NCBI GenBank assembly: GCA_020184695.1 | Contig: JAANOX010000014.1 | Location: forward strand, 62,001-126,000 | Origin: Histomonas meleagridis 2922-C6/04-290x | Lineage: Eukaryota > Protista > Parabasalia | Direction of reading: 5' to 3' | Length of the DNA: 64,000 bases | Shown here: positions 1 to 64,000 of the stretch, piece by piece | Numbering within the stretch: the first letter of the stretch is position 1 | Layout: each line of letters opens with the position of its first letter | The notes under the pieces: model-generated | Told to the model about the DNA's origin: nothing | Seen by the model: only the letters and a program-made list of their open reading frames with translations | The model's database searches: none | Program-made: the position numbers and the translations under genes

Positions 1-1599
1 TAAATTTAATAATAAATAATATAATTGTAAATCACGTTTTTTTTCGATTAAATTAAATGCATTTTTGACAAAACCTTTCAAAGTTAACATAATAACTTCT
101 TCACCATTTTTATACATATTTAAAGCGAAATTCGAAATTAATTGTATCAATTTAAACTGATGTTCTTTAGTTACGTTATCATTTAATATTTCATTTGGTA
201 TTGTGAATATTAAAGGATGAAACAATAAATGAAAATGATCATCAATTAAAATCGAATATTTTATTATATTCTTTATACACATAAACAAATCAATAATAAA
301 ATATAAAAATGTATATATCGATTCTGGCTTTGTTAACTTCGATAATATTTTTAATGTTTCTTGACATGATAAACTTTCATTTACTGTTGATTTAGTTGCT
401 ATAGTTTTTATTAATTTGAAATGTTCCGCTAATAACTTTAATTCTTTTTGTTGGAAGATGGATGAAATATCTTCAACTTGTTGAATAACAGAAAATGAAT
501 TTTTTAATGTTTCCATTTCTTTAAATTGTATTATGTCATTAGTTTCGTTTGGTAATGGATAATTAATTGATGTGATTTCAGGTATTATTAAATTAGAAAT
601 CGGAAAGTTTTCTGTCGTCCATTGGACAAATGTTAATGAAGCTTGCGTATATAATGGATCATCAGATGTTGAAGACTTCATTAATATTGTCGAACATGAT
701 AAATATAAATTAAACATTTGTTCCTTTTGAAGAATTATTTCAGGTTTGTTTATCGACGAAAAAAATAAATAACAAATTTCACATAAATTTAATTTTTGTT
801 CGTATAAAAGTGTTTCGCAATTCTTTGTTTCATATTCAAGAAATTGTATCATTTGTGGTATAAAGCAAAGCTTAAAATGTGTTACAATATAATTAAAGAT
901 CGTAATGTAATATGAAAAAATTAAAGAGTTTTGAGTTGAATTAATTTCTTTCGTTAAATAGTCAAATGTTATGTCTAAAAAAACTTGGATTAAATGACTT
1001 AGTGGATGATTTTGGAGATTAAACAATGCGTCAACACGTTCTATTATTGGATTTAATATTGTTCCAATGATTACTAAAAAATCTGAAATCATCTTATTTG
1101 ATTTGGTGGTAAAAAATTTGAAGAAAAAAGGAAAGTAATTCCATAAAACTTGTGGAAATCGACTATCCTCCCACTCTAAATTGATGGCTTTGTCTAGTTC
1201 TTTGGAGAATTTATATGATATCATAATAAGAATTCGCATGATTACAATCTCAAGAAATTCTTTGATCGATGTTTCACTTGATTTCGGTACATAATCTGAC
1301 GCAAAACGTACAAGTTCAAGTTGTTGTATATCGATATTTTTATTAAGATTATACATTTTCCCAATGATTTTTATTTTCTTGGATTCTTCTTTGACGTTTT
1401 GAAGCTTCTTTTTTAAATCAGATAAATGAACACGATATAGTGAAACAGATTTAAATAATGAAAAAATTAATATATTCGAATTTTTCGCAAGCTTATCAAT
1501 GTCACTTTGGGAAAGCGGAAGTTGGCGAGTAAGGTAATCTGCATAAACATTAAAGACTGATCGAGAGGAGGCTGAATTTTGGGTATTTGCTTGTTTCAT
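1..1599 (-). CDS. Hypothetical helical protein, 3'-truncated by the window edge (>=533 aa)
   Basis: Hand translation from ATG at 1599 (MKQANTQNSASSRSVFNVYADYLTRQLPLSQSD...) stays open to position 1. It is absent from the ORF track because there is no stop in the window. No family motif recognised. Confidence 0.85.
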   Translation of the reverse strand, partial: MKQANTQNSASSRSVFNVYADYLTRQLPLSQSDIDKLAKNSNILIFSLFKSVSLYRVHLSDLKKKLQNVKEESKKIKIIGKMYNLNKNIDIQQLELVRFASDYVPKSSETSIKEFLEIVIMRILIMISYKFSKELDKAINLEWEDSRFPQVLWNYFPFFFKFFTTKSNKMISDFLVIIGTILNPIIERVDALFNLQNHPLSHLIQVFLDITFDYLTKEINSTQNSLIFSYYITIFNYIVTHFKLCFIPQMIQFLEYETKNCETLLYEQKLNLCEICYLFFSSINKPEIILQKEQMFNLYLSCSTILMKSSTSDDPLYTQASLTFVQWTTENFPISNLIIPEITSINYPLPNETNDIIQFKEMETLKNSFSVIQQVEDISSIFQQKELKLLAEHFKLIKTIATKSTVNESLSCQETLKILSKLTKPESIYTFLYFIIDLFMCIKNIIKYSILIDDHFHLLFHPLIFTIPNEILNDNVTKEHQFKLIQLISNFALNMYKNGEEVIMLTLKGFVKNAFNLIEKKRDLQLYYLLLNL

Positions 1600-1889
1600 C
1601 AATCTTTGTAAGTTAACGGGTTCTAACCGTCAGATCTGATCGAAATCAAGTAAACCAATCAAATTTATTTTCGGTTATAAGCTGAAGACCGTTAAATTTG
1701 TCAGAATTTTTCTATCGTGCGTCAAAAAGTTTTTCGTCTCTATGAATACCCATTTGAAGGAAAATTTGTGTATAAAACACAGAAGAAATTTAATTTTAAA
1801 TTAAGAAGAATTCTTCTTAAAATTTACATCAAAACAATTATTGAATTCATTTACGTTTATTTAAAAATTTATTCTTTTTTATTTTTAGT

Positions 1890-4800
1890 TCAATGTATTA
1901 ACAATTGATCTTCATCATGCCTAATTACATTATTAAATTCATCATCAATATGTATTGTTTGCTTTTCGTTGTCTGATGAAGACTCAGAAAGGATTTCAGT
2001 AGTTTTGCTTGGAATTTTCTTACTTCTTCGAATTGTAAATATTATTATTCCAATGATCAATAAAACAGTGATAACCGAACCACAGATAATTCCTATTAAT
2101 GCATTTGTTGAAATCTTTTTAGTTGGCTGAGATTGAGTTTGATAATATGTAAACATTATCAAAGAATAATCTAAGTTATAGAAAGAATACTGAATAATTG
2201 TGTATTCATAATGAATTATTTCTGTAGAGATAAAAGAGTCAAGTGTATTATATAATAAGGAATGTGTTAAATACATTGTGTAAACAGAATATGATTGAGT
2301 TAAATATATATAAAATGTAAATGTATACGAATATGGATAAGTTATTATTGTATTTGACTTAGTGAATGTATTTGATTTAGTGAATGTATTTGATTTCGAA
2401 AATGTATTTGTAAATGTGTTTGTATATGTATTCGACTTTGTAAATGTGTGTGTTGACCATGGATATTGATCACATTCACCAAATGCTGTTCCTTTGGATA
2501 TGTTAAGTTCTCCAAATGTTTCATTTTGATATAAATCGGATGTCATAATATATTGATTTTCAATATTATCAAAAGCATTATCTGCTACATTTGGAGTTAT
2601 ATAACCTAAAAAGTAAATACATGTGAGATTGCTGCATTGTGTAAATGCTTCTTTTTCAATAGAATTCACATTTTGACCAATAATAACTGTTCCTAATGAA
2701 GAACAATATTGAAATGCACGAGATTCAATCCTTGTTACTGAATCAGGAATTGTTATGTTTGTTAATGATAAACAATAAGAAAAAGCATTATTCCCAATAG
2801 AATTCACATTTTGACCAATAATTACTGTTTCTAATGAGGAACAATATTGAAATGCACTAGATTCAAATGTTTCGACTGAATCAGGAATTGTTATATTTGT
2901 TAATAATGTGCAATAAGAAAATGCTGAATCTTTAATAGAATTCACATTTTGACCAATAATAACGATGCTTAAATTAGAACAATGTTGAAATACACTCTCT
3001 CCAATTGTTTCAACTGAATCAGGAATTGTTATATTTGTTAATGATGTGCAATAAGAGAATGCATAATTCCCAATATAACTTACATTTTGACCAACAATAA
3101 CTGTTCTTAATGAAGAACAATATTGAAATGCACGAGATTCAATCCTTGTTACTGAATCAGGAATTGTTATGTTTGTTAATGATAAACAATAAGAAAAAGC
3201 ATTATTCCCAATAGAATTCACATTTTGACCAATAATTACTGTTTCTAATGAGGAACAATATTGAAATGCACGAGATTCAATCCTTGTTACTGAATCAGGA
3301 ATTGTTATGTTTGTTAATGATAAACAATAAGAAAAAGCATTATTCCCAATAGAATTCACATTTTGACCAATAATTACTGTTTCTAATGAGGAACAATATT
3401 GAAATGCACCAGATTCAATCCTTGTTACTGAATCAGGAATTGTTATGTTTGTTAATGATAAACAATAAGAAAAAGCATTATTCCCAATAGAATTCACATT
3501 TTGACCAATAATTACTGTTTCTAATGAGGAACAATATTGAAATGCACCAGATTCAATCGTTGTTACTGAGTCAGGAATTGTTATGTTTATTAATGAGGAA
3601 CATTTAGAAAATGCTGAAGCTCCAATAGAATTTACTTTATCTCCAAAGATAACATTTTCTAAATTAATACATTCTTCAAAAGAATATGATCCAATTGTTG
3701 TTATATTTTCACCGATATAAACTATTTTTAATGTTGTCCACTGTTTAAATGCTGTATTTCCAATTTTCATAAGTGAATCTGAGATTTTTATTGTATCATT
3801 TAATCTTCCTAATGGATAATAAACAATTTCCGTATAATTTTTATCATAAAGAATTCCATCTCGTTCAGAATAATATGAATTATCTTGAGATACATTAATA
3901 AAATAAAGTTTAGTACAATTAGCAAATACATTTTGTTCAATAGTATAAACTGATTTAGGAATTGTAATAATTTGTAATGAAATACATGAAAAAAATGCAT
4001 ATTCACCAATAAAATTTACATTTTCTCCAATAATAATATTTTCTAATTTAATACATGAAGAAAATGCAGAATTTTGAATTGATGTAACAGAATTTGGAAT
4101 CGTTATATTTATCAATGAAGAACATGATGAAAATGCATTACTTCCAATCGTTATTACATTATTTCCAATAGCAACATCAATTAATTTAATACAATTAGAA
4201 AATGCATTACTTCCAATCGTTTCGACAGATTCACCAATAAATACTGTTTCAAGATTTTGACATTTATCAAAAGCATTGGACCCAATCGATATAATCGTAT
4301 TCCCTATATCAACAGAAATTAAAGAAGGCCATTCTGAAAATGAGTTGGAATATATTGTATTAATTCCTCCTTGAATTATGAGATATTTTGTATCCTGTTT
4401 ATATGTAGATCTTGTATTATAATCATTTAAATTAATTATTGTAAGTGTTTTAGTATTTCCATCATATGCTGAAAATATTTGTTCAAAAAAGAAAATGAAT
4501 AAAAGTGGTAAAATTTTAAATTTGCTTTTCTCTTTTGAAACAATATGAATAATTAATAATAAATAAGTTTTTAACATTAAAAATAAGATAAGAAAAACTA
4601 TAGCAATAAATAAAATATTTGACAAAATTTTTTTGCATACGAAAGAAATTAAATTTAAAGAATTTTGACTAACATGCTGAAAACCATGACAAAATGAACC
4701 ATTGATATTGGGAAGAGATATAACAGATTTTCTAGTTTCACATAAAATTTGAAGATATAAATCATATTTAGTTATAGTTATAATTTTTTGAACCAATGCA

Positions 4801-4898
4801 CCATCCTTTGAATAAAGGTTATTTAAAACATCTGGAATGTAGTGTAATGTTTGCATATACGTTAAAAATAACAGGATGCGCGGAGAAACACCTTTCAT
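1890..4898 (-). CDS. BspA-like (TpLRR/LRR_5) leucine-rich-repeat type I membrane surface protein
   Basis: Many 23-aa repeats of the form L..I.IP.SV..I...AF..C, a Thr/Ser-rich stalk (SNTFTK repeats), a C-terminal TM helix (ALIGIICGSVITVLLIIGIIIFTI) and a charged tail. The true start is probably downstream, e.g. ATG at 4577. Confidence 0.92.
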   Translation of the reverse strand: MKGVSPRILLFLTYMQTLHYIPDVLNNLYSKDGALVQKIITITKYDLYLQILCETRKSVISLPNINGSFCHGFQHVSQNSLNLISFVCKKILSNILFIAIVFLILFLMLKTYLLLIIHIVSKEKSKFKILPLLFIFFFEQIFSAYDGNTKTLTIINLNDYNTRSTYKQDTKYLIIQGGINTIYSNSFSEWPSLISVDIGNTIISIGSNAFDKCQNLETVFIGESVETIGSNAFSNCIKLIDVAIGNNVITIGSNAFSSCSSLINITIPNSVTSIQNSAFSSCIKLENIIIGENVNFIGEYAFFSCISLQIITIPKSVYTIEQNVFANCTKLYFINVSQDNSYYSERDGILYDKNYTEIVYYPLGRLNDTIKISDSLMKIGNTAFKQWTTLKIVYIGENITTIGSYSFEECINLENVIFGDKVNSIGASAFSKCSSLINITIPDSVTTIESGAFQYCSSLETVIIGQNVNSIGNNAFSYCLSLTNITIPDSVTRIESGAFQYCSSLETVIIGQNVNSIGNNAFSYCLSLTNITIPDSVTRIESRAFQYCSSLETVIIGQNVNSIGNNAFSYCLSLTNITIPDSVTRIESRAFQYCSSLRTVIVGQNVSYIGNYAFSYCTSLTNITIPDSVETIGESVFQHCSNLSIVIIGQNVNSIKDSAFSYCTLLTNITIPDSVETFESSAFQYCSSLETVIIGQNVNSIGNNAFSYCLSLTNITIPDSVTRIESRAFQYCSSLGTVIIGQNVNSIEKEAFTQCSNLTCIYFLGYITPNVADNAFDNIENQYIMTSDLYQNETFGELNISKGTAFGECDQYPWSTHTFTKSNTYTNTFTNTFSKSNTFTKSNTFTKSNTIITYPYSYTFTFYIYLTQSYSVYTMYLTHSLLYNTLDSFISTEIIHYEYTIIQYSFYNLDYSLIMFTYYQTQSQPTKKISTNALIGIICGSVITVLLIIGIIIFTIRRSKKIPSKTTEILSESSSDNEKQTIHIDDEFNNVIRHDEDQLLIH
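2700..3570 (-). repeat. 138-nt (46-aa, two-LRR) near-identical tandem units inside the BspA gene
   Basis: The anchor TATTGAAATG (or a one-base variant) recurs at 2707, 2845, 2983, 3121, 3259, 3397 and 3535, an exact 138-nt spacing. Confidence 0.9.
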
Positions 4899-4987
4899 AA
4901 CCGAAATAGCTTAATACAAAAGTTGAGGTTTAACATTGAAACTTCAACCACATGTATTGAAAAAGTTATTTCGATTTTTTCTTGGTG

Positions 4988-5062
4988 ATATGTTATACAT
5001 AAATATATTATACATTAATATGTTATACATGAATATGTTATACATAAATATGTTCTACATAT
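4988..5062. repeat. 15-nt minisatellite (AATATGTTATACATN x ~5)
   Basis: Direct reading: tatgttatacat / tatattatacat / tatgttatacat / tatgttatacat / tatgttctacat. Confidence 0.8.
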
Positions 5063-5271
5063 GTGAATATATTATTATAGAATGAATAAATGTAATTAAT
5101 TAATTAATGAGTACTTATTGACATATTCTGATTTCATTCGAATAATTTTTGACGGAAAATATAAATCATTCAAATACAAATTGAATAAGAATTTTCCTTG
5201 AATTTCATTCTCCTTTCAATTTTTTCAATATCGCACAAAAATTCGTGAAAAGTAGAATAGTATGTCACTTT

Positions 5272-5451
5272 CTATTCCTGTAAAATCGTTCGTTTGAAGT
5301 TTCGAACTTTCAAATAACCTATTTGATGTCATTTTGAATTTTGAGAAAAGGGTATCATTCGATTTCTCTCACTGTAACGGAGCTAAAGGCGAATTTTCAG
5401 CAAAAATAGAACTCTCCATCAAAAAACAAAAAAAATTCACCTTCGACGGGA
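5272..5451 (-). repeat. Diverged copy of the tRNA-Lys 3' end plus the 5' end of the adjacent element ORF
   Basis: 5438-5451 is identical to 12552-12565 (TCCCGTCGAAGGTG on the minus strand). 5272-5437 aligns with 12388-12551 and translates as MESSIFAENSPLAPLQ*EKSNDTLFSKFKMTSNRLFESSKLQTNDFTGIE versus MESSIFAENSSLAPLQGEKSNDIFSLKFEFSSDRLFGNSKLQTNNFTGIE. Confidence 0.92.
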
Positions 5452-5577
5452 CTTGTTTATTCATTATCGTATGTTATTAGAGATATTATCTTTAATTATA
5501 GACGCGTCCGCCTTATTCTACTTCATTTTGACTCTTGTTTTATTCGTAAACCAAATCTCGTCGGTTTTTTGAGAACT

Positions 5578-5886
5578 TTATTGATTGTCATGTTGGGGAT
5601 GCCCTAACCCATCCTCAACATTATCGTCAACAAGTTCTTCTTGATTTACACCAACATCTTCTTGTAAATCATCGATTGAATCTTCTTCATCTGATGATGT
5701 TGGCTGAATGTTAATAGTAGTATCATTTGCTGCACATTATTCTCTTTAAAACTCTTATATAATAACAACATAGATTCTCTTAAAGCAGCTACTGAACATC
5801 TTTTTGCTACTAATCTCGCTGTTCTTTCATTATTATATAATAGTTTTAATTCATGAAATGTTTCTTCGGTAATTGCACCTAACGAG
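5578..5886 (-). pseudogene. C-terminal remnant of an RLE-like ORF with acidic tail
   Basis: SLGAITEETFHELKLLYNNERTARLVAKRCSVAALRESMLLLYKSFKENN, then a frameshift to AANDTTINIQPTSSDEEDSIDDLQEDVGVNQEELVDDNVEDGLGHPQHDNQ*. It is cut off upstream by the MULE TIR. Confidence 0.55.
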
Positions 5887-6545
5887 GGTAATACGTAACC
5901 TGTACGCACTTTTTGCGGTTATCGCCTCAATTTCCCACTTTTTGAACGGCCTGACATCCTAACCGTTCGGAAACACGAAAATACGAAACACATTAAAACA
6001 AATGTATGAATTAGAAAATTCTGAATATAACAAATTATAGTATATGCAGTACTTATTAGCATATTAAAATATTTTTGAAAAATAATCTAGTTTTATCTAA
6101 ATATAAGCATTAGAAAAAAATTGTCTTATTTTATAAAATAAATATTATGAATCGAAAGTACATAATGAAAAACATATAACAGTATATTTTGTTTTTTTAA
6201 ATATTTTGTTTATAAGCTTGTTTTTAAGTGTTTTGTTTCGCATATTTTTGAAAGAGTATTCAAATTCAATGGGTATTCAATGATTTCTGAGTGTTGTTTT
6301 TTCCCTCTGAAAATATGGTGCTCAAATTCTGAGAGCATTCAATTCCATTTATTATAAATTAAAATTAAAATATCTTGATATACTATTTACTTTAATCAAC
6401 AAAAAATGAATATTATGTTGTAATATTATATATTAGTAAATTTAATATAATATAATATTGCAATTAATAGAATTCTTGTGCATTCATTGTTCAATCTTTG
6501 TTTGCTCATTGTTTGTTCTCATTTATTCTGGTTTGTTTTTTTAAT
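5887..6545 (+). repeat. Left long TIR of the MULE
   Basis: Reverse-complement match to 8697-9359 with scattered mismatches, e.g. GTACGCACTTTTTGCGGTTATCGCCTCAATTTCCCAC at both ends. Confidence 0.95.
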
Positions 6546-7490
6546 TTATTCATATATATACATATTTATTCATTTTATATTTTTATTTGTTCATCGTTTA
6601 TTCTTATTTATTCTTTGATTATTTTCATTAATCCAGTGATTATATTCATTATTTTATTGTTTATTCTTGTTTATTCATTGATCATATTTATTAATTCATT
6701 GATAATTCATCATTTATTCTTATTTGTTCATTATTTTTCTCAAATATTCATTGTTTATTCTTGTTTATTCATTAATTAATCTGTTTATTCATAATTTATT
6801 CTCATCAATTCATTTGTAATATTTTTTCTCATTGTTATTCATCTTTTATTCATGTTTTAGATGTTTAAGATGTTTTATCATTTTTACCCAATAATCATTA
6901 ATGTTAAATATATTTTTTTATTATTATTCACTAAATTTTAATGTTTAATGCATATTCTCATTGTTATTCATGATGTGTTCATAGTTGATATGTTTTCACA
7001 ATATTATTCAATACATATTCATGCAATATATTATATCATTATTTTTTTATTGTTTATTAATATTTTATATATTTTTTATTATCATTATTTTTCATGTTCA
7101 TATGATTTTTTCTTTTTATTCTTTGTTTTTGATTATGAATAGATTTTATCATTGTTTTGCATATTTTATTAATGTTTAATATGTTTTCTCGTTTCCATTT
7201 CTCCTTTATTTATGTTCAATATTTTTTTAATTTATTTTTTATTTCATATAATGCACTTTTTATTGTTCTGATTCATTATTTTTTCATTGTGTGTGTTTGT
7301 TTTCTCTTTCTTTCATTACTTGTAATGTTAATGCGTTTTTTCTTTACTAATATAATCTTTTTTATCTTTCAATATTATATTTTTTTAATATTTTTTGATA
7401 TTTTTTATTATTATTAATTCGTATTTCTATTTTTAATTCTTATTCAAGTGTTTAATCTTTTTTAATTATCTTAATTTTTCTATTGTTAAT
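6545..7490. repeat. Low-complexity T-rich subterminal region (TTATTC/TTGTT-type degenerate repeats)
   Basis: Visible degenerate short repeats, with an A-rich mirror at ~8480-8700. Accounts for the spurious hydrophobic ORFs in the track. Confidence 0.7.
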
Positions 7491-7498
7491 TTTCATTT

Positions 7499-8471
7499 TT
7501 ATTTCTTGGCGATTTCTTTATTGTTTATTATGATATAATTGCTTTTTGTTATTTCAAATATTGGAACAATAATTTTAATATTCTTAAATATATTAGTATT
7601 ATCTAAGATTGAAAAATATGTTATATTTTCTTTGCTGATAGCATTGTCAAATAAAGGATATTTCCTAGAATTATCAATGCATCTACAAAATTTAGTTACC
7701 TCATTATGTTCTATTTCTTTAGTAAAATCAGGATAAATATGGTTTTCAGATAATTTTGAATTATTATATGTATTTTTATATTCACCTTCCATTTTAACAA
7801 TTTCTGAATAGAAGCTTAAAATTGTAGGACACTTCATTAGTTTGGAGTTAATTTTTTTATTGAAGCTTTCATTTATATTATGAGTTGCTCTGTGACTCAT
7901 AATTTTTTCACTAATATTCCAATCATTATTTATATCAAATTTTTTTGTATAAGTTGAAATAAAGTAATCAACAAACTCTGAAGATTCTTTTGAAAAATAT
8001 GATATCTTTGGAAGAAATAAAATTACCTTTTTAGCACATTCTATGTCAATAAGTGGTAATAATTTTATTAATTTATAAAGTTGCTGAGTAAAAAAACGAA
8101 ATCTTTTGGATAAGATTGATAATAATTTTTCGCGAATAGCTTTGCAAAAATGAAAATAACATAATTGTATAGAGTTTGAATTTGTTACAAATATGTTCTT
8201 TATTGCATTGATTTCAGCTAATTCAAAATCACGAATGAATTTTACATTTTGATGAAACTTAATATTAAGGTATTTTTAGTGCATTTAAATATGTTTTGAA
8301 TGCTAATAAATATGTTTTGCTATTTTTGTTTGGCAAAATCAAATATAATAATGGAATATTTAAAAAACGAGATATTCCAATGAAAATGCATACCTGATAA
8401 AATCCATTCGGCGCTGGATGGAAAGTACCATCTATGCCAATTATTTTGCATTCGCATACACGTTGTAACAT
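7499..8471 (-). pseudogene. MULE DDE transposase remnant (frameshifted, N-terminus missing)
   Basis: IIGIDGTFHPAPNGFYQV...IPLLYLILPNKNSKTY (8265-8471); after a frameshift, RDFELAEINAIKNIF...LCYFHFCKAIREKL (~8110-8240); then THNINESFNKKIN (7499-7900 ORF). This gives the D-D-E triad plus the CxxH motif. Confidence 0.9.
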
Positions 8472-8696
8472 AAAATGAGAATTATAAACAAGAATTAGTG
8501 ATAATAAATATAAGCAAACAAATGAATAACTAAATGAGAATAATCAATGAAAAATCAAGAACAAACAATAAACAAAAGATAAATAAACAAGAATAAGCAA
8601 TAATTAAGCAGAATAAATTATGAATAAATGATAATAAACGAGAACAAACAAGAATTATTTGAAAAAATGAACAAGAATAAGCAAGAATAAATATAA

Positions 8697-9359
8697 ATGA
8701 ATTAAAAAAACAAACCAGAATAAATGAGAACAAACAATGAGCAAACAAAGATTGAACAATGAATGCACAAGAATTCTATTAATTGCAATATTATATTATA
8801 TTAAATTTACTAATATATAATATTACAACATAATATTCATTTTTTGTTGATTAAAGTAAATAGTATATCAAGATATTTTAATTTTAATTTATAATAAATG
8901 GAATTGAATGCTCTCAGAATTTGAGCACCATATTTTCAGAGGGAAAAAACAACACTCAGAAATCATTGAATACCCATTGAATTTGAATACTCTTTCAAAA
9001 ATATGCGAAACAAAACACTTAAAAACAAGCTTATAAACAAAATATTTAAAAAAACAAAATATACTGTTATATGTTTTTCATTATGTACTTTCGATTCATA
9101 ATATTTATTTTAAAAAATAAGACAATTTTTTTCTAATGCTTATATCTCGATAAAAATAGAATATTTTTCAAAAATATTTCAATATGCTAATAAGTACTGC
9201 ATATACTATAATTTGTTATATTCAGAATTTTCTAATTCATACATTTGTTTTAATGTGTTTCGTATTTTCGTGTTTCCGAACGGTTAGGATGTCAGGCCGT
9301 TCAAAAAGTGGGAAATTGAGGCGATAACCGCAAAAAGTGCGTACAGATTACGCATTTCC
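8697..9359 (-). repeat. Right long TIR of the MULE
   Basis: Inverted copy of 5887-6545. Confidence 0.95.
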
Positions 9360-9388
9360 TGTGTTTTATATTTTAATACTATAATCCT

Positions 9389-12300
9389 TTAAATATAACT
9401 AGTAATTTCTGATAAATTCCTAATCATATTGTTTTGTTTTCTAATTGTTTCTTTTTTTCTATCCTTGATTTTGTTCTTATTAATAGATTTACCTAACATC
9501 TTTTCTAAAGGAATATGTAAAGTTTTTCTAATAGTTTTTCTAATTAATAAATTCATTTTGGCTAATCCTCCTTCAAAAATTATCCATTCTGTTTCACTTT
9601 CATTTATTGGTGTACATTTCTTTAATATTGAAATTATTTTATTTCTCATACATTCTTTGATTGGGATAATAAGTTTTTGTCTATAGTTTTTAGTAAGTTT
9701 AGGTAAATGAATCTCATTTTGTTATTCTATTTCTACCCTATTTAACCATTTTCTACATTTTATTAGTATATCATTTCATTCTTCTGAAATTATTTGTTGT
9801 TCTTCTTGTGTCATTTTTATATTTTCTACTTGTTGTCGTTCCTGATTTATATTTTGTTGTTCTTCTTGATTATTTAATTGTTCTCGATTATTATTTTGTA
9901 GTATATCTTGATTATTTGATTGTTCTTGTTGAATGACAGTTTGATTTTGTATAAAAATATTATTATTTCTATTAATTTCTTTATTATTTTGTTGATTGAT
10001 ATTATTATTTCTATTATTGAAGTGATTATTATTGTTATCATCTGTTAATTGTTCTTGAGCTTTAATTTCATTTTCAATCTCATCAATTTGTTTTTGTAAC
10101 AGAATTCTGAATATTGTGGATTTAATTATAATCTTTTGTTTTGGGATAATTGTTCCTTTTATTCTTGAATCACTATGCATTGAAGATGCATGTAATTTGA
10201 AGTTTTTTTCATTAGCTGTAATTGTCTTTTTACAATAACCACATAATAAACCAATTGTTTCTTTCATTAATTCTTTGATATTTGGTGTTCTATTAACTTG
10301 ATTAATTCAATATTTAATAGTCGCCCAAATCCATCCTATTTATGATTTTTTATCAACTATATATTTGTGTTTGGTTTTCATATGTGAAGAAAATGAACCC
10401 TGATTCATAGTAAAATAATCACAATTTGGACAGAAGCAAAAATAATAATTCGAATGATAACTTTGATGTTGGTCTTGTAAATTAACTTGTTCCCAATAAT
10501 TATTCATTAAACTTAAAAAATTTAAAAATTCTAACATTGTACAACCTGGAAATGTTTTATTATGTACTTGTTTCTCATGATATTTCAAATGAGGTACACA
10601 TGTAAATGCTTCTCCATCTCCTTGTGTACATACAAAAGGTCCTACACCTGGCCAACCTTTTTCGAATGCTATAATATTTAAAATTGGTATTTTAAATCTA
10701 TTATTATTGCACATGAATAAGTTCTCGTTTAAATCATTATTCTTCCATTTATTAATTACTAATTTAATTTCTTCTTTAGTATTCGCATTCCTAATATCAT
10801 TTAATAAATTTTCTGGTGTTAAATCTTCTTCATTATTAATATTATTATTATTATTATTTCCATTATTGTGATTATTATTATTTAAATTGATGTTATTGAT
10901 TTGATTTTGATTTTGATTTTGATTTTCTTGTGGAATATTATTGTTATTGTATCCTAAGAATGTAATATTTGAGTTTAGTTGATTTTGATTATTATTGTTA
11001 TTTTGATTTTGAGTTTCATCATTATTTAGATTTATATTAATATTAATATTTGGTAAATTATAGTTTGGGATTGGAAAAATGATATCTTTTTCTACAAATT
11101 TAATTTTTGGTACTTCTATAATTTGTTCATTAACTCTAATCTGTGGAATATTGAATGGCACAATTTCTTCATTGTAATAAGGTATAACAACATTGATTTC
11201 TTCATTATTGATTTTGAAATCTGGAATATCAATAAGGTATTCTTCAACTTTTATTACTGGTAAATCACAATTTATGTTTTATGTGTAATAGAGAAATTAG
11301 GAACATTAACATTAACATTAACTGGATATTGTTTAACTTGTAGAACATGAGAAATGTTCTTATTTGGTCTAATTTTGTTATTTAAGAATTGTAATGTGTC
11401 AGGTCTGATTGATAATGTTCTATTTATAATTCGAAAAGTATCTGGTGGTAAAATTGGACCTCGATAAGAACATATATTTGAGATCTCAATATTGATGTTA
11501 TTTTGTTCGATGATTAATATCCAATATGGTAAATCAATTTCAGTAAAATCTTTGTTTTCATAATGTTCATTAATCAAATAAATTTCTCTCCGAGCATCTG
11601 GATTAATATTATTGAATATTCCAAAATCAACTTGTGTTTTTAATGAATTTAATGCTGTCGGTAATTTTCCGTAAGTTTTTGTCCATGAAAAGATTAACGT
11701 CCAAAATAATCCAACGGTTTGTAAAGAATTCATAATTATTTCTGAACTGTGCGTGTGATTTACATGGTTGATTAATTTAAAATTGTCAGAAATAATTTTA
11801 TAACAATTTGGAAACGGACAGAATCTTTTAAAATTTTTTGATTATATAATGTACTTGTTTTTAGTCAATAATCTTTGTATGATTCTTTCGTGAAAGAGTA
11901 ATTCTTGATTAGGGTCGATACCATGTTCTTCTGACAAGTGTTTTAACAATATTTGAAAGTTTTCTGTGAAAAAATTACATTCTGGAACTAATGAACAACA
12001 AAATGGTTCGGGTAATGGGATATCACGAAATTCATTTAATTTGAATAATTGAGAAATTGGGAAATTTAAAAAATTATAAATTAATAATAAATTTTGTTGT
12101 AACCAAATGTTAGGCTATGGTATTCGTCTCTTAATTGCTTTGATAATAATTCTTTTAATTTCTTCTTTGTTGGAAAAATCTTTATTAATTATATAATTTT
12201 GTAAAAAGTTTTGTGATGTTCGATCTGTAATAATTTCTTTGTTATCTCTGTGATAATTTTCATTAATATCCCATATATTAGTCTTATCTTGTAATACATG

Positions 12301-12534
12301 GTCGAACTTTAAAATATAAATATCTTCATAATTATTCGTAATTATATATTCGTTTCCTGTTGATTGTAATCTAGAGGTATGATCCTCTATTCCTGTAAAA
12401 TTGTTAGTCTGAAGTTTTGAATTTCCGAATAATCTATCTGATGAAAATTCGAATTTTAAGGAGAAGATATCATTCGATTTCTCTCCCTGTAACGGAGCTA
12501 AAGACGAATTCTCAGCAAAAATAGAACTCTCCAT
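9389..12534 (-). pseudogene. Degenerate ~1000-codon multi-C2H2 zinc-finger ORF (N-terminal half of the retroelement protein)
   Basis: Track ORFs 12115-12732 (from ATG 12534), 11272-11733, 10340-11161, 9776-10267 and 9389-9649 join through single stops or frameshifts. Fingers: CSLVPECNFFTENFQILLKHLSEEH, CPFPNCYKLF/SDNFKLINHVNHTH, CPNCDYFTMNQGSFSSHMKTKH, CGYCKKTITANEKNFKLHASSMH. Confidence 0.8.
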
Positions 12535-12551
12535 CAAAAAACAAAAAAATT

Positions 12552-12624
12552 CACCTTCGACGGGATTCGAACCCGCAACCCCAGGATTAAAAGTCCTATG
12601 CTCTAACCGTTGAGCTACGAAGGT
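12552..12624 (-). tRNA. tRNA-Lys(UUU)
   Basis: ACCTTCG/CGAAGGT acceptor stem, TAGGA-CT-TTT-AA-TCCTG anticodon arm, GGTTCGAATCCC T-arm; 73 nt followed by a T-tract terminator. Confidence 0.97.
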
Positions 12625-12864
12625 TTCTGGAATATATTTGAATATATATATTATAATCGATATTATACTTGATCTCATATTTTTATTATTATATTTATTT
12701 ATCTTATTAACCTCAAATAATTTACCGAACAATAAAAATATACTTAAAATAATATATGTTCAAAACATATATTCATTTTGTGTAATTCAGAAACAAATAT
12801 ATCATTCAATTTTTTGATTAAGAGTTATCAATTTATTTTAAATTGAATTAACGAATGTTGAAAG

Positions 12865-15800
12865 ATGCATCTCGGAACAAAAGATCATTTTCAAGAAAAT
12901 GCATCACAACTAAAGACTGATCGATTGAAAAAAAAGATACAATTTGTTCAAGATGAAATTTCCAAAACAAGAAAAGAGATCCTCCAACTCCAAATTGAGA
13001 AATTTCAATTAAATAACCCATTAAAACCAGACGGAAAGACATCAACAATTGAAAAGACCACACGCGTTTTAGAAAATTTTGATATTACTTTAGAAAGATT
13101 AAACATTTCCAATTATCTAATTTCAGTTTTCAATCAGATATCACAAATAATTCAAGGGAGCCCCAAGATCAAAAACAACAAAATGACATCAACCAAAAAA
13201 ATAGTCAAACCAATTATTAACAAAAATGATTTATTGACTCCACGAAAAAAAATGCAAATTCAGTTTGCCGTTAAAACAGCACCAAGTTCCCCAAAACGTC
13301 AAAAAAATTCCTTAACAAATCAACAAAAAAACCAAACAAAACAATTAACGTTCATCGAGCAAGAACTTCAAAGCAAATTCGGAACCACAGATCCCACTCG
13401 TATCTATTTCAAATGCTCAATTATAGAACGAAGACATCAATATCTTCAAAAAACTTCACATGACCTTAAACAAGAAAATCATAATTTGAAATCCAAAATT
13501 GATCATCTCAAAGGTCAAATTGAATCTTTAAATTTTAAAAGAGATGACAAACGACTCATAACAGAAGGACAACGATTATTAACAGAACTTCATGATAAAC
13601 GCGAAGCAATAACAAAAGAACTTAATGAAACAAAAGAAATTAATACCCGAATAAAACAAATTATAAATCAAATTTCGCATAAAATATCTTCAAAACGAAT
13701 AAGTTACGAAACACTTCAAGACGAAATCGAATGGATTCATGCGCAAGTTATTATAATAAATGAAAATAACAACAATAATAATAAAGCAATTAATAACAAT
13801 AACAAATATAATACAAATAATAACAATAATAATAATATCACAATTGATCACAATGAAGAAGAAGAAGACAAATTCGATCCAATTATATCAGTTGTTCCAC
13901 AACTTAAATTGGATTCTATCACAACATCGAATAACATATTTTTGCCTGGAACACGAAGTTCGAGGCGTATAATGTCATCACAAATTAATATTAATGTTGA
14001 TAAAGAACTTTCGTTAATTGGTAAATTACTTGGTAACATAACAATTAAACGATTTTCGAGTTCTTTTTATCAGCATAAAAACGAATTACATGAATTTAAT
14101 TATAATGTTCAGCTTCCTTCAGCTGTAATTTTTAATGTTGAGTTAACTTATATTATACCTTTGTATTACAAATATAAAGATAATATTTATTTAACAATGT
14201 TTGAGAATATCGAAATTAAAGAATTCGATTCGAATTTTTTGGAATTTATTTCATCCAAAAAATATTTTTTGGATAATTTAAAACTTAAAGAAAACGAATT
14301 TTTGGACTCAATTAAATTTTATATTGAAACTGATTTATTAATTACATTATATTTTTTAGGTGATTTTACAAATAATAATATAATTAAAAATGTTTTGGAT
14401 TTATTAGTTCCGATTTATAACACGAAAAAAAATAATTTCGATTACGTAAATAACCAAAATGAAATAATCGCATGGTGTTATTTAATTGGAACATTTTATG
14501 CAAAAGAAAAAAATTTTAATTATGAAACTTTTAATTCTTTAATTTTTGTCGATTTTACTAAGTTTATAATGAATGATTCAATCGAATCAACTAAAATTGG
14601 GTTTATAATGTGTATAATGTTAAGATTTGGATGTGCTTTTCCGAATATGTTTTTGAGTTTAATCGAAATAAATGAACAACAAACATTGTTTCTGATTAAA
14701 TTCCTTGAAAAATATTATCATTATCCAACATTTATTAATTGTGTGTGCGAGTTTTTTATTTCTATAATGAAATTCTTAAGTAATGAAACTATTATTTTAC
14801 ATACTTCGATGTTTTTTAATTTTTTTATTGATGAAATTTATAAAACTGAAATATTAACGAAAAATATTTCTGCATATATAAACGTTCTTTGTAATATAAT
14901 AGAAAACAGAAATGATAAAATAATTGAACATATTAAAAATATGAATTTCTTACATTTCTTTCAATCTAATTTCTCACTTGAATATGAAATGTCTAAATCA
15001 AAATCTAATAAAACAATTCAACAAAATATTAACAATAACGATAACGTTCCCCCAATTCAAATTAATATCAACGATAGCAATAACGTTCCTTCACTTAACT
15101 TTAATGCAAATTCAATTAAATTGAACGAAGAAAAAATTGAAGAGAAAACCGATGTAAACGATAAAAAGTTATATCTTGAAAAAAGAAAAAAATATCCAAT
15201 TTATATATCAGATGAAATACATACTTTATTTATCAGAGCTATATTTTCTTTATTGATAGATAGTTCTGTCCATAGGTTTGATTCCAATTTTTGTGATCCT
15301 TTTCCTCATGTTAATAAGAAATTAAACATTTTATTTATCATAATGAAGCATATGGAAAACCCCGAAAATGTTGAAATTGCTAAGAAAATCAACAAATTAA
15401 TGGAAGAAAGCTTAGATCCAACCATTCAAGATAAGAAACGACTTTTAAGATTAACTGTTCCATATTTTTTTACACCTTCAAAATATGCTAATGGAAGGCA
15501 TATTGCAAATGGAGCATTTGGGTCAGTTATGGCTGTTAAGATTAACGAGAAATATTATGCTGTGAAAATGTTAAATAAGTCGATGAACGAATTTGAGGAT
15601 CCTTGTTTGTACAAAGCTTTTTCTGAGGTTTCAATTCTGGAGCTTTGCCAGAACGATAGAAGGGTGGCCCAATTAACCGATTACGGGTGCACCCTAAATT
15701 CATATTACATCATAATGGATTATTATCCAACAACTTTAAAGGTTTGGAGAAAAAACAATACACCTGAATTGGGTACTTTATTAAGAATATTTTATGAGTT

Positions 15801-16368
15801 TTTAAAGGTGGCAACCGTGTTGACTGAAAAAAAGATTAATCATTTCGATATTAAATGTGATAATGTGATGATGAACACGAAAGGTGAGCCATGTATTGGG
15901 GATTTTGGTGAAGCAATGTGTTACACCGACGAAAATAATTCTAATACATTATTAAATAAAGGTACAGAATGGATAAAATCGCCTGAAATGTTGTCAATTG
16001 CACTTGATTCTACAAAAGAAAACCCTAGTTTTGATAGAAGAAAGAAAATAGGTGCTGGACCGGCATCAGATAATTGGTCAATTGGTTGTTTGTTCTATGA
16101 ATTGATAACAGGAGATTACCTTTTCATGGAGCCAAACTGGAGCCATTTTTTTATGAGAGTTACGGATAGTTCAAAGGAATTGTTGACGGAAGAAAATAAG
16201 AAAAAACTTCCGAACGATTTAAGGTATCAGCAGTTCATAGAGTTCATCTTGCAAAGGACAGTGAGATCGAGACCAAACTTAGAACAGATAATTTCGAAAT
16301 TTAATGAAATGTTTCCTGAGGCATCAAAACAAAACCTTCCATCGATTGAGATGCCAAATTTGTTGTAA
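12865..16368 (+). CDS. Large protein with N-terminal coiled coil and C-terminal Ser/Thr protein kinase domain
   Basis: ANGAFGSV, AVK, HFDIKCDN, DFGE, GTEWIKSPEM and SDNWSIGC motifs; heptad-rich N-terminus and an Asn-rich linker. Confidence 0.88.
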   Translation: MHLGTKDHFQENASQLKTDRLKKKIQFVQDEISKTRKEILQLQIEKFQLNNPLKPDGKTSTIEKTTRVLENFDITLERLNISNYLISVFNQISQIIQGSPKIKNNKMTSTKKIVKPIINKNDLLTPRKKMQIQFAVKTAPSSPKRQKNSLTNQQKNQTKQLTFIEQELQSKFGTTDPTRIYFKCSIIERRHQYLQKTSHDLKQENHNLKSKIDHLKGQIESLNFKRDDKRLITEGQRLLTELHDKREAITKELNETKEINTRIKQIINQISHKISSKRISYETLQDEIEWIHAQVIIINENNNNNNKAINNNNKYNTNNNNNNNITIDHNEEEEDKFDPIISVVPQLKLDSITTSNNIFLPGTRSSRRIMSSQININVDKELSLIGKLLGNITIKRFSSSFYQHKNELHEFNYNVQLPSAVIFNVELTYIIPLYYKYKDNIYLTMFENIEIKEFDSNFLEFISSKKYFLDNLKLKENEFLDSIKFYIETDLLITLYFLGDFTNNNIIKNVLDLLVPIYNTKKNNFDYVNNQNEIIAWCYLIGTFYAKEKNFNYETFNSLIFVDFTKFIMNDSIESTKIGFIMCIMLRFGCAFPNMFLSLIEINEQQTLFLIKFLEKYYHYPTFINCVCEFFISIMKFLSNETIILHTSMFFNFFIDEIYKTEILTKNISAYINVLCNIIENRNDKIIEHIKNMNFLHFFQSNFSLEYEMSKSKSNKTIQQNINNNDNVPPIQININDSNNVPSLNFNANSIKLNEEKIEEKTDVNDKKLYLEKRKKYPIYISDEIHTLFIRAIFSLLIDSSVHRFDSNFCDPFPHVNKKLNILFIIMKHMENPENVEIAKKINKLMEESLDPTIQDKKRLLRLTVPYFFTPSKYANGRHIANGAFGSVMAVKINEKYYAVKMLNKSMNEFEDPCLYKAFSEVSILELCQNDRRVAQLTDYGCTLNSYYIIMDYYPTTLKVWRKNNTPELGTLLRIFYEFLKVATVLTEKKINHFDIKCDNVMMNTKGEPCIGDFGEAMCYTDENNSNTLLNKGTEWIKSPEMLSIALDSTKENPSFDRRKKIGAGPASDNWSIGCLFYELITGDYLFMEPNWSHFFMRVTDSSKELLTEENKKKLPNDLRYQQFIEFILQRTVRSRPNLEQIISKFNEMFPEASKQNLPSIEMPNLL

Positions 16369-16854
16369 TTAAATATTTAGAGATATATTTTTATTGTGCT
16401 ATTTTTTGTAAAATGTGGAAGCTGCAGCTTTCGCATGATAAAAAATATAAATGAATTAACAATTTTCATGAAAATGTGTGCGGGGAACAGAAGCTTCTGT
16501 TACAACTACCATTTCAAAGTTGGAACGTCAATTCCGTACGTAAAATAGCTATTTTAATTTTCAAATTAATTTGATATCATTATTAGATTTTTTTTTAGGG
16601 ATACATTATTTTAATTTATATAAATATTTATTTGTTTTGTTTCCTGAAATAATGTTACATTCTTAATAGCCACAAGCTGAATCAAGCACAAGCTTGTATC
16701 TATTGAGTGTTGCCTGAAAAATCATGTGTCATAATTCGAAAATTGACAGATAAAAAAAATATTTACAAAGCCTATTTAGACATTATCTGATGCCATTTGA
16801 GAAATGATGAAAGTTTGTGTTTTTGCGTTTGGAGTGATTTTTAACGTTCACCTT

Positions 16855-16873
16855 AACGGTTTGGCCGACCTTT
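16855..16873 (+). promoter_or_regulatory. Trichomonas-type M3 (AACGGTTT) plus M5 (CCTTT) core promoter of rpl23a
   Basis: AACGGTTT at 16855 and CCTTT at 16869, just before the ATG at 16877. The same pair precedes rpl10. Motif names are from T. vaginalis core-promoter work, recalled rather than searched. Confidence 0.65.
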
Positions 16874-16876
16874 TGA

Positions 16877-17293
16877 ATGTCTGGTAAAGCTGAAGCTGCC
16901 GCCGCTGCTGCCACAAAGGGTCAACAAAAACAAATCAAGAAGACAAGAAATTTCAAGAAATTCCAAAAGCCAAAGGCTACAATCCCAGCAAAGAAACCAC
17001 AATATGAGCATAAAGCTGTTCAACCAGTTTCTTTAAAGCGCAATGATTACAAGATCATTAAGGGTCCAGTCACATCTGATAAGGCTTCTCGTAAACTTGA
17101 AGATGAAAACACAATGACTTTTTATGTTGATATCCGCGCTAAGAAACCAGAAATTGCCGCTGCCATCAATCGCCTTTATCACGTTAAGCCAGTAAGCGTT
17201 AAGACACTTATCACACCTAAGTTCCTTAAAAAGGCATATGTTCGTCTTCCTGAAGAAGTTGAAGCAATGAACCTTGCTAACGAAATGGCTTAA
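16877..17293 (+). CDS. rpl23a: 60S ribosomal protein L23a (uL23)
   Basis: YKIIKGPVTSDKA..KLEDENTMTFYVDIRAKKPEI..AI..LY.VK..SV.TLITP..LKKAYVRL. Confidence 0.95.
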   Translation: MSGKAEAAAAAATKGQQKQIKKTRNFKKFQKPKATIPAKKPQYEHKAVQPVSLKRNDYKIIKGPVTSDKASRKLEDENTMTFYVDIRAKKPEIAAAINRLYHVKPVSVKTLITPKFLKKAYVRLPEEVEAMNLANEMA

Positions 17294-17815
17294 CAATAGG
17301 ACTTGGAATAACTAAAAACAGACATCAGATTTTTCTTTATTCTGTTTTCCTTTTTTCGATACAATCAATAAAATTTAAATTTCACATTAAGTACCAAATG
17401 CTATAGCAATCATAAGCCCATCTTAAGTAACCGAAGAATTAGAGAATGATTATGAGCATTAATACAAATACAGAAGAAAATAATTAGAAATTAAAATTTT
17501 AAAACTATACCTTAAAACTTAGCAAAGAAAAAAAAAGAAAAAAAAAAGAAAAAAATGAATGTAGAATTTGGATTTTATTGATTTCTCATAATGATTTAAA
17601 TGACTATTTTAAAATTTTTGAATTCTATGTGTTAGTTGATATGAAAGATTGTTCAGAGAGATCTTGATCTCACCACGAAGTAGCTGAACGAGAGGAAAAT
17701 CTCATCATCACAATAACATACACTGTTGCCTATGATATTATGGTAAAATGAATTCAAAAGGTCTATTTGGTCTTACGGAAACGTTTATTTTTCCACTTTT
17801 TTACGTTAAGCATTA

Positions 17816-18205
17816 ATGAAAAAACAAAAAAATATCGAATCTTTGCTAAAATCAGAGGATAACCCTCAAATTATATTAAATGCAATGTTGAAAGATTTTG
17901 ATCTTCCTGCTATTGATTCTAACTCATCGAAATTAAAAACAAGAAAACGAAAATTTGTATCAGTTGGAACGCAAGCTGAACAGGAAATCCAAGTAGAAAC
18001 CAAAGAATGTGTTGCAAATTGGATTTTTGGTCCATCTCCAACTCTTCATCCCATGCCATCTGATTTAACCATTGAAAATTTTGAGATCATTTCTAATGAG
18101 CCCACATCCAAACCTTCACACACCAATTTTGATGACGGATCATATCCAGACGATCCAATTCTCAGACAACTTCGTAAACGACTCAAACTTTTATCAAAGG
18201 ATTAA
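17816..18205 (+). CDS. Hypothetical protein (129 aa)
   Basis: ATG ORF preceded by an Inr-like sequence, with natural composition; no family motif. Confidence 0.7.
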   Translation: MKKQKNIESLLKSEDNPQIILNAMLKDFDLPAIDSNSSKLKTRKRKFVSVGTQAEQEIQVETKECVANWIFGPSPTLHPMPSDLTIENFEIISNEPTSKPSHTNFDDGSYPDDPILRQLRKRLKLLSKD

Positions 18206-18206
18206 A

Positions 18207-19517
18207 TTAATAATCTTTAAATTCCCAATCTGACCTTGAAATGAACAACTCCTTTTGGAACGATTTCACAGAGAAGTTACCGTTTGGGTCTGTTTTGATT
18301 ACAATGTTTCCCAAAGTGCATTCTTTCGCCAAGCATCTCAAGTTGGTGGTTTTCGGCGGTTGGAAGCTATCGTCCACACCACCCCAAATAACCGTGACGG
18401 TTTCACCGTTATCAGGTTTGATGTCATTAATCTTCAGCAAGATTCTCGATCCTGCTAATGACACTTCACAGTTTTCACCTTCAGGATTTCCGAACCCTTC
18501 ACTATCGACACCAATAATGATATCTGATAAAGCAACTTTTGATCTAATTTTAATCTGTATTTTTCCTTTTCCATTTTCACGTTCAAAAGTCGAAGCAACT
18601 TGGAATGGAAGTGCTTCGTCATTATGAACTTTGCTTTGGAAAACTAATACTTTAGTTTCTTTTTGTAAAAGCTCTAACGGTTTTTCGCACTTGTAAATTC
18701 CCTCTGGTGTAAAGTTCAGAATTTGTTGGTTGTATTTTTCGTCTTCGATTAACGTTCCCGGCACCATTGCGAAGCAAAGAGGCCCGCTCTCGGCTCCTCC
18801 TGATGCCTTTATCTCCAATGAGTTATTACATTCAATGAGCTGTATTGTGTTGTTAACAAAGTTAAATTGCGCTTCTTGCAAAAGTTTAGCTGATATGAAT
18901 CCTTTCGAATCTTCAACAGGAAATGAATCAGATATTGATGCAACAACTTCATTAGATGCAAGTGAATCTGTGACAGAAGTTTCGTTCGTTGATGAATCGT
19001 ATTTGGGTTCTGTTTGATTGTTTGTGAAATCTCCTGAAAGTTTGGGTTCCATTTTGAATGAAATGGCTGGATTAATGGATACATCTATTATGTTATTGAG
19101 TGATTTTGTAACTTGTTGTGGAATTATTCCACCTGGAGTTTGGGTAAGAAGTGATCTGATTGCATGATATAGAACTGAGCGATTAGAGTAATCGCGAAGA
19201 TCTATATCACCACTACCACTATGTATTGCATTAATGCAGTTTGTTACTCTTTCCATTGTGGAGGATAATAATGGAATGCTAAAATTATGGTATGTGCTAA
19301 CGCCAAAGATATACCCACGATGCCAGCGTAAATAGGTGCTGGTAGCTCCAACAAATAAAACTCTGCGTGAATTAATTGGAAGTGGATCTTGTTGAATTCG
19401 ACTTGCAATTGCACGAACAATATTAAGCAATTCTTTTTGAGTCATCTCGACACCATCGCTGCAAATAAAAAGATCGTCTGAAATGTTTTTGTATGCAAAT
19501 ATTCCTCCACAAAACAT
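18207..19517 (-). CDS. Probable mu-homology-domain trafficking adaptor-like protein
   Basis: N-terminal longin-like segment, low-complexity linker and beta-rich C-terminal domain (LPFQVASTF...IKIRSKVALSDIIIGV), the layout of AP mu/delta-COP/muniscin proteins. Start placed at MFCGG (ATG 19517), behind an AAAAGTGAC motif. Confidence 0.55.
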   Translation of the reverse strand: MFCGGIFAYKNISDDLFICSDGVEMTQKELLNIVRAIASRIQQDPLPINSRRVLFVGATSTYLRWHRGYIFGVSTYHNFSIPLLSSTMERVTNCINAIHSGSGDIDLRDYSNRSVLYHAIRSLLTQTPGGIIPQQVTKSLNNIIDVSINPAISFKMEPKLSGDFTNNQTEPKYDSSTNETSVTDSLASNEVVASISDSFPVEDSKGFISAKLLQEAQFNFVNNTIQLIECNNSLEIKASGGAESGPLCFAMVPGTLIEDEKYNQQILNFTPEGIYKCEKPLELLQKETKVLVFQSKVHNDEALPFQVASTFERENGKGKIQIKIRSKVALSDIIIGVDSEGFGNPEGENCEVSLAGSRILLKINDIKPDNGETVTVIWGGVDDSFQPPKTTNLRCLAKECTLGNIVIKTDPNGNFSVKSFQKELFISRSDWEFKDY

Positions 19518-19837
19518 CGAAATAAAGCAGTTGTCACTTTTTATATCAATGAGCAACAAAACTTAAATATCCAGAGATTATTTTTGAAACTTGCGATTAT
19601 AATTGGACCAAAAGCTATTTGCTTTGATGAATTTAATTTGTGGCAATTTTGATTTTAAGCAAAAAAATCAACAAATTAATCATCCAAGATTTAAGCATAT
19701 TTTTTTATTGTAGGAATGTTCAAATTTAATTACACTAATTTTAAATGCATGTGTATCTAAATTTGATTTAATAATTAAATTTATTTTAAAAAATTATAAA
19801 TTAACATAAATTTTATATTTACAACATGGCAAATCAA

Positions 19838-20245
19838 TTACTTGGCTGGTCCAGCACTCATGATTTTAGTCATAAAGGATTGGAAGAATTGAAGTTCATT
19901 TTCGAGAACATGGTTTTCAACACGAAGAGCTTCTGCTTTGCTGCAGAGGTCAAGCGTGCGTCTTCTGAGTTCATCATTAGCAGCTTCAAGCTCACTAAGA
20001 TATTGATCTTTCTTCTGTCTCCATTTTTGTGCTGCAATACGATTTCTTTCTTTAAGGTCTGCCTTTTCATCTTGATCTTTGTTATCACTTGGTGGTGACA
20101 TTGGTTGATTGTTTGGAATTGGCATTGGAATCATTTGAGCAATATTCTGTGGTACTTGAAGAGAAGGAATCATTGTTCTAAGTGGTGAAGGTAAAGGTAA
20201 TGGGGTTTGGATCAATGAAGCTGTTGCAGGTGGGATAAATTGCAT
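19838..20245 (-). CDS. bZIP transcription factor
   Basis: Basic region KERNRIAAQKWRQKK followed by leucine zipper L......L......L......L; Pro-rich N-terminus. Confidence 0.93.
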   Translation of the reverse strand: MQFIPPATASLIQTPLPLPSPLRTMIPSLQVPQNIAQMIPMPIPNNQPMSPPSDNKDQDEKADLKERNRIAAQKWRQKKDQYLSELEAANDELRRRTLDLCSKAEALRVENHVLENELQFFQSFMTKIMSAGPAK

Positions 20246-20267
20246 TTTAATGAAGTGATCCGAAAAT

Positions 20268-20439
20268 GATGTGATATTACGAAAATACGCGTAATATCAC
20301 GTCACTAGCAGTGATTTTAGACCAGTTTTGCTCTCAAAAAATTCCCTCAATTTCAGTTTTTGAGAAGTCTCATGTGATCTATAAACATTATGCGAAAACG
20401 CGTAATCGCATCATATGATGATGTGAGCTGATCGATCAG
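20268..20439. promoter_or_regulatory. Palindrome-rich upstream region of the bZIP gene
   Basis: Inverted repeat GATGTGATATTACG...CGTAATATCACGTC (20268-20303), repeated GAAAA(T)ACGCGTAAT, and 12-nt palindromes CATCATATGATG (20409) and CTGATCGATCAG (20428). Confidence 0.55.
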
Positions 20440-20995
20440 TTTTTTGAATAAATGTAGAAAAAACGATTATTTTTTTCACAAAATACGAAAATGTATCATT
20501 CAATTTTCTTTTAACAAACTTCCATTTCACTTTATAAAATTATGCATTTTAGAGTAATATTTATTGTGCATATGTGATAAATCAAAATTGAATCAAGTTT
20601 TTCAATGGCCTATGGTACTTGGCAAAAAATATTTTACAGAATTTTATTTTGAGCCAAAATCATTCTTTTGTCTAATTTCGTCTCTGTTGACCTTGCATTG
20701 AATGACCAAAATATCAATTGATTTAATTTATATTATGTTAAATTTTAAATATTGAGATTTATAGAAATTTAAAAATATAAAAATCTTCTAAGAGAAATTT
20801 ATGTTTTCAAAATGATTTTTGGCGCTTCTTAAAGATACTAATTAATACTAGATTCAAAAAGTTTGTTGGTAACAAAATTAATTAATTAATTTCATCATAA
20901 CTTTTTGGCAATGAAGCGATTATTACGTATTTCTCTTGTATACAATGCTTGAATTGCGGTTTCATATTAAGATGAAAAAAGAATTAATTAATCAT

Positions 20996-21631
20996 TTAAT
21001 TAGCTTTTTTTGGGATTGGACCACGGCGGTAGACACGGCGCATGTGATTTCCGCACTCAACGATTTTGCCAGAAGCGAGGTATTCTTTGTATTCTTGAAG
21101 TGTGTATGGAGTGAAGCCGACCTTTGATGATACAATAACCTTTGACTTACCTGGGAACTTGAATGAAGCACGGCGGAAGGCTTCAATAGCATTCTTGAGA
21201 CCATCCTTTGGTGCACGAACTGACATGATGCATTGTGGGTGGTTAACACGGGAAACCATACCATTTGGCTTACCGAAGGCATGACGCATACCAGTTTGAA
21301 GTCTATCTGCACCTGCAGTGGAAAGCATCTTGTTGATACGGAGAACATGGAATGGGTGAAGATTGATACGGATGTGATATGCTTTACCCATTGTCTTCAT
21401 CATGTAACGGTTGGAGCTAACACGAGCGGCTTCGAGTGCTTCAGCAGAAATGTTTTGTCTGTGTTCAAGATAGATAAGACGAACACAATATGGGAAAACG
21501 TGTGCTGTGGCTTGCTTTGTACCAGTTTCATAACGTTGGAGACGTGGATCTGGAACACCACGGCAGAAGCGTGACTTTGGATATGGAGCACTCTTAAAGT
21601 AGCGGTAGCAACGAGCTGGACGACGACCCAT
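20996..21631 (-). CDS. rpl10: 60S ribosomal protein L10 (uL16)
   Basis: [25 protein letters not shown]; [23 protein letters not shown]. Confidence 0.98.
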
Positions 21632-21637
21632 TTAAAA

Positions 21638-21664
21638 AAAGGAGTGATGGCTGTCAAAACCGTT
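21638..21664 (-). promoter_or_regulatory. M3 (AACGGTTT) plus M5 (CCTTT) core promoter of rpl10
   Basis: The minus strand reads AACGGTTTTGACAGCCATCACTCCTTTTTTTAAATG. Confidence 0.65.
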
Positions 21665-21762
21665 TATTTGATCGGCATGTCATTTAAATCAAAAGTGACG
21701 ATAGAGAACAGGGGCTACCCAAAAATGTAAATTAATCAGGGCAACCTGAGGTTTGTTTTTCA

Positions 21763-22371
21763 ATGGTAAAATGCAAAAATTTTCTTATAACCATTATGTC
21801 ACATATGCTACTTGTAAGCTCGATATTGCTTGTTGTTGTTTCAGGTGTTTCTTATTCTTATTTTAATAATCCCATAATAATCTACTCACCAAAAATTCCA
21901 TACAAAATCCTATTTGGTATTGGAATTGGTACAGGAATTATTTCTTTTATAGGTTTTGTATTATTTTTATTGTTTCCGTCTTTAAAATGCAATTTTTTTG
22001 TTACATTTCCTTTATTTTTTATAACCATAGCTTGTTACTTTTATTTATCTTACCCTTCTTCGTCTACAGATTTCTTAAAAAGCTGGAACGATATATGGAA
22101 TCCATCTTTTGAAACAGAATCATTTCAAACAATGTTAAAATGTTGTGGGTGGTTAAACTCTACAGACAGACCTATACCTTATTGCCCAATGGACTATGAA
22201 TCAGGTTGTGCTGAAATTATCAGAAATTATCTTGATCCTCGATTTGATGAAATTTTTATTTCCACAATTGTTGTTGCAGTCCTAGGCTTAATTTCAACAA
22301 TTTCATTGGGTGCAATCTGTTGTACTTCAAAAGAACCAAGACTTTTGACAGAACTCGCGATTTTTAATTAA
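21763..22371 (+). CDS. Tetraspanin-family protein
   Basis: Four hydrophobic helices; large extracellular loop with FQ..LKCCGW plus later cysteines (PYCP, SGC). Confidence 0.9.
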   Translation: MVKCKNFLITIMSHMLLVSSILLVVVSGVSYSYFNNPIIIYSPKIPYKILFGIGIGTGIISFIGFVLFLLFPSLKCNFFVTFPLFFITIACYFYLSYPSSSTDFLKSWNDIWNPSFETESFQTMLKCCGWLNSTDRPIPYCPMDYESGCAEIIRNYLDPRFDEIFISTIVVAVLGLISTISLGAICCTSKEPRLLTELAIFN

Positions 22372-22499
22372 TGTTGAATACATAAATATTACTATTTAAT
22401 AAAAATTGTTTTTATTATTCATCATTGTAACTGTATTTACCTTTTGCTCTGCATCAGTTGTTCAAATTGACATATAAAATAATCAAATTTCGAAAGATA

Positions 22500-23800
22500 T
22501 TTTAATATATTCTTTAGAATCAGGGTATATCGAACTTGTTGAAGAGCTTATCAAACATGAAGGAATTGACATGCAAAAAATATTAATTTATTATATTTAA
22601 AGTAATTATAATATATTTTTTGTTTTAAAATATTTGGAATTTTTTCCTGTGGTACATCCCCAATGCCAAGAAGGTTGTTAACACACCACTAAATATTTCG
22701 ATTCAAGATGGCTATACAGACATTGTAAAATTACTTCTTGAACAAAAGGAATTGATATTAATGATTTTGTTTGTAAAAAACTCTTTATAATAGTTTGATG
22801 TTTGTTTTTAATCTTTGGTTATTCTTCAAATTATTCGATACAGCACTTATTATTGCTTCTTCGAAATGTAATCCTGGAATTGTCAAACTACTTCTTCAAC
22901 ATGAAAGTATTGATATCAACTATATAGATATTTATATGTTTTACTCAAAATTTATTTCAAAAACATAATACCTCATTGATATTTGGAAATCATATATAAT
23001 ATTTGATACACCACCAACAATTTACATCATCAAATGGTCACATTGAAAATACTAAATTACTTCTTGAACAAAAGGGAATTGATATCAATGCAAAAAATAT
23101 TTTTTGGTTTATTTGATATTCATTTTGATAATTTTCTATTTCAAAATAATATTTGGAAATTATTTAAAATATTATGGACAGCACTTATTTGTGCATCTCC
23201 AAATGGTCATATAAAAATAGTGAAATTACTTCTTGAACAAAAGGGAATTGATATTAATGCTAAACATATTTATTTGTTTTATTTAATATTAATTTTAATA
23301 ATTTAATATTTCAAAATAAAATTTGGAAATTATTTAAATTATTTGAAACAGCACTTATGTATGCATCTGAAAATGGTCGTACAGAAATAGTTAAATTACT
23401 TCTTGAACAAGAAGGAATTGATAATAATGCTAAAAATATTAATTTGTTTTATTTCATATATCAAAATAATATTTAACGATTATTTGAACTATTTAAAATA
23501 TCTCTTATTATCGCATCTTTAAATGGTCATATATCACAATAGTTAAAATATTTCTAGAACGAAGAAAAATTAGTGTAAATGCAAAACTTATGTTTATTTT
23601 CAAAACATGATATTTCAAGTTAATATTTGGAAATTATCTTATATATTTTTTACAGCACTTATTTGTGCATCTTCAGAAGATATACAGAAATAGTTAAGTT
23701 ACTTCTTGGACATAATGTTGATATAAATTCAAAAAATATTACATTAATTTATTACATTATTTGGTACTGCTCTTATCGGTGCATGTAGGAATGAGATGAC
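22500..23800 (+). pseudogene. Degenerate spacer-interrupted ankyrin cassette array (locus A)
   Basis: Cassettes TALIIASSK, TALICASPNGH and TALMYASENGR...KLLLEQxGIDIN, with anchors at 22840, 23008, 23178, 23348, 23498 and 23652, separated by the shared spacer (TTTCAAAATAATATTTGGAAATTATTT). No upstream head domain. Confidence 0.85.
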
Positions 23801-23970
23801 CAATTTTATACTGTAATTGCATTAACAATTTTTCTATGAAATTATCTCCACAACGAATTCGTTCAAAAAGTTGTTGTTGTAAAGTTCATTCAAATTGAAT
23901 TTCCATTCAAACCTCTGTTCAAATATAAAAAGTGGCATCCACAAAAGTGAAGAAATTAGTTCACTTTTAA

Positions 23971-25884
23971 ATGTGGATCAGCAATCGCAAAGAAAAAGAC
24001 TTCAGAGAGAAGTTTCAAAAAGTCATAGATGTTGATGACGCAAAACAATTAGAATCCTTATTTAAAGAATATGAAATCAAAGATGTAAGTAAAGATCTTG
24101 GAAAAATATTCCATCATCCTAAATCATTATGCTTTGTTTCCATTACATGTTATGCACTTTATTGCGAGGCTGAACATTGTCTTGACCTTATCAAAAGTCT
24201 TGGCCATAAATTTAAAAATGACGATATTTGTGAAGCTGTCCGAAAATGTTCTTTTAGGATCATCAAAAAGTATTGTGATGGTATCTCACCAGAGGATTAC
24301 CAAAATCCATTTTATTCTATCGAGTGTTCAGCAGCCAAAAGAGGAGACTTAGAAATTATAAAATATATTCATTCATTAGGGTTTTCATTTCAAAAGAACA
24401 AGCATGGCAACATGCCAATTCTTGATAGTGCCAGAAATGGAAATGTTGAATGTTTCAAATTCATTTCCGAAGTTGTAAACTTTGCAGAATATGACATAAA
24501 TGACTTTACCAAAGTAGCCAAGGAAGCCAAGTCGGAAATTCTTGATTTTATGTATGATACATATTCAGATGAAACACATCGTGAAGCATTAAAACCATTT
24601 ATTCTTTCCGGCGATGCACTGTCATCCTATATTAAAGTATATGGAACCACTGAAGTTGACAAAGAAAACATGATAAAATTAGCCAAATCTGATTCCCATA
24701 AAATCCTTTCCTATATCAATGAGAACCACATTAAATCCTATGAACTCTCATTTGAGGAGCTTTCCACATGTTATTGTCCTGAAAGTATTCTTGAATTGAC
24801 CAAAAACCGATACAAAGACGCATATTTATATTTAGTCCAGAAGCAATGTTTTGCGAATTGCGCCAAACTTTTAGATGTCATTGAGCTTACACCTAAAGAA
24901 AGAGGGCTCTCAATCCAACAATTTGTTTTGGAACAATTATCTCCATATAATGATGAAACGCCAGAATTTAATCGCAAGATATTACAAGGCGACTCAGAAA
25001 TCGAAGGAACTGATGCATTTCTATACATGTTAGGACATTGTTATTATGTTCCTGAAAACATTGCTCGCGAGTTCAAATTATTCGAACGTTATTCACATAC
25101 GCCTAAAGAATATTATGATAACGCCAGGGGTAAAATTGCATGTGTTAAGCTAATGCTTAAGTTTGGATATGACATCTCCGACTTAATCGATCAAAACTTC
25201 ATTAAAAATCTTGTCCAAACTGAAATACGACAAAACGAAGTCGAACCGATCATTAAACAAATGAAAGATCCGAAGCAATGTTTACTATGGACAATTGGTG
25301 AATCCGATGACACTGCATTTACATATCGCGAAATAATTTATGGGTTTTTAAGTGTTCATCCTGAGCTTCGTTATGATAATGACGTCATCAAAGCTGTGCA
25401 GCATTGTAAGGCTGGTTGGGATTCGACGCCATTGTTTATGGAATTCAAAGTCGGAATCTGCGACTCTTTAATCGAATTCTTTAAACGCGAACACGAATCT
25501 CCTATGGACTATGAATACGTATTCAAGTGCTTAACAAACGATGAGAAAACTGAAGTGTTGTTCAGATGCAACTATTTCTCTACAAAGATACTAGAGTGGG
25601 CTGAGCCGTCGCTACGATTCAAGGGAGAGTCATTGATGCATAGCATATTAAGAAGAAAGGAAAAGTATATGCTGTATCACTACGTACAAGACAAAAAAGC
25701 AGACCTATCGTTCGCTGAAAACGATGGAGATGACCCAATAGTATTCGAAATATTGAAAAGCGAATTCGCGCCAATGGTTAAGGACATGTTACTTGAAAGA
25801 GACGACTTGTTGGGGCTGACAAATCACGAAGGAAAGACAGTGAACGAGATATTGGATGGAATTGAAAGCAAGCCGCTTTTTTAA
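23971..25884 (+). CDS. Ankyrin-repeat-like protein (637 aa, uninterrupted)
   Basis: SAAKRGDLEIIKYIHSLG, PILDSARNGNVECFKFI and GESLMHSIL repeats; GC-richer than its flanks. Confidence 0.85.
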   Translation: MWISNRKEKDFREKFQKVIDVDDAKQLESLFKEYEIKDVSKDLGKIFHHPKSLCFVSITCYALYCEAEHCLDLIKSLGHKFKNDDICEAVRKCSFRIIKKYCDGISPEDYQNPFYSIECSAAKRGDLEIIKYIHSLGFSFQKNKHGNMPILDSARNGNVECFKFISEVVNFAEYDINDFTKVAKEAKSEILDFMYDTYSDETHREALKPFILSGDALSSYIKVYGTTEVDKENMIKLAKSDSHKILSYINENHIKSYELSFEELSTCYCPESILELTKNRYKDAYLYLVQKQCFANCAKLLDVIELTPKERGLSIQQFVLEQLSPYNDETPEFNRKILQGDSEIEGTDAFLYMLGHCYYVPENIAREFKLFERYSHTPKEYYDNARGKIACVKLMLKFGYDISDLIDQNFIKNLVQTEIRQNEVEPIIKQMKDPKQCLLWTIGESDDTAFTYREIIYGFLSVHPELRYDNDVIKAVQHCKAGWDSTPLFMEFKVGICDSLIEFFKREHESPMDYEYVFKCLTNDEKTEVLFRCNYFSTKILEWAEPSLRFKGESLMHSILRRKEKYMLYHYVQDKKADLSFAENDGDDPIVFEILKSEFAPMVKDMLLERDDLLGLTNHEGKTVNEILDGIESKPLF

Positions 25885-26299
25885 TTCAATTCACCACTTT
25901 TTGATATGAAAGCCGTTTAACATAAACGAAATTTAATATTTTATGTTAAATTTATCCACGAAGTCAATGCGCTTGTTTCTTGGAAGAAAGCGAATGTCCA
26001 TATCGACTCCTATTCGTAATATGTGAAACATTGTAATTTTGAAGAAGAGTGAATTAAATGTTTATTTTTTATTTTCATACAAGTGTCCACGAAATACAAC
26101 GAATTAAAGATGTTTTTAAGGATTTAAAGATGAAGCAAAACGAAGACAATGAAATTATATATGAAAGATGTTTTTTTTAATAAATTCTAGTGTTATAATA
26201 TTATAATATTTATATATAACTTGTTGTATTCAATAATTATTTAAAATTTAAAATATTATTCATTCCATATTTATACAAAAGATTAGAGCTTTGCTTCAT

Positions 26300-27100
26300 C
26301 TGGGAGCAATGGATTTATTAGGGAACCATTAAGTACCCTTATTAAAAAAGTTCAAGTTTGTATCTGAAATGATCGAAAACCGCTGATTTCCCAAACAAAC
26401 ATACTCAATTCATATGCCGATCAAATTCCATAGAAGTATTACTTATATCGCATGAGTAAAGGTCACAATCTATCGATAGATAGACGAACCGAAAACTAAT
26501 TAATATTATCTAGTATGTGGATTCTAAATATCTAAAAACTATTTAAGCTGATATTCTATTTATGGTTGGAATGAACGATATCTATCAAAAAATTGCATTT
26601 GGCACTCACGAAATGGAACAAGATTGCATTTTGACAGTGGTCTAATTGCAAGCACAACACCACTTTTGCACTCTCTAAAGCCATGTGAGTTAGTCAAAAA
26701 AAAATCGGATTAATTAACATCAACACCTTCAAAAATTTTTATCTATTGCAAAATTAACCAAGTTCATGATGCTAGTATGATCGACGATACAAGAAATTCA
26801 ATGATACGAAATTGATGTATATGCATACGCAATTCTTTGTTGGGAATTATCAAGGATTAGAACATACATAAATCATAGCAACGGTTATGTTTGAGAACAT
26901 GAGACCTCCATTTCCACAAAATGTATCAACTCCATTAAAAACTTGATTCAGATTGTTGGGATCGTGACCCTAAAATGCGACCATCAGTCAAATAGCACGC
27001 CGATTTCGTAACGGTGATATCTTTTTGGAAGGAGCCAACAAAGAATTTGTCACGACAAATATATTAACTCAGTTTCAGCTCAAGACAAATACGAAGTCGA
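26300..27100 (+). pseudogene. TKL-type protein kinase pseudogene
   Basis: Hand-read fragments DVYAYAILCWELS (26815), RPPFPQNVSTPLK (~26902) and DCWDRDPKMRPS (~26951) in shifting frames with stops. Confidence 0.8.
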
Positions 27101-27563
27101 ACACACAATTGAAGCACAGTAATCTTCAATGCCAATCAATGAGGATGAAATCAATGTCTCATCAGATACATTATGAAGATCGATCAAAAGAAATATCCTG
27201 ATTTATACCGAAGAGGGCTTTGTGTATTTTTAAGTACAAATTATGTACATAAAGCAGCCAAAGAACTCAATAAACTACCACATTTTGATAAATCGAGAAA
27301 TTGCTGAACATCTAATTAATACTTATTTGTAAGGAATTGATTGACAAAATTGTAAAGGTGTCGATCCTTAAGGATCTACATGAGCTTATTAAAAAAAAAT
27401 ACAGGAAAAAATGTTATCTTCGAAAGAAGATTCAAATTGAAAAATTGAGTGAATCTCATTCAATAAAAGTTTTATTATTTTACAAAATTGAAATATTTTT
27501 TATGGTTTTATTCTTTGTTTCATTTATATTTTTTGTTGATTCAAACTTATTTGCTTCTTCCAA

Positions 27564-29714
27564 TTATTTTTGTTCAAGTAATTTAACTATTTCTGTATGA
27601 CCATTATAAGATGCTTCATTAAGTGCTGTATTAAATATTTTAAAGAATTTCCAAATATTATATTAAAATATAAAATTATCTAAATAAATATTAAATAAAA
27701 CAAATAAATATCTTTAGTATTAATATCAATTCCATCTTGTTCAAGAAGTAATTTAACTATTTCTATATATCCATATTGAGATGCTTTAATAAGTGCTGTA
27801 TCAAATAATTTAAATAATTTCCAAATGTTATTTTGAAATATCAAAATATTAAAATAAATCCTAAATAAATCAAATAAATATCTTTAGCATTAATATCAAT
27901 TCCTTCTTGTTCAAGAAGTAATTTAACGATTTCTATAGAACCAATTTCAGATGCTAACATAAGTGCTGTTCTAAATATTTTAAATAATTTCCAAATAATA
28001 TTTTGAAATAATAAATTATTATAATAAATATTAAATAAAACAAATAAATATCTTTAGCATTAATATCAATTCCATCTTGTTCAAGAAGTAATTTAACTAT
28101 TTCTGTATGACCATTTCTAGCTGCAAACACAAGTGCTGTCCATAATATTTTAAATAATTTCCAAATATTATTTTGAAATAAGAAATTATTATAATAAATA
28201 CAAAATAAAACAAATAAATACCTTTAGCATTAATATCAATTCTTTTTTGTTCAAGAAGTAATTTAACTATTTCTGTATGACCATTATAAGATGCTTCATT
28301 AAGTGCTGTATTAAATATTTTAAATAATTTCCAAATATTATTTTGAAATAAGAAATTATTAAAATAAATATCAAATATAACAAATAAATACCTTCAGCGT
28401 TAATATCAATTCCATCTTGTTCAAGAAGTAATTTAACTATTTTTATATGACCATTTTCAGATGCTAATGTAAATGCTGTTCTAAATAATTTAAATAAATT
28501 CCAAATATTATTTTGAAACACAAAATAATCAAAATAAATTCTAAATAAAACAAATAAATATCTTTAGTATTAATATCAATTCCTTTTTGTTTTAAAACGT
28601 ATTCAACAAGTTCAATATTTCCTGATTCAGCTGAAAATACCAATATATCATGCGGAATTGAATGCTCTTTAAGAAAATATTCAACTAAAAAAATATTTCC
28701 AATATTTGCTGCTTCATTAATAATATCATCATTGATTTTCATTCCTTCTTTAAGTAAAAATGAAAATATTTCATAATTATGATATAAAATACAAAGCTTT
28801 CCTAATTTTTCTAAATTATTAATTTCTTTTAATTTATTCTCATAAATATATTTAAAGACATCATTTTGATGAAATTCAATTGCTGTTTCATATGCATCTT
28901 CAAATGGTGAATGATTTTGTTCACATAAATGAATGATTTCTTCATTTCCACCTGCAACTGCATACCTACCTGTGTTTTCAATGTTTGCACCATTCATAAG
29001 TAAATATTTAAAACATTTAACTGATCCAAAGAATGCTGCATAATCAATTAATGAAACATCTTCATCTTCATTATTAATAAATAAACATCTTTCATAAAGT
29101 GATGGTTCAATTGTTTGATCAAAATCGAAATCACTTTGTGATGACATTTCTTGAAGTTTTTCTATTTCATCATTTCGAATTATTTTTGATATTTCATTTG
29201 GATTATGTCCTTCTCTAATTAATTTCTTATGTAATTCCCAATCATTCTTTGAAAGTTCTTCATAATTTACAAAATCATGTTCCCTTAAATAGATTGTTAA
29301 TTCATCTTTAGACATATAATGCGCAAAATAAGCACTCTGGTTGTTTTTTACAATATTTGGTTCAAGAAAATTATGTTCAATCATAGCTTCAAGAAGATAA
29401 GATGATTCATCTGTATACTTATTACTAAGAAATCGCCCAAATATATCAAATATATTGGATTTGATTTTATTACTCTCTTCAAATGTTCTTATTTCTTTTA
29501 TAATATTCAAAAATAAATCTGCATTATTGTTTTTAATTACAAAGGAATAATATATCATTTGAATAATAATTAAATCATAAGATAAAGGATGGTTTTCATC
29601 AAATTTGTCGATTATTAAACCTAAAGATGTAGAGAAATTTTCTTCATTCAAACTAAAAATTGCTTGACTTATTGATAGAAGTGTTTCCCAGTCGCAATGT
29701 TCCTTTGGCTTCAT
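27564..29714 (-). CDS. DUF3447-type head plus ankyrin gene whose last six ankyrin repeats are each preceded by an 80-nt frame-shifting spacer (locus B)
   Basis: The ORF 28464-29714 has SLIDYAAFFGSVKCFKYL and YAVAGGNEEIIH motifs, typical of trichomonad DUF3447-ankyrin proteins. Cassettes follow at 28479, 28309, 28139, 27969, 27799 and 27629 (exact 170-nt period), ending TALNEASYNGHTEIVKLLEQK*. A single joined product is inference. Confidence 0.75.
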
Positions 29715-30114
29715 GTGGAAAATATTAATTACGAATATATCAATTCAAATTTGAGAGTATAAACCAGTGAAAAAGTTGAGAATTCTCTTCGTAATCAAAT
29801 AATAAAAGCAGGCTTATTATTATCTCCAATTAAAAGTACATTCCAAATTATTAAAACATATTATAAATTATTCAAAATAATAAATTTTGGTTTCATGTGG
29901 AAAAAGAACAGTTTCAATTCTTAGGCAGAACGTGATGCGCCATTTTTCATTCAATATTTTCTATGAAGTCTCGCAACCCCAAAATTTCAATTAAAAATAA
30001 CATTCTGGAGAAGGTTGATTTCGATTTTTAGTAAACCATCTAATTTTTCAAAGGAGAACGTTAAATATAGAGTTTTTACCGCCATTTTTTAAAAAGTAAT
30101 AAATCGCTAGATAA

Positions 30115-30561
30115 ATGACTGATCCAATTGAGCACCAGTTCAACCCTCAATCAAATCAAGCAGTGAGTTTGGGTGAAGAGGGGCTCGGTAATGTAATGAG
30201 CTTTAGTACAATTCAAGATACAACAAATACAAATGAACAAAAAGATAACCAACAACAGACAAATGAACAAAGTATTTCTGAAGCAGGGAATCAACAACTT
30301 CAATTTGTACAGCAAATTGTAATACCTGATGGTTTTGATGACCCATATTATCAAACAATACTAGAAATATTTTCTTTCTTTAATCAAACAATACCATTAA
30401 CTACAATAATGAATGCAATACATCAAGCAGCAGGAGATGTAGCTCTTGCTGTACAGAGACTTTCTCAAAATAATACATATAAATATGATGAACCATGCGA
30501 CTTCTCTTTTCACAAAATTTATTGTCCAAAGGAAAAAATTGAGCAGTACTTTTCGTTTTAA
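30115..30561 (+). CDS. Small protein with a CUE/UBA-like domain
   Basis: ILEIFSFFNQTIPLTTIMNAIHQAAGDVALAVQRL resembles a CUE/UBA three-helix bundle. Confidence 0.6.
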   Translation: MTDPIEHQFNPQSNQAVSLGEEGLGNVMSFSTIQDTTNTNEQKDNQQQTNEQSISEAGNQQLQFVQQIVIPDGFDDPYYQTILEIFSFFNQTIPLTTIMNAIHQAAGDVALAVQRLSQNNTYKYDEPCDFSFHKIYCPKEKIEQYFSF

Positions 30562-31134
30562 TTCATAAAAACTTTTTTTAAATTTAATCGCTTTTTTAAA
30601 TATAAAATATACTAATTCTAGATGTTTATTATTTAAATAATATATTATTATTTTGAAAGATCAAATTATAAAAATTAAATTCAAAGATCTAAGAGAAACA
30701 AAGTTAAGCTTTTCATATGAAAAAAAAATTTAAATGGAATAAATTAAATAAGAGAAATAAATCAAACCACCGAAAAAACGATTATAATCAATTTAAATTC
30801 AAATAAAATATAAAATTAAAGTATCTAGAAATCTATCAAAAGTAACTCAAAAATGCATAATCTTTGGAATAAATAGCATTAGTATATTACCATATTATTG
30901 TTATGAAGAAATCTTTATAAAAATGTTGGAACTACTTTAGTGAGGTAAAGAAGATAATAAAAATAACTTATTTTTTTATATATTATTTATCTGATATTTT
31001 TCTTTTTTTAAGATTAGTTGAAATCTGGTGTTACAGTTATTTTTGGACAACTTTTATTTGAATTTATTCAGAAACAAAATATTTTTACGAATTTTATGAA
31101 AGAAAAAACAATTTATTCTTTTAAAATTTGTATA

Positions 31135-32847
31135 ATGTTTATATATTTTCTTTTGTATGTATTACAAAAAATCGATTTAACAGTAACAAACAGTCCAAAT
31201 GCTTCAGATAAACCTTTTCTTAAATGGACAAAAATTAACGATGAAAAAATATTTTACAAAATATTTCAAAAAAAAGAAAATGAAGAATGGAAACAAATTA
31301 GCACATATTCTAAAGGTGAAGTTATAAAGGTATTAAATGTTTATCCACATATAACTTCAACAGGACCATATTATACATATCATGTACCTAAAGAAATCCC
31401 ATTATGCAATTTTGTATTTGATAATGATCCTACTCTATATAAACTTTCAAAATCAGCATCATTAAAAGTTTGGATGGAAGGAGGAACACGAACATGTGGT
31501 AATGTTATACAAAAATTTGAAGCACTTGGTAAAGATCCAGAAACAGGAAAACAACAAATAACTGTACAATATCTTTCAATTACTGAGTTTGGATCAAATC
31601 CATCAATAATTAATAATTATGATGTTGTTGTGTTTGGATCCTGGTATGTTTCAAATTATGTTTCAGTAACAACTGATACAGCACAAAATATTATTAAACC
31701 TTTCATTGAAAATGGTGGAGGTGTAATTGCAACCCATGGTGTAATTAGTAAAATTTTTGTAGGTTTTACAGGAAAAGAATCTTTAACCTATTTAGCAAAA
31801 TCTCATTTTGGTATCGAAATTTGTCCTCTTGATCGACATTGCATAGAAGATTTAGGATTTAGTTCTGTAAGATTAAAAAAGAAAGGTATATTAACTAGTT
31901 ATCCATGGGATCTTAAAAAAGATGTTGGGGATATTATTAATATTCCAACAACTAGATCTTTTGGGAAATATGTGAATGGTGAATTATGGCTATCAGGAAT
32001 TATTAAAAATCATGAAATGGATAGATATATATCTTATCTTTCAACTTATGAAAACACAGCTGTAATGGAAATTGGACAGGCACAATGTGATACATTAGTT
32101 GAAGAAAGAAAAATATTGGCAAATTTGATATACTACTTAAAGAGAAAAACAGAAAAAACAGAATTAATTGATTATTCTATAAATGATGATAAAGAGCCTA
32201 TTATAAAATTAGATTGTTCACTGCATAATCAAAAAATTAATTGGGAATGGCTCAATATTGGAAATAAATATGGATATAAAGTTCAAGCATTTAAATATGA
32301 TAATCCTAATACAGTAATTGGTGAATCAGATCCTGAATATATTACAATAAATACAAAAATAAAAGGTTTTTATTATGTTATAAATGAAGATAATTCAACA
32401 TTAATTATAGGAAATGAAAAATTAGAATATTATACTGAGGAAACTTCATATCTTGTCTTAAATAATGATGTTTTAAAATATTTTCATATAGCGACAATAA
32501 ACTTTGATGGAAAATTAGGTAAAACAGCTCATTGTAAAATACCTTTATTGCCGACTCCAACAATTTCGGATATACCAACACAAAACACTGGAAACAGTGA
32601 TAACGGCTTGATTTCAAGTCTTTCGACTTCAACACAATATGTTTTGATTGGATCTGGATGCGTTATTATAATTATATCAGTTGTTTTATCAATGTTTATA
32701 TATGGATACTTCAAAAATGTTAATGAAGATTTGGATAAACAGATCAGTTTTAAGATTAACCAAAATTTAGCAACACCTGTAAAGGTAGAAAATCCATTAT
32801 TTGATAATATGGAAGCTGATCCATTTGCAAAAGATTTTTATAATTGA
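31135..32847 (+). CDS. Single-pass membrane surface protein with a GATase-like/bacterial-type ectodomain
   Basis: Hydrophobic N-terminus (MFIYFLLYVL), YDVVVFGSW...FIENGGGVIATHG segment, C-terminal TM helix (YVLIGSGCVIIIISVVLSMFIYGYF) and an ENPLF...DPF tail. Start moved to the in-frame ATG at 31135. Confidence 0.8.
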   Translation: MFIYFLLYVLQKIDLTVTNSPNASDKPFLKWTKINDEKIFYKIFQKKENEEWKQISTYSKGEVIKVLNVYPHITSTGPYYTYHVPKEIPLCNFVFDNDPTLYKLSKSASLKVWMEGGTRTCGNVIQKFEALGKDPETGKQQITVQYLSITEFGSNPSIINNYDVVVFGSWYVSNYVSVTTDTAQNIIKPFIENGGGVIATHGVISKIFVGFTGKESLTYLAKSHFGIEICPLDRHCIEDLGFSSVRLKKKGILTSYPWDLKKDVGDIINIPTTRSFGKYVNGELWLSGIIKNHEMDRYISYLSTYENTAVMEIGQAQCDTLVEERKILANLIYYLKRKTEKTELIDYSINDDKEPIIKLDCSLHNQKINWEWLNIGNKYGYKVQAFKYDNPNTVIGESDPEYITINTKIKGFYYVINEDNSTLIIGNEKLEYYTEETSYLVLNNDVLKYFHIATINFDGKLGKTAHCKIPLLPTPTISDIPTQNTGNSDNGLISSLSTSTQYVLIGSGCVIIIISVVLSMFIYGYFKNVNEDLDKQISFKINQNLATPVKVENPLFDNMEADPFAKDFYN

Positions 32848-33355
32848 AACTTTGTAATGTAATTTTGGAGGACTTTATAGTATCTTACATTTTCCGGTTA
32901 ACACAAATTCATAGAGGAACAAATTAGCAAAATATCATATTATTATAAAAAAACTTTTTTTCAAAATTTTAATTATAGGATGTAACACAAATATCCTTAT
33001 ATAACATCTTTCATTTTCTATAAAAGAAGTGATAATTAATAAGATTATCAACACTACTTAAAAAATATTTTTTTTAATAAAAATTCAATATCAATTAATT
33101 AATTTCCGATTATAAATCAATTTTTGGAAGAAATTATGATATTTAAGGTAAGAATTATTGGGGTAAATTCATTCGAAGCTGTTTTTTGGAAATTTTGATG
33201 TCTTCACTTCACCATGTCGAAACAAAATTTTGAATTATTTACTTAAGGCGCCCTATTTTGGTTATAAACACAAAAAGTTGTATTTACGTAAAATACGAAC
33301 GTTCGATCAATGTTGTCTATTTGGTCGAATGATTTCTAAAATTTTGTGAGGTGAA

Positions 33356-34072
33356 ATGCCAAAATTTGGAATGCCTGAAGGAATTGCGCATTATCCTGAT
33401 CATATCAAAAAACCAAACTACTGGGAACTACTCACTGAAGAAGATCAAGTTCAATATATCGAACTTCAAAAAAAATTTTCAACATCAGAATACAAGAATC
33501 GACGAAATAAGAGTAAAGAAACATTTCAAAATTTAATTGACCAAATTAAAGGATTCGTAGTAAGAAATGATGGAAATGTTATTCAAAGGTCTTTGGTTTG
33601 TGGAATTGTATGGCTTGAACATGGAATTGCAATAAATACACACCAATTGTGCTTGTTAACTGGCAAATGCAAATCTTCCATAAACGGGTCTTTCCAGTCC
33701 ATTGGATATGGAACAATTCCAGTTGGTACAGATTCATCAAACGAATTAATTAACACATTTCCTTTTTTAAAAAATAATTTTCCGGAACTAAGACAATGGA
33801 CAATTCGACAGAAGATTGAAGGAAGCTCTGGATTAAGCGATGAGTCACCAGCACCAAATGGATTCGAAGAATCAGAAAATTATCATTATGAAACAAGTGT
33901 AATTGATGTTGTAAAGAAAATACTATCAAACAAAAGCCAAAGTTTATCATTATCTGCACCACCTCCAGAAGTTGAAAAAATTCATCAAATTGAAAATGAA
34001 TTTCCCTCTCTTGGTGACGACCCATTTTCTGCCTTTGTATTCGAAACAGACTTTGATGCTTTTGGTTTTTAA
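33356..34072 (+). CDS. Initiator-binding-domain (IBD, IBP39-like) transcription factor
   Basis: YW.LL..EDQ..Y..L...F; RSLVCGIVWL..GIAINT.QL..L.GKCKSSINGSFQ..GY; ELRQWTIR. Confidence 0.93.
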   Translation: MPKFGMPEGIAHYPDHIKKPNYWELLTEEDQVQYIELQKKFSTSEYKNRRNKSKETFQNLIDQIKGFVVRNDGNVIQRSLVCGIVWLEHGIAINTHQLCLLTGKCKSSINGSFQSIGYGTIPVGTDSSNELINTFPFLKNNFPELRQWTIRQKIEGSSGLSDESPAPNGFEESENYHYETSVIDVVKKILSNKSQSLSLSAPPPEVEKIHQIENEFPSLGDDPFSAFVFETDFDAFGF

Positions 34073-35024
34073 TGTTGTTAATCAAATTAGTAAGTAAATA
34101 TCACCACTGTCCTAATTAAGATTTTTTTCATACATTTTGTATGGTTTACACAAAACTGGCAAAATATTAAACGTAAACCATTCAATTTGATTTGTTTTTT
34201 GTGCAAACGATCGGTTGTCTTACAAAAAGTTTTATCGTTCTTCAATTTTTGAAAGTGATAAGTGTCACTACGCTCTGATTTGCAAAGATCCCAATTTTGG
34301 TATCTTCCATACGTTTTAAACCTATGTATATTGTCTAAAAAGATAGTGAAACAATATATATCAATTCATTTGAAAAATTTGAAAAATGATAATTAATAAT
34401 ATTTTTGAACCCTTTTTTAGGAATGAATTTCTATCGTAAATAAAAAATAATTGAAATCTAAAAAGCATGTATCTTCTTTTTTGATTGAATAAAAACCACG
34501 TACATTTCTTGAAATTATTCCTAGTTACTGTTAGTTTTTTTAAGAATTTTGTTGGAAGTTCTGTAAAATTTATTCATCGATTTCATATTCACAATTATTT
34601 TTTTTTTCTTGAAAACTATTAATAATACTTTTGTTAACCATTGCTATAAGTAAAGTTAATTTTAGTTAAAACAAAATTGTTTCCTTTATAGGAAGAAAAA
34701 TAATAAGTTCTGAGGCGAATGTTTTACAAATACGAAAACAACATAATGAGAGCGTATTAATTAACGTAAATACATTTTAAACAAAGTCAGAAGAAATTGA
34801 TGATCAAATTTCTAAAAAATTATTTTTAATTATTAGAAAATTTTCTCGTCATTTCGACAATTGGAGAAGTCAAATATTGGTGATATTAATTGCCATTAGA
34901 AAAAATCGTGGTCATTCATTTTATATCACACGAATTTTTGAGTTGGTTTTTTGCCTTATAATTTCGGTTTATTTCAATAATTTGAATTTAGATTGATCAC
35001 GTAACCGTTTTGTGGTTGGCTAAA

Positions 35025-35309
35025 ATGTGTGAAGCCCAGCAAAAAATTGATGAATTAACAGCAAGGATAGCTGTTCTTGAAGCCGCTGTTAGAACTGGAA
35101 ACACAAAGACACCATCTAAACCAGTTGACGAATCGGATTATCCATTTCTTGCAAAACTTTCTGATGACGATTTAATCAAAGCTCGCGCCTTAATTGAAGA
35201 AAACAAACAGCTTCGTGAAGAGGTTGAAAAACTCAGAAACACTGTTGAAGAACGTGATTATCGCATTGAGCATTTAAAGCGTGGAATTGATAAATTGCTT
35301 CCAAAGTAG
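35025..35309 (+). CDS. Small coiled-coil protein (94 aa)
   Basis: ATG at 35025; LIEENKQLREEVEKLRNTVEERDYRIEHLKRGI heptads; codon usage like highly expressed genes. Confidence 0.75.
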   Translation: MCEAQQKIDELTARIAVLEAAVRTGNTKTPSKPVDESDYPFLAKLSDDDLIKARALIEENKQLREEVEKLRNTVEERDYRIEHLKRGIDKLLPK

Positions 35310-35466
35310 ACCTTTAATTAATAAAAGAATTTAAAAAAGATAATACTTATAAGTAGAAGTTTCATGATATTCTCTTTGGAATTTTTTTAATATGTATTCA
35401 CTGATTACAATTTTTATTTTGTATACAAGATTATTTAAAACAATAACAATGAAATATAAAAAACAT

Positions 35467-37989
35467 TTAATCAACATAAAGGTTTAAAGGTTCTAAAGCG
35501 GCAGAAATCTTTTTTGATTTTTGGAACATATATTTAAACGTCTTTTCCTTGTCAATTTCCACTTTTTGAATATCATTTTCATCCAACTCCAAAAACAAAT
35601 TATTGCAACTTGATACAATTTCGAATTGCAATAACATTCGTTTTAATTCATATATTGGGAAACTGAAAGGTATTTTAAATAAGAATCCCAAAGGTTTCTT
35701 TGAACTGAATTCACATATACTTAAGACAGCCAGATGATATTTGTAATCATAAAACAACTCTGGATTTGGAGGAGTTTCTAAATCTTCGAATTGATCTTCT
35801 GAAGTTACATCAATCATTGCATATTGGATATCATTTGGAATATGTTTATAACATGGAAAGTTCGGAGGTGATTTAATAATTGGTAATTGATCACCAAATT
35901 CAAAATCTATTTTTGTATTACTATCAATAAATTGGAATATTAATACATTTGCGTTTTCAATCCCATATTCTTTAAACGTTTTATTATCATCAATTTTTAT
36001 TGCTGAAAAATCGTTTTTTTCAAAATAAACGTCCGCCGGTTTCACATCACATTTCAGCATCAAACAAATAATTTGATGCAATGAAAAGATTTTGTCATTT
36101 ATATTAACTCTTTTGCTACCAATGAATTGTAATGGATAATGATCATTATTTGGAGTGTAAAGCTTTAAGAACAAAATAATTTCATTTTCGGATAAAATTT
36201 GATTCTCATTTTCAGATAAAACATGAACATAAACGAAAGGATTATCTTCAAGAATGAAACACTTATCATCAAGCATTAATTGATTTGTAATTTCTCCATC
36301 AGTAGTTACACCCCATAAAATTAATCTATTTGGATCAACAACATTTAAATGTTTTGAAATAATTTCTCTAAATTCTCTAATCGTTTGTTCATCATTTGTC
36401 GGGAATATTAATTCGCCTTTAATTCCACAACCAATTTCACCTCTTAGGTTTGCTTTTTTATAATCATTTTCTTGGATTATTGTTACCAAAAAAGGTTCAG
36501 ATTGCGGATATTTAGGACATAACACATTCTTTGGTATTATTTCATTATTAACATTTATAAAAATTTCATCTTCCGCTTTAATTCGTGTATATATAATCGC
36601 AACAGGTTCTTTCGGAGCTAACACTTCATTCATTGGGACTTCTTCGATATTTGCAGACGTAAACTTTAGCCATTTATTACCATAATAAGTAATAAGTGAG
36701 AAAAGTCCTGAATCTGGTCTACCGCGTGTACATATTATAGACTTAAGTCTCCATAAGTCATTTTCGTTAAGTAATATATCACTAATGTCACAAACTTCAT
36801 TAAGATGAAGTTGTCCATTTCCTAATTTAATTGTTGTCATATTAGAATCGAATTTATATCGATCCAAGACGATAATGATGACATTTGGTAAGGACTCAAC
36901 TTTCGTCTGAAGGACTCCGTTCTGTTTCCCTTTCCGAGGCACATAAAGGTCATCGATTTCTTCAACGTTTTGAACATAACTTTTTAAAAGTGTTTCGACG
37001 TTGACATCGGCATCGAAATTGAATGGAATTTCAATGTAAAACGAATTATATCGTTGAATTCGTTCAAACGAAATATTGGTGCACTTTTGTGTGCACACCA
37101 TCTCAATTTTGAATAGGGAATCAAACGAATTCTGAGGTATTAATTCTCTTACACTTTCTAGAATTGAACTTATCGCTTCTTTGACATGTGAACTGACAAA
37201 ATGGTCAAATGACCAATGTAAACTACTGATTAATTCAAGGGAATTAGTTTGATCGTTTCCGGTCTGAATCATGGCAAATAACCGCTGTATCGCATAGGGC
37301 ACATTGCCGGTACCCTCGTAACCGTAAGTGTTAATTTGATGCACAAGTGAAACGAACTTCGGAATCATGAAAAGTGACATCGAAACTGAGTTAAGGCATT
37401 CGTCGCCTCCATATGATATAATTGGTGATATCCCATACTCTTCAATTAACGCGCGATTGATTCTCGGGCGTAAGTATTGTGATGGCAAAAAAGTTCGATC
37501 ATTTATTTTATCTAAACCAACTTTCCCTTGGAATGTCGATGGGTTATGGAATTCAAACTGAATACGAAGTTTGCAATGATCAACGAAACCATTTTGTTCG
37601 GTTAAGTCCATCCATTTTATTGGAAAATCAATATAAGTTTTGAGTGACTTTGGAGTGAAAATTACATGTGACTGAGTTGTCAAGCAAAGGTTTTGATTGA
37701 CATTAACAAGTTGTGCATTTAAGTCCATTGGATATTCTGATGATGAAATTGATTTAAATGAGATAATCATTGTAACGCATGAAGTTACTCTGTTAAGTGG
37801 ATTAAGGAAAGTTAAATGGAACGATGTGTCGTCAAATGGGAATTCTTCAGAGATTGCCATATAAGTTTGATTAATAAAGTCATCTATAACCCAAATCCCG
37901 CGAATAACGTGAAATCCTTTGTCTGTTTTAGCGTATTTGTAAATGGTTTTTTTATAATTCATTTTGGATTTGAAAACGGTTATTTTCAT
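35467..37989 (-). CDS. USP7-like MATH-USP-UBL protein lacking catalytic Cys/His (probable pseudo-deubiquitinase)
   Basis: MATH-like N-terminus, USP fold motifs (ALQRLF-like AIQRLF, LPNVIIIVLDRYKFD, WLKF) and C-terminal UBL-like repeats. The Cys box reads GGDECLNS and the His box TRGRPDSGLF. Start may be ATG 37962. Confidence 0.8.
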   Translation of the reverse strand: MKITVFKSKMNYKKTIYKYAKTDKGFHVIRGIWVIDDFINQTYMAISEEFPFDDTSFHLTFLNPLNRVTSCVTMIISFKSISSSEYPMDLNAQLVNVNQNLCLTTQSHVIFTPKSLKTYIDFPIKWMDLTEQNGFVDHCKLRIQFEFHNPSTFQGKVGLDKINDRTFLPSQYLRPRINRALIEEYGISPIISYGGDECLNSVSMSLFMIPKFVSLVHQINTYGYEGTGNVPYAIQRLFAMIQTGNDQTNSLELISSLHWSFDHFVSSHVKEAISSILESVRELIPQNSFDSLFKIEMVCTQKCTNISFERIQRYNSFYIEIPFNFDADVNVETLLKSYVQNVEEIDDLYVPRKGKQNGVLQTKVESLPNVIIIVLDRYKFDSNMTTIKLGNGQLHLNEVCDISDILLNENDLWRLKSIICTRGRPDSGLFSLITYYGNKWLKFTSANIEEVPMNEVLAPKEPVAIIYTRIKAEDEIFINVNNEIIPKNVLCPKYPQSEPFLVTIIQENDYKKANLRGEIGCGIKGELIFPTNDEQTIREFREIISKHLNVVDPNRLILWGVTTDGEITNQLMLDDKCFILEDNPFVYVHVLSENENQILSENEIILFLKLYTPNNDHYPLQFIGSKRVNINDKIFSLHQIICLMLKCDVKPADVYFEKNDFSAIKIDDNKTFKEYGIENANVLIFQFIDSNTKIDFEFGDQLPIIKSPPNFPCYKHIPNDIQYAMIDVTSEDQFEDLETPPNPELFYDYKYHLAVLSICEFSSKKPLGFLFKIPFSFPIYELKRMLLQFEIVSSCNNLFLELDENDIQKVEIDKEKTFKYMFQKSKKISAALEPLNLYVD

Positions 37990-38006
37990 TTAACGTTCGC
38001 TTGAAT

Positions 38007-38732
38007 ATGTTTGCGAGACCGCCTTTTGCGAAGAGCTCAAAGCCAAAGCAATTACCACCAGATCTTCCACCAGTTGAACATGCTAGTACACCCAAACAAA
38101 ACGCACAACAAATACCAAAATTATCATCACTTTTAATACAACAACCAAATGAACATTCAAGAGGTCGTTCTGTAAGTAGTATAAATGCATCAAGAAGTGA
38201 TATTCTTTTATATGGAAGTAATTCAAGAATTAAAAAAAATCGAACAAGAGCATTAAATCCTCAACCAAAACAAAATGAAACAAATCTTCAACAAGCAAAT
38301 ATTAATGAAGAGTCTTTACTTAGCGTTTCTTTAGATTTAAATAATAAATTTAATATTAAAGGATCATCAAATACAGTATCAATTTTAGAAACAATCATGA
38401 ATATAAATGATATTTCATTAGAAAAAATTGAAGCTGTAGAAAGAGATCTTTCAGAAACTTCAAAAATAGTTAATGATATTTCCCAAAAATCAAATGATTT
38501 AATTTTAATTTCAGATGATTTAAATTCAAAAACCAAAGAATCATTAAAAGAAGTAAAAACTTTAATACAACAAATGCAATCAATGTCACGATCGAAATTC
38601 TCATTTTCGACACTTTTGCCGACACTTTTATTATTTATATTTTCACTTTTTGAATTTGTGTTCAAAATTGGCAAAAAAGTGTTTTCAATGCTGTTTGGCG
38701 GTTATATATCCAACGATAGAGAAATTTCTTGA
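38007..38732 (+). CDS. Coiled-coil protein with C-terminal hydrophobic anchor
   Basis: Heptad region followed by TLLPTLLLFIFSLFEFVF near the C-terminus. Confidence 0.75.
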   Translation: MFARPPFAKSSKPKQLPPDLPPVEHASTPKQNAQQIPKLSSLLIQQPNEHSRGRSVSSINASRSDILLYGSNSRIKKNRTRALNPQPKQNETNLQQANINEESLLSVSLDLNNKFNIKGSSNTVSILETIMNINDISLEKIEAVERDLSETSKIVNDISQKSNDLILISDDLNSKTKESLKEVKTLIQQMQSMSRSKFSFSTLLPTLLLFIFSLFEFVFKIGKKVFSMLFGGYISNDREIS

Positions 38733-38787
38733 AGAAAAAAATGTTTTGTAGTTTTATTTTTATGTTTTATATATAAAAATGTAATGC

Positions 38788-41700
38788 TCAAAACCAAGGA
38801 ATAGCTTCCTCTGGTTGTATTTCTTCATTTTCCGCTTGAGAAATTAATTCTTCTAATCTTTGATACCATTGAATAGTTTCTTTTTCATCGACTTGACCGA
38901 TTACAGGTGCTAACATACAGATGTTTTCTTCGATTATTTGTCTTTCTTTGATAATTGAATCTATTGGAAATGTCTTATCATCGATCATTTCTGAAATTAG
39001 AACCTCAAGACAAGATCTTACGTCCTCTATTGATTGTACAAGTGATTGCGCTGTTGCTGCAATGGTCAATATGAAGTCGCCTTTGTAATAATCGCCAATG
39101 AAAGATCTTACATTTGGTGAAAGTCTAAAAGTTGACTCTTCTTGAGTTTGGAAGTATAACGAAGGGTCAATAGTTTGAAGCATTGGGACAATTCCATTTT
39201 CAAATGAAACTAAATAGTCTTCTAATTTTGGATATTCCAATGAAAACATTTTTCTCATAACTGCTTGTGATGCTGAACATTTTAATGCATTAGTTGAAAC
39301 GAAACAATAAGCATAAATTGAATCCAATTTTCCTATAGCTATTTTCTTTACGTAATCATTTGGCGGTGAAATGTCACGTGAAAAATCGCCACTTTTGTGT
39401 GTAAACTTCTCATATAAACTTAAGAAATTTGTGATGTTTGTATTAAGTAAAGTTAACAAATATTGAGTACCTATTTCAATTATGTTTGGGTTATATAACA
39501 CGATATCTCTACTTCTTGTTGGATAAGAGAATTTAAATATATTATTAAATAGTTTAAACAAATTATTAATTATTGTAATTGGACTTTTTTGATTAATTTT
39601 TTGTATTAGAACATAATTTATTGACTTTGAAGAAGTTATTACTTTTAACTTTAATATATTTGATGAAATTTTCTTTGGATATTTTATTAATTTATAAATC
39701 ACAAACAAGAAATTCTCGAATTGGAATTCGTAAGGCAAATTATTTCTAAATATTTTCATGACTTCATTCACTTGTTGTTTTAATGTTTGATATTTTTCAT
39801 AAGAATTATTTAACATTTGAACATGTTCTTCATCCAAATCATCGACTTGGAACTTTTGTAATATATTAATTGGAACATATTTCAGAATTCGTAAATCTTT
39901 TTGTTGTAATAATGAAAAATCATTTTTTGCCTTTTTTAATACTTTCAAGCATAAGAATTCATTAAAGTCTATTTCGAATAATTTACTAATTGCTTTAGCA
40001 ATTTTATTAAGTAAATAAAGGTAATTATGCGCCATAACTTTCGATTGTACGTATTCATAAATTTGAGTTTTATTATATTTCTTTGAATATATTAAAGTTT
40101 TAATATTTCCTTTGATCAACAAACTCTTTATAAGTTGATAAAACCATTGATTATTATTAGTTATCTCGATAAGAACATCGATCCAACTTAACCATATGTT
40201 ATATTCGAATATAACTTTTTTACTTTTGATTTTCTCTATCAATAATTGGTTTTTCGTTTGTATTGCAATACGAATTATCGACAAAATTCTTGATGACACT
40301 TCAATCGATGGAATTAATTCAAAGACTTTACAATATGATATAAATGAAGTTTCAAGTAATACTCTCGGTGATGATATCGAATAAACATTAAAACAAAAAG
40401 ATGCAAATGTTTTAGTTTCTTCGATATTCTTCTTATTTGATATATATTCATTAATTTGTTTTGTACCAATTGCGATTAAACCTTTGGATGTATAACCTAA
40501 AATACTATCGAAGTTATGTCGCATTGATGATTGAACAAATAGTAATGGTTGATCTTGAATTTCAATTATTGGATGTTGATTGTTTTCATATAATATTTCG
40601 TTAAGTAAATTCGAATATTTCGGATCAATGATATTCGATAATATATTAATTGAACATGTCGCGTTTTGAAGTCGACATTTTAAGATCGATATTAATGTTT
40701 CTAATGAAATTATTTTATTAAAATTATTTCGTGATATTGGCTTCGATTTTATTAATATATAATTTGTTAAATGATTTTGAATTGTTTGTAATTGGTTATT
40801 AGAAATTCCATTTTCAAATAAATCTTCAATTTGTTTATTTACATGTGTCATTTTAAATAATAATGAAATTTTATCCGAATTTTCATTATACATTTTTAAT
40901 TGTTTGGATACTATTCGATGGATTTCATTATAAACATTATTCGACGTATTATAAAACTTCGAGAAAATTAATTGTGATGATTCATATGAATTTAATACTG
41001 TTAATAAAATCGCTGTTTTCTCAGCAATTGTTGACGTGTTCAAATAAAAGAAATCATTAAATATGAAATCTTTTATAGATTTACTAATTATTAATTGTTC
41101 TGAATTTTTACATAATAATTTATAACCACAAATTTCTTCAATTTTAGTTAATAAAAATGAATTTATTTTAATTCCTTTTGTATAAATAACTTTCAAAATT
41201 CCTTTTAATACATTTCGATAATTATATTTGTTTTGTTGTGAATAAATTCGTGTTAATATTATTGGTATAACATCTTCTTCGAAATATTTATAAAATAATG
41301 CAAATGAAAATTGTTCAGACATTGATTGATATAAATAAGTTAAATATTTTAATGTTGGAAATTCATTTTCTTCATCACAAATGATACAATATATATAAGG
41401 AATCATTGAATCTTCCCAAAAATCAATAAAATCAATAAAATCAATTAATAATGAAATAGGAAAATTATTCTTTTGCATTATTTCATGTATTTGATTAAAT
41501 AAAATTGGCCTTTGATCAAAATCACAATAAACACATGAAGAGATTAATATAGGAATTAAATAAGTATCATCTTGATCAATTCCATATAATTCATTAAACA
41601 TTGATAATGAATCAATAACATAATTAAGATAATGAAATATATTTTCTTTAATTAAAGAAGGTAAAATTTTAAATATATAAACTTTGATTTGCATTTGTAA

Positions 41701-44700
41701 ATTAAATTTTATGATTTCAGGAAGTAATTTAATGAATATAATTAAATCATTCCAAATGTTATCTAATATCTTTTGTAAATAATCTTTTTGTTGTTGTTCA
41801 GGTATAAATTTTAATCCATTTATTAAAAACTTATACAAAATTTTATGGTTTTTAATTGTTAAATAATTCCAACATTGATATAATATTTCATATTGAATAT
41901 TATTAAGATTTAAAAGTTCTTCTAATATTAATATACCTTCATTAAACATTAATAAATTTTTAGTTTCGAATATAATTTCCATAAATTTATTAATTTCAAT
42001 GTTATTTTGTGTACAATAAATAATAAATTTCTTTAATATTGGTAACGATGGGAAAAATTGATGTTTTTGCATTAATATAAAAGTTTTTTGTATTAATTTA
42101 TTATGTTGTGATAAATATTCATTTGATGGATTTGCTGAAGCACATAAAACTAATATACAATTTTGTGCTATTATTTGTTTTTCCATTAATTCGTTAAAAA
42201 ACATTTTCGAGAATTTATTTTTAATTGTAATAAGTAATTCATTTGGGAAAACACAATTATTTTCATTTAAAAACTCAATTATTTTTAATGGGAATTTCGA
42301 TTGTGTTATATCATTTAAGATAATATGATTTAAATAATAAAATGACTTATTTATAAAAATGTTTTTTTCTTCATCGTTACCATATCTTATTAAAAATTCA
42401 AATCCATTCATTAATAATTGTTCATATTTCATGAAATCTATAGATTTATCATATATAAAAGTTTCAAACATTGATGTATATGCATTTAATAATGAAAATG
42501 GTAATAAAGAACTTAATAACTTCGATCTACAAAATATATTTAAATGTTCTTTAATCTTTGGTAAGAATCCAAAATTATCACTAATAAAAGAAGACAAAAT
42601 ATTTGATATATTTGTAATTTCAGTAAAATGTGTATCAATTGCTTCAATATATTTTAATGTATATTTAGAAAATGGTGGTTCGAAAAATCCGTTATAAATA
42701 AACAAATGTTTAATTATATTATCATATAAATCAATTGGTAATAAATCATGTTGTAATAATACATAACCAACTTTCAGTGCTGATATTACATAATAATTAT
42801 TTTTATTAGGTATTAAACCTTTAATTAGTTCAATGATTTTTTCGATTATTTCATTCGATGGCTTTGATTTTTGTATGAATAAATATATTGATTCATTTAA
42901 TATATTATTATTTAAGAAAATTTCATTTAATGAATCCCAAATAAGATTTGTTATATCTAATGGGATTTCATTTATATATTTCATTGATTTATTAAATAGA
43001 AATGTGTTCGTATCAGTTTCAAACCCTAAATTTGATAAAATGACATTAGCTTTAAAGTCATCTGATGTATTCTTAAAACAAATGTTCATAATATCATAAT
43101 AAAGTTTCGATTTTTCGATTTGAATAAGTAAAAATAATTTTGTAACAAAGATTAAATTAGTTAAACTATTGTTTCTTGTGAATAAATATAATTGGATTTT
43201 TATTATTTGATTTAAGATAAATAAAGAATTTGGATCTTTATAAAAAGTTTCATTATATTTTTCAAGGAATAGTTTCGATATATTATTAATGAAATTAAAA
43301 AAAATCTCATTTTGTAAATAATTATCTTTTTTAACTAATTTATATAATGTTACATAAAACGTAGGATGAAACATTGTAATATTTTCATCATTATTATATA
43401 TATCAATTAAACTTTTTATTAAAACTAATGAAGTATCTAACTCTAATAGATATTCTAAGAATTCAAATGATTTTGGTTTTTTATTATTAACATAATAATC
43501 CATAGTTTTTTTCGGCAATAATTTTAATAATTTTAATAACTTCTTTGATAATATTAATTTAAATGGGAATTTATCACTTAAGAATAAATATTCAATACCT
43601 TGTAATAATGTTTGTAAATAAGAATATTTAAGATATTTCGATTTAATTAATTGAATAATTTCGGGCTTATTAATAATTTTAGGATAAGATAAAATCGACA
43701 GAATGACTTTAACAATTGGTAAATATTGAATCCATTCATTAATACCCATTCGAACATATTTAAAGATTAACGTGAATAAGCTTTGTATTAAATTAGCTGA
43801 TGCTGCTAAAGGGAAATTCTTTAATAAGGATTTCAAGAACATTATTTCTTTAAAATCGGATATATCAAAACTTACAGTATCACAATAATTTATTATCTTT
43901 TCTTCCCATTGATATTTAAATTTACGACAACTTGTCGGATGTTTTATTAAAATATTAAAAATCTTTTGAAAGAATCCGATTTTAAATAATGCATGTTCTT
44001 TCAAAAAATCAAATAAAATGTTTTTAAAATATTCCAATATTACTAAATCTCTTAATTTAGATTGGAATAATCCATATAATATACTTGTTTTCTTTGATAA
44101 ATTATCAGAAAAATTTTGATCGCCTAAAGGCTTACGTAAGAATTGTTTCATATTATCAATAATTTCTTGTGGAACTTGATATTTGGAAAATCTTTTACAG
44201 ACAAATATTAATGGAAGTTGTTGACAGATTTCATATTCAATGTTATTTGATCTTTTTGTTTCTTGATATAAATGTGTATCAAGAGTTATATTCTTAATAT
44301 TAATGAAATGTATTAATGTTAATCGAATTGGTATCGAATATTTACCAAAAAGTTTTATTAACATTAAAACAAATTGTTTCATTTCTTTTTTTTGTAAAGA
44401 TTTAAAATATTCATCAAGAAATCGTATAAATGAATTATTGAAATCAGAATTTAAGATTAATGATTGTGTTGAATTTATTATTAAATATCGAATATGTTCA
44501 ATTTTAATTAACTTTGGATAATAACTTACGATAATACATAATCCATTAAATATTGAAAAGTAATTTGTTTTAGGTGAAAATGATTTAAATAAATTTTTAA
44601 CAATGTTATTAATAAACTTTAAAGGTATATTAGTGTCAATAGTTTGACATATGAAATTCTTTGCTATTTCTAATAAGAATCTTGAATCATGACTTTGATT

Positions 44701-47358
44701 ATCATCATTGACTATATCTAAAATAGCAAAGAATAAAAAACTTATTCCATTTTCAATGAATTGTATCACATGAAATTTGAATAAATTATTTAGGATTTCT
44801 TGAATTTTAGGTTGAACATTATCAAAGTTTGAACAAATTGCTAATAATAACAAATTTTTTTTCATTGGTTCATATAATTTATGAAGTAGTTGAAAGTTAT
44901 TTTGTATGAATAGGAAAACATCTTCAACTAATAAAATAATATTTAATATTTCATCTTTATTAACATTAATATTATATAAAATATTATCCAAAATTTTATT
45001 TAAATTTATTCCGTAATATAATATTTCATCTTTAGGTATTTTATTATTAATAAAATCAAAGTATAATGAATATTTAGGTATTTGTTCACATAAAATTTGT
45101 GCCTTTTCTCTCGGTAAATAATTCATTGAAGAATACCATAAATTAAATAATTCATATAATTCATTATGATAATCATTATAATAATATATTTGAGTATTAT
45201 CCCTGAATAAGATTTGACAAAAATCATTTGCTTTCTCAATGTATTTTGGGTTTTTACTTTTAAATGCATCTTTAAATAATTGGATATAATCAATTAAATT
45301 CATTCCTTCTCGTATTAGATTTAAAAAGATTCCAATGATATATTTCCTTAAATATGGATAAAAGTCATTATAATTTTGATGAATTGTTAATTTGTTTAAT
45401 TCATTCACTCCAAAACTTGTTATACAATATTCATTAAAAGTCTTAAATAATAACGTTTTATTCGATATATGTTTTTGATTGATAAATATTAATGAAAATA
45501 AAAGATTGAAATTATCAATTAAAAATTGTTCTGTTATCGGAAGGAATTTATTTTCATTTGATTGTGAAAACCTTAAAACAAAAATTAACCAATTTGTTAA
45601 TTCTTTAGTTTTATTATATGATTTATTAAATATTAAATTTGTGTTTTGTTGGAACTTTTCCATTATTAATAAAAAGATATTATTAGTTATATAATTTATT
45701 TTATTTGTGATTAATAAATTTTGGAATTTGATAACGCCATTTAATGAAATTTTATGTTTTGTAACATATTTATATATTATATTTACAATGTTTTTACATA
45801 ATATCTTTTGATAACATGATTGAAATGAATAAAGAAAATCAAAACATTGATTAAATTGATTCGAAAAATCAGGAAATATAAACGTCGATGGGTTTAATGA
45901 TTGTTGAAATGTTTCTGTACTAAGTTCAAGTAATGTCTTAAAATTAGTTTCATAAATAACAAGTTTAGTATACATTTTTGTTATTTCATTTAAAAATATT
46001 AAAAAATTCGAATTTATATTTAACCAATTCATGTTTGAATGTACAAATGTTGTGAATACATTTAAGAAATTTAAAAGGATATTAATTCGAATAAGTCGTT
46101 GTTCAAAGTCTTGAATTTGTCTTGTTAAATATTCATAAGCTTCTTCATTAGTATTAAACTCTTTAAAATTAAATTTGGTATATAATTCTGTATCAATATG
46201 TGTATGAACATCTTTGTTTTGTACTTGATTAATAAATGAGATTTTTTTGGTTATTATGTTATTATCATTGTTTTCAGGTCGAATAATTGTACCATTAAAT
46301 GATTTGATCTTATATAAATCAATTTTAAATATCGAGATAATTAATTCGACAAAATATATTAAACTCCATAATGAATTTTCATGTCTTTTATATTGGAAAA
46401 AAATAAATTTCGGAAATAAATTAAAATTTGGAATTTGATCTCGAATGTTTTCTTTAAGATTGAGAATGAGTTCAATGATAACTTTGATAATACAACATTG
46501 TTGATCAAATGTTTTAAGGATATTAAAAAATGGAAAAATCATGTCCCATTTTAATAAGTTACCATAAAAAACGGCACTTTTGTAGCCGTTAAAAAACGAT
46601 GACACAATTTCTATTTGTTCTGAAAAACAATTTAAATTGTTTTTGGTTAAGTACTTTTTGAAATAAAAGAACCAGGCAATGAATACTTTATACGAAATTT
46701 GATGTGGGCAACCGTTAGTATATAGCAGTAACATTTGAGTAATTCGACGTTGATTAATTTCATTCTTACGTCTGTTAAGTCTTTTAACTATATGTGTAAA
46801 AACTTCTGAAATGAATGAAAGATTAGAAAAATTTGTTGTTTCAGGAGACAAATCTGATATCAGATCGAAAAAAGTTACGATGAAACTATTATATTCAGAA
46901 TCTGAAATCCTATTGATAACAAATGAAGCTGACTTTATAAACTTATGGTGAGTTATGGTATAAAATTTAGAAGGATCACTTGGTTGAAATGTAGATAACC
47001 CATTTTTGATGTAAGCAAAAAACATATCTACGAATGTATCAGAATTTCTGATCTTTTCTATATTAGCAATAGCGGAAAATAAATATAAATTTTTTGAATT
47101 CATTTTTAAAATTGGAAGTTCTGCCGGTCTTAAATACATTTGCATTACCAAAACTATAAATTGAAAAAAAATATCTTGAGCCTTCTCTCCGTATGTTTCT
47201 GTGAGCTGAATGATTTGCTGATATATTTGTGTAATTATTTTGAAAACTTCGTCTCTTTCAAAAGATAGCAATATTGTCTGTATTTTTTGGAATGCAAGAA
47301 TTGTGTTATTTGCGTCAAGATCTTTAAATGAAGCTAAAAGATTGGTTAACTCTTCCAT
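38788..47358 (-). CDS. TRRAP/Tra1-like PIKK-family scaffold (2856 aa)
   Basis: Long helical-repeat body, degenerate PI3K-like domain with FRLSPNV..FIG, FATC-type ending EEAIPWF*; no catalytic DRH/DFG motifs seen. Confidence 0.75.
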   Translation of the reverse strand: MEELTNLLASFKDLDANNTILAFQKIQTILLSFERDEVFKIITQIYQQIIQLTETYGEKAQDIFFQFIVLVMQMYLRPAELPILKMNSKNLYLFSAIANIEKIRNSDTFVDMFFAYIKNGLSTFQPSDPSKFYTITHHKFIKSASFVINRISDSEYNSFIVTFFDLISDLSPETTNFSNLSFISEVFTHIVKRLNRRKNEINQRRITQMLLLYTNGCPHQISYKVFIAWFFYFKKYLTKNNLNCFSEQIEIVSSFFNGYKSAVFYGNLLKWDMIFPFFNILKTFDQQCCIIKVIIELILNLKENIRDQIPNFNLFPKFIFFQYKRHENSLWSLIYFVELIISIFKIDLYKIKSFNGTIIRPENNDNNIITKKISFINQVQNKDVHTHIDTELYTKFNFKEFNTNEEAYEYLTRQIQDFEQRLIRINILLNFLNVFTTFVHSNMNWLNINSNFLIFLNEITKMYTKLVIYETNFKTLLELSTETFQQSLNPSTFIFPDFSNQFNQCFDFLYSFQSCYQKILCKNIVNIIYKYVTKHKISLNGVIKFQNLLITNKINYITNNIFLLIMEKFQQNTNLIFNKSYNKTKELTNWLIFVLRFSQSNENKFLPITEQFLIDNFNLLFSLIFINQKHISNKTLLFKTFNEYCITSFGVNELNKLTIHQNYNDFYPYLRKYIIGIFLNLIREGMNLIDYIQLFKDAFKSKNPKYIEKANDFCQILFRDNTQIYYYNDYHNELYELFNLWYSSMNYLPREKAQILCEQIPKYSLYFDFINNKIPKDEILYYGINLNKILDNILYNINVNKDEILNIILLVEDVFLFIQNNFQLLHKLYEPMKKNLLLLAICSNFDNVQPKIQEILNNLFKFHVIQFIENGISFLFFAILDIVNDDNQSHDSRFLLEIAKNFICQTIDTNIPLKFINNIVKNLFKSFSPKTNYFSIFNGLCIIVSYYPKLIKIEHIRYLIINSTQSLILNSDFNNSFIRFLDEYFKSLQKKEMKQFVLMLIKLFGKYSIPIRLTLIHFINIKNITLDTHLYQETKRSNNIEYEICQQLPLIFVCKRFSKYQVPQEIIDNMKQFLRKPLGDQNFSDNLSKKTSILYGLFQSKLRDLVILEYFKNILFDFLKEHALFKIGFFQKIFNILIKHPTSCRKFKYQWEEKIINYCDTVSFDISDFKEIMFLKSLLKNFPLAASANLIQSLFTLIFKYVRMGINEWIQYLPIVKVILSILSYPKIINKPEIIQLIKSKYLKYSYLQTLLQGIEYLFLSDKFPFKLILSKKLLKLLKLLPKKTMDYYVNNKKPKSFEFLEYLLELDTSLVLIKSLIDIYNNDENITMFHPTFYVTLYKLVKKDNYLQNEIFFNFINNISKLFLEKYNETFYKDPNSLFILNQIIKIQLYLFTRNNSLTNLIFVTKLFLLIQIEKSKLYYDIMNICFKNTSDDFKANVILSNLGFETDTNTFLFNKSMKYINEIPLDITNLIWDSLNEIFLNNNILNESIYLFIQKSKPSNEIIEKIIELIKGLIPNKNNYYVISALKVGYVLLQHDLLPIDLYDNIIKHLFIYNGFFEPPFSKYTLKYIEAIDTHFTEITNISNILSSFISDNFGFLPKIKEHLNIFCRSKLLSSLLPFSLLNAYTSMFETFIYDKSIDFMKYEQLLMNGFEFLIRYGNDEEKNIFINKSFYYLNHIILNDITQSKFPLKIIEFLNENNCVFPNELLITIKNKFSKMFFNELMEKQIIAQNCILVLCASANPSNEYLSQHNKLIQKTFILMQKHQFFPSLPILKKFIIYCTQNNIEINKFMEIIFETKNLLMFNEGILILEELLNLNNIQYEILYQCWNYLTIKNHKILYKFLINGLKFIPEQQQKDYLQKILDNIWNDLIIFIKLLPEIIKFNLQMQIKVYIFKILPSLIKENIFHYLNYVIDSLSMFNELYGIDQDDTYLIPILISSCVYCDFDQRPILFNQIHEIMQKNNFPISLLIDFIDFIDFWEDSMIPYIYCIICDEENEFPTLKYLTYLYQSMSEQFSFALFYKYFEEDVIPIILTRIYSQQNKYNYRNVLKGILKVIYTKGIKINSFLLTKIEEICGYKLLCKNSEQLIISKSIKDFIFNDFFYLNTSTIAEKTAILLTVLNSYESSQLIFSKFYNTSNNVYNEIHRIVSKQLKMYNENSDKISLLFKMTHVNKQIEDLFENGISNNQLQTIQNHLTNYILIKSKPISRNNFNKIISLETLISILKCRLQNATCSINILSNIIDPKYSNLLNEILYENNQHPIIEIQDQPLLFVQSSMRHNFDSILGYTSKGLIAIGTKQINEYISNKKNIEETKTFASFCFNVYSISSPRVLLETSFISYCKVFELIPSIEVSSRILSIIRIAIQTKNQLLIEKIKSKKVIFEYNIWLSWIDVLIEITNNNQWFYQLIKSLLIKGNIKTLIYSKKYNKTQIYEYVQSKVMAHNYLYLLNKIAKAISKLFEIDFNEFLCLKVLKKAKNDFSLLQQKDLRILKYVPINILQKFQVDDLDEEHVQMLNNSYEKYQTLKQQVNEVMKIFRNNLPYEFQFENFLFVIYKLIKYPKKISSNILKLKVITSSKSINYVLIQKINQKSPITIINNLFKLFNNIFKFSYPTRSRDIVLYNPNIIEIGTQYLLTLLNTNITNFLSLYEKFTHKSGDFSRDISPPNDYVKKIAIGKLDSIYAYCFVSTNALKCSASQAVMRKMFSLEYPKLEDYLVSFENGIVPMLQTIDPSLYFQTQEESTFRLSPNVRSFIGDYYKGDFILTIAATAQSLVQSIEDVRSCLEVLISEMIDDKTFPIDSIIKERQIIEENICMLAPVIGQVDEKETIQWYQRLEELISQAENEEIQPEEAIPWF

Positions 47359-47934
47359 GTGATATGATGTATGGATTGAATGGGCGAACGTTTAAATATT
47401 TTGAAGATATATTTAGGGTTTTGCAGAATGTGATGGATGATTCGACAAGATTTTGTAAAAAAAAGAATTTAAATCAAGAAAATTTTCTGTTAGGATAGTG
47501 GTAAAGGGGATTAATTAGAAAAAAGAAGAAGTTTGATGAAAATGACCAAAAAAAATTAACAATGACATACAATAAATTCAATATTTTACATTTACCGTCA
47601 AAATATTTGATTGTTGTGTTAAGGACCACTTAACCACGAAGAAGTTGATGAATATTATCTTAAAAGGTGTTGTGATAATATTTCTTGAAGTTTTTCTTTG
47701 TCATCATTTTAAGATATTTTTTAAATTTCATGATTTAGGAAGTCTTCAATATAATTCTTATGGAGTTTTTAAGAGAAAAATTAGCTCTTCTGAATTTTGT
47801 TTTCTGGATGTATAAAAAGAATAACTTTTATATTTGGAGTCACACTTCACAACGATTCAACAAATTGAAGAAACTAAGAACCTTAAGATAAAATTTAATT
47901 ATCATCAATATTAATCGAAAAATGAAAAACAGCT

Positions 47935-48007
47935 GCCTGCGTAGCATAGTGGTTATTGCGTTCGCCTTGTAAGCGAAAGGTCGGCGGTTCGACTCCGCTC
48001 GCAGGCA
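47935..48007 (+). tRNA. tRNA-Thr(UGU)
   Basis: GCCTGCG/CGCAGGC acceptor stem, TTCGC-CT-TGT-AA-GCGAA anticodon arm, GGTTCGACTCC T-arm. Confidence 0.97.
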
Positions 48008-48109
48008 AAACTTTTTATTTTTTAAATTTGTTTCAACTACAAAATCTATCATTATATTTTATTGCAATTATGTTATTTTACATTATTAGTAAATTAACAT
48101 CAAACAAAT

Positions 48110-48330
48110 TAAAACAAAATTAAGCATCAATTCCTTTTTTGCCAAGAAGTAATCTAACTTTTTTGTTCGATTAAGTTCTAATGTCAATATCAGTGCTGTA
48201 TTAAATATAATCGTTAATCACCAAATATTATTTTGTAATACAAAATACAGCATATAAGTTTTATCTCCTATAAACATCAATTCTTTTTCGCTTATGAAAT
48301 AATTTAACAATATCTATGATTATATAGTTG
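48110..48330 (-). pseudogene. Relic of an ankyrin cassette-spacer array
   Basis: On the plus strand: CAATTCCTTTTTTGCCAAGAAGTAAT (LLGKKGID), AGTGCTGTATTAAAT (NTAL) and CCAAATATTATTTTG (spacer core). Confidence 0.7.
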
Positions 48331-48566
48331 TTAAAATATTTTAATCCAATTTTATTTAAGAAATCACTCCTGTTATTGAATATTATTTGAAATTCATTTT
48401 AAAAATTTGTACATAAAATTATATTCTAACACATATATACAGTGTAAAAACTGATTTATTTTCCAAACTTTGCGATATGCAACGTAGATGGTTTGATTGA
48501 AAAAGTCGAATTTTTCTTAGAAAATCAGCTATCGTTTTGATAATTTTATTGATAATTTTTTTTTAC

Positions 48567-49616
48567 TTAGTTCATTGACAGCAGTAAATTTGCAGCCATT
48601 TCTTCGTTTTTATCGCAAGCCTCATAGCATTGTAATACATAAGGTAAAGGATAGTTACCCAATTCTTGTAATCTTTTAATTGCTTGTTTCTCTTCCTCGG
48701 TATATCTTGCTAATAAATTCTCTCCAGGTTGCATTGGTGGTTGCACTGGTCTTGTTTGGGGTTGTTGTTGTGGTGAAGGTGGTGGTTGCCCATATCCGAA
48801 CATCATTGGTTGAGCTGTATGATTTCGAACTCCTTCGCAGTCAAAGTTGGCAGGATCCAAGCCAAGACTTTGGATAAGGATTTCCGGTTGTTGACGAACG
48901 GCAGCTCCTAATTGTGGATTATTTTGCTCAATGGACTCAACAATATTCTCAATGGCAGCAGGGTTGGCTGAAAGGAGTTGGACTAATTGTTCACGTTGTT
49001 GCAAGGCTTGACGTTCAAGTTCAAGATCGGAATCTTGAGGAATCTCACCAGAAAACAAATACTCAGCAGCACGCTCTACATTACCAAAAGCTGCGCGGAG
49101 TGCGGCTTCACAGTCCTCTTTGGCAAATCCAAGATCCATGAGTTGGGTAACATTGGAAGCAAATTCAGGAGTATCTTCAATGCGTGGTTGGTCAGGCATT
49201 TGTGGACGTGCGCCTGGCATTTGAGGTGGTGGACGATGAATTTCGGGTAATGGAGCAATTGTTGGTTGTGATGGAGCTGGACCTGGTGTTGGTGCAGGTG
49301 CGGGTGTGGGTGCTGGAGCTGGGGTAGCAGGAGATGGAGCTGGTGCTGGCGCTGGAGCAGGGGCTGGAGCTGGCGCTGGAGCAGGAGCTGGCTTTTGGGC
49401 TTGAACATGAACAACAACGAAATCCTTTGGACCAAGGTTAAGAGATTCAATTGTTGCGTCATTTGGTGGAATCTTGCATTTGAATATAATTTTCACTTGG
49501 GTTGTGATGTTTAGCTCTTTTTGAACAAGCTCCTTAACTTGCTCGATTGTGGTAGATGGATCCATTTCGATGCTAAAAACTTTTCCTGTTACAGTTCTAA
49601 ATGTAATGAGAACCAT
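48567..49616 (-). CDS. rad23: RAD23-like UBL-UBA-STI1-UBA proteasome shuttle
   Basis: N-terminal UBL, PA-rich linker, LMDLGF....CEAALRAAFGNVERAAEYL, XPC-binding segment, EKQAIKRLQELG.....QCYEACDKNEEMAANLL. Confidence 0.93.
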   Translation of the reverse strand: MVLITFRTVTGKVFSIEMDPSTTIEQVKELVQKELNITTQVKIIFKCKIPPNDATIESLNLGPKDFVVVHVQAQKPAPAPAPAPAPAPAPAPAPSPATPAPAPTPAPAPTPGPAPSQPTIAPLPEIHRPPPQMPGARPQMPDQPRIEDTPEFASNVTQLMDLGFAKEDCEAALRAAFGNVERAAEYLFSGEIPQDSDLELERQALQQREQLVQLLSANPAAIENIVESIEQNNPQLGAAVRQQPEILIQSLGLDPANFDCEGVRNHTAQPMMFGYGQPPPSPQQQPQTRPVQPPMQPGENLLARYTEEEKQAIKRLQELGNYPLPYVLQCYEACDKNEEMAANLLLSMN

Positions 49617-50031
49617 TTCAAAAATGACAAATTTTCTTTAGTTGGCCAGTTAATTTGTCACTTTTGGGGGCGACCTGACAAAAACCGAAAATCTTTTGAA
49701 TAAAAAAGCATTAATCGGATTAAATAATGAAGTAAACCAAAATTCTCTTATTAACCTAAAAAACAGAATATATATGATAATGGTATTAATTGTACATGAA
49801 AATATTGCTTATATTAATAAAAAAAAATTTATAGAAATATGCATATTTCAAACTTCTATTTTGGTGTGATTTCAGAGAAAAATCTTTTTAGACTTTTAGG
49901 TAAATTCATAAGAACCCACTGTCTTGTTTTACCTGATAACAGTTGCCACGCGTGGGCATTTGTTTTTTTTACTGGTTTTCTGAGTACAAATTGGGGTGCC
50001 CTGTATTGCTAACAAACATTGTCAAACACTA

Positions 50032-50331
50032 ATGAGCAGAAAATTCTCCAAAGAACTGAACGAAAAGATTGATAGAGATCTTGATGATCAAACCAAAAGT
50101 AAGAGAAGAAGAAGCGATCGTGATCCACCAAAACAAAAAAAATCAAAATCAAAAGATAAAAAAAAAGAAAAAGAAAAAGAAAAGAAAAATCACGACGAAA
50201 TCCCTAGGTATATTACAGTTGACCTTCCACAAGAAGCTATCAAAGCTCTATTAAAGGCTTCCGGTCAACCTTCTGATTGTAAAGGAATGAAACTTGAAGT
50301 AAAGCTAAGTATTCCGGAAAAAGAAAAATAA
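50032..50331 (+). CDS. Small basic/Lys-rich hypothetical protein
   Basis: In-frame ATG at 50032, NLS-like Lys/Arg runs. Confidence 0.6.
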   Translation: MSRKFSKELNEKIDRDLDDQTKSKRRRSDRDPPKQKKSKSKDKKKEKEKEKKNHDEIPRYITVDLPQEAIKALLKASGQPSDCKGMKLEVKLSIPEKEK

Positions 50332-50599
50332 AGATACAGAATTTCATATAATGGACAATATATTTTTCGATAAATAATATATTATAGTGGTGGTGATGAA
50401 AATTGATTTATTAATAAATTTTTCTTTTTATGTAATATTGTTTTTTCGTAACACTATAAACATAACACAGGTGTTTTTAGTCAGTAAAAATACTTTTAAT
50501 GAATAACAATTACTTTATAAAGGATGAATTAACGGTTATTTAGCGTTACACTCAAAATTAAAACTTAGTTCAATGCTTTATTTTATGACTTGTTGATGT

Positions 50600-51958
50600 T
50601 CATTTTACAACATCTACGACTGCTTGGTATGTAGCTATAGCAGCAGATACCACACCAAACACAGACAAACATAAGCATAATATGTTCTTATAATATTTGA
50701 AGCCATGAGAAGAGTTCTTAATCCATAACAAAGGCGGGAAGAAGAAACTTGTCATACAGCCACCCAAAGCTCCTCCAATAGACAGAACAGGTGCGATACT
50801 TGGACAAGCCATAGCAATAACTACTGGTGGGATATTAGTAACCAATAAAACGATGGCTCGTTTTTTCCATGGCAATTCAGCCGGATTAAAAACATTAAAT
50901 ATCAACGCAGAGAGATCGGCTGATATTGTTAATGCAATTACTGGGAATGATGCAGTAACTACGACAAAGAATGCAACACGAATGACTTGAATGATGACAT
51001 CACGATTCGAGAAATTGTTTAAAATGATCTCATTAACTGAACTTCCGAAGTTTAAGTAGCCCAAAACGCCAGGAATTAACACAAATAAGTAGCATGACAT
51101 AAATGCGGTTCCGATAATTCGATAACGTGAACGAATTCGTGGGTCTGCGTTCTTAATGATGGGTAAAACAATGGCTGGTAACGCAAACATTAAGGCGTAA
51201 ATAGCTAATGCGTTAAAGAAACTCAAATTTATTGTCGCAGTCTTGGTGGTGACATTTATGCCATTAGAGGCTAATGAGGCACTGCACTTCCATATCATAA
51301 CAATGGCGTATACAAAGAGACAGAAAATGGAAAATGTTGAAAATATGGATAAGAATCCTAACTTACGTGGAATGGTAAGTGCGACTGGTAAAACTAAAGA
51401 ATATATAAACATGGTTAAATATCGCTTGGATCCCATCATCCATTCTTCATGATGAAGAAGAGATAACCACGACTTAATATTATCACCTCCTATGATAAGA
51501 TAAGCTACACAACATGAATAAGTGAAAAGTAATGTAAGAATTGTTAGACCTAATGAGCCCCATTTGCCTAATAATTTTCGGGCCATATCATTCATACTTT
51601 CAGAATGTGTACGAAATTGAAGACGAACAATCATGATTGTTGCCATGTAAGAAAGAAAAGCTGCAAGAGTCATTAATGCTACAGATGTTACTAGACCACA
51701 ATAATTCATGGTACTAGAAATTGAAAGAATTTCAGAACCAACAAGTGAGTTAAGAAGGTTCATAACAGTTGAAAAGAAACTGACTTGAGGTTGTTGTTGA
51801 GCATTGGATAACTCAGTAAAATCGCCAATTGTGTCAGTATAATTGAGATCTTGTCCATCACCAAACAATTTCTCATTTTGGAGAGATTGAGAATCAAATA
51901 TAAGTGGGCCATCTTCAGTGGCATGCACTTCTTTGTTTTCTTCCATTTCTGAAAACAT
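50600..51958 (-). CDS. Amino acid transporter, AAAP/SLC38 (Aa_trans) family
   Basis: NLLNSLVGSEILSIS (cf. N..NAIIG.GIL), ~11 TM helices, GYLNFG, LSIGGALGG. Confidence 0.92.
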   Translation of the reverse strand: MFSEMEENKEVHATEDGPLIFDSQSLQNEKLFGDGQDLNYTDTIGDFTELSNAQQQPQVSFFSTVMNLLNSLVGSEILSISSTMNYCGLVTSVALMTLAAFLSYMATIMIVRLQFRTHSESMNDMARKLLGKWGSLGLTILTLLFTYSCCVAYLIIGGDNIKSWLSLLHHEEWMMGSKRYLTMFIYSLVLPVALTIPRKLGFLSIFSTFSIFCLFVYAIVMIWKCSASLASNGINVTTKTATINLSFFNALAIYALMFALPAIVLPIIKNADPRIRSRYRIIGTAFMSCYLFVLIPGVLGYLNFGSSVNEIILNNFSNRDVIIQVIRVAFFVVVTASFPVIALTISADLSALIFNVFNPAELPWKKRAIVLLVTNIPPVVIAMACPSIAPVLSIGGALGGCMTSFFFPPLLWIKNSSHGFKYYKNILCLCLSVFGVVSAAIATYQAVVDVVK

Positions 51959-52166
51959 CAGCCTATTCAATTCGTCACTTTTTGATAGGAGTTGTTCTAC
52001 AAACCGTAAAAATGACTGAATGTTGGGCTAACGGTCATTATTAACCTTACAGTGCCCTATCAAAAGCGGTTTATTAAACGCGATTTTTACATAACGTACA
52101 GAAAAGAGCTAAAATTTGAATGAGCGAATACTTTTGCGGAAAAATTAGAGTTTACAGATAAATTAC

Positions 52167-52568
52167 TTACTCTTCCTTCTTCTTTGTTTGACCAAGAAGT
52201 ACTTTATGAATATGTGGAACAACGCCTGCAGATGCAATTGTTACATTTTCAAGAAGTTGATTTAATTCTTCATCATTGCGGATTGCAAGCATAATGTGAC
52301 GTGGTGAAATTCTTGTCTTCTTATTATCGCGAGCTGCATTACCTGCAAGTTCAAGAACTTCAACAGTAAGATATTCAAGAACTGCTGCCATGAATACTGG
52401 AGCGCCTGCACCAACACGATCTCCATAACGACCTTCACGAAGGAAACGATGAAGACGTCCAACAGGGAATTGAAGTCCTGCACGACTTGATCTTGTCTTT
52501 GGATGAGCACGTTCTCCATCAACTGCTGTCTTTGTAGCTGTTTTCTTAACACCTTTCTTGGCTGGCAT
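52167..52568 (-). CDS. H2A: Histone H2A
   Basis: [14 protein letters not shown]-type motif, [40 protein letters not shown]. Confidence 0.98.
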
Positions 52569-52665
52569 TTAAAATAATGATTACCTGGGTTAAATATTGA
52601 CAAGTTAGTGCCGAGAATTTTTACCGGGTTTTGATATAATTTTCAAATAAAAATTTATTTGGCTC

Positions 52666-52776
52666 AAAATGACATTAAAAATCATTGAAATTTTTACATC
52701 AATAAATTGGGTATTAAAATGACATCATAATTCTATTAAAAAAACTAATTGAATAATAATGGACTTAAAATGACAT
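52666..52776 (+). promoter_or_regulatory. Three AAAATGACAT motifs at 50-51-nt spacing in the H2A/H2B bidirectional promoter
   Basis: Exact 10-mers at 52666, 52716 and 52767. Confidence 0.7.
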
Positions 52777-52828
52777 TTTATAGATGAACTGAATTTTGGT
52801 GGGAAATGATAAAGGAATCATTTTAAAG

Positions 52829-53215
52829 ATGTCAACTAAGAAACCAGCCTCAAAGACTCCAACAGAAAAGAAGCCAGCTGTAGAAGGAGAAGCTCCAGCA
52901 GAAACTGAAAAAGAAAAGAAACAACGTCATAAGAAGAGGAATGAATCATTTTCTTCTTACATTTTCAAAGTTCTTAAACAAGTTCACCCAGATATTGGTA
53001 TTTCTAACAAGGCAATGTTGGTCATGAATAACTTTGTTACAGATATATTTGAACGTATAGCAAGAGAAGGAGCTCGACTTGTTGATATGAATGATAGAAA
53101 TACGCTCGGATCCCGCGAAATACAAACAGCAGTTAGACTTGTTCTCCCAGGAGATCTTGCAAAACATGCAGTTTCAGAAGGTGGTAAAGCTGTTGCTAAA
53201 TTCAATGCAGAATAA
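52829..53215 (+). CDS. H2B: Histone H2B
   Basis: [36 protein letters not shown]; [23 protein letters not shown]. Start at ATG 52829. Confidence 0.98.
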
Positions 53216-53764
53216 ATTGATTTTTTTAAAAAATTCATCATAAACAAACCTTTTCCAATGAAACATATTTTTGTAATTATCAAATTGTATCACAAAGAAT
53301 TCGTTAAGATCTTAATTATTCTTTTTTATTAAAAACTTTCTTCAAAAAGCTGCTTATCATAAACATTTTCCAAAAAATGACTTATTGATGTTCCTTGTTT
53401 CCATTAGAATCATTGATACAAATAATTGTTTTGCAACTGATTTCAAATTTTCCTTCTTCTGATGTCACATATGGCAACTCTTATAAATTTAATTTTGCTG
53501 ATTTCCAATAATTCTTGATAAAGCACAGTAAAAAAAATTAATTTTAAATCAATATTAATTTTCAATCCTCATTATGTAAATGTTAATCTGAACAGGGTAT
53601 TAAAGGTGAAAATTGAATAATACTTTCCTTCTTCTGATGTCACTTTATTATAATAATATAAAGTAAAATTGAAATTAAATGTTTTACTCAAAAAAGATAA
53701 GTAAAACAAAAGCAAATATGCTTTTTTCTTTTGCTTTTAATCAATTACTTTTTTAGAATTTGAT

Positions 53765-54790
53765 TTAAATCCTTTTTTGTTTTACTTTATATTTTATATA
53801 ACTTGGAATTCCAGATGTGTCTATATGATTCATAGAACCAGGTGTTACAATTATTTTCAATTCAAAGCCTGTAGCTTCTTTCCAGTTTCCAATAAAATTG
53901 AAACCAATCTTAGCATTGGATATTTTTATTAAATCATCTAAAGTATAAAAATCCATTATTTTTAATAAGTATGTTTCATTATGAAGGTGTGAAAAAAGTG
54001 CATATGATGGATTTTCAAAAAATATAGAAATTGGCTTTGCATATCCTATTGTATATTCATCTACTACAAAAGTGATGTTAGTAGAAAAATCATATGGATT
54101 CACCATAAGTCTAAAAACATTTGAAAGTCTAATACGGGCACCATGATAAAAATATTCATACCCCCTTACATGGATTTTAATTCCTTCCAAGTTTTTTACA
54201 ATTAATGTTTTTTTGGGAGCATTGATTTCCATTAGTTGCTCATAACTGTCTGAATAAGCATGTTTTGCATAAATTTTACTTCCTCTAGGAAGATAATTTC
54301 GAGGAAGGGAATTTATTAAATAAACATTATTTCCTATAAATTTTCCTTTAAAATCTATAATCCCATCAAAGTAGATATCTGTAATTAAATATGAAAAGTC
54401 GCCACCTGCAACATATATTTTCGTCTGAGTATTAACTAAAATTTTTGTGTGATTTTTAATTAAAGAAAAATTAAATATTTCATTGGAATAATCTCCTTGA
54501 TTTACGTTAATATATACAAGATCTCCTTTGATCATTTGACCAATAATACTTGCAGTTGAAAAATCACAAGTACAAATAAATTCATTACAGCTAATTGATT
54601 TCGATATATCACATAATTTTTGATAAAAATGAATGTGTTCTCTTATAAGAGAAATGCCTTTTGAATAATTAAGCCTATCTCTAAATGTTTCAACTTTTTT
54701 CTGCCTATTAAAAATATCACAATTTTTTGTATCACCATAAATAATCATCTGAAACTTGGAATATGCAAATGCAAATAGCACAAGAAACAT
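53765..54790 (-). CDS. Hypothetical secreted/surface protein
   Basis: Short hydrophobic leader MFLVLFAFAYS; no family motif recognised. Confidence 0.75.
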   Translation of the reverse strand: MFLVLFAFAYSKFQMIIYGDTKNCDIFNRQKKVETFRDRLNYSKGISLIREHIHFYQKLCDISKSISCNEFICTCDFSTASIIGQMIKGDLVYINVNQGDYSNEIFNFSLIKNHTKILVNTQTKIYVAGGDFSYLITDIYFDGIIDFKGKFIGNNVYLINSLPRNYLPRGSKIYAKHAYSDSYEQLMEINAPKKTLIVKNLEGIKIHVRGYEYFYHGARIRLSNVFRLMVNPYDFSTNITFVVDEYTIGYAKPISIFFENPSYALFSHLHNETYLLKIMDFYTLDDLIKISNAKIGFNFIGNWKEATGFELKIIVTPGSMNHIDTSGIPSYIKYKVKQKRI

Positions 54791-55150
54791 ACAAACAAAA
54801 TGATGTGAGATATCGGGAAATCTTTTAAAATAGATACATTAGTGAAAAGTTATATAATTTTGATTAATCAAGTGTTACAAAAATTTATTACCAAATCATT
54901 AATATAAAAATTTAAAACTCTCATAATATTCAAAAATAACAAATTTCAAAATATAACATCGAATTTTTATGCAACTTCTCTCTATATACAGAAGTTTATA
55001 AATATGTTTTTTTTTTCACAAAACTCGTTCTCATATTAATTTATAAAAAAATAATAAATAAAAAAGTGTGAAAAGATTAATCAAATAATAAGATTTTTTA
55101 CTATCAATTGATATTGATAACTTCCTCTTGCATCACGAGTTGAGCTAGTT

Positions 55151-55699
55151 TTACTTCTTTATATACAGTATGTCTTGAACACCATGTATTGTGTTGTGAT
55201 ACCTTGCAAGAATAAAAAGTAAATCAGAAAGTCGATTAAGGATTTGACAGATAATTTTCCCATTTTTATGATCTAAATAGCAGCGCACTTCAGCTCTTTC
55301 CGCGCGACGACAGACTGTTCTTGCAAGATGAAGATACGCTGATGATATATGTCCACCAGGAAGAATAAATTTTTTAAATTGCGTGATCTTTTGATTATAC
55401 TCTATTTCCCATGAGTTTATTTTGTTGACAAAAGATAAAATAGTTTCGTCAGGATCATAATTACATGCTATACATGCTGAAACATCGAAAATTTTATGTT
55501 GAATCTGCTGAAGTATTTCAACAACTTCACCTTCGCAATAGCATGCACATACTCCAAGGAGTGAATTTAGCTCATCTAAACTTCCAATTAATTCAAAAAT
55601 TAATGAATCTTTTGGAATTCTTCCACCAAATCCAAGCGAAGATGTTCCGGTGTCACCAGCACACGTTGAAATTGAAGGAAGCTTTTGTGGATTTTCCAT
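55151..55699 (-). CDS. PduO/MMAB-type ATP:cob(I)alamin adenosyltransferase
   Basis: T..GD.G..SL..G.R..KD.....G..DELNS, FILPGG...SAYLHLARTVCRRAER, LNRLSDLLF.LAR. Confidence 0.92.
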   Translation of the reverse strand: MENPQKLPSISTCAGDTGTSSLGFGGRIPKDSLIFELIGSLDELNSLLGVCACYCEGEVVEILQQIQHKIFDVSACIACNYDPDETILSFVNKINSWEIEYNQKITQFKKFILPGGHISSAYLHLARTVCRRAERAEVRCYLDHKNGKIICQILNRLSDLLFILARYHNTIHGVQDILYIKK

Positions 55700-56357
55700 A
55701 TAGTTTGTGATTCCCAGACGTTAACATAAAATCATAAAAAAATTTCACCTCATATGTCTTTGATATGAGCAAATTGAACGAAACACGATTTTTTCTCCAA
55801 TTGGACAAAAGGCAAGTTTTTTTCATTTTGTCTAGCAGGGTAGATATGTAAGACAGAAAAATTCCTATGGCGATAACGTTTTATATACATTTGGCAATCA
55901 ATATTATTTTAATTACTAGAATGTTTCCTTGGAAAAATCAATTAATTAATCAAAAAACTAATTAGTAACATCCTTAAAGAGCTATCTTTCATGCAAGGGA
56001 ATGTTTACTCTTTATTAATTTTTCAACAATATCTAAAATAATATAAAATACAACGAAAAAATGAAAACAATAATGGACACACAAAAATTAAAATATTTTG
56101 CATACTTCTTTTTTTAATTTTGTTATCTCTATTGACTATTTGGGAAGCAGGTTGGAAAACCTTGTCCAAATTGTATCCTGATGCCGAAGAACATTTGATG
56201 CATCTGCATCAGTTTCATCTTTTTTCCTTCATCAGAGGTGTGGCTCTTAAGAGTGATGTCACTTTTCCATTCATTTAATTCTATCGTAAAGAAAAATCTT
56301 TCTGCAGCCATTCGGTGGTCTGCATGTTGGTATGTTTTTAAAGTTTAAACACATATA

Positions 56358-56810
56358 TTGTTTATTAATGAACAAAACGTTGCTCACAGAGACATAAAAC
56401 CTGCAAATATCTTATTAGATAATTATGGAAGACCAAAACTTGCTGACTTTGGTCAAAGCAGAAAGTTGACGAAAGGGGAAGTTGTTAATAGCTGTGCAGG
56501 ATCTCGTCCATATATGGCTCCGGAAGTAATAACTCGACAAAATGCAGATCCTTTTTTAGCTGACATTTGGTCACTTGGTATTACGTTTTACACAATTGCA
56601 TTTGGGAAGCTCCCATGGGCAACTCAAAAAATCGAAGAGTTAGAGATGGCAATTCAAGTTGGAATCTTCAATTTTCCTTCTTGTGCCGATCCGTTATTTT
56701 GCAAGTTAATTCATTCAATGACCGCTGTAAACCCCTCAAAAAGAGAACCACTGGCAAAACTGCTCCGATCGCCACTTTTTGAAGGAGTACACTGCGGCAG
56801 TTTCTTATAA
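56358..56810 (+). pseudogene. 5'-truncated CAMK-like protein kinase fragment
   Basis: HRDIKPANILL, KLADFG, CAGSRPYMAPE and DIWSLG are present, but there is no N-lobe (Gly loop/VAIK) in frame upstream. Confidence 0.75.
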
Positions 56811-57460
56811 CAGAATTTCAAATAGGGTAAATAAGTTTTGGTAAAGAAACCAGAAATAAAGCAGAACACCATGTCGCCGAAGACTTTTGGAGGGTAATGT
56901 TTGAATAAATCGGGTTTGCTTTTAAATTTGATTGAATGAAATCTCTTCAATATTAGAAATTTCCTTTCGTATTTTCGTTTTTGGCATTCAAAGTTGAAGG
57001 TTTGTTGCCTTGAAATGTTTTGTTGTGTGTGAATTAGAGTGTTGCTTATCTATAACAAATTGAAGAAATATTTTTAGTAATGGTGAAAGGTTTGGAATGT
57101 GATGCTCATGTTTAACTTGGTAATCTGCATTTCTTTGGAATGTTGAAGATATGGAAAGGAGGATTCCATAAAATTTTTGTGATTGTAAATTTACACTATG
57201 AATAAATTCAATGATAAAGTCCAGAAACACTTCTGTTATAAACCGCTTTTACCAATGACTTTTCTGGCAAACGAACTTGGTGGCTGGGAGTACGTTAAAA
57301 TGCGATCGATGTAAATTTCGGTTTAATTGATGTAAAGTAGCCAATCATTGTGTGTTGCGGTTTGAAAAAATGTAAATATTAAATTATTTTGCGAGAGAGG
57401 AAACACTGAAAGGAAACGTGCTTCCTTTAAAAAAGATTTTTTTTTACAATATATATTTTT

Positions 57461-58017
57461 TTAATATATTTCACATCCCTTCGAATCTTTTTCTTTTTTT
57501 GCTATGAAAGCCCGAATTGCTAATTCGAAAACTTCGTTTACACTTGAGTATTTATCAACAGAGCACTCGATATAGCCATAAGCACCAATTTTTTTTTCAT
57601 TGCTTCCCCTTGTTGTGTTGTAATTATTTCTTCCGAAGAGCTATTATCTATAAGGTCATTCTTCAAACCAGCTAGAATGAATGGTACTCCTTTGCAATAT
57701 TTTCTAATGTCTTTTAACCATATCTCCTCGACATTACGAAAAGATTCTGGAGAAAAGAGGGAAAAACATATTATTAAAACGTCTGCAAAAGAATATGAAA
57801 TTCGTCTGAGCTTTTCATATTCTTCTTGACCTGTTGTGTCCCATACATCTATACATACGTCTTGCCCATTAACATTAGTTTCAATTCTATAATTATCAAC
57901 TACTGTAATTTTATATTCATTATAATCGTGGTTAAGTCCATGATTTTGGTAGGCATATGCCAGTTCAGCTTTACCAATGTAGTTGTCACCAATGATGACG
58001 CACTCCACGCAGTCCAT
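57461..58017 (-). CDS. Divergent Rho/Rac-family small GTPase with a frameshift in an A-run
   Basis: G1 GDNYIGKA, switch I TVVDNY, WDTTGQEEY..LR..SY, LKND. After the A9 run (~57588-57597) the shifted frame reads IGAYGYIECSVDKYSSVNEVFELAIRAFIAKKEKDSKGCEIY*. Confidence 0.85.
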
Positions 58018-58358
58018 TAATTGAATTGCCTTTGTTTTTCATAAAAAAAACGGTTTATAGTATTTAAAATTTGTGAACTTTCTTAGATGTGTGGTGTTGG
58101 CATTTTTTCCAACATTTTGAGTTATAAAGTATACAAAATTTGTAATGACGAAATAACATTTGTTCGTAGCTACCAAAACTGTTGCAAGATAAAAAGCGCC
58201 TGACTGTATACAAAAAGTCGATGATATAAACTTGTCAAAAAGTTGGCAACTTATTTACATGTAAATGACATAAAAAGTCACTGAGTAAATTAATCAAAAA
58301 GTTAATGACGTTAATTTCGAATACGGTTAAACAATTTGCCTCAAATCAACCTTAAAAT

Positions 58359-59307
58359 TAAGGATGGGTATCGATAAATATTTATCGATTATCCTGATAA
58401 AAAAAGTGACAGTCTGCATTCAAAATTTTCATATCGTTCTGAATGATAATATTCAAAATTTCATCATAAAAATAAAAATATCTCGTGAAAATGGATATAT
58501 ATTTATGCTAAATCAAACTGACAGTAATTACAATTTCTGGAGGTTATATTATCTATCTAATTCAAATGGTATATTTATAAAATTGATTTTCGAAAATTTA
58601 GGAGCATTAATTAGAATGCTATCAAGATAAAGTATTCTAATTGTGGTTACACATTTAGTGCATTTGCGATTAAGAATCAATTTCAAACATCGCAAAACTC
58701 CACATTTTTCAAAAAGTGGTATCGGTCGGTAGTACTACCACTTGTTACTTTTTAAAATATCTCTTTTTGATTATTTCATTGGAATAATTTTCGCTTCGCT
58801 CAAAACGTACTTTAACATAATGCTAATATCGCAAATTTTATATGATAAAATCAAATGCAATTATCAGCCCCCATATAAAACGAACTAAATTTATATAATT
58901 TAGTCAAATAAAATTGCATTTAATTTAATCTTCCAATTTATATATTTTTAATGCATTTTGAGTTCTACTTATAGTGTTTTAATGCTTGTTTATTTTGGTA
59001 TTAAAAGTTTAAACTAAGTTTCGAAAAAAATATATCAATTATCATTCTCACTAAATTTTAATATTATGCATAATTATATTCTAGATATTATTAGTAAATT
59101 ATTTATAACTAAAATAGTTTGTATATTCATGATTATTCATGAGATATTTCAGTTTTATTGATTTTTATTTGAATGCTAGATGCTATCGTCAATTACGATA
59201 CAAGAAATTTGAATATAAGTTGGTCACTTTTTTTATCAGGATAATATCGATAAAATCTGATATTTTTATCAGCGGTTTATCGATATATCAGAGCCCACCC
59301 AACCCTA
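58359..59307. mobile_element. Non-autonomous hAT-like/MITE element (~950 bp)
   Basis: Ends TAAGGATGGGT / TAGGGTTGGGT(rc), subterminal ATCGAT repeats, and a perfect 22-nt inverted match 58389-58410 versus 59223-59244. The flanking 8-mers CTTAAAAT / CTAAATAG match 5 of 8. Confidence 0.6.
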
Positions 59308-59321
59308 CTAAATAGGGGGTG

Positions 59322-60488
59322 ATGATGTTCACTCTATTCATTTCAGCTGTTTTTTGCTCTTCAAAATTTTTCGAACTGTATTTTTGTCCCCTATTACAAA
59401 ACAAGCACACCTAAATTTAAAAATTACACGGACGTTGAATTTCAAGATGTAATTTTCCAAAATCCTGTTGTTTTAGCTTTAGTAATTGTCCCACACCCTC
59501 TATCAGAGCAAGCTCAATATTTATTTTCAAACTCACTTAATATTTTATCTAAGCGTCCGTTGTTTACTTTACTTATTTCTTCTGATGTTCCTCAACTTGT
59601 ATCTACCTTTCAATATGAAAATCCTTTTCTCGTACTATATCAATCGGGCAGAATATATAACTCATGTGAATGTCCAACTAGTGAATTAATTACAGCTAAA
59701 CCCGAACTTTTTGATGAACTTAATATGTCTAATGAAATGTATTAGAAAAATCAATTGCATCATACAAAGAATTCACAAAATATGATATAATGCAAGAAAA
59801 CATAACATTTGCTGCTATTTTTAGTCAAGGATTTGAAAATTTGTATCAATTATCAAATCTATTTCCAGAAATCAGGTTTGGAGTAGTTCCAATGGAAACA
59901 TGGTTACTTCTATCACGTGACAAATTGTTTGATAACGTTGAATTCAAACGTTGAAATATTTCAGCGAGGAAATACCTGAAATTATCGAAAATGAAAGTGT
60001 CCAAAAAATTGTTGGGTTAACTTACAAAGATTTCATAGAAAGCGAGAGCTACGATGCAGTCGTTCTCTCCTCACCAGAATTTGGTCCAAAAGAAGTTTTC
60101 CAAATTTCCCTCGAAAACGCCGATGAAGTGGCAAAAAGTGGCAACGATAAAATAAAGTTTGGAATTTTGGATCCGATACGAAACGCTTCACCTTTAGGTT
60201 TTCCTGTTTTTGTGCAAAGGCCACACATCGAAATATTTCCAAGAGGATCTAAGAATGCTATCCTTAATGAATCGAGGTGGATTTTTGAGGTTTTTGAATG
60301 ATTGCTCAACATCAAAAATTGATCTCGATATCCCTGAATTGACAAAGGAAGAGGCATTAAGGGAAACAGACGAACTAGCTCCGAAATATGAGTTACTACC
60401 AGAGAACATTAAACAGAAAATACAGAAATATGTGGAAACAAAATTGGCAAAATTAACAAATTTGAATCCTTTTGCTGTAATTTTGTAA
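59322..60488 (+). pseudogene. Frameshifted PDI/thioredoxin-fold ER protein-like gene
   Basis: Signal-like start MMFTLFISAVFC; a fragment VQKIVGLTY...KFGILD..N....FP....P.IEIFP resembling a redox-inactive thioredoxin domain; several frameshifts. Confidence 0.55.
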
Positions 60489-60974
60489 AAATTCATTTGT
60501 AAGTGTTTACTTATATATAAATTTTCTAATTGAGGATGTAGTTCGGAAGATTTGGCAAAAAGTATCAAATCATTTGATGAAATAAAAAAGAAATCAAAAG
60601 ATTCATTCTTTAAGATTTTTTAAAAATAACCATATGTTTATCACCTATAAGATATATTCTTTAAAACTACATACGCAGAATGAAAAATAAAATTGATAAA
60701 AAAATCAATCATAACAATTCGTTTGTATGCATGGGCTGATATATTTTATTATATCTTTTCCTAAATGTATCACTTTTGATCAAACTTAATAAATTATTTT
60801 CTCGTTCATCATGTCTATATTTTCAACATCTCAAACTACCTTCATCTTTTAAAATTATGAAAATAAATTCATGATAACCATTAATTTTATTCTTTAATTT
60901 TTATATTAAGATTTTACATGAGTCACGATGACTATTTAAGCGAGTTATTCTTGACAATTATTATAATATTATTC

Positions 60975-63900
60975 TCAACAAAACATACATTTATTTGGTA
61001 ATTTTTCACGAATTAATTGAACAATTTCGACATGAGAATTTTTTGCTGCCAACTTGAGCGAAGTTTCAAATAAATTTAATAATTTCCAAATATTTTTTCT
61101 GAGTTTTAAACAATATAAATAAATATAATTCAGAATAATTTAACATCTTTTGCCATAATATCAATTCCTTCTTGTTCAAGAAGTAATTTAACGATTTCTG
61201 TATGACCATTTTCAGATGCAAACATAAGTGCTGTTTTAAATAATTTAAATAACTTCCAAATATCATCTTGAAATATTAAATTATTAAAAGAAAAATAAAA
61301 TAAAAGAAATAAATATCTTTATCATTAATATCAATTTCTTCTTGTTCAAGAAGTAATTTAACGATTTCTGTATGACCATTTTCAGATGCATGCATAAGTG
61401 CTGTTTTAAATAATTTAAATAACTTCCAAATATCATCTTGAAATATTAAATTATTAAAAGAAAAATAAAATAAAAGAAATAAATATCTTTATCATTAATA
61501 TCAATTCTTTCTTGTGAAAGAAGTAATTTAACTATTTCAATGTAAAATCTAATGTCTTTAGCATTAATATCAATTCCTTTATGCATAAGAAGCTTTTTAG
61601 CAATAAAACTGTAACCATTCCGAGATGCATAAATAAGAGCTGTGGAAAACAAATTATATTAATTCCAAAAATTATTTTGTTATCCAATATGATTAAAATA
61701 AATTTTATCTTTAGCATTAATATCAATTCTTTCTTGTTCAAGAAGTAATTTAACGATTTCTATATAACCTTTATTAGTTGCATATATAAGTGCTGTTTGA
61801 AATACTTTAAATAATTTTCAAATATTATTTTAAAATATCAAATTATTATGTAAAATATCTTATAATATAAATATGCTGATTTCAGATTAATATCAATTCC
61901 TTGAGCAATAAGTATATTAATAATTTCAATGTTTCTAATATCTATTGCATAAATAAGTAATGAGTTGTATATTTAGATGAAACTTCAAATATTTTATTGA
62001 AATCCAATTTGATTTAATTAAATTTTATATAAAAACAAATAAATATTTATATCATTGATATCAAATCCTTCGTGTTCAAGAAGTAATTTTAAGATTTCAA
62101 AGTAACCTTTTTCCAACGATATAATAAGTGATGTATATAATAATTTAAATAAATTTTATCATTAGTATTAATATCAATTCCTTCTTTTTCAAGAAGTAAT
62201 TTAACAATTTCTGTATGACCTTTTTCCGATGATATTATAAGTGCTGTTTTATATAATTTAAATAATTTCCAAATATCATCTTGAAATATTAAATTATTAA
62301 AAGAAAAATAAAATAAAAGAAATAAATATCTTTATTATTAATATCAATTCCTTCTTTTTCAAGAAGTAATTTAACAATTTCTGTATGACCTTTTTCCAAT
62401 GATATTATAAGTGCTGTATTAAATAATTGAAATAATTTCCAAATATTATTTTGAAATATAAAATTATTAAAATAAATACCAAATAAAGAATTTAAATATT
62501 TTGAGCATTAATATCAATTCCTTCTTGTTCAAGAAGTAATTTAACAATTTCTGTATAACCCTTTTCAGATGCATAAATAAGTGCTGTTTTAAATAATTGA
62601 AATAATTTCCAAATATTATTTTGAAATATAAAATTATTAAAATAAATACCAAATAAAGAATTTAAATATTTTGAGCATTAATATCAATTCCTTCTTGTTC
62701 AAGAAGTAATTTAACAATTTCTGTATGACCTTTTTCCAATGATACTATAAGTGCTGTATTCAATAATTTAAATAATTTCGAAATATTATTTTGAAATATA
62801 AAATTATTAAAATAAATTATAAATAAAACAAGTGAATATTTTTAGCATTAATATCAATTCCTTCTTGTTCTAGAAGTAATTTAACAATTTCTGTATAACC
62901 CTTTTCAGATGCATAAATAAGTGCTGTATTAAATAATTGAAATAATTTCCAAATATTATTTTGAATTTCCAAATTATTAAAATAAATTTTATCATTAGCA
63001 TTAATATCAATTCCTTCTTTTTCAAGAAGTAATTTAACAATTTCTGTATGACCTTTTTCCAATGATATTATAAGTGCTGTATTAAATAATTGAAATGATT
63101 TCCAAATATTATTTTGAAATATAAAATTATTAAAATAAATTTTATCATTAGTATTAATATCAATTCCTTCTTGTTCAAGAAGTAATTTAACAATTTCTGT
63201 ATGACCTTTTTCCAATGATACTATAAGTGCTGTATTCAATAATTTAAATAATTTCCAAATATTATTTTGAAATATAAAATTATTAAAATAAATATCAAAT
63301 AAAACAAATAAATATCTTTAGCATTAATATCAATTCCTTCTTGTTCAAGAAGTAATTTAACAATTTCTGTATAACCCTTTTCAGATGCATAAATAAGTGC
63401 TGTATTAAATAATTGAAATAATTTCCAAATATTATTTTGAAATATAAAATTATTAAAATAAATTCTAAATAAAACAAATAAATATTTTTAGCATTAATAT
63501 CAATTCCTTCTTGTTCAAGAAGTAATTTAACAATTTCTGTATGACCTTTTTCCAATGATATTATAAGTGCTGTACCAAATATTATTTTGAAATATAAAAT
63601 TATTAAAATAAATACCAAATAAAACAAATAAATACTTTGAGCATTATCATTAATTCCTTCTTGTTCTAGAAGTAATTTAACAATTTCTGTATAACCCTTT
63701 GCAGATGCATAAATAAGTGCTGTATTAAATAATTGAAATAATTTCCAAATATTATTTTAAAATTTCAAATTATTAAAATAAATTTTATCATTAGTATTAA
63801 TATCAATTCCTTCTTGTTCAAGAAGTAATTTAACAATTTCTGTATAACCCTTTGCAGATGCATAAATAAGTGCTGTATTAAATAATTGAAATAATTTCCA

Positions 63901-64000
63901 AATATTATTTTAAAATTTCAAATTATTAAAATAAATTTTATCATTAGTATTAATATCAATTCCTTCTTTTTCAAGAAGTAATTTAACAATTTCTGTATAA
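60975..64000 (-). other. Large spacer-interrupted ankyrin cassette array (locus C, ~19-20 cassettes, continues beyond the window)
   Basis: ACAGC anchors at 63876, 63723, 63573, 63403, 63233, 63080, 62927, 62757, 62587, 62417, 62247, 62134, 61796, 61643, 61404 and 61234, with a final cap at 61064 reading TSLKLAAKNSHVEIVQLIREKLPNKCMFC*. Periods are mostly 170 or 153 nt. Confidence 0.88.

What the first reader, a model, noticed from the sequence alone, without database searches (positions are those of the whole stretch)
5438..12624. Element inserted at the 3' end of tRNA-Lys(UUU) with a 14-nt duplication that leaves the tRNA intact
Seen: an intact tRNA (12552-12624), then ~7.1 kb of element, then an exact repeat of the last 14 tRNA nucleotides (T-stem 3' strand plus acceptor, 5438-5451). 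The element has multi-C2H2 N-terminal coding and an RLE-like C-terminus in the same orientation as the tRNA. Known: RLE non-LTR retrotransposons (R2, NeSL, CRE/SLACS, Utopia) are sequence-specific for multicopy RNA genes, and some make long TSDs. I do not recall a tRNA-3'-end-specific RLE family in parabasalids. Inference: a tRNA-Lys-targeted retrotransposon family that nicks in the T-loop.
Basis: partly seen in the sequence, partly recalled or inferred. Interest (0 to 1): 0.8.

Follow-up and report, generated by a model that had tools for sequence, protein, structure and literature searches.

The report
tRNA-Lys-targeting retrotransposon, broken copy
This is a dead copy of an R2-like jumping gene that always inserts at one exact position in the lysine tRNA gene and rebuilds the gene's end as it lands; the kind is already known from one tRNA-Pro-specific family in Trichomonas, but this family and its target are new.

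Summary
An intact tRNA-Lys(UUU) lies at 12552-12624 (-). An exact copy of its last 14 nt lies at 5438-5451, with 7.1 kb of element between them.

The interpretation also holds. All eight 5' ends of this family in the genome abut tRNA-Lys(UUU); one abuts a decayed relic. All four 3' ends read ...AATAAACAA(G/A)|TCCCGTCGAAGGTG followed by a locus-specific flank. Five tRNA-Lys genes are empty. Full-length copies (6.7 kb) encode C2H2 fingers, a reverse transcriptase and an R2-type CCHC plus restriction-like endonuclease.

Corrections:
- The repeat is really 181 bp: the 14 nt plus 167 bp of an older, truncated copy stacked behind.
- In the window copy, 2.74 kb holding the RT and the nuclease catalytic motifs has been replaced by a MULE-like DNA transposon with 840-bp inverted repeats. 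The DDE remnant there is a guest, not the element's own enzyme.

A sister family (49% aa identity) uses the same T-loop position in tRNA-Arg(ACG). Metagenomic relatives show the same junction layout.

Precedent: NeSL-1_TV of Trichomonas vaginalis is tRNA-Pro-specific (PMC4640811). The scan has already noted sister families at other tRNAs in this genome.

Verdict: real, correctly read, a new member of a known kind.

The parts
12552..12624 (-). Intact tRNA-Lys(UUU), the target gene. Its 3' end was rebuilt by the insertion.
   Evidence: ARAGORN and Rfam tRNA at 71.9 bits. It is identical to two empty tRNA-Lys(UUU) genes.
12535..12551 (-). Element leader AATTTTTTTGTTTTTTG, which starts directly after the tRNA discriminator. 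It is a run of Ts that should act as the pol III terminator for the rebuilt tRNA (inferred).
   Evidence: Present in 7/7 copies (95% pairwise identity) and different from each copy's own 3' flank. The Arg family has a similar leader.
9361..12534 (-). 5' half of the single giant ORF, now a pseudogene. It begins MESSIFAENS, carries an N-terminal region without known relatives and five C2H2-like finger motifs, and includes an N/Q-rich low-complexity stretch. It has several in-frame stops and frameshifts.
   Evidence: Stop-to-stop translation. Sub-threshold C2H2 Pfam hits. About 90% identity to L009, L010 and L011.
5887..9359 (.). Nested MULE-like DNA transposon remnant. Its inverted repeats are 8521-9359 and 5887-6700 (840 bp, 92% identity). 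It stands where 2.74 kb of the retrotransposon (RT plus nuclease catalytic motifs) should be.
   Evidence: The inverted-repeat sequence occurs at 10 or more other loci, independent of the retrotransposon.
7502..8543 (-). MULE-type DDE transposase pseudogene, frameshifted near 8270.
   Evidence: Weak Pfam MULE hit (E 0.009). Relatives at 37-39% aa identity on C225, C170, C273 and C242 carry PF10551 above its cut-off exactly beside the homologous stretch.
5578..5894 (-). Last ~105 codons of the retrotransposon ORF (the conserved ..VVSSLGAI.. tail downstream of the nuclease motifs) and the stop codon.
   Evidence: tblastn to the L011 ORF, residues 772-877, at 89-92% identity. The tail is nearly invariant in alignment A1.
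5452..5577 (-). 3' UTR ending ...AATGAATAAACAAG, with no poly(A) or repeat tail.
   Evidence: The terminal AATAAACA motif is shared with the Arg family and with metagenomic relatives.
5438..5451 (-). 14-nt duplicate of tRNA positions 60-73 (target-site duplication).
   Evidence: The same junction is seen in 4/4 copies that have a 3' end.
5268..5437 (-). Remnant of an older copy: the leader plus the first ~150 nt of the ORF. It is truncated at about 5268 and marks a second hit on the same tRNA gene.
   Evidence: 88% identity to 12386-12551. 86-92% identity to the 5' ends of the other copies. No other part of that copy is found in the window or 7 kb upstream.

Best explanation
The 7.1-kb insert is a defective copy of a site-specific non-LTR retrotransposon of the restriction-like-endonuclease (R2/NeSL) type. 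Its only target is the tRNA-Lys(UUU) gene. The full element is about 6.7 kb and holds one ORF of roughly 2,100-2,200 codons. That ORF encodes an N-terminal region with five C2H2-like fingers, a reverse transcriptase, a CCHC knuckle and a PD..E..K nuclease. Proposed mechanism (inferred from the junctions and from what is established for R2): the nuclease nicks the antisense strand between tRNA positions 59 and 60 in the T-loop. That 3' OH primes reverse transcription from the RNA end ...AAUAAACAAG. The sense strand is then opened 14 bp further on, exactly after the discriminator base. Positions 60-73 are therefore duplicated, the upstream tRNA copy stays whole, and the element's T-rich leader replaces the native pol III terminator. 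Because the target is regenerated it can be hit again, which explains the 167-bp remnant of an older copy behind the duplication. Later, a MULE-like DNA transposon replaced the RT and nuclease core of this copy. Shown here: target specificity, junction positions, domain content and the nested element. Inferred: order of the nicks, terminator function and continued tRNA function.
For: 8/8 family 5' ends lie directly after tRNA-Lys(UUU) or its decayed relic, and the upstream flanks are unrelated. 4/4 3' ends join TCCCGTCGAAGGTG and then a unique T-rich flank. All 17 genomic occurrences of the 14-mer are accounted for. Five tRNA-Lys(UUU) genes are empty. One of them (L015) shares 1.2 kb of upstream flank with a filled site, and the homology ends about 15 nt after the tRNA. 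RVT_1 scores 2e-36. R2 proteins are the best solved relatives of both the RT (5.6e-44, against 2e-26 for L1) and the C-terminal profile (6.9e-31). tRNA copies at filled sites are 99.6% identical while the adjacent element DNA is 94.6% identical, consistent with the rebuilt genes still being used. A sister family shows the same geometry at tRNA-Arg(ACG). Metagenomic relatives show 'AATAAAC.. + 14-18 nt tRNA-like 3' end + T run + ATG' between head-to-tail copies, and one has an uninterrupted 2,042-aa ORF.
Against: No copy of the Lys family that I retrieved has an open full-length frame; the best, L011, has one stop and four frameshifts upstream of an 877-aa open RT-nuclease frame. Activity is therefore historical. 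Three copies with 5' ends lack 3' ends (C154, C79, and C237 at a contig end), whereas non-LTR elements are usually 5'-truncated. The order and position of the nicks are read from junctions only. Identity of the filled tRNA genes could also be maintained by gene conversion. RNA evidence was inconclusive.
Confidence: 0.88

Rival explanations
1. Same element and target, but the intact upstream tRNA is not the product of two nicks 14 bp apart. Instead the RNA template carries tRNA sequence at its 5' end, for example as a co-transcript with the donor's tRNA. The cDNA end then pairs with the target tRNA, so the tRNA 3' part is rewritten from the donor, as proposed for R2 with its 28S co-transcripts.
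For: The 5' junction lies exactly at the tRNA end in both the Lys and Arg families. Earlier scan notes report intact tRNAs with other duplication lengths (unchecked). The filled tRNA on C29 is a hybrid of the two gene types, C5 as in type 2 and A59 as in type 1. All 7 filled genes carry A59, while 3 of 5 empty ones carry G59 (Fisher p 0.045).
Against: The T8-G-T6 run directly after the tRNA should stop pol III, so a tRNA-element co-transcript needs another polymerase, and upstream flanks share no promoter. The hybrid gene is a single case that one T>C change would also explain. The A59 bias may simply reflect nuclease preference at the cut site. No ribozyme or other processing signal was found.
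Confidence: 0.25
2. The tRNA gene is part of the repeat unit: a segmental duplication, or an element that carries its own tRNA. In that case nothing is targeted.
For: Similarity between copies starts exactly at tRNA position 1. One pair of loci on C79 does share upstream flank.
Against: The 3' junctions carry only the last 14 nt of the tRNA, followed by unique native-looking terminator flanks. Identical tRNA genes exist without the element. One member of the C79 pair lacks the element. A related family does the same at a different tRNA.
Confidence: 0.03
3. The unit is an integrative DNA element that recombines through a 14-nt core shared with the tRNA 3' end (a tyrosine-recombinase or Crypton-like element, or a Dada-like DDE transposon), and the DDE gene in the window is its own enzyme.
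For: The layout 'tRNA - element - tRNA 3' fragment' looks like tRNA-borne integrative elements of bacteria. A DDE remnant lies inside the window copy.
Against: Full-length copies encode RT plus an R2-type nuclease and no recombinase or DDE. The MULE-like part has its own 840-bp inverted repeats, occurs elsewhere on its own, and is absent from the other copies.
Confidence: 0.02

Closest known systems
NeSL-1_TV of Trichomonas vaginalis (Repbase; Kojima & Jurka 2015, PMC4640811)
   Same: It is a restriction-like-endonuclease non-LTR retrotransposon of a parabasalid, stated to be specific for one tRNA gene (tRNA-Pro). Its place among the NeSL/HERO-like lineages is unresolved.
   Different: The target here is tRNA-Lys(UUU), with tRNA-Arg(ACG) for the sister family. 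I could not read its junctions (the S6 Fig text is illegible at that point) or obtain its sequence. Whether it uses the same T-loop position, makes a 14-bp duplication, or belongs to the same clade is therefore untested.
R2 (28S rDNA-specific; solved structures 8gh6, 8ibw, 9dou, 9nl2, 9nl3)
   Same: Single ORF with N-terminal C2H2 fingers, RT, CCHC knuckle and PD..D/E..K nuclease. It has a precise 3' junction without an A tail, a multicopy RNA gene as target, and is the best sequence match among solved structures.
   Different: R2 has a different target and disrupts the 28S gene, whereas this element rebuilds its target. The ORF here is about twice as long. No Myb domain was detected, and no HDV-like ribozyme was found. 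In my tree the family falls outside the animal sequences labelled R2.
LIN15_SM (tRNA-Arg) and LIN25_SM (tRNA-Glu) of planarians (R5/LIN lineage, PMC4640811)
   Same: They are RLE-type non-LTR retrotransposons specific for single tRNA genes.
   Different: Their 3' junctions, as far as S6 Fig can be read, lie in the body of the tRNA around the anticodon arm. Those junction lines show no rebuilt tRNA. They come from a different phylum.
Utopia (U2 snRNA gene-specific, NeSL clade)
   Same: It is an RLE element targeting a small multicopy RNA gene. It has a precise 3' boundary and a family-dependent duplication of 0 to 20 bp (PMC4640811).
   Different: The target is a different gene, and regeneration of a working gene copy has not been reported as a constant feature.
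Dada DNA transposons (PMC3706591, PMC8869645)
   Same: They insert at fixed positions inside tRNA or snRNA genes.
   Different: They are DDE transposase elements with inverted repeats and short duplications. The element here encodes RT plus RLE instead.
Dictyostelium TRE/DGLT-A and yeast Ty1/Ty3 (own knowledge)
   Same: They use tRNA genes as safe landing marks.
   Different: They insert at a distance upstream or downstream through contacts with pol III factors. They do not insert at a fixed nucleotide inside the gene and have no RLE.

Membership tests
RLE-bearing site-specific non-LTR retrotransposon (R2/NeSL grade) | Reverse transcriptase domain of the non-LTR type | tested here: met
   PF00078 at 2e-36 in L011. 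R2 proteins are the best solved match at 5.6e-44. The domain is absent from the window copy itself.
RLE-bearing site-specific non-LTR retrotransposon (R2/NeSL grade) | C-terminal CCHC knuckle followed by a PD..(D/E)..K restriction-like nuclease | tested here: met
   C, C, H, C, RH, PD and K..KY are invariant in 32 sequences. The profile hits the R2 C-terminal region at 6.9e-31. A single-sequence search found nothing. The window copy keeps only the tail.
RLE-bearing site-specific non-LTR retrotransposon (R2/NeSL grade) | N-terminal zinc fingers in the same ORF | tested here: met
   Five C..C..H..H motifs are readable in the translation. Pfam C2H2 models hit only below their cut-offs, except FOXP-CC at 31.9 bits.
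RLE-bearing site-specific non-LTR retrotransposon (R2/NeSL grade) | Insertion at one fixed sequence with a precise 3' junction | tested here: met
   8/8 5' ends and 4/4 3' ends lie at tRNA-Lys(UUU).
R2 clade in the strict sense | Target in 28S rDNA, and grouping with R2 in RT phylogeny | tested here: not met
   The target is a tRNA gene. In the tree, the family and its metagenomic kin form a separate clade (support 100) from the animal sequences that sources name R2. No curated R2/NeSL/CRE references were available, so clade placement remains open.
NeSL-1_TV-like tRNA-specific parabasalid elements | Specificity for one tRNA gene in a parabasalid genome | tested here: met
   The precedent is PMC4640811.
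NeSL-1_TV-like tRNA-specific parabasalid elements | Sequence relationship to NeSL-1_TV, and the same insertion position | not testable with these tools
   The Repbase sequence is not at hand, and the S6 Fig text is illegible for that family.
MULE DNA transposon (nested element only) | MULE-type DDE domain | tested here: inconclusive
   The window piece scores E 0.009, below the cut-off, because a frameshift splits the domain. Its 37-39% aa relatives carry PF10551 above the cut-off at the matching place.
MULE DNA transposon (nested element only) | Long terminal inverted repeats and a 8-10 bp duplication | tested here: inconclusive
   840-bp inverted repeats at 92% identity are present. No duplication can be seen, because 2.74 kb of host sequence is missing between the two ends.
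Dada or tyrosine-recombinase integrative elements | Own DDE transposase or tyrosine recombinase | tested here: not met
   Full-length copies encode only the finger-RT-RLE ORF.

The most novel reading that the evidence does not exclude
The Lys family may be one branch of a whole radiation of parabasalid RLE retrotransposons. Each branch would be specialised on one tRNA species, and all would cut the invariant T-loop at 59/60, duplicate positions 60-73 and bring their own pol III terminator. The host gene would then survive and the site would renew itself, giving head-to-tail stacks. If so, target choice would reside in an exchangeable finger region sitting on a constant cutting geometry. That would be a natural series of re-targeted R2-like integrases that has not been described in print.
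Probability: 0.35. Interest if true: 0.75.

Novelty: new member of a known kind. Interest (0 to 1): 0.55.

Why it matters
Site-specific R2-type elements are being developed as tools to write genes into safe genomic sites, and how they change targets is an open question. This genome holds related families (49% aa identity in RT plus nuclease) that use the same nucleotide position in different tRNA genes while leaving the gene intact. That gives a natural comparison for mapping which protein parts read the target. It also gives an example of a retrotransposon that limits harm by rebuilding its target and supplying the terminator. For annotation of this genome, it explains why tRNA-Lys genes are followed by long broken ORFs and short tRNA 3' fragments.

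Tried and rejected
- **Rfam scan.** A scan of 5200-12800 at E up to 1 found only the tRNA. There was no HDV-like or other ribozyme at the 5' end.
- **3' UTR fold.** Folding the 3' UTR gave no structure beyond shuffled controls (z 0.10).
- **Expression.** The run search gave four small contig-only runs of uncertain type. A few short low-depth contigs match the window copy exactly (9875-10054 and 11087-11316). They cannot show transcription, starts or ends. No verdict.
- **Empty versus filled site on C79.** The upstream flank and tRNA of L015 match the filled site L006 at 93%. The downstream flank of L015 was not found within 17 kb after the element, so the pair is informative on the 5' side only.
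- **Metagenomic relatives.** ARAGORN found no whole tRNA on eight metagenomic contigs. Five of them (three families) do show tRNA-like 3' fragments at the junctions. L034-L036 show neither.
- **Nuclease region against solved structures.** A single-sequence search of the nuclease region found nothing. The profile search succeeded.
- **NeSL-1_TV junctions.** They could not be read from the paper's supplement.
- **Rejected readings.** A 181-bp target duplication is rejected because the other copies lack the 167 bp at their 3' side. A duplication extending into the T run is rejected because each copy's leader differs from its own 3' flank.


Full report
**Observation**

ARAGORN finds tRNA-Lys(UUU) at 12552-12624 on the minus strand, and Rfam agrees at 71.9 bits. 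Read on the minus strand, the gene ends ...GGGTTCGAA TCCCGTCGAAGGTG. It is followed by AATTTTTTTGTTTTTTG and then an ATG that opens MESSIFAENS. At 5438-5451 the 14 nt TCCCGTCGAAGGTG recur exactly, preceded by ...AATGAATAAACAAG. These 14 nt are T60 of the T-loop, the 3' strand of the T-stem, the 3' strand of the acceptor stem and the discriminator.

The 14-mer occurs 17 times in the 43.1-Mb assembly, and its reversed control occurs 0 times. Twelve occurrences are tRNA-Lys(UUU) genes. Four are element 3' junctions. One lies 17 nt from the start of contig C155 and is probably a fifth junction cut by the assembly.

**Correction to the repeat**

The direct repeat is 181 bp, not 14 nt: 12386-12565 matches 5271-5451 at 88% identity. 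After the 14 nt, the sequence at 5437 downwards repeats the element's own leader and its first ~150 nt of coding sequence, then breaks off near 5268. No other part of that second copy exists in the window or in the 7 kb before it. The three other 3' junctions in the genome do not carry this extra piece. It is therefore not part of the duplication. It is the stump of an older copy, which means the same tRNA gene was hit twice.

**The family and its target**

A DNA search of the assembly and a protein search with the N-terminal 308 residues find seven copies with a 5' end: the window, C29, C61, C153, C154, C237 and C79. In all seven, a tRNA-Lys(UUU) gene stands directly before the leader.

- Similarity between loci begins at tRNA position 1.
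- Mean pairwise identity is 41% in the 300 bp upstream, 99.6% in the tRNA, 95% in the leader and 94.6% in the next 1.3 kb.
- An eighth, much older copy (about 75% identity, C61 near 558 kb) is preceded by a decayed but recognisable tRNA-Lys.
- Four copies have a 3' end. All read ...AATAAACAA(G/A) | TCCCGTCGAAGGTG, followed by a different T-rich flank at each locus.
- Five further tRNA-Lys(UUU) genes are empty and have ordinary T-run flanks.
- One empty gene (L015) shares 1.2 kb of upstream flank with the filled gene on the same contig. That homology stops about 15 nt after the tRNA.

This is the pattern of a target-specific insertion, not of a duplicated block that happens to contain a tRNA.

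**What the element encodes**

The three full-length copies are 6.69-6.76 kb long. They translate, through a few stops and frameshifts, into one long frame. The best copy, on C153 (L011), has an uninterrupted 877-residue frame covering the enzymatic half.

- Pfam finds RVT_1 in that frame at 2e-36.
- Solved R2 proteins are the best matches (5.6e-44), well ahead of LINE-1 ORF2p (2e-26).
- An alignment of the C-terminal region with 31 relatives has invariant C, C, H, C, then RH, PD, and K..KY. As a profile it matches the zinc-knuckle plus restriction-like-endonuclease part of R2 at 6.9e-31.
- The N-terminal half carries five C..C..H..H motifs, which Pfam mostly sees only below its cut-offs, and long N/Q-rich stretches.
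- A metagenomic relative has the same layout as one unbroken 2,042-residue ORF. That ORF starts 15 nt after a tRNA-like fragment plus T run.

The element is therefore an RLE-type non-LTR retrotransposon with a single, unusually long ORF.

**The window copy is broken in a specific way**

Between 9361 and 5894 the window has 3.47 kb that the other copies lack. It is missing the 2.74 kb that they have there, namely the RT and the nuclease motifs.

- The foreign piece is bounded by 840-bp inverted repeats (8521-9359 and 5887-6700, 92% identity). Their outer ends coincide with the breakpoints.
- Between the repeats lies a frameshifted ORF (8543-7502) with a weak Pfam MULE hit (E 0.009).
- Its relatives elsewhere in the genome (37-39% aa identity, some in open frames of 556-568 residues) carry PF10551 above the cut-off exactly beside the homologous stretch.
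- The repeat arms occur at ten or more other loci without the retrotransposon.

I read this as a MULE-like DNA transposon that landed in the element, with loss of host sequence. No target duplication can be seen.

**How it most likely works**

This part is inferred from the junctions and from the established R2 mechanism.

1. The 3' junction places the primer nick on the antisense strand between tRNA positions 59 and 60. Copies that end in ..CAAA leave one or two bases of ambiguity.
2. The 5' junction places the sense-strand opening 14 bp downstream, exactly after the discriminator. Positions 60-73 are duplicated and the upstream gene stays complete.
3. The first 17-18 nt of the element are a conserved T8-G-T6 run. 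It differs from each copy's own 3' flank, so the element brings it along. It should terminate pol III for the rebuilt gene.
4. The near-perfect conservation of the filled tRNA genes beside 5% divergent element DNA fits continued use of those genes, although gene conversion could do the same.
5. A regenerated target can be hit again. This accounts for the stump at 5268-5437 and for the head-to-tail arrays in metagenomic relatives.

A variant mechanism remains open. In it, the tRNA 3' part is copied from a donor-derived RNA 5' extension rather than duplicated by staggered cuts. Two observations point that way. All seven filled genes carry A59, while three of five empty ones carry G59 (p 0.045). 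The filled gene on C29 combines C5 of the second type with A59 of the first. That is one case only.

**Relatives**

The genome holds at least 40 loci with related RT-nuclease frames at 34-51% identity. I could examine one other family, on C227 (49% identity).

- Its 3' end reads ...GCTAATAAACAG | TCCTGGGTGGTACA plus a T run. Those are the last 14 nt of tRNA-Arg(ACG).
- 270 bp further on, an intact tRNA-Arg(ACG) is followed by AATTTTTTTCATTTTTTG and the start of another copy.
- The word search found 1,114 proteins at E 1e-10 or better. The closest (30-46% identity) all come from metagenomes and carry no informative name.
- Three such families show 'AATAAAC.. + 14-18 nt that look like a tRNA 3' end + T run + ATG'.
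- In a quick tree, the Lys and Arg families and 26 metagenomic proteins form one clade (support 100), apart from arthropod and nematode proteins that sources label R2. The members with checked tRNA-like junctions fall in both main subclades. No curated clade references were available, so the tree does not decide between R2 and NeSL.

Earlier notes of this scan list first-reader reports of similar elements in the same genome at tRNA-Asn, Ile, Cys, Met, Arg(ACG) and Tyr. One follow-up calls the organism Histomonas. I did not check those notes, apart from meeting an Arg(ACG) family myself.

**Comparison with what is known**

Kojima and Jurka (2015, PMC4640811) state that NeSL-1_TV of Trichomonas vaginalis is tRNA-Pro-gene-specific. 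They also state that planarian LIN15_SM and LIN25_SM are specific for tRNA-Arg and tRNA-Glu. As far as the supplement can be read, the planarian junctions lie inside the tRNA body. The NeSL-1_TV junctions were illegible.

I found no paper on non-LTR elements of Histomonas, and none on a T-loop-specific, target-rebuilding family. The library does not include Repbase Reports.

This is therefore a new family with a new target within a known kind. The constant 59/60 cut, the 14-bp duplication and the donated terminator may or may not already be known for NeSL-1_TV.

**Verdict**

The copy in the window is an old, dead one carrying a nested DNA transposon. Novelty: new member of a known kind. Interest is moderate to good (0.55), mainly because related families re-aim the same cutting geometry at different tRNA genes.

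Noticed in passing
window 5887-9359: A MULE-like DNA transposon remnant with 840-bp inverted repeats (92% identity) and internal short repeats. Its termini read GG(A/G)(A/T)AAT(G/A)CGTAA(T/C)CTGTACGCAC. It replaced 2.74 kb of the retrotransposon. Its arms occur at 10 or more other loci.
   Followed up: partly
L009 (C29) versus L017-L019; window 12552-12624: There are two tRNA-Lys(UUU) gene types: T5/A59 and C5/G59. In the second type, C5 mispairs with A68. All filled genes have A59. The filled gene on C29 is a C5/A59 hybrid, which might mean that the tRNA 3' part is rewritten from the donor.
   Followed up: partly
L020 4860-5480 (C227): A sister family (49% aa identity) is joined to the last 14 nt of tRNA-Arg(ACG). 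A second intact tRNA-Arg(ACG) lies 270 bp away and is itself followed by another copy. The first ~35 nt after the 14-mer again resemble the element's own leader.
   Followed up: yes
L030 6100-6180; L031 6520-6570; L029 6090-6140: Metagenomic relatives stand head to tail, with only a 14-18 nt tRNA-like 3' fragment and a T run between copies. All share a terminal AATAAAC motif. L031 6567-12692 is an open 2,042-aa ORF.
   Followed up: partly
G000 C154, C79, C237 (L004, L006, L005): Three family copies keep the 5' end but lack the 3' end, and no 5'-truncated copy was seen. This is the opposite of the usual non-LTR pattern. C79 is heavily rearranged and C237 ends at a contig end.
   Followed up: no
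G000 C155:18-31: The 17th occurrence of the 14-mer lies 17 nt from a contig start. It is probably the missing 3' junction of a copy broken by the assembly (C237 or C29). It could not be fetched.
   Followed up: no
window 1890-4898 (-): A 1,002-aa BspA-type leucine-rich-repeat surface protein gene (LRR_5, 6.9e-179) with a C-terminal membrane anchor lies directly downstream of the truncated older copy.
   Followed up: no
window 47934-48008 (+): tRNA-Thr(UGU) has an ordinary T-run flank and no element behind it, so it is an empty site.
   Followed up: yes
window 5500-5530; L020 4895-4915: A short G+C-rich motif (GGCGGACGCGTC in the Lys family, GCGGGAGCGC in the Arg family) sits 50-80 nt before the 3' end in otherwise A+T-rich UTRs. 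It may be a protein-binding hairpin. The fold was not significant on its own.
   Followed up: partly
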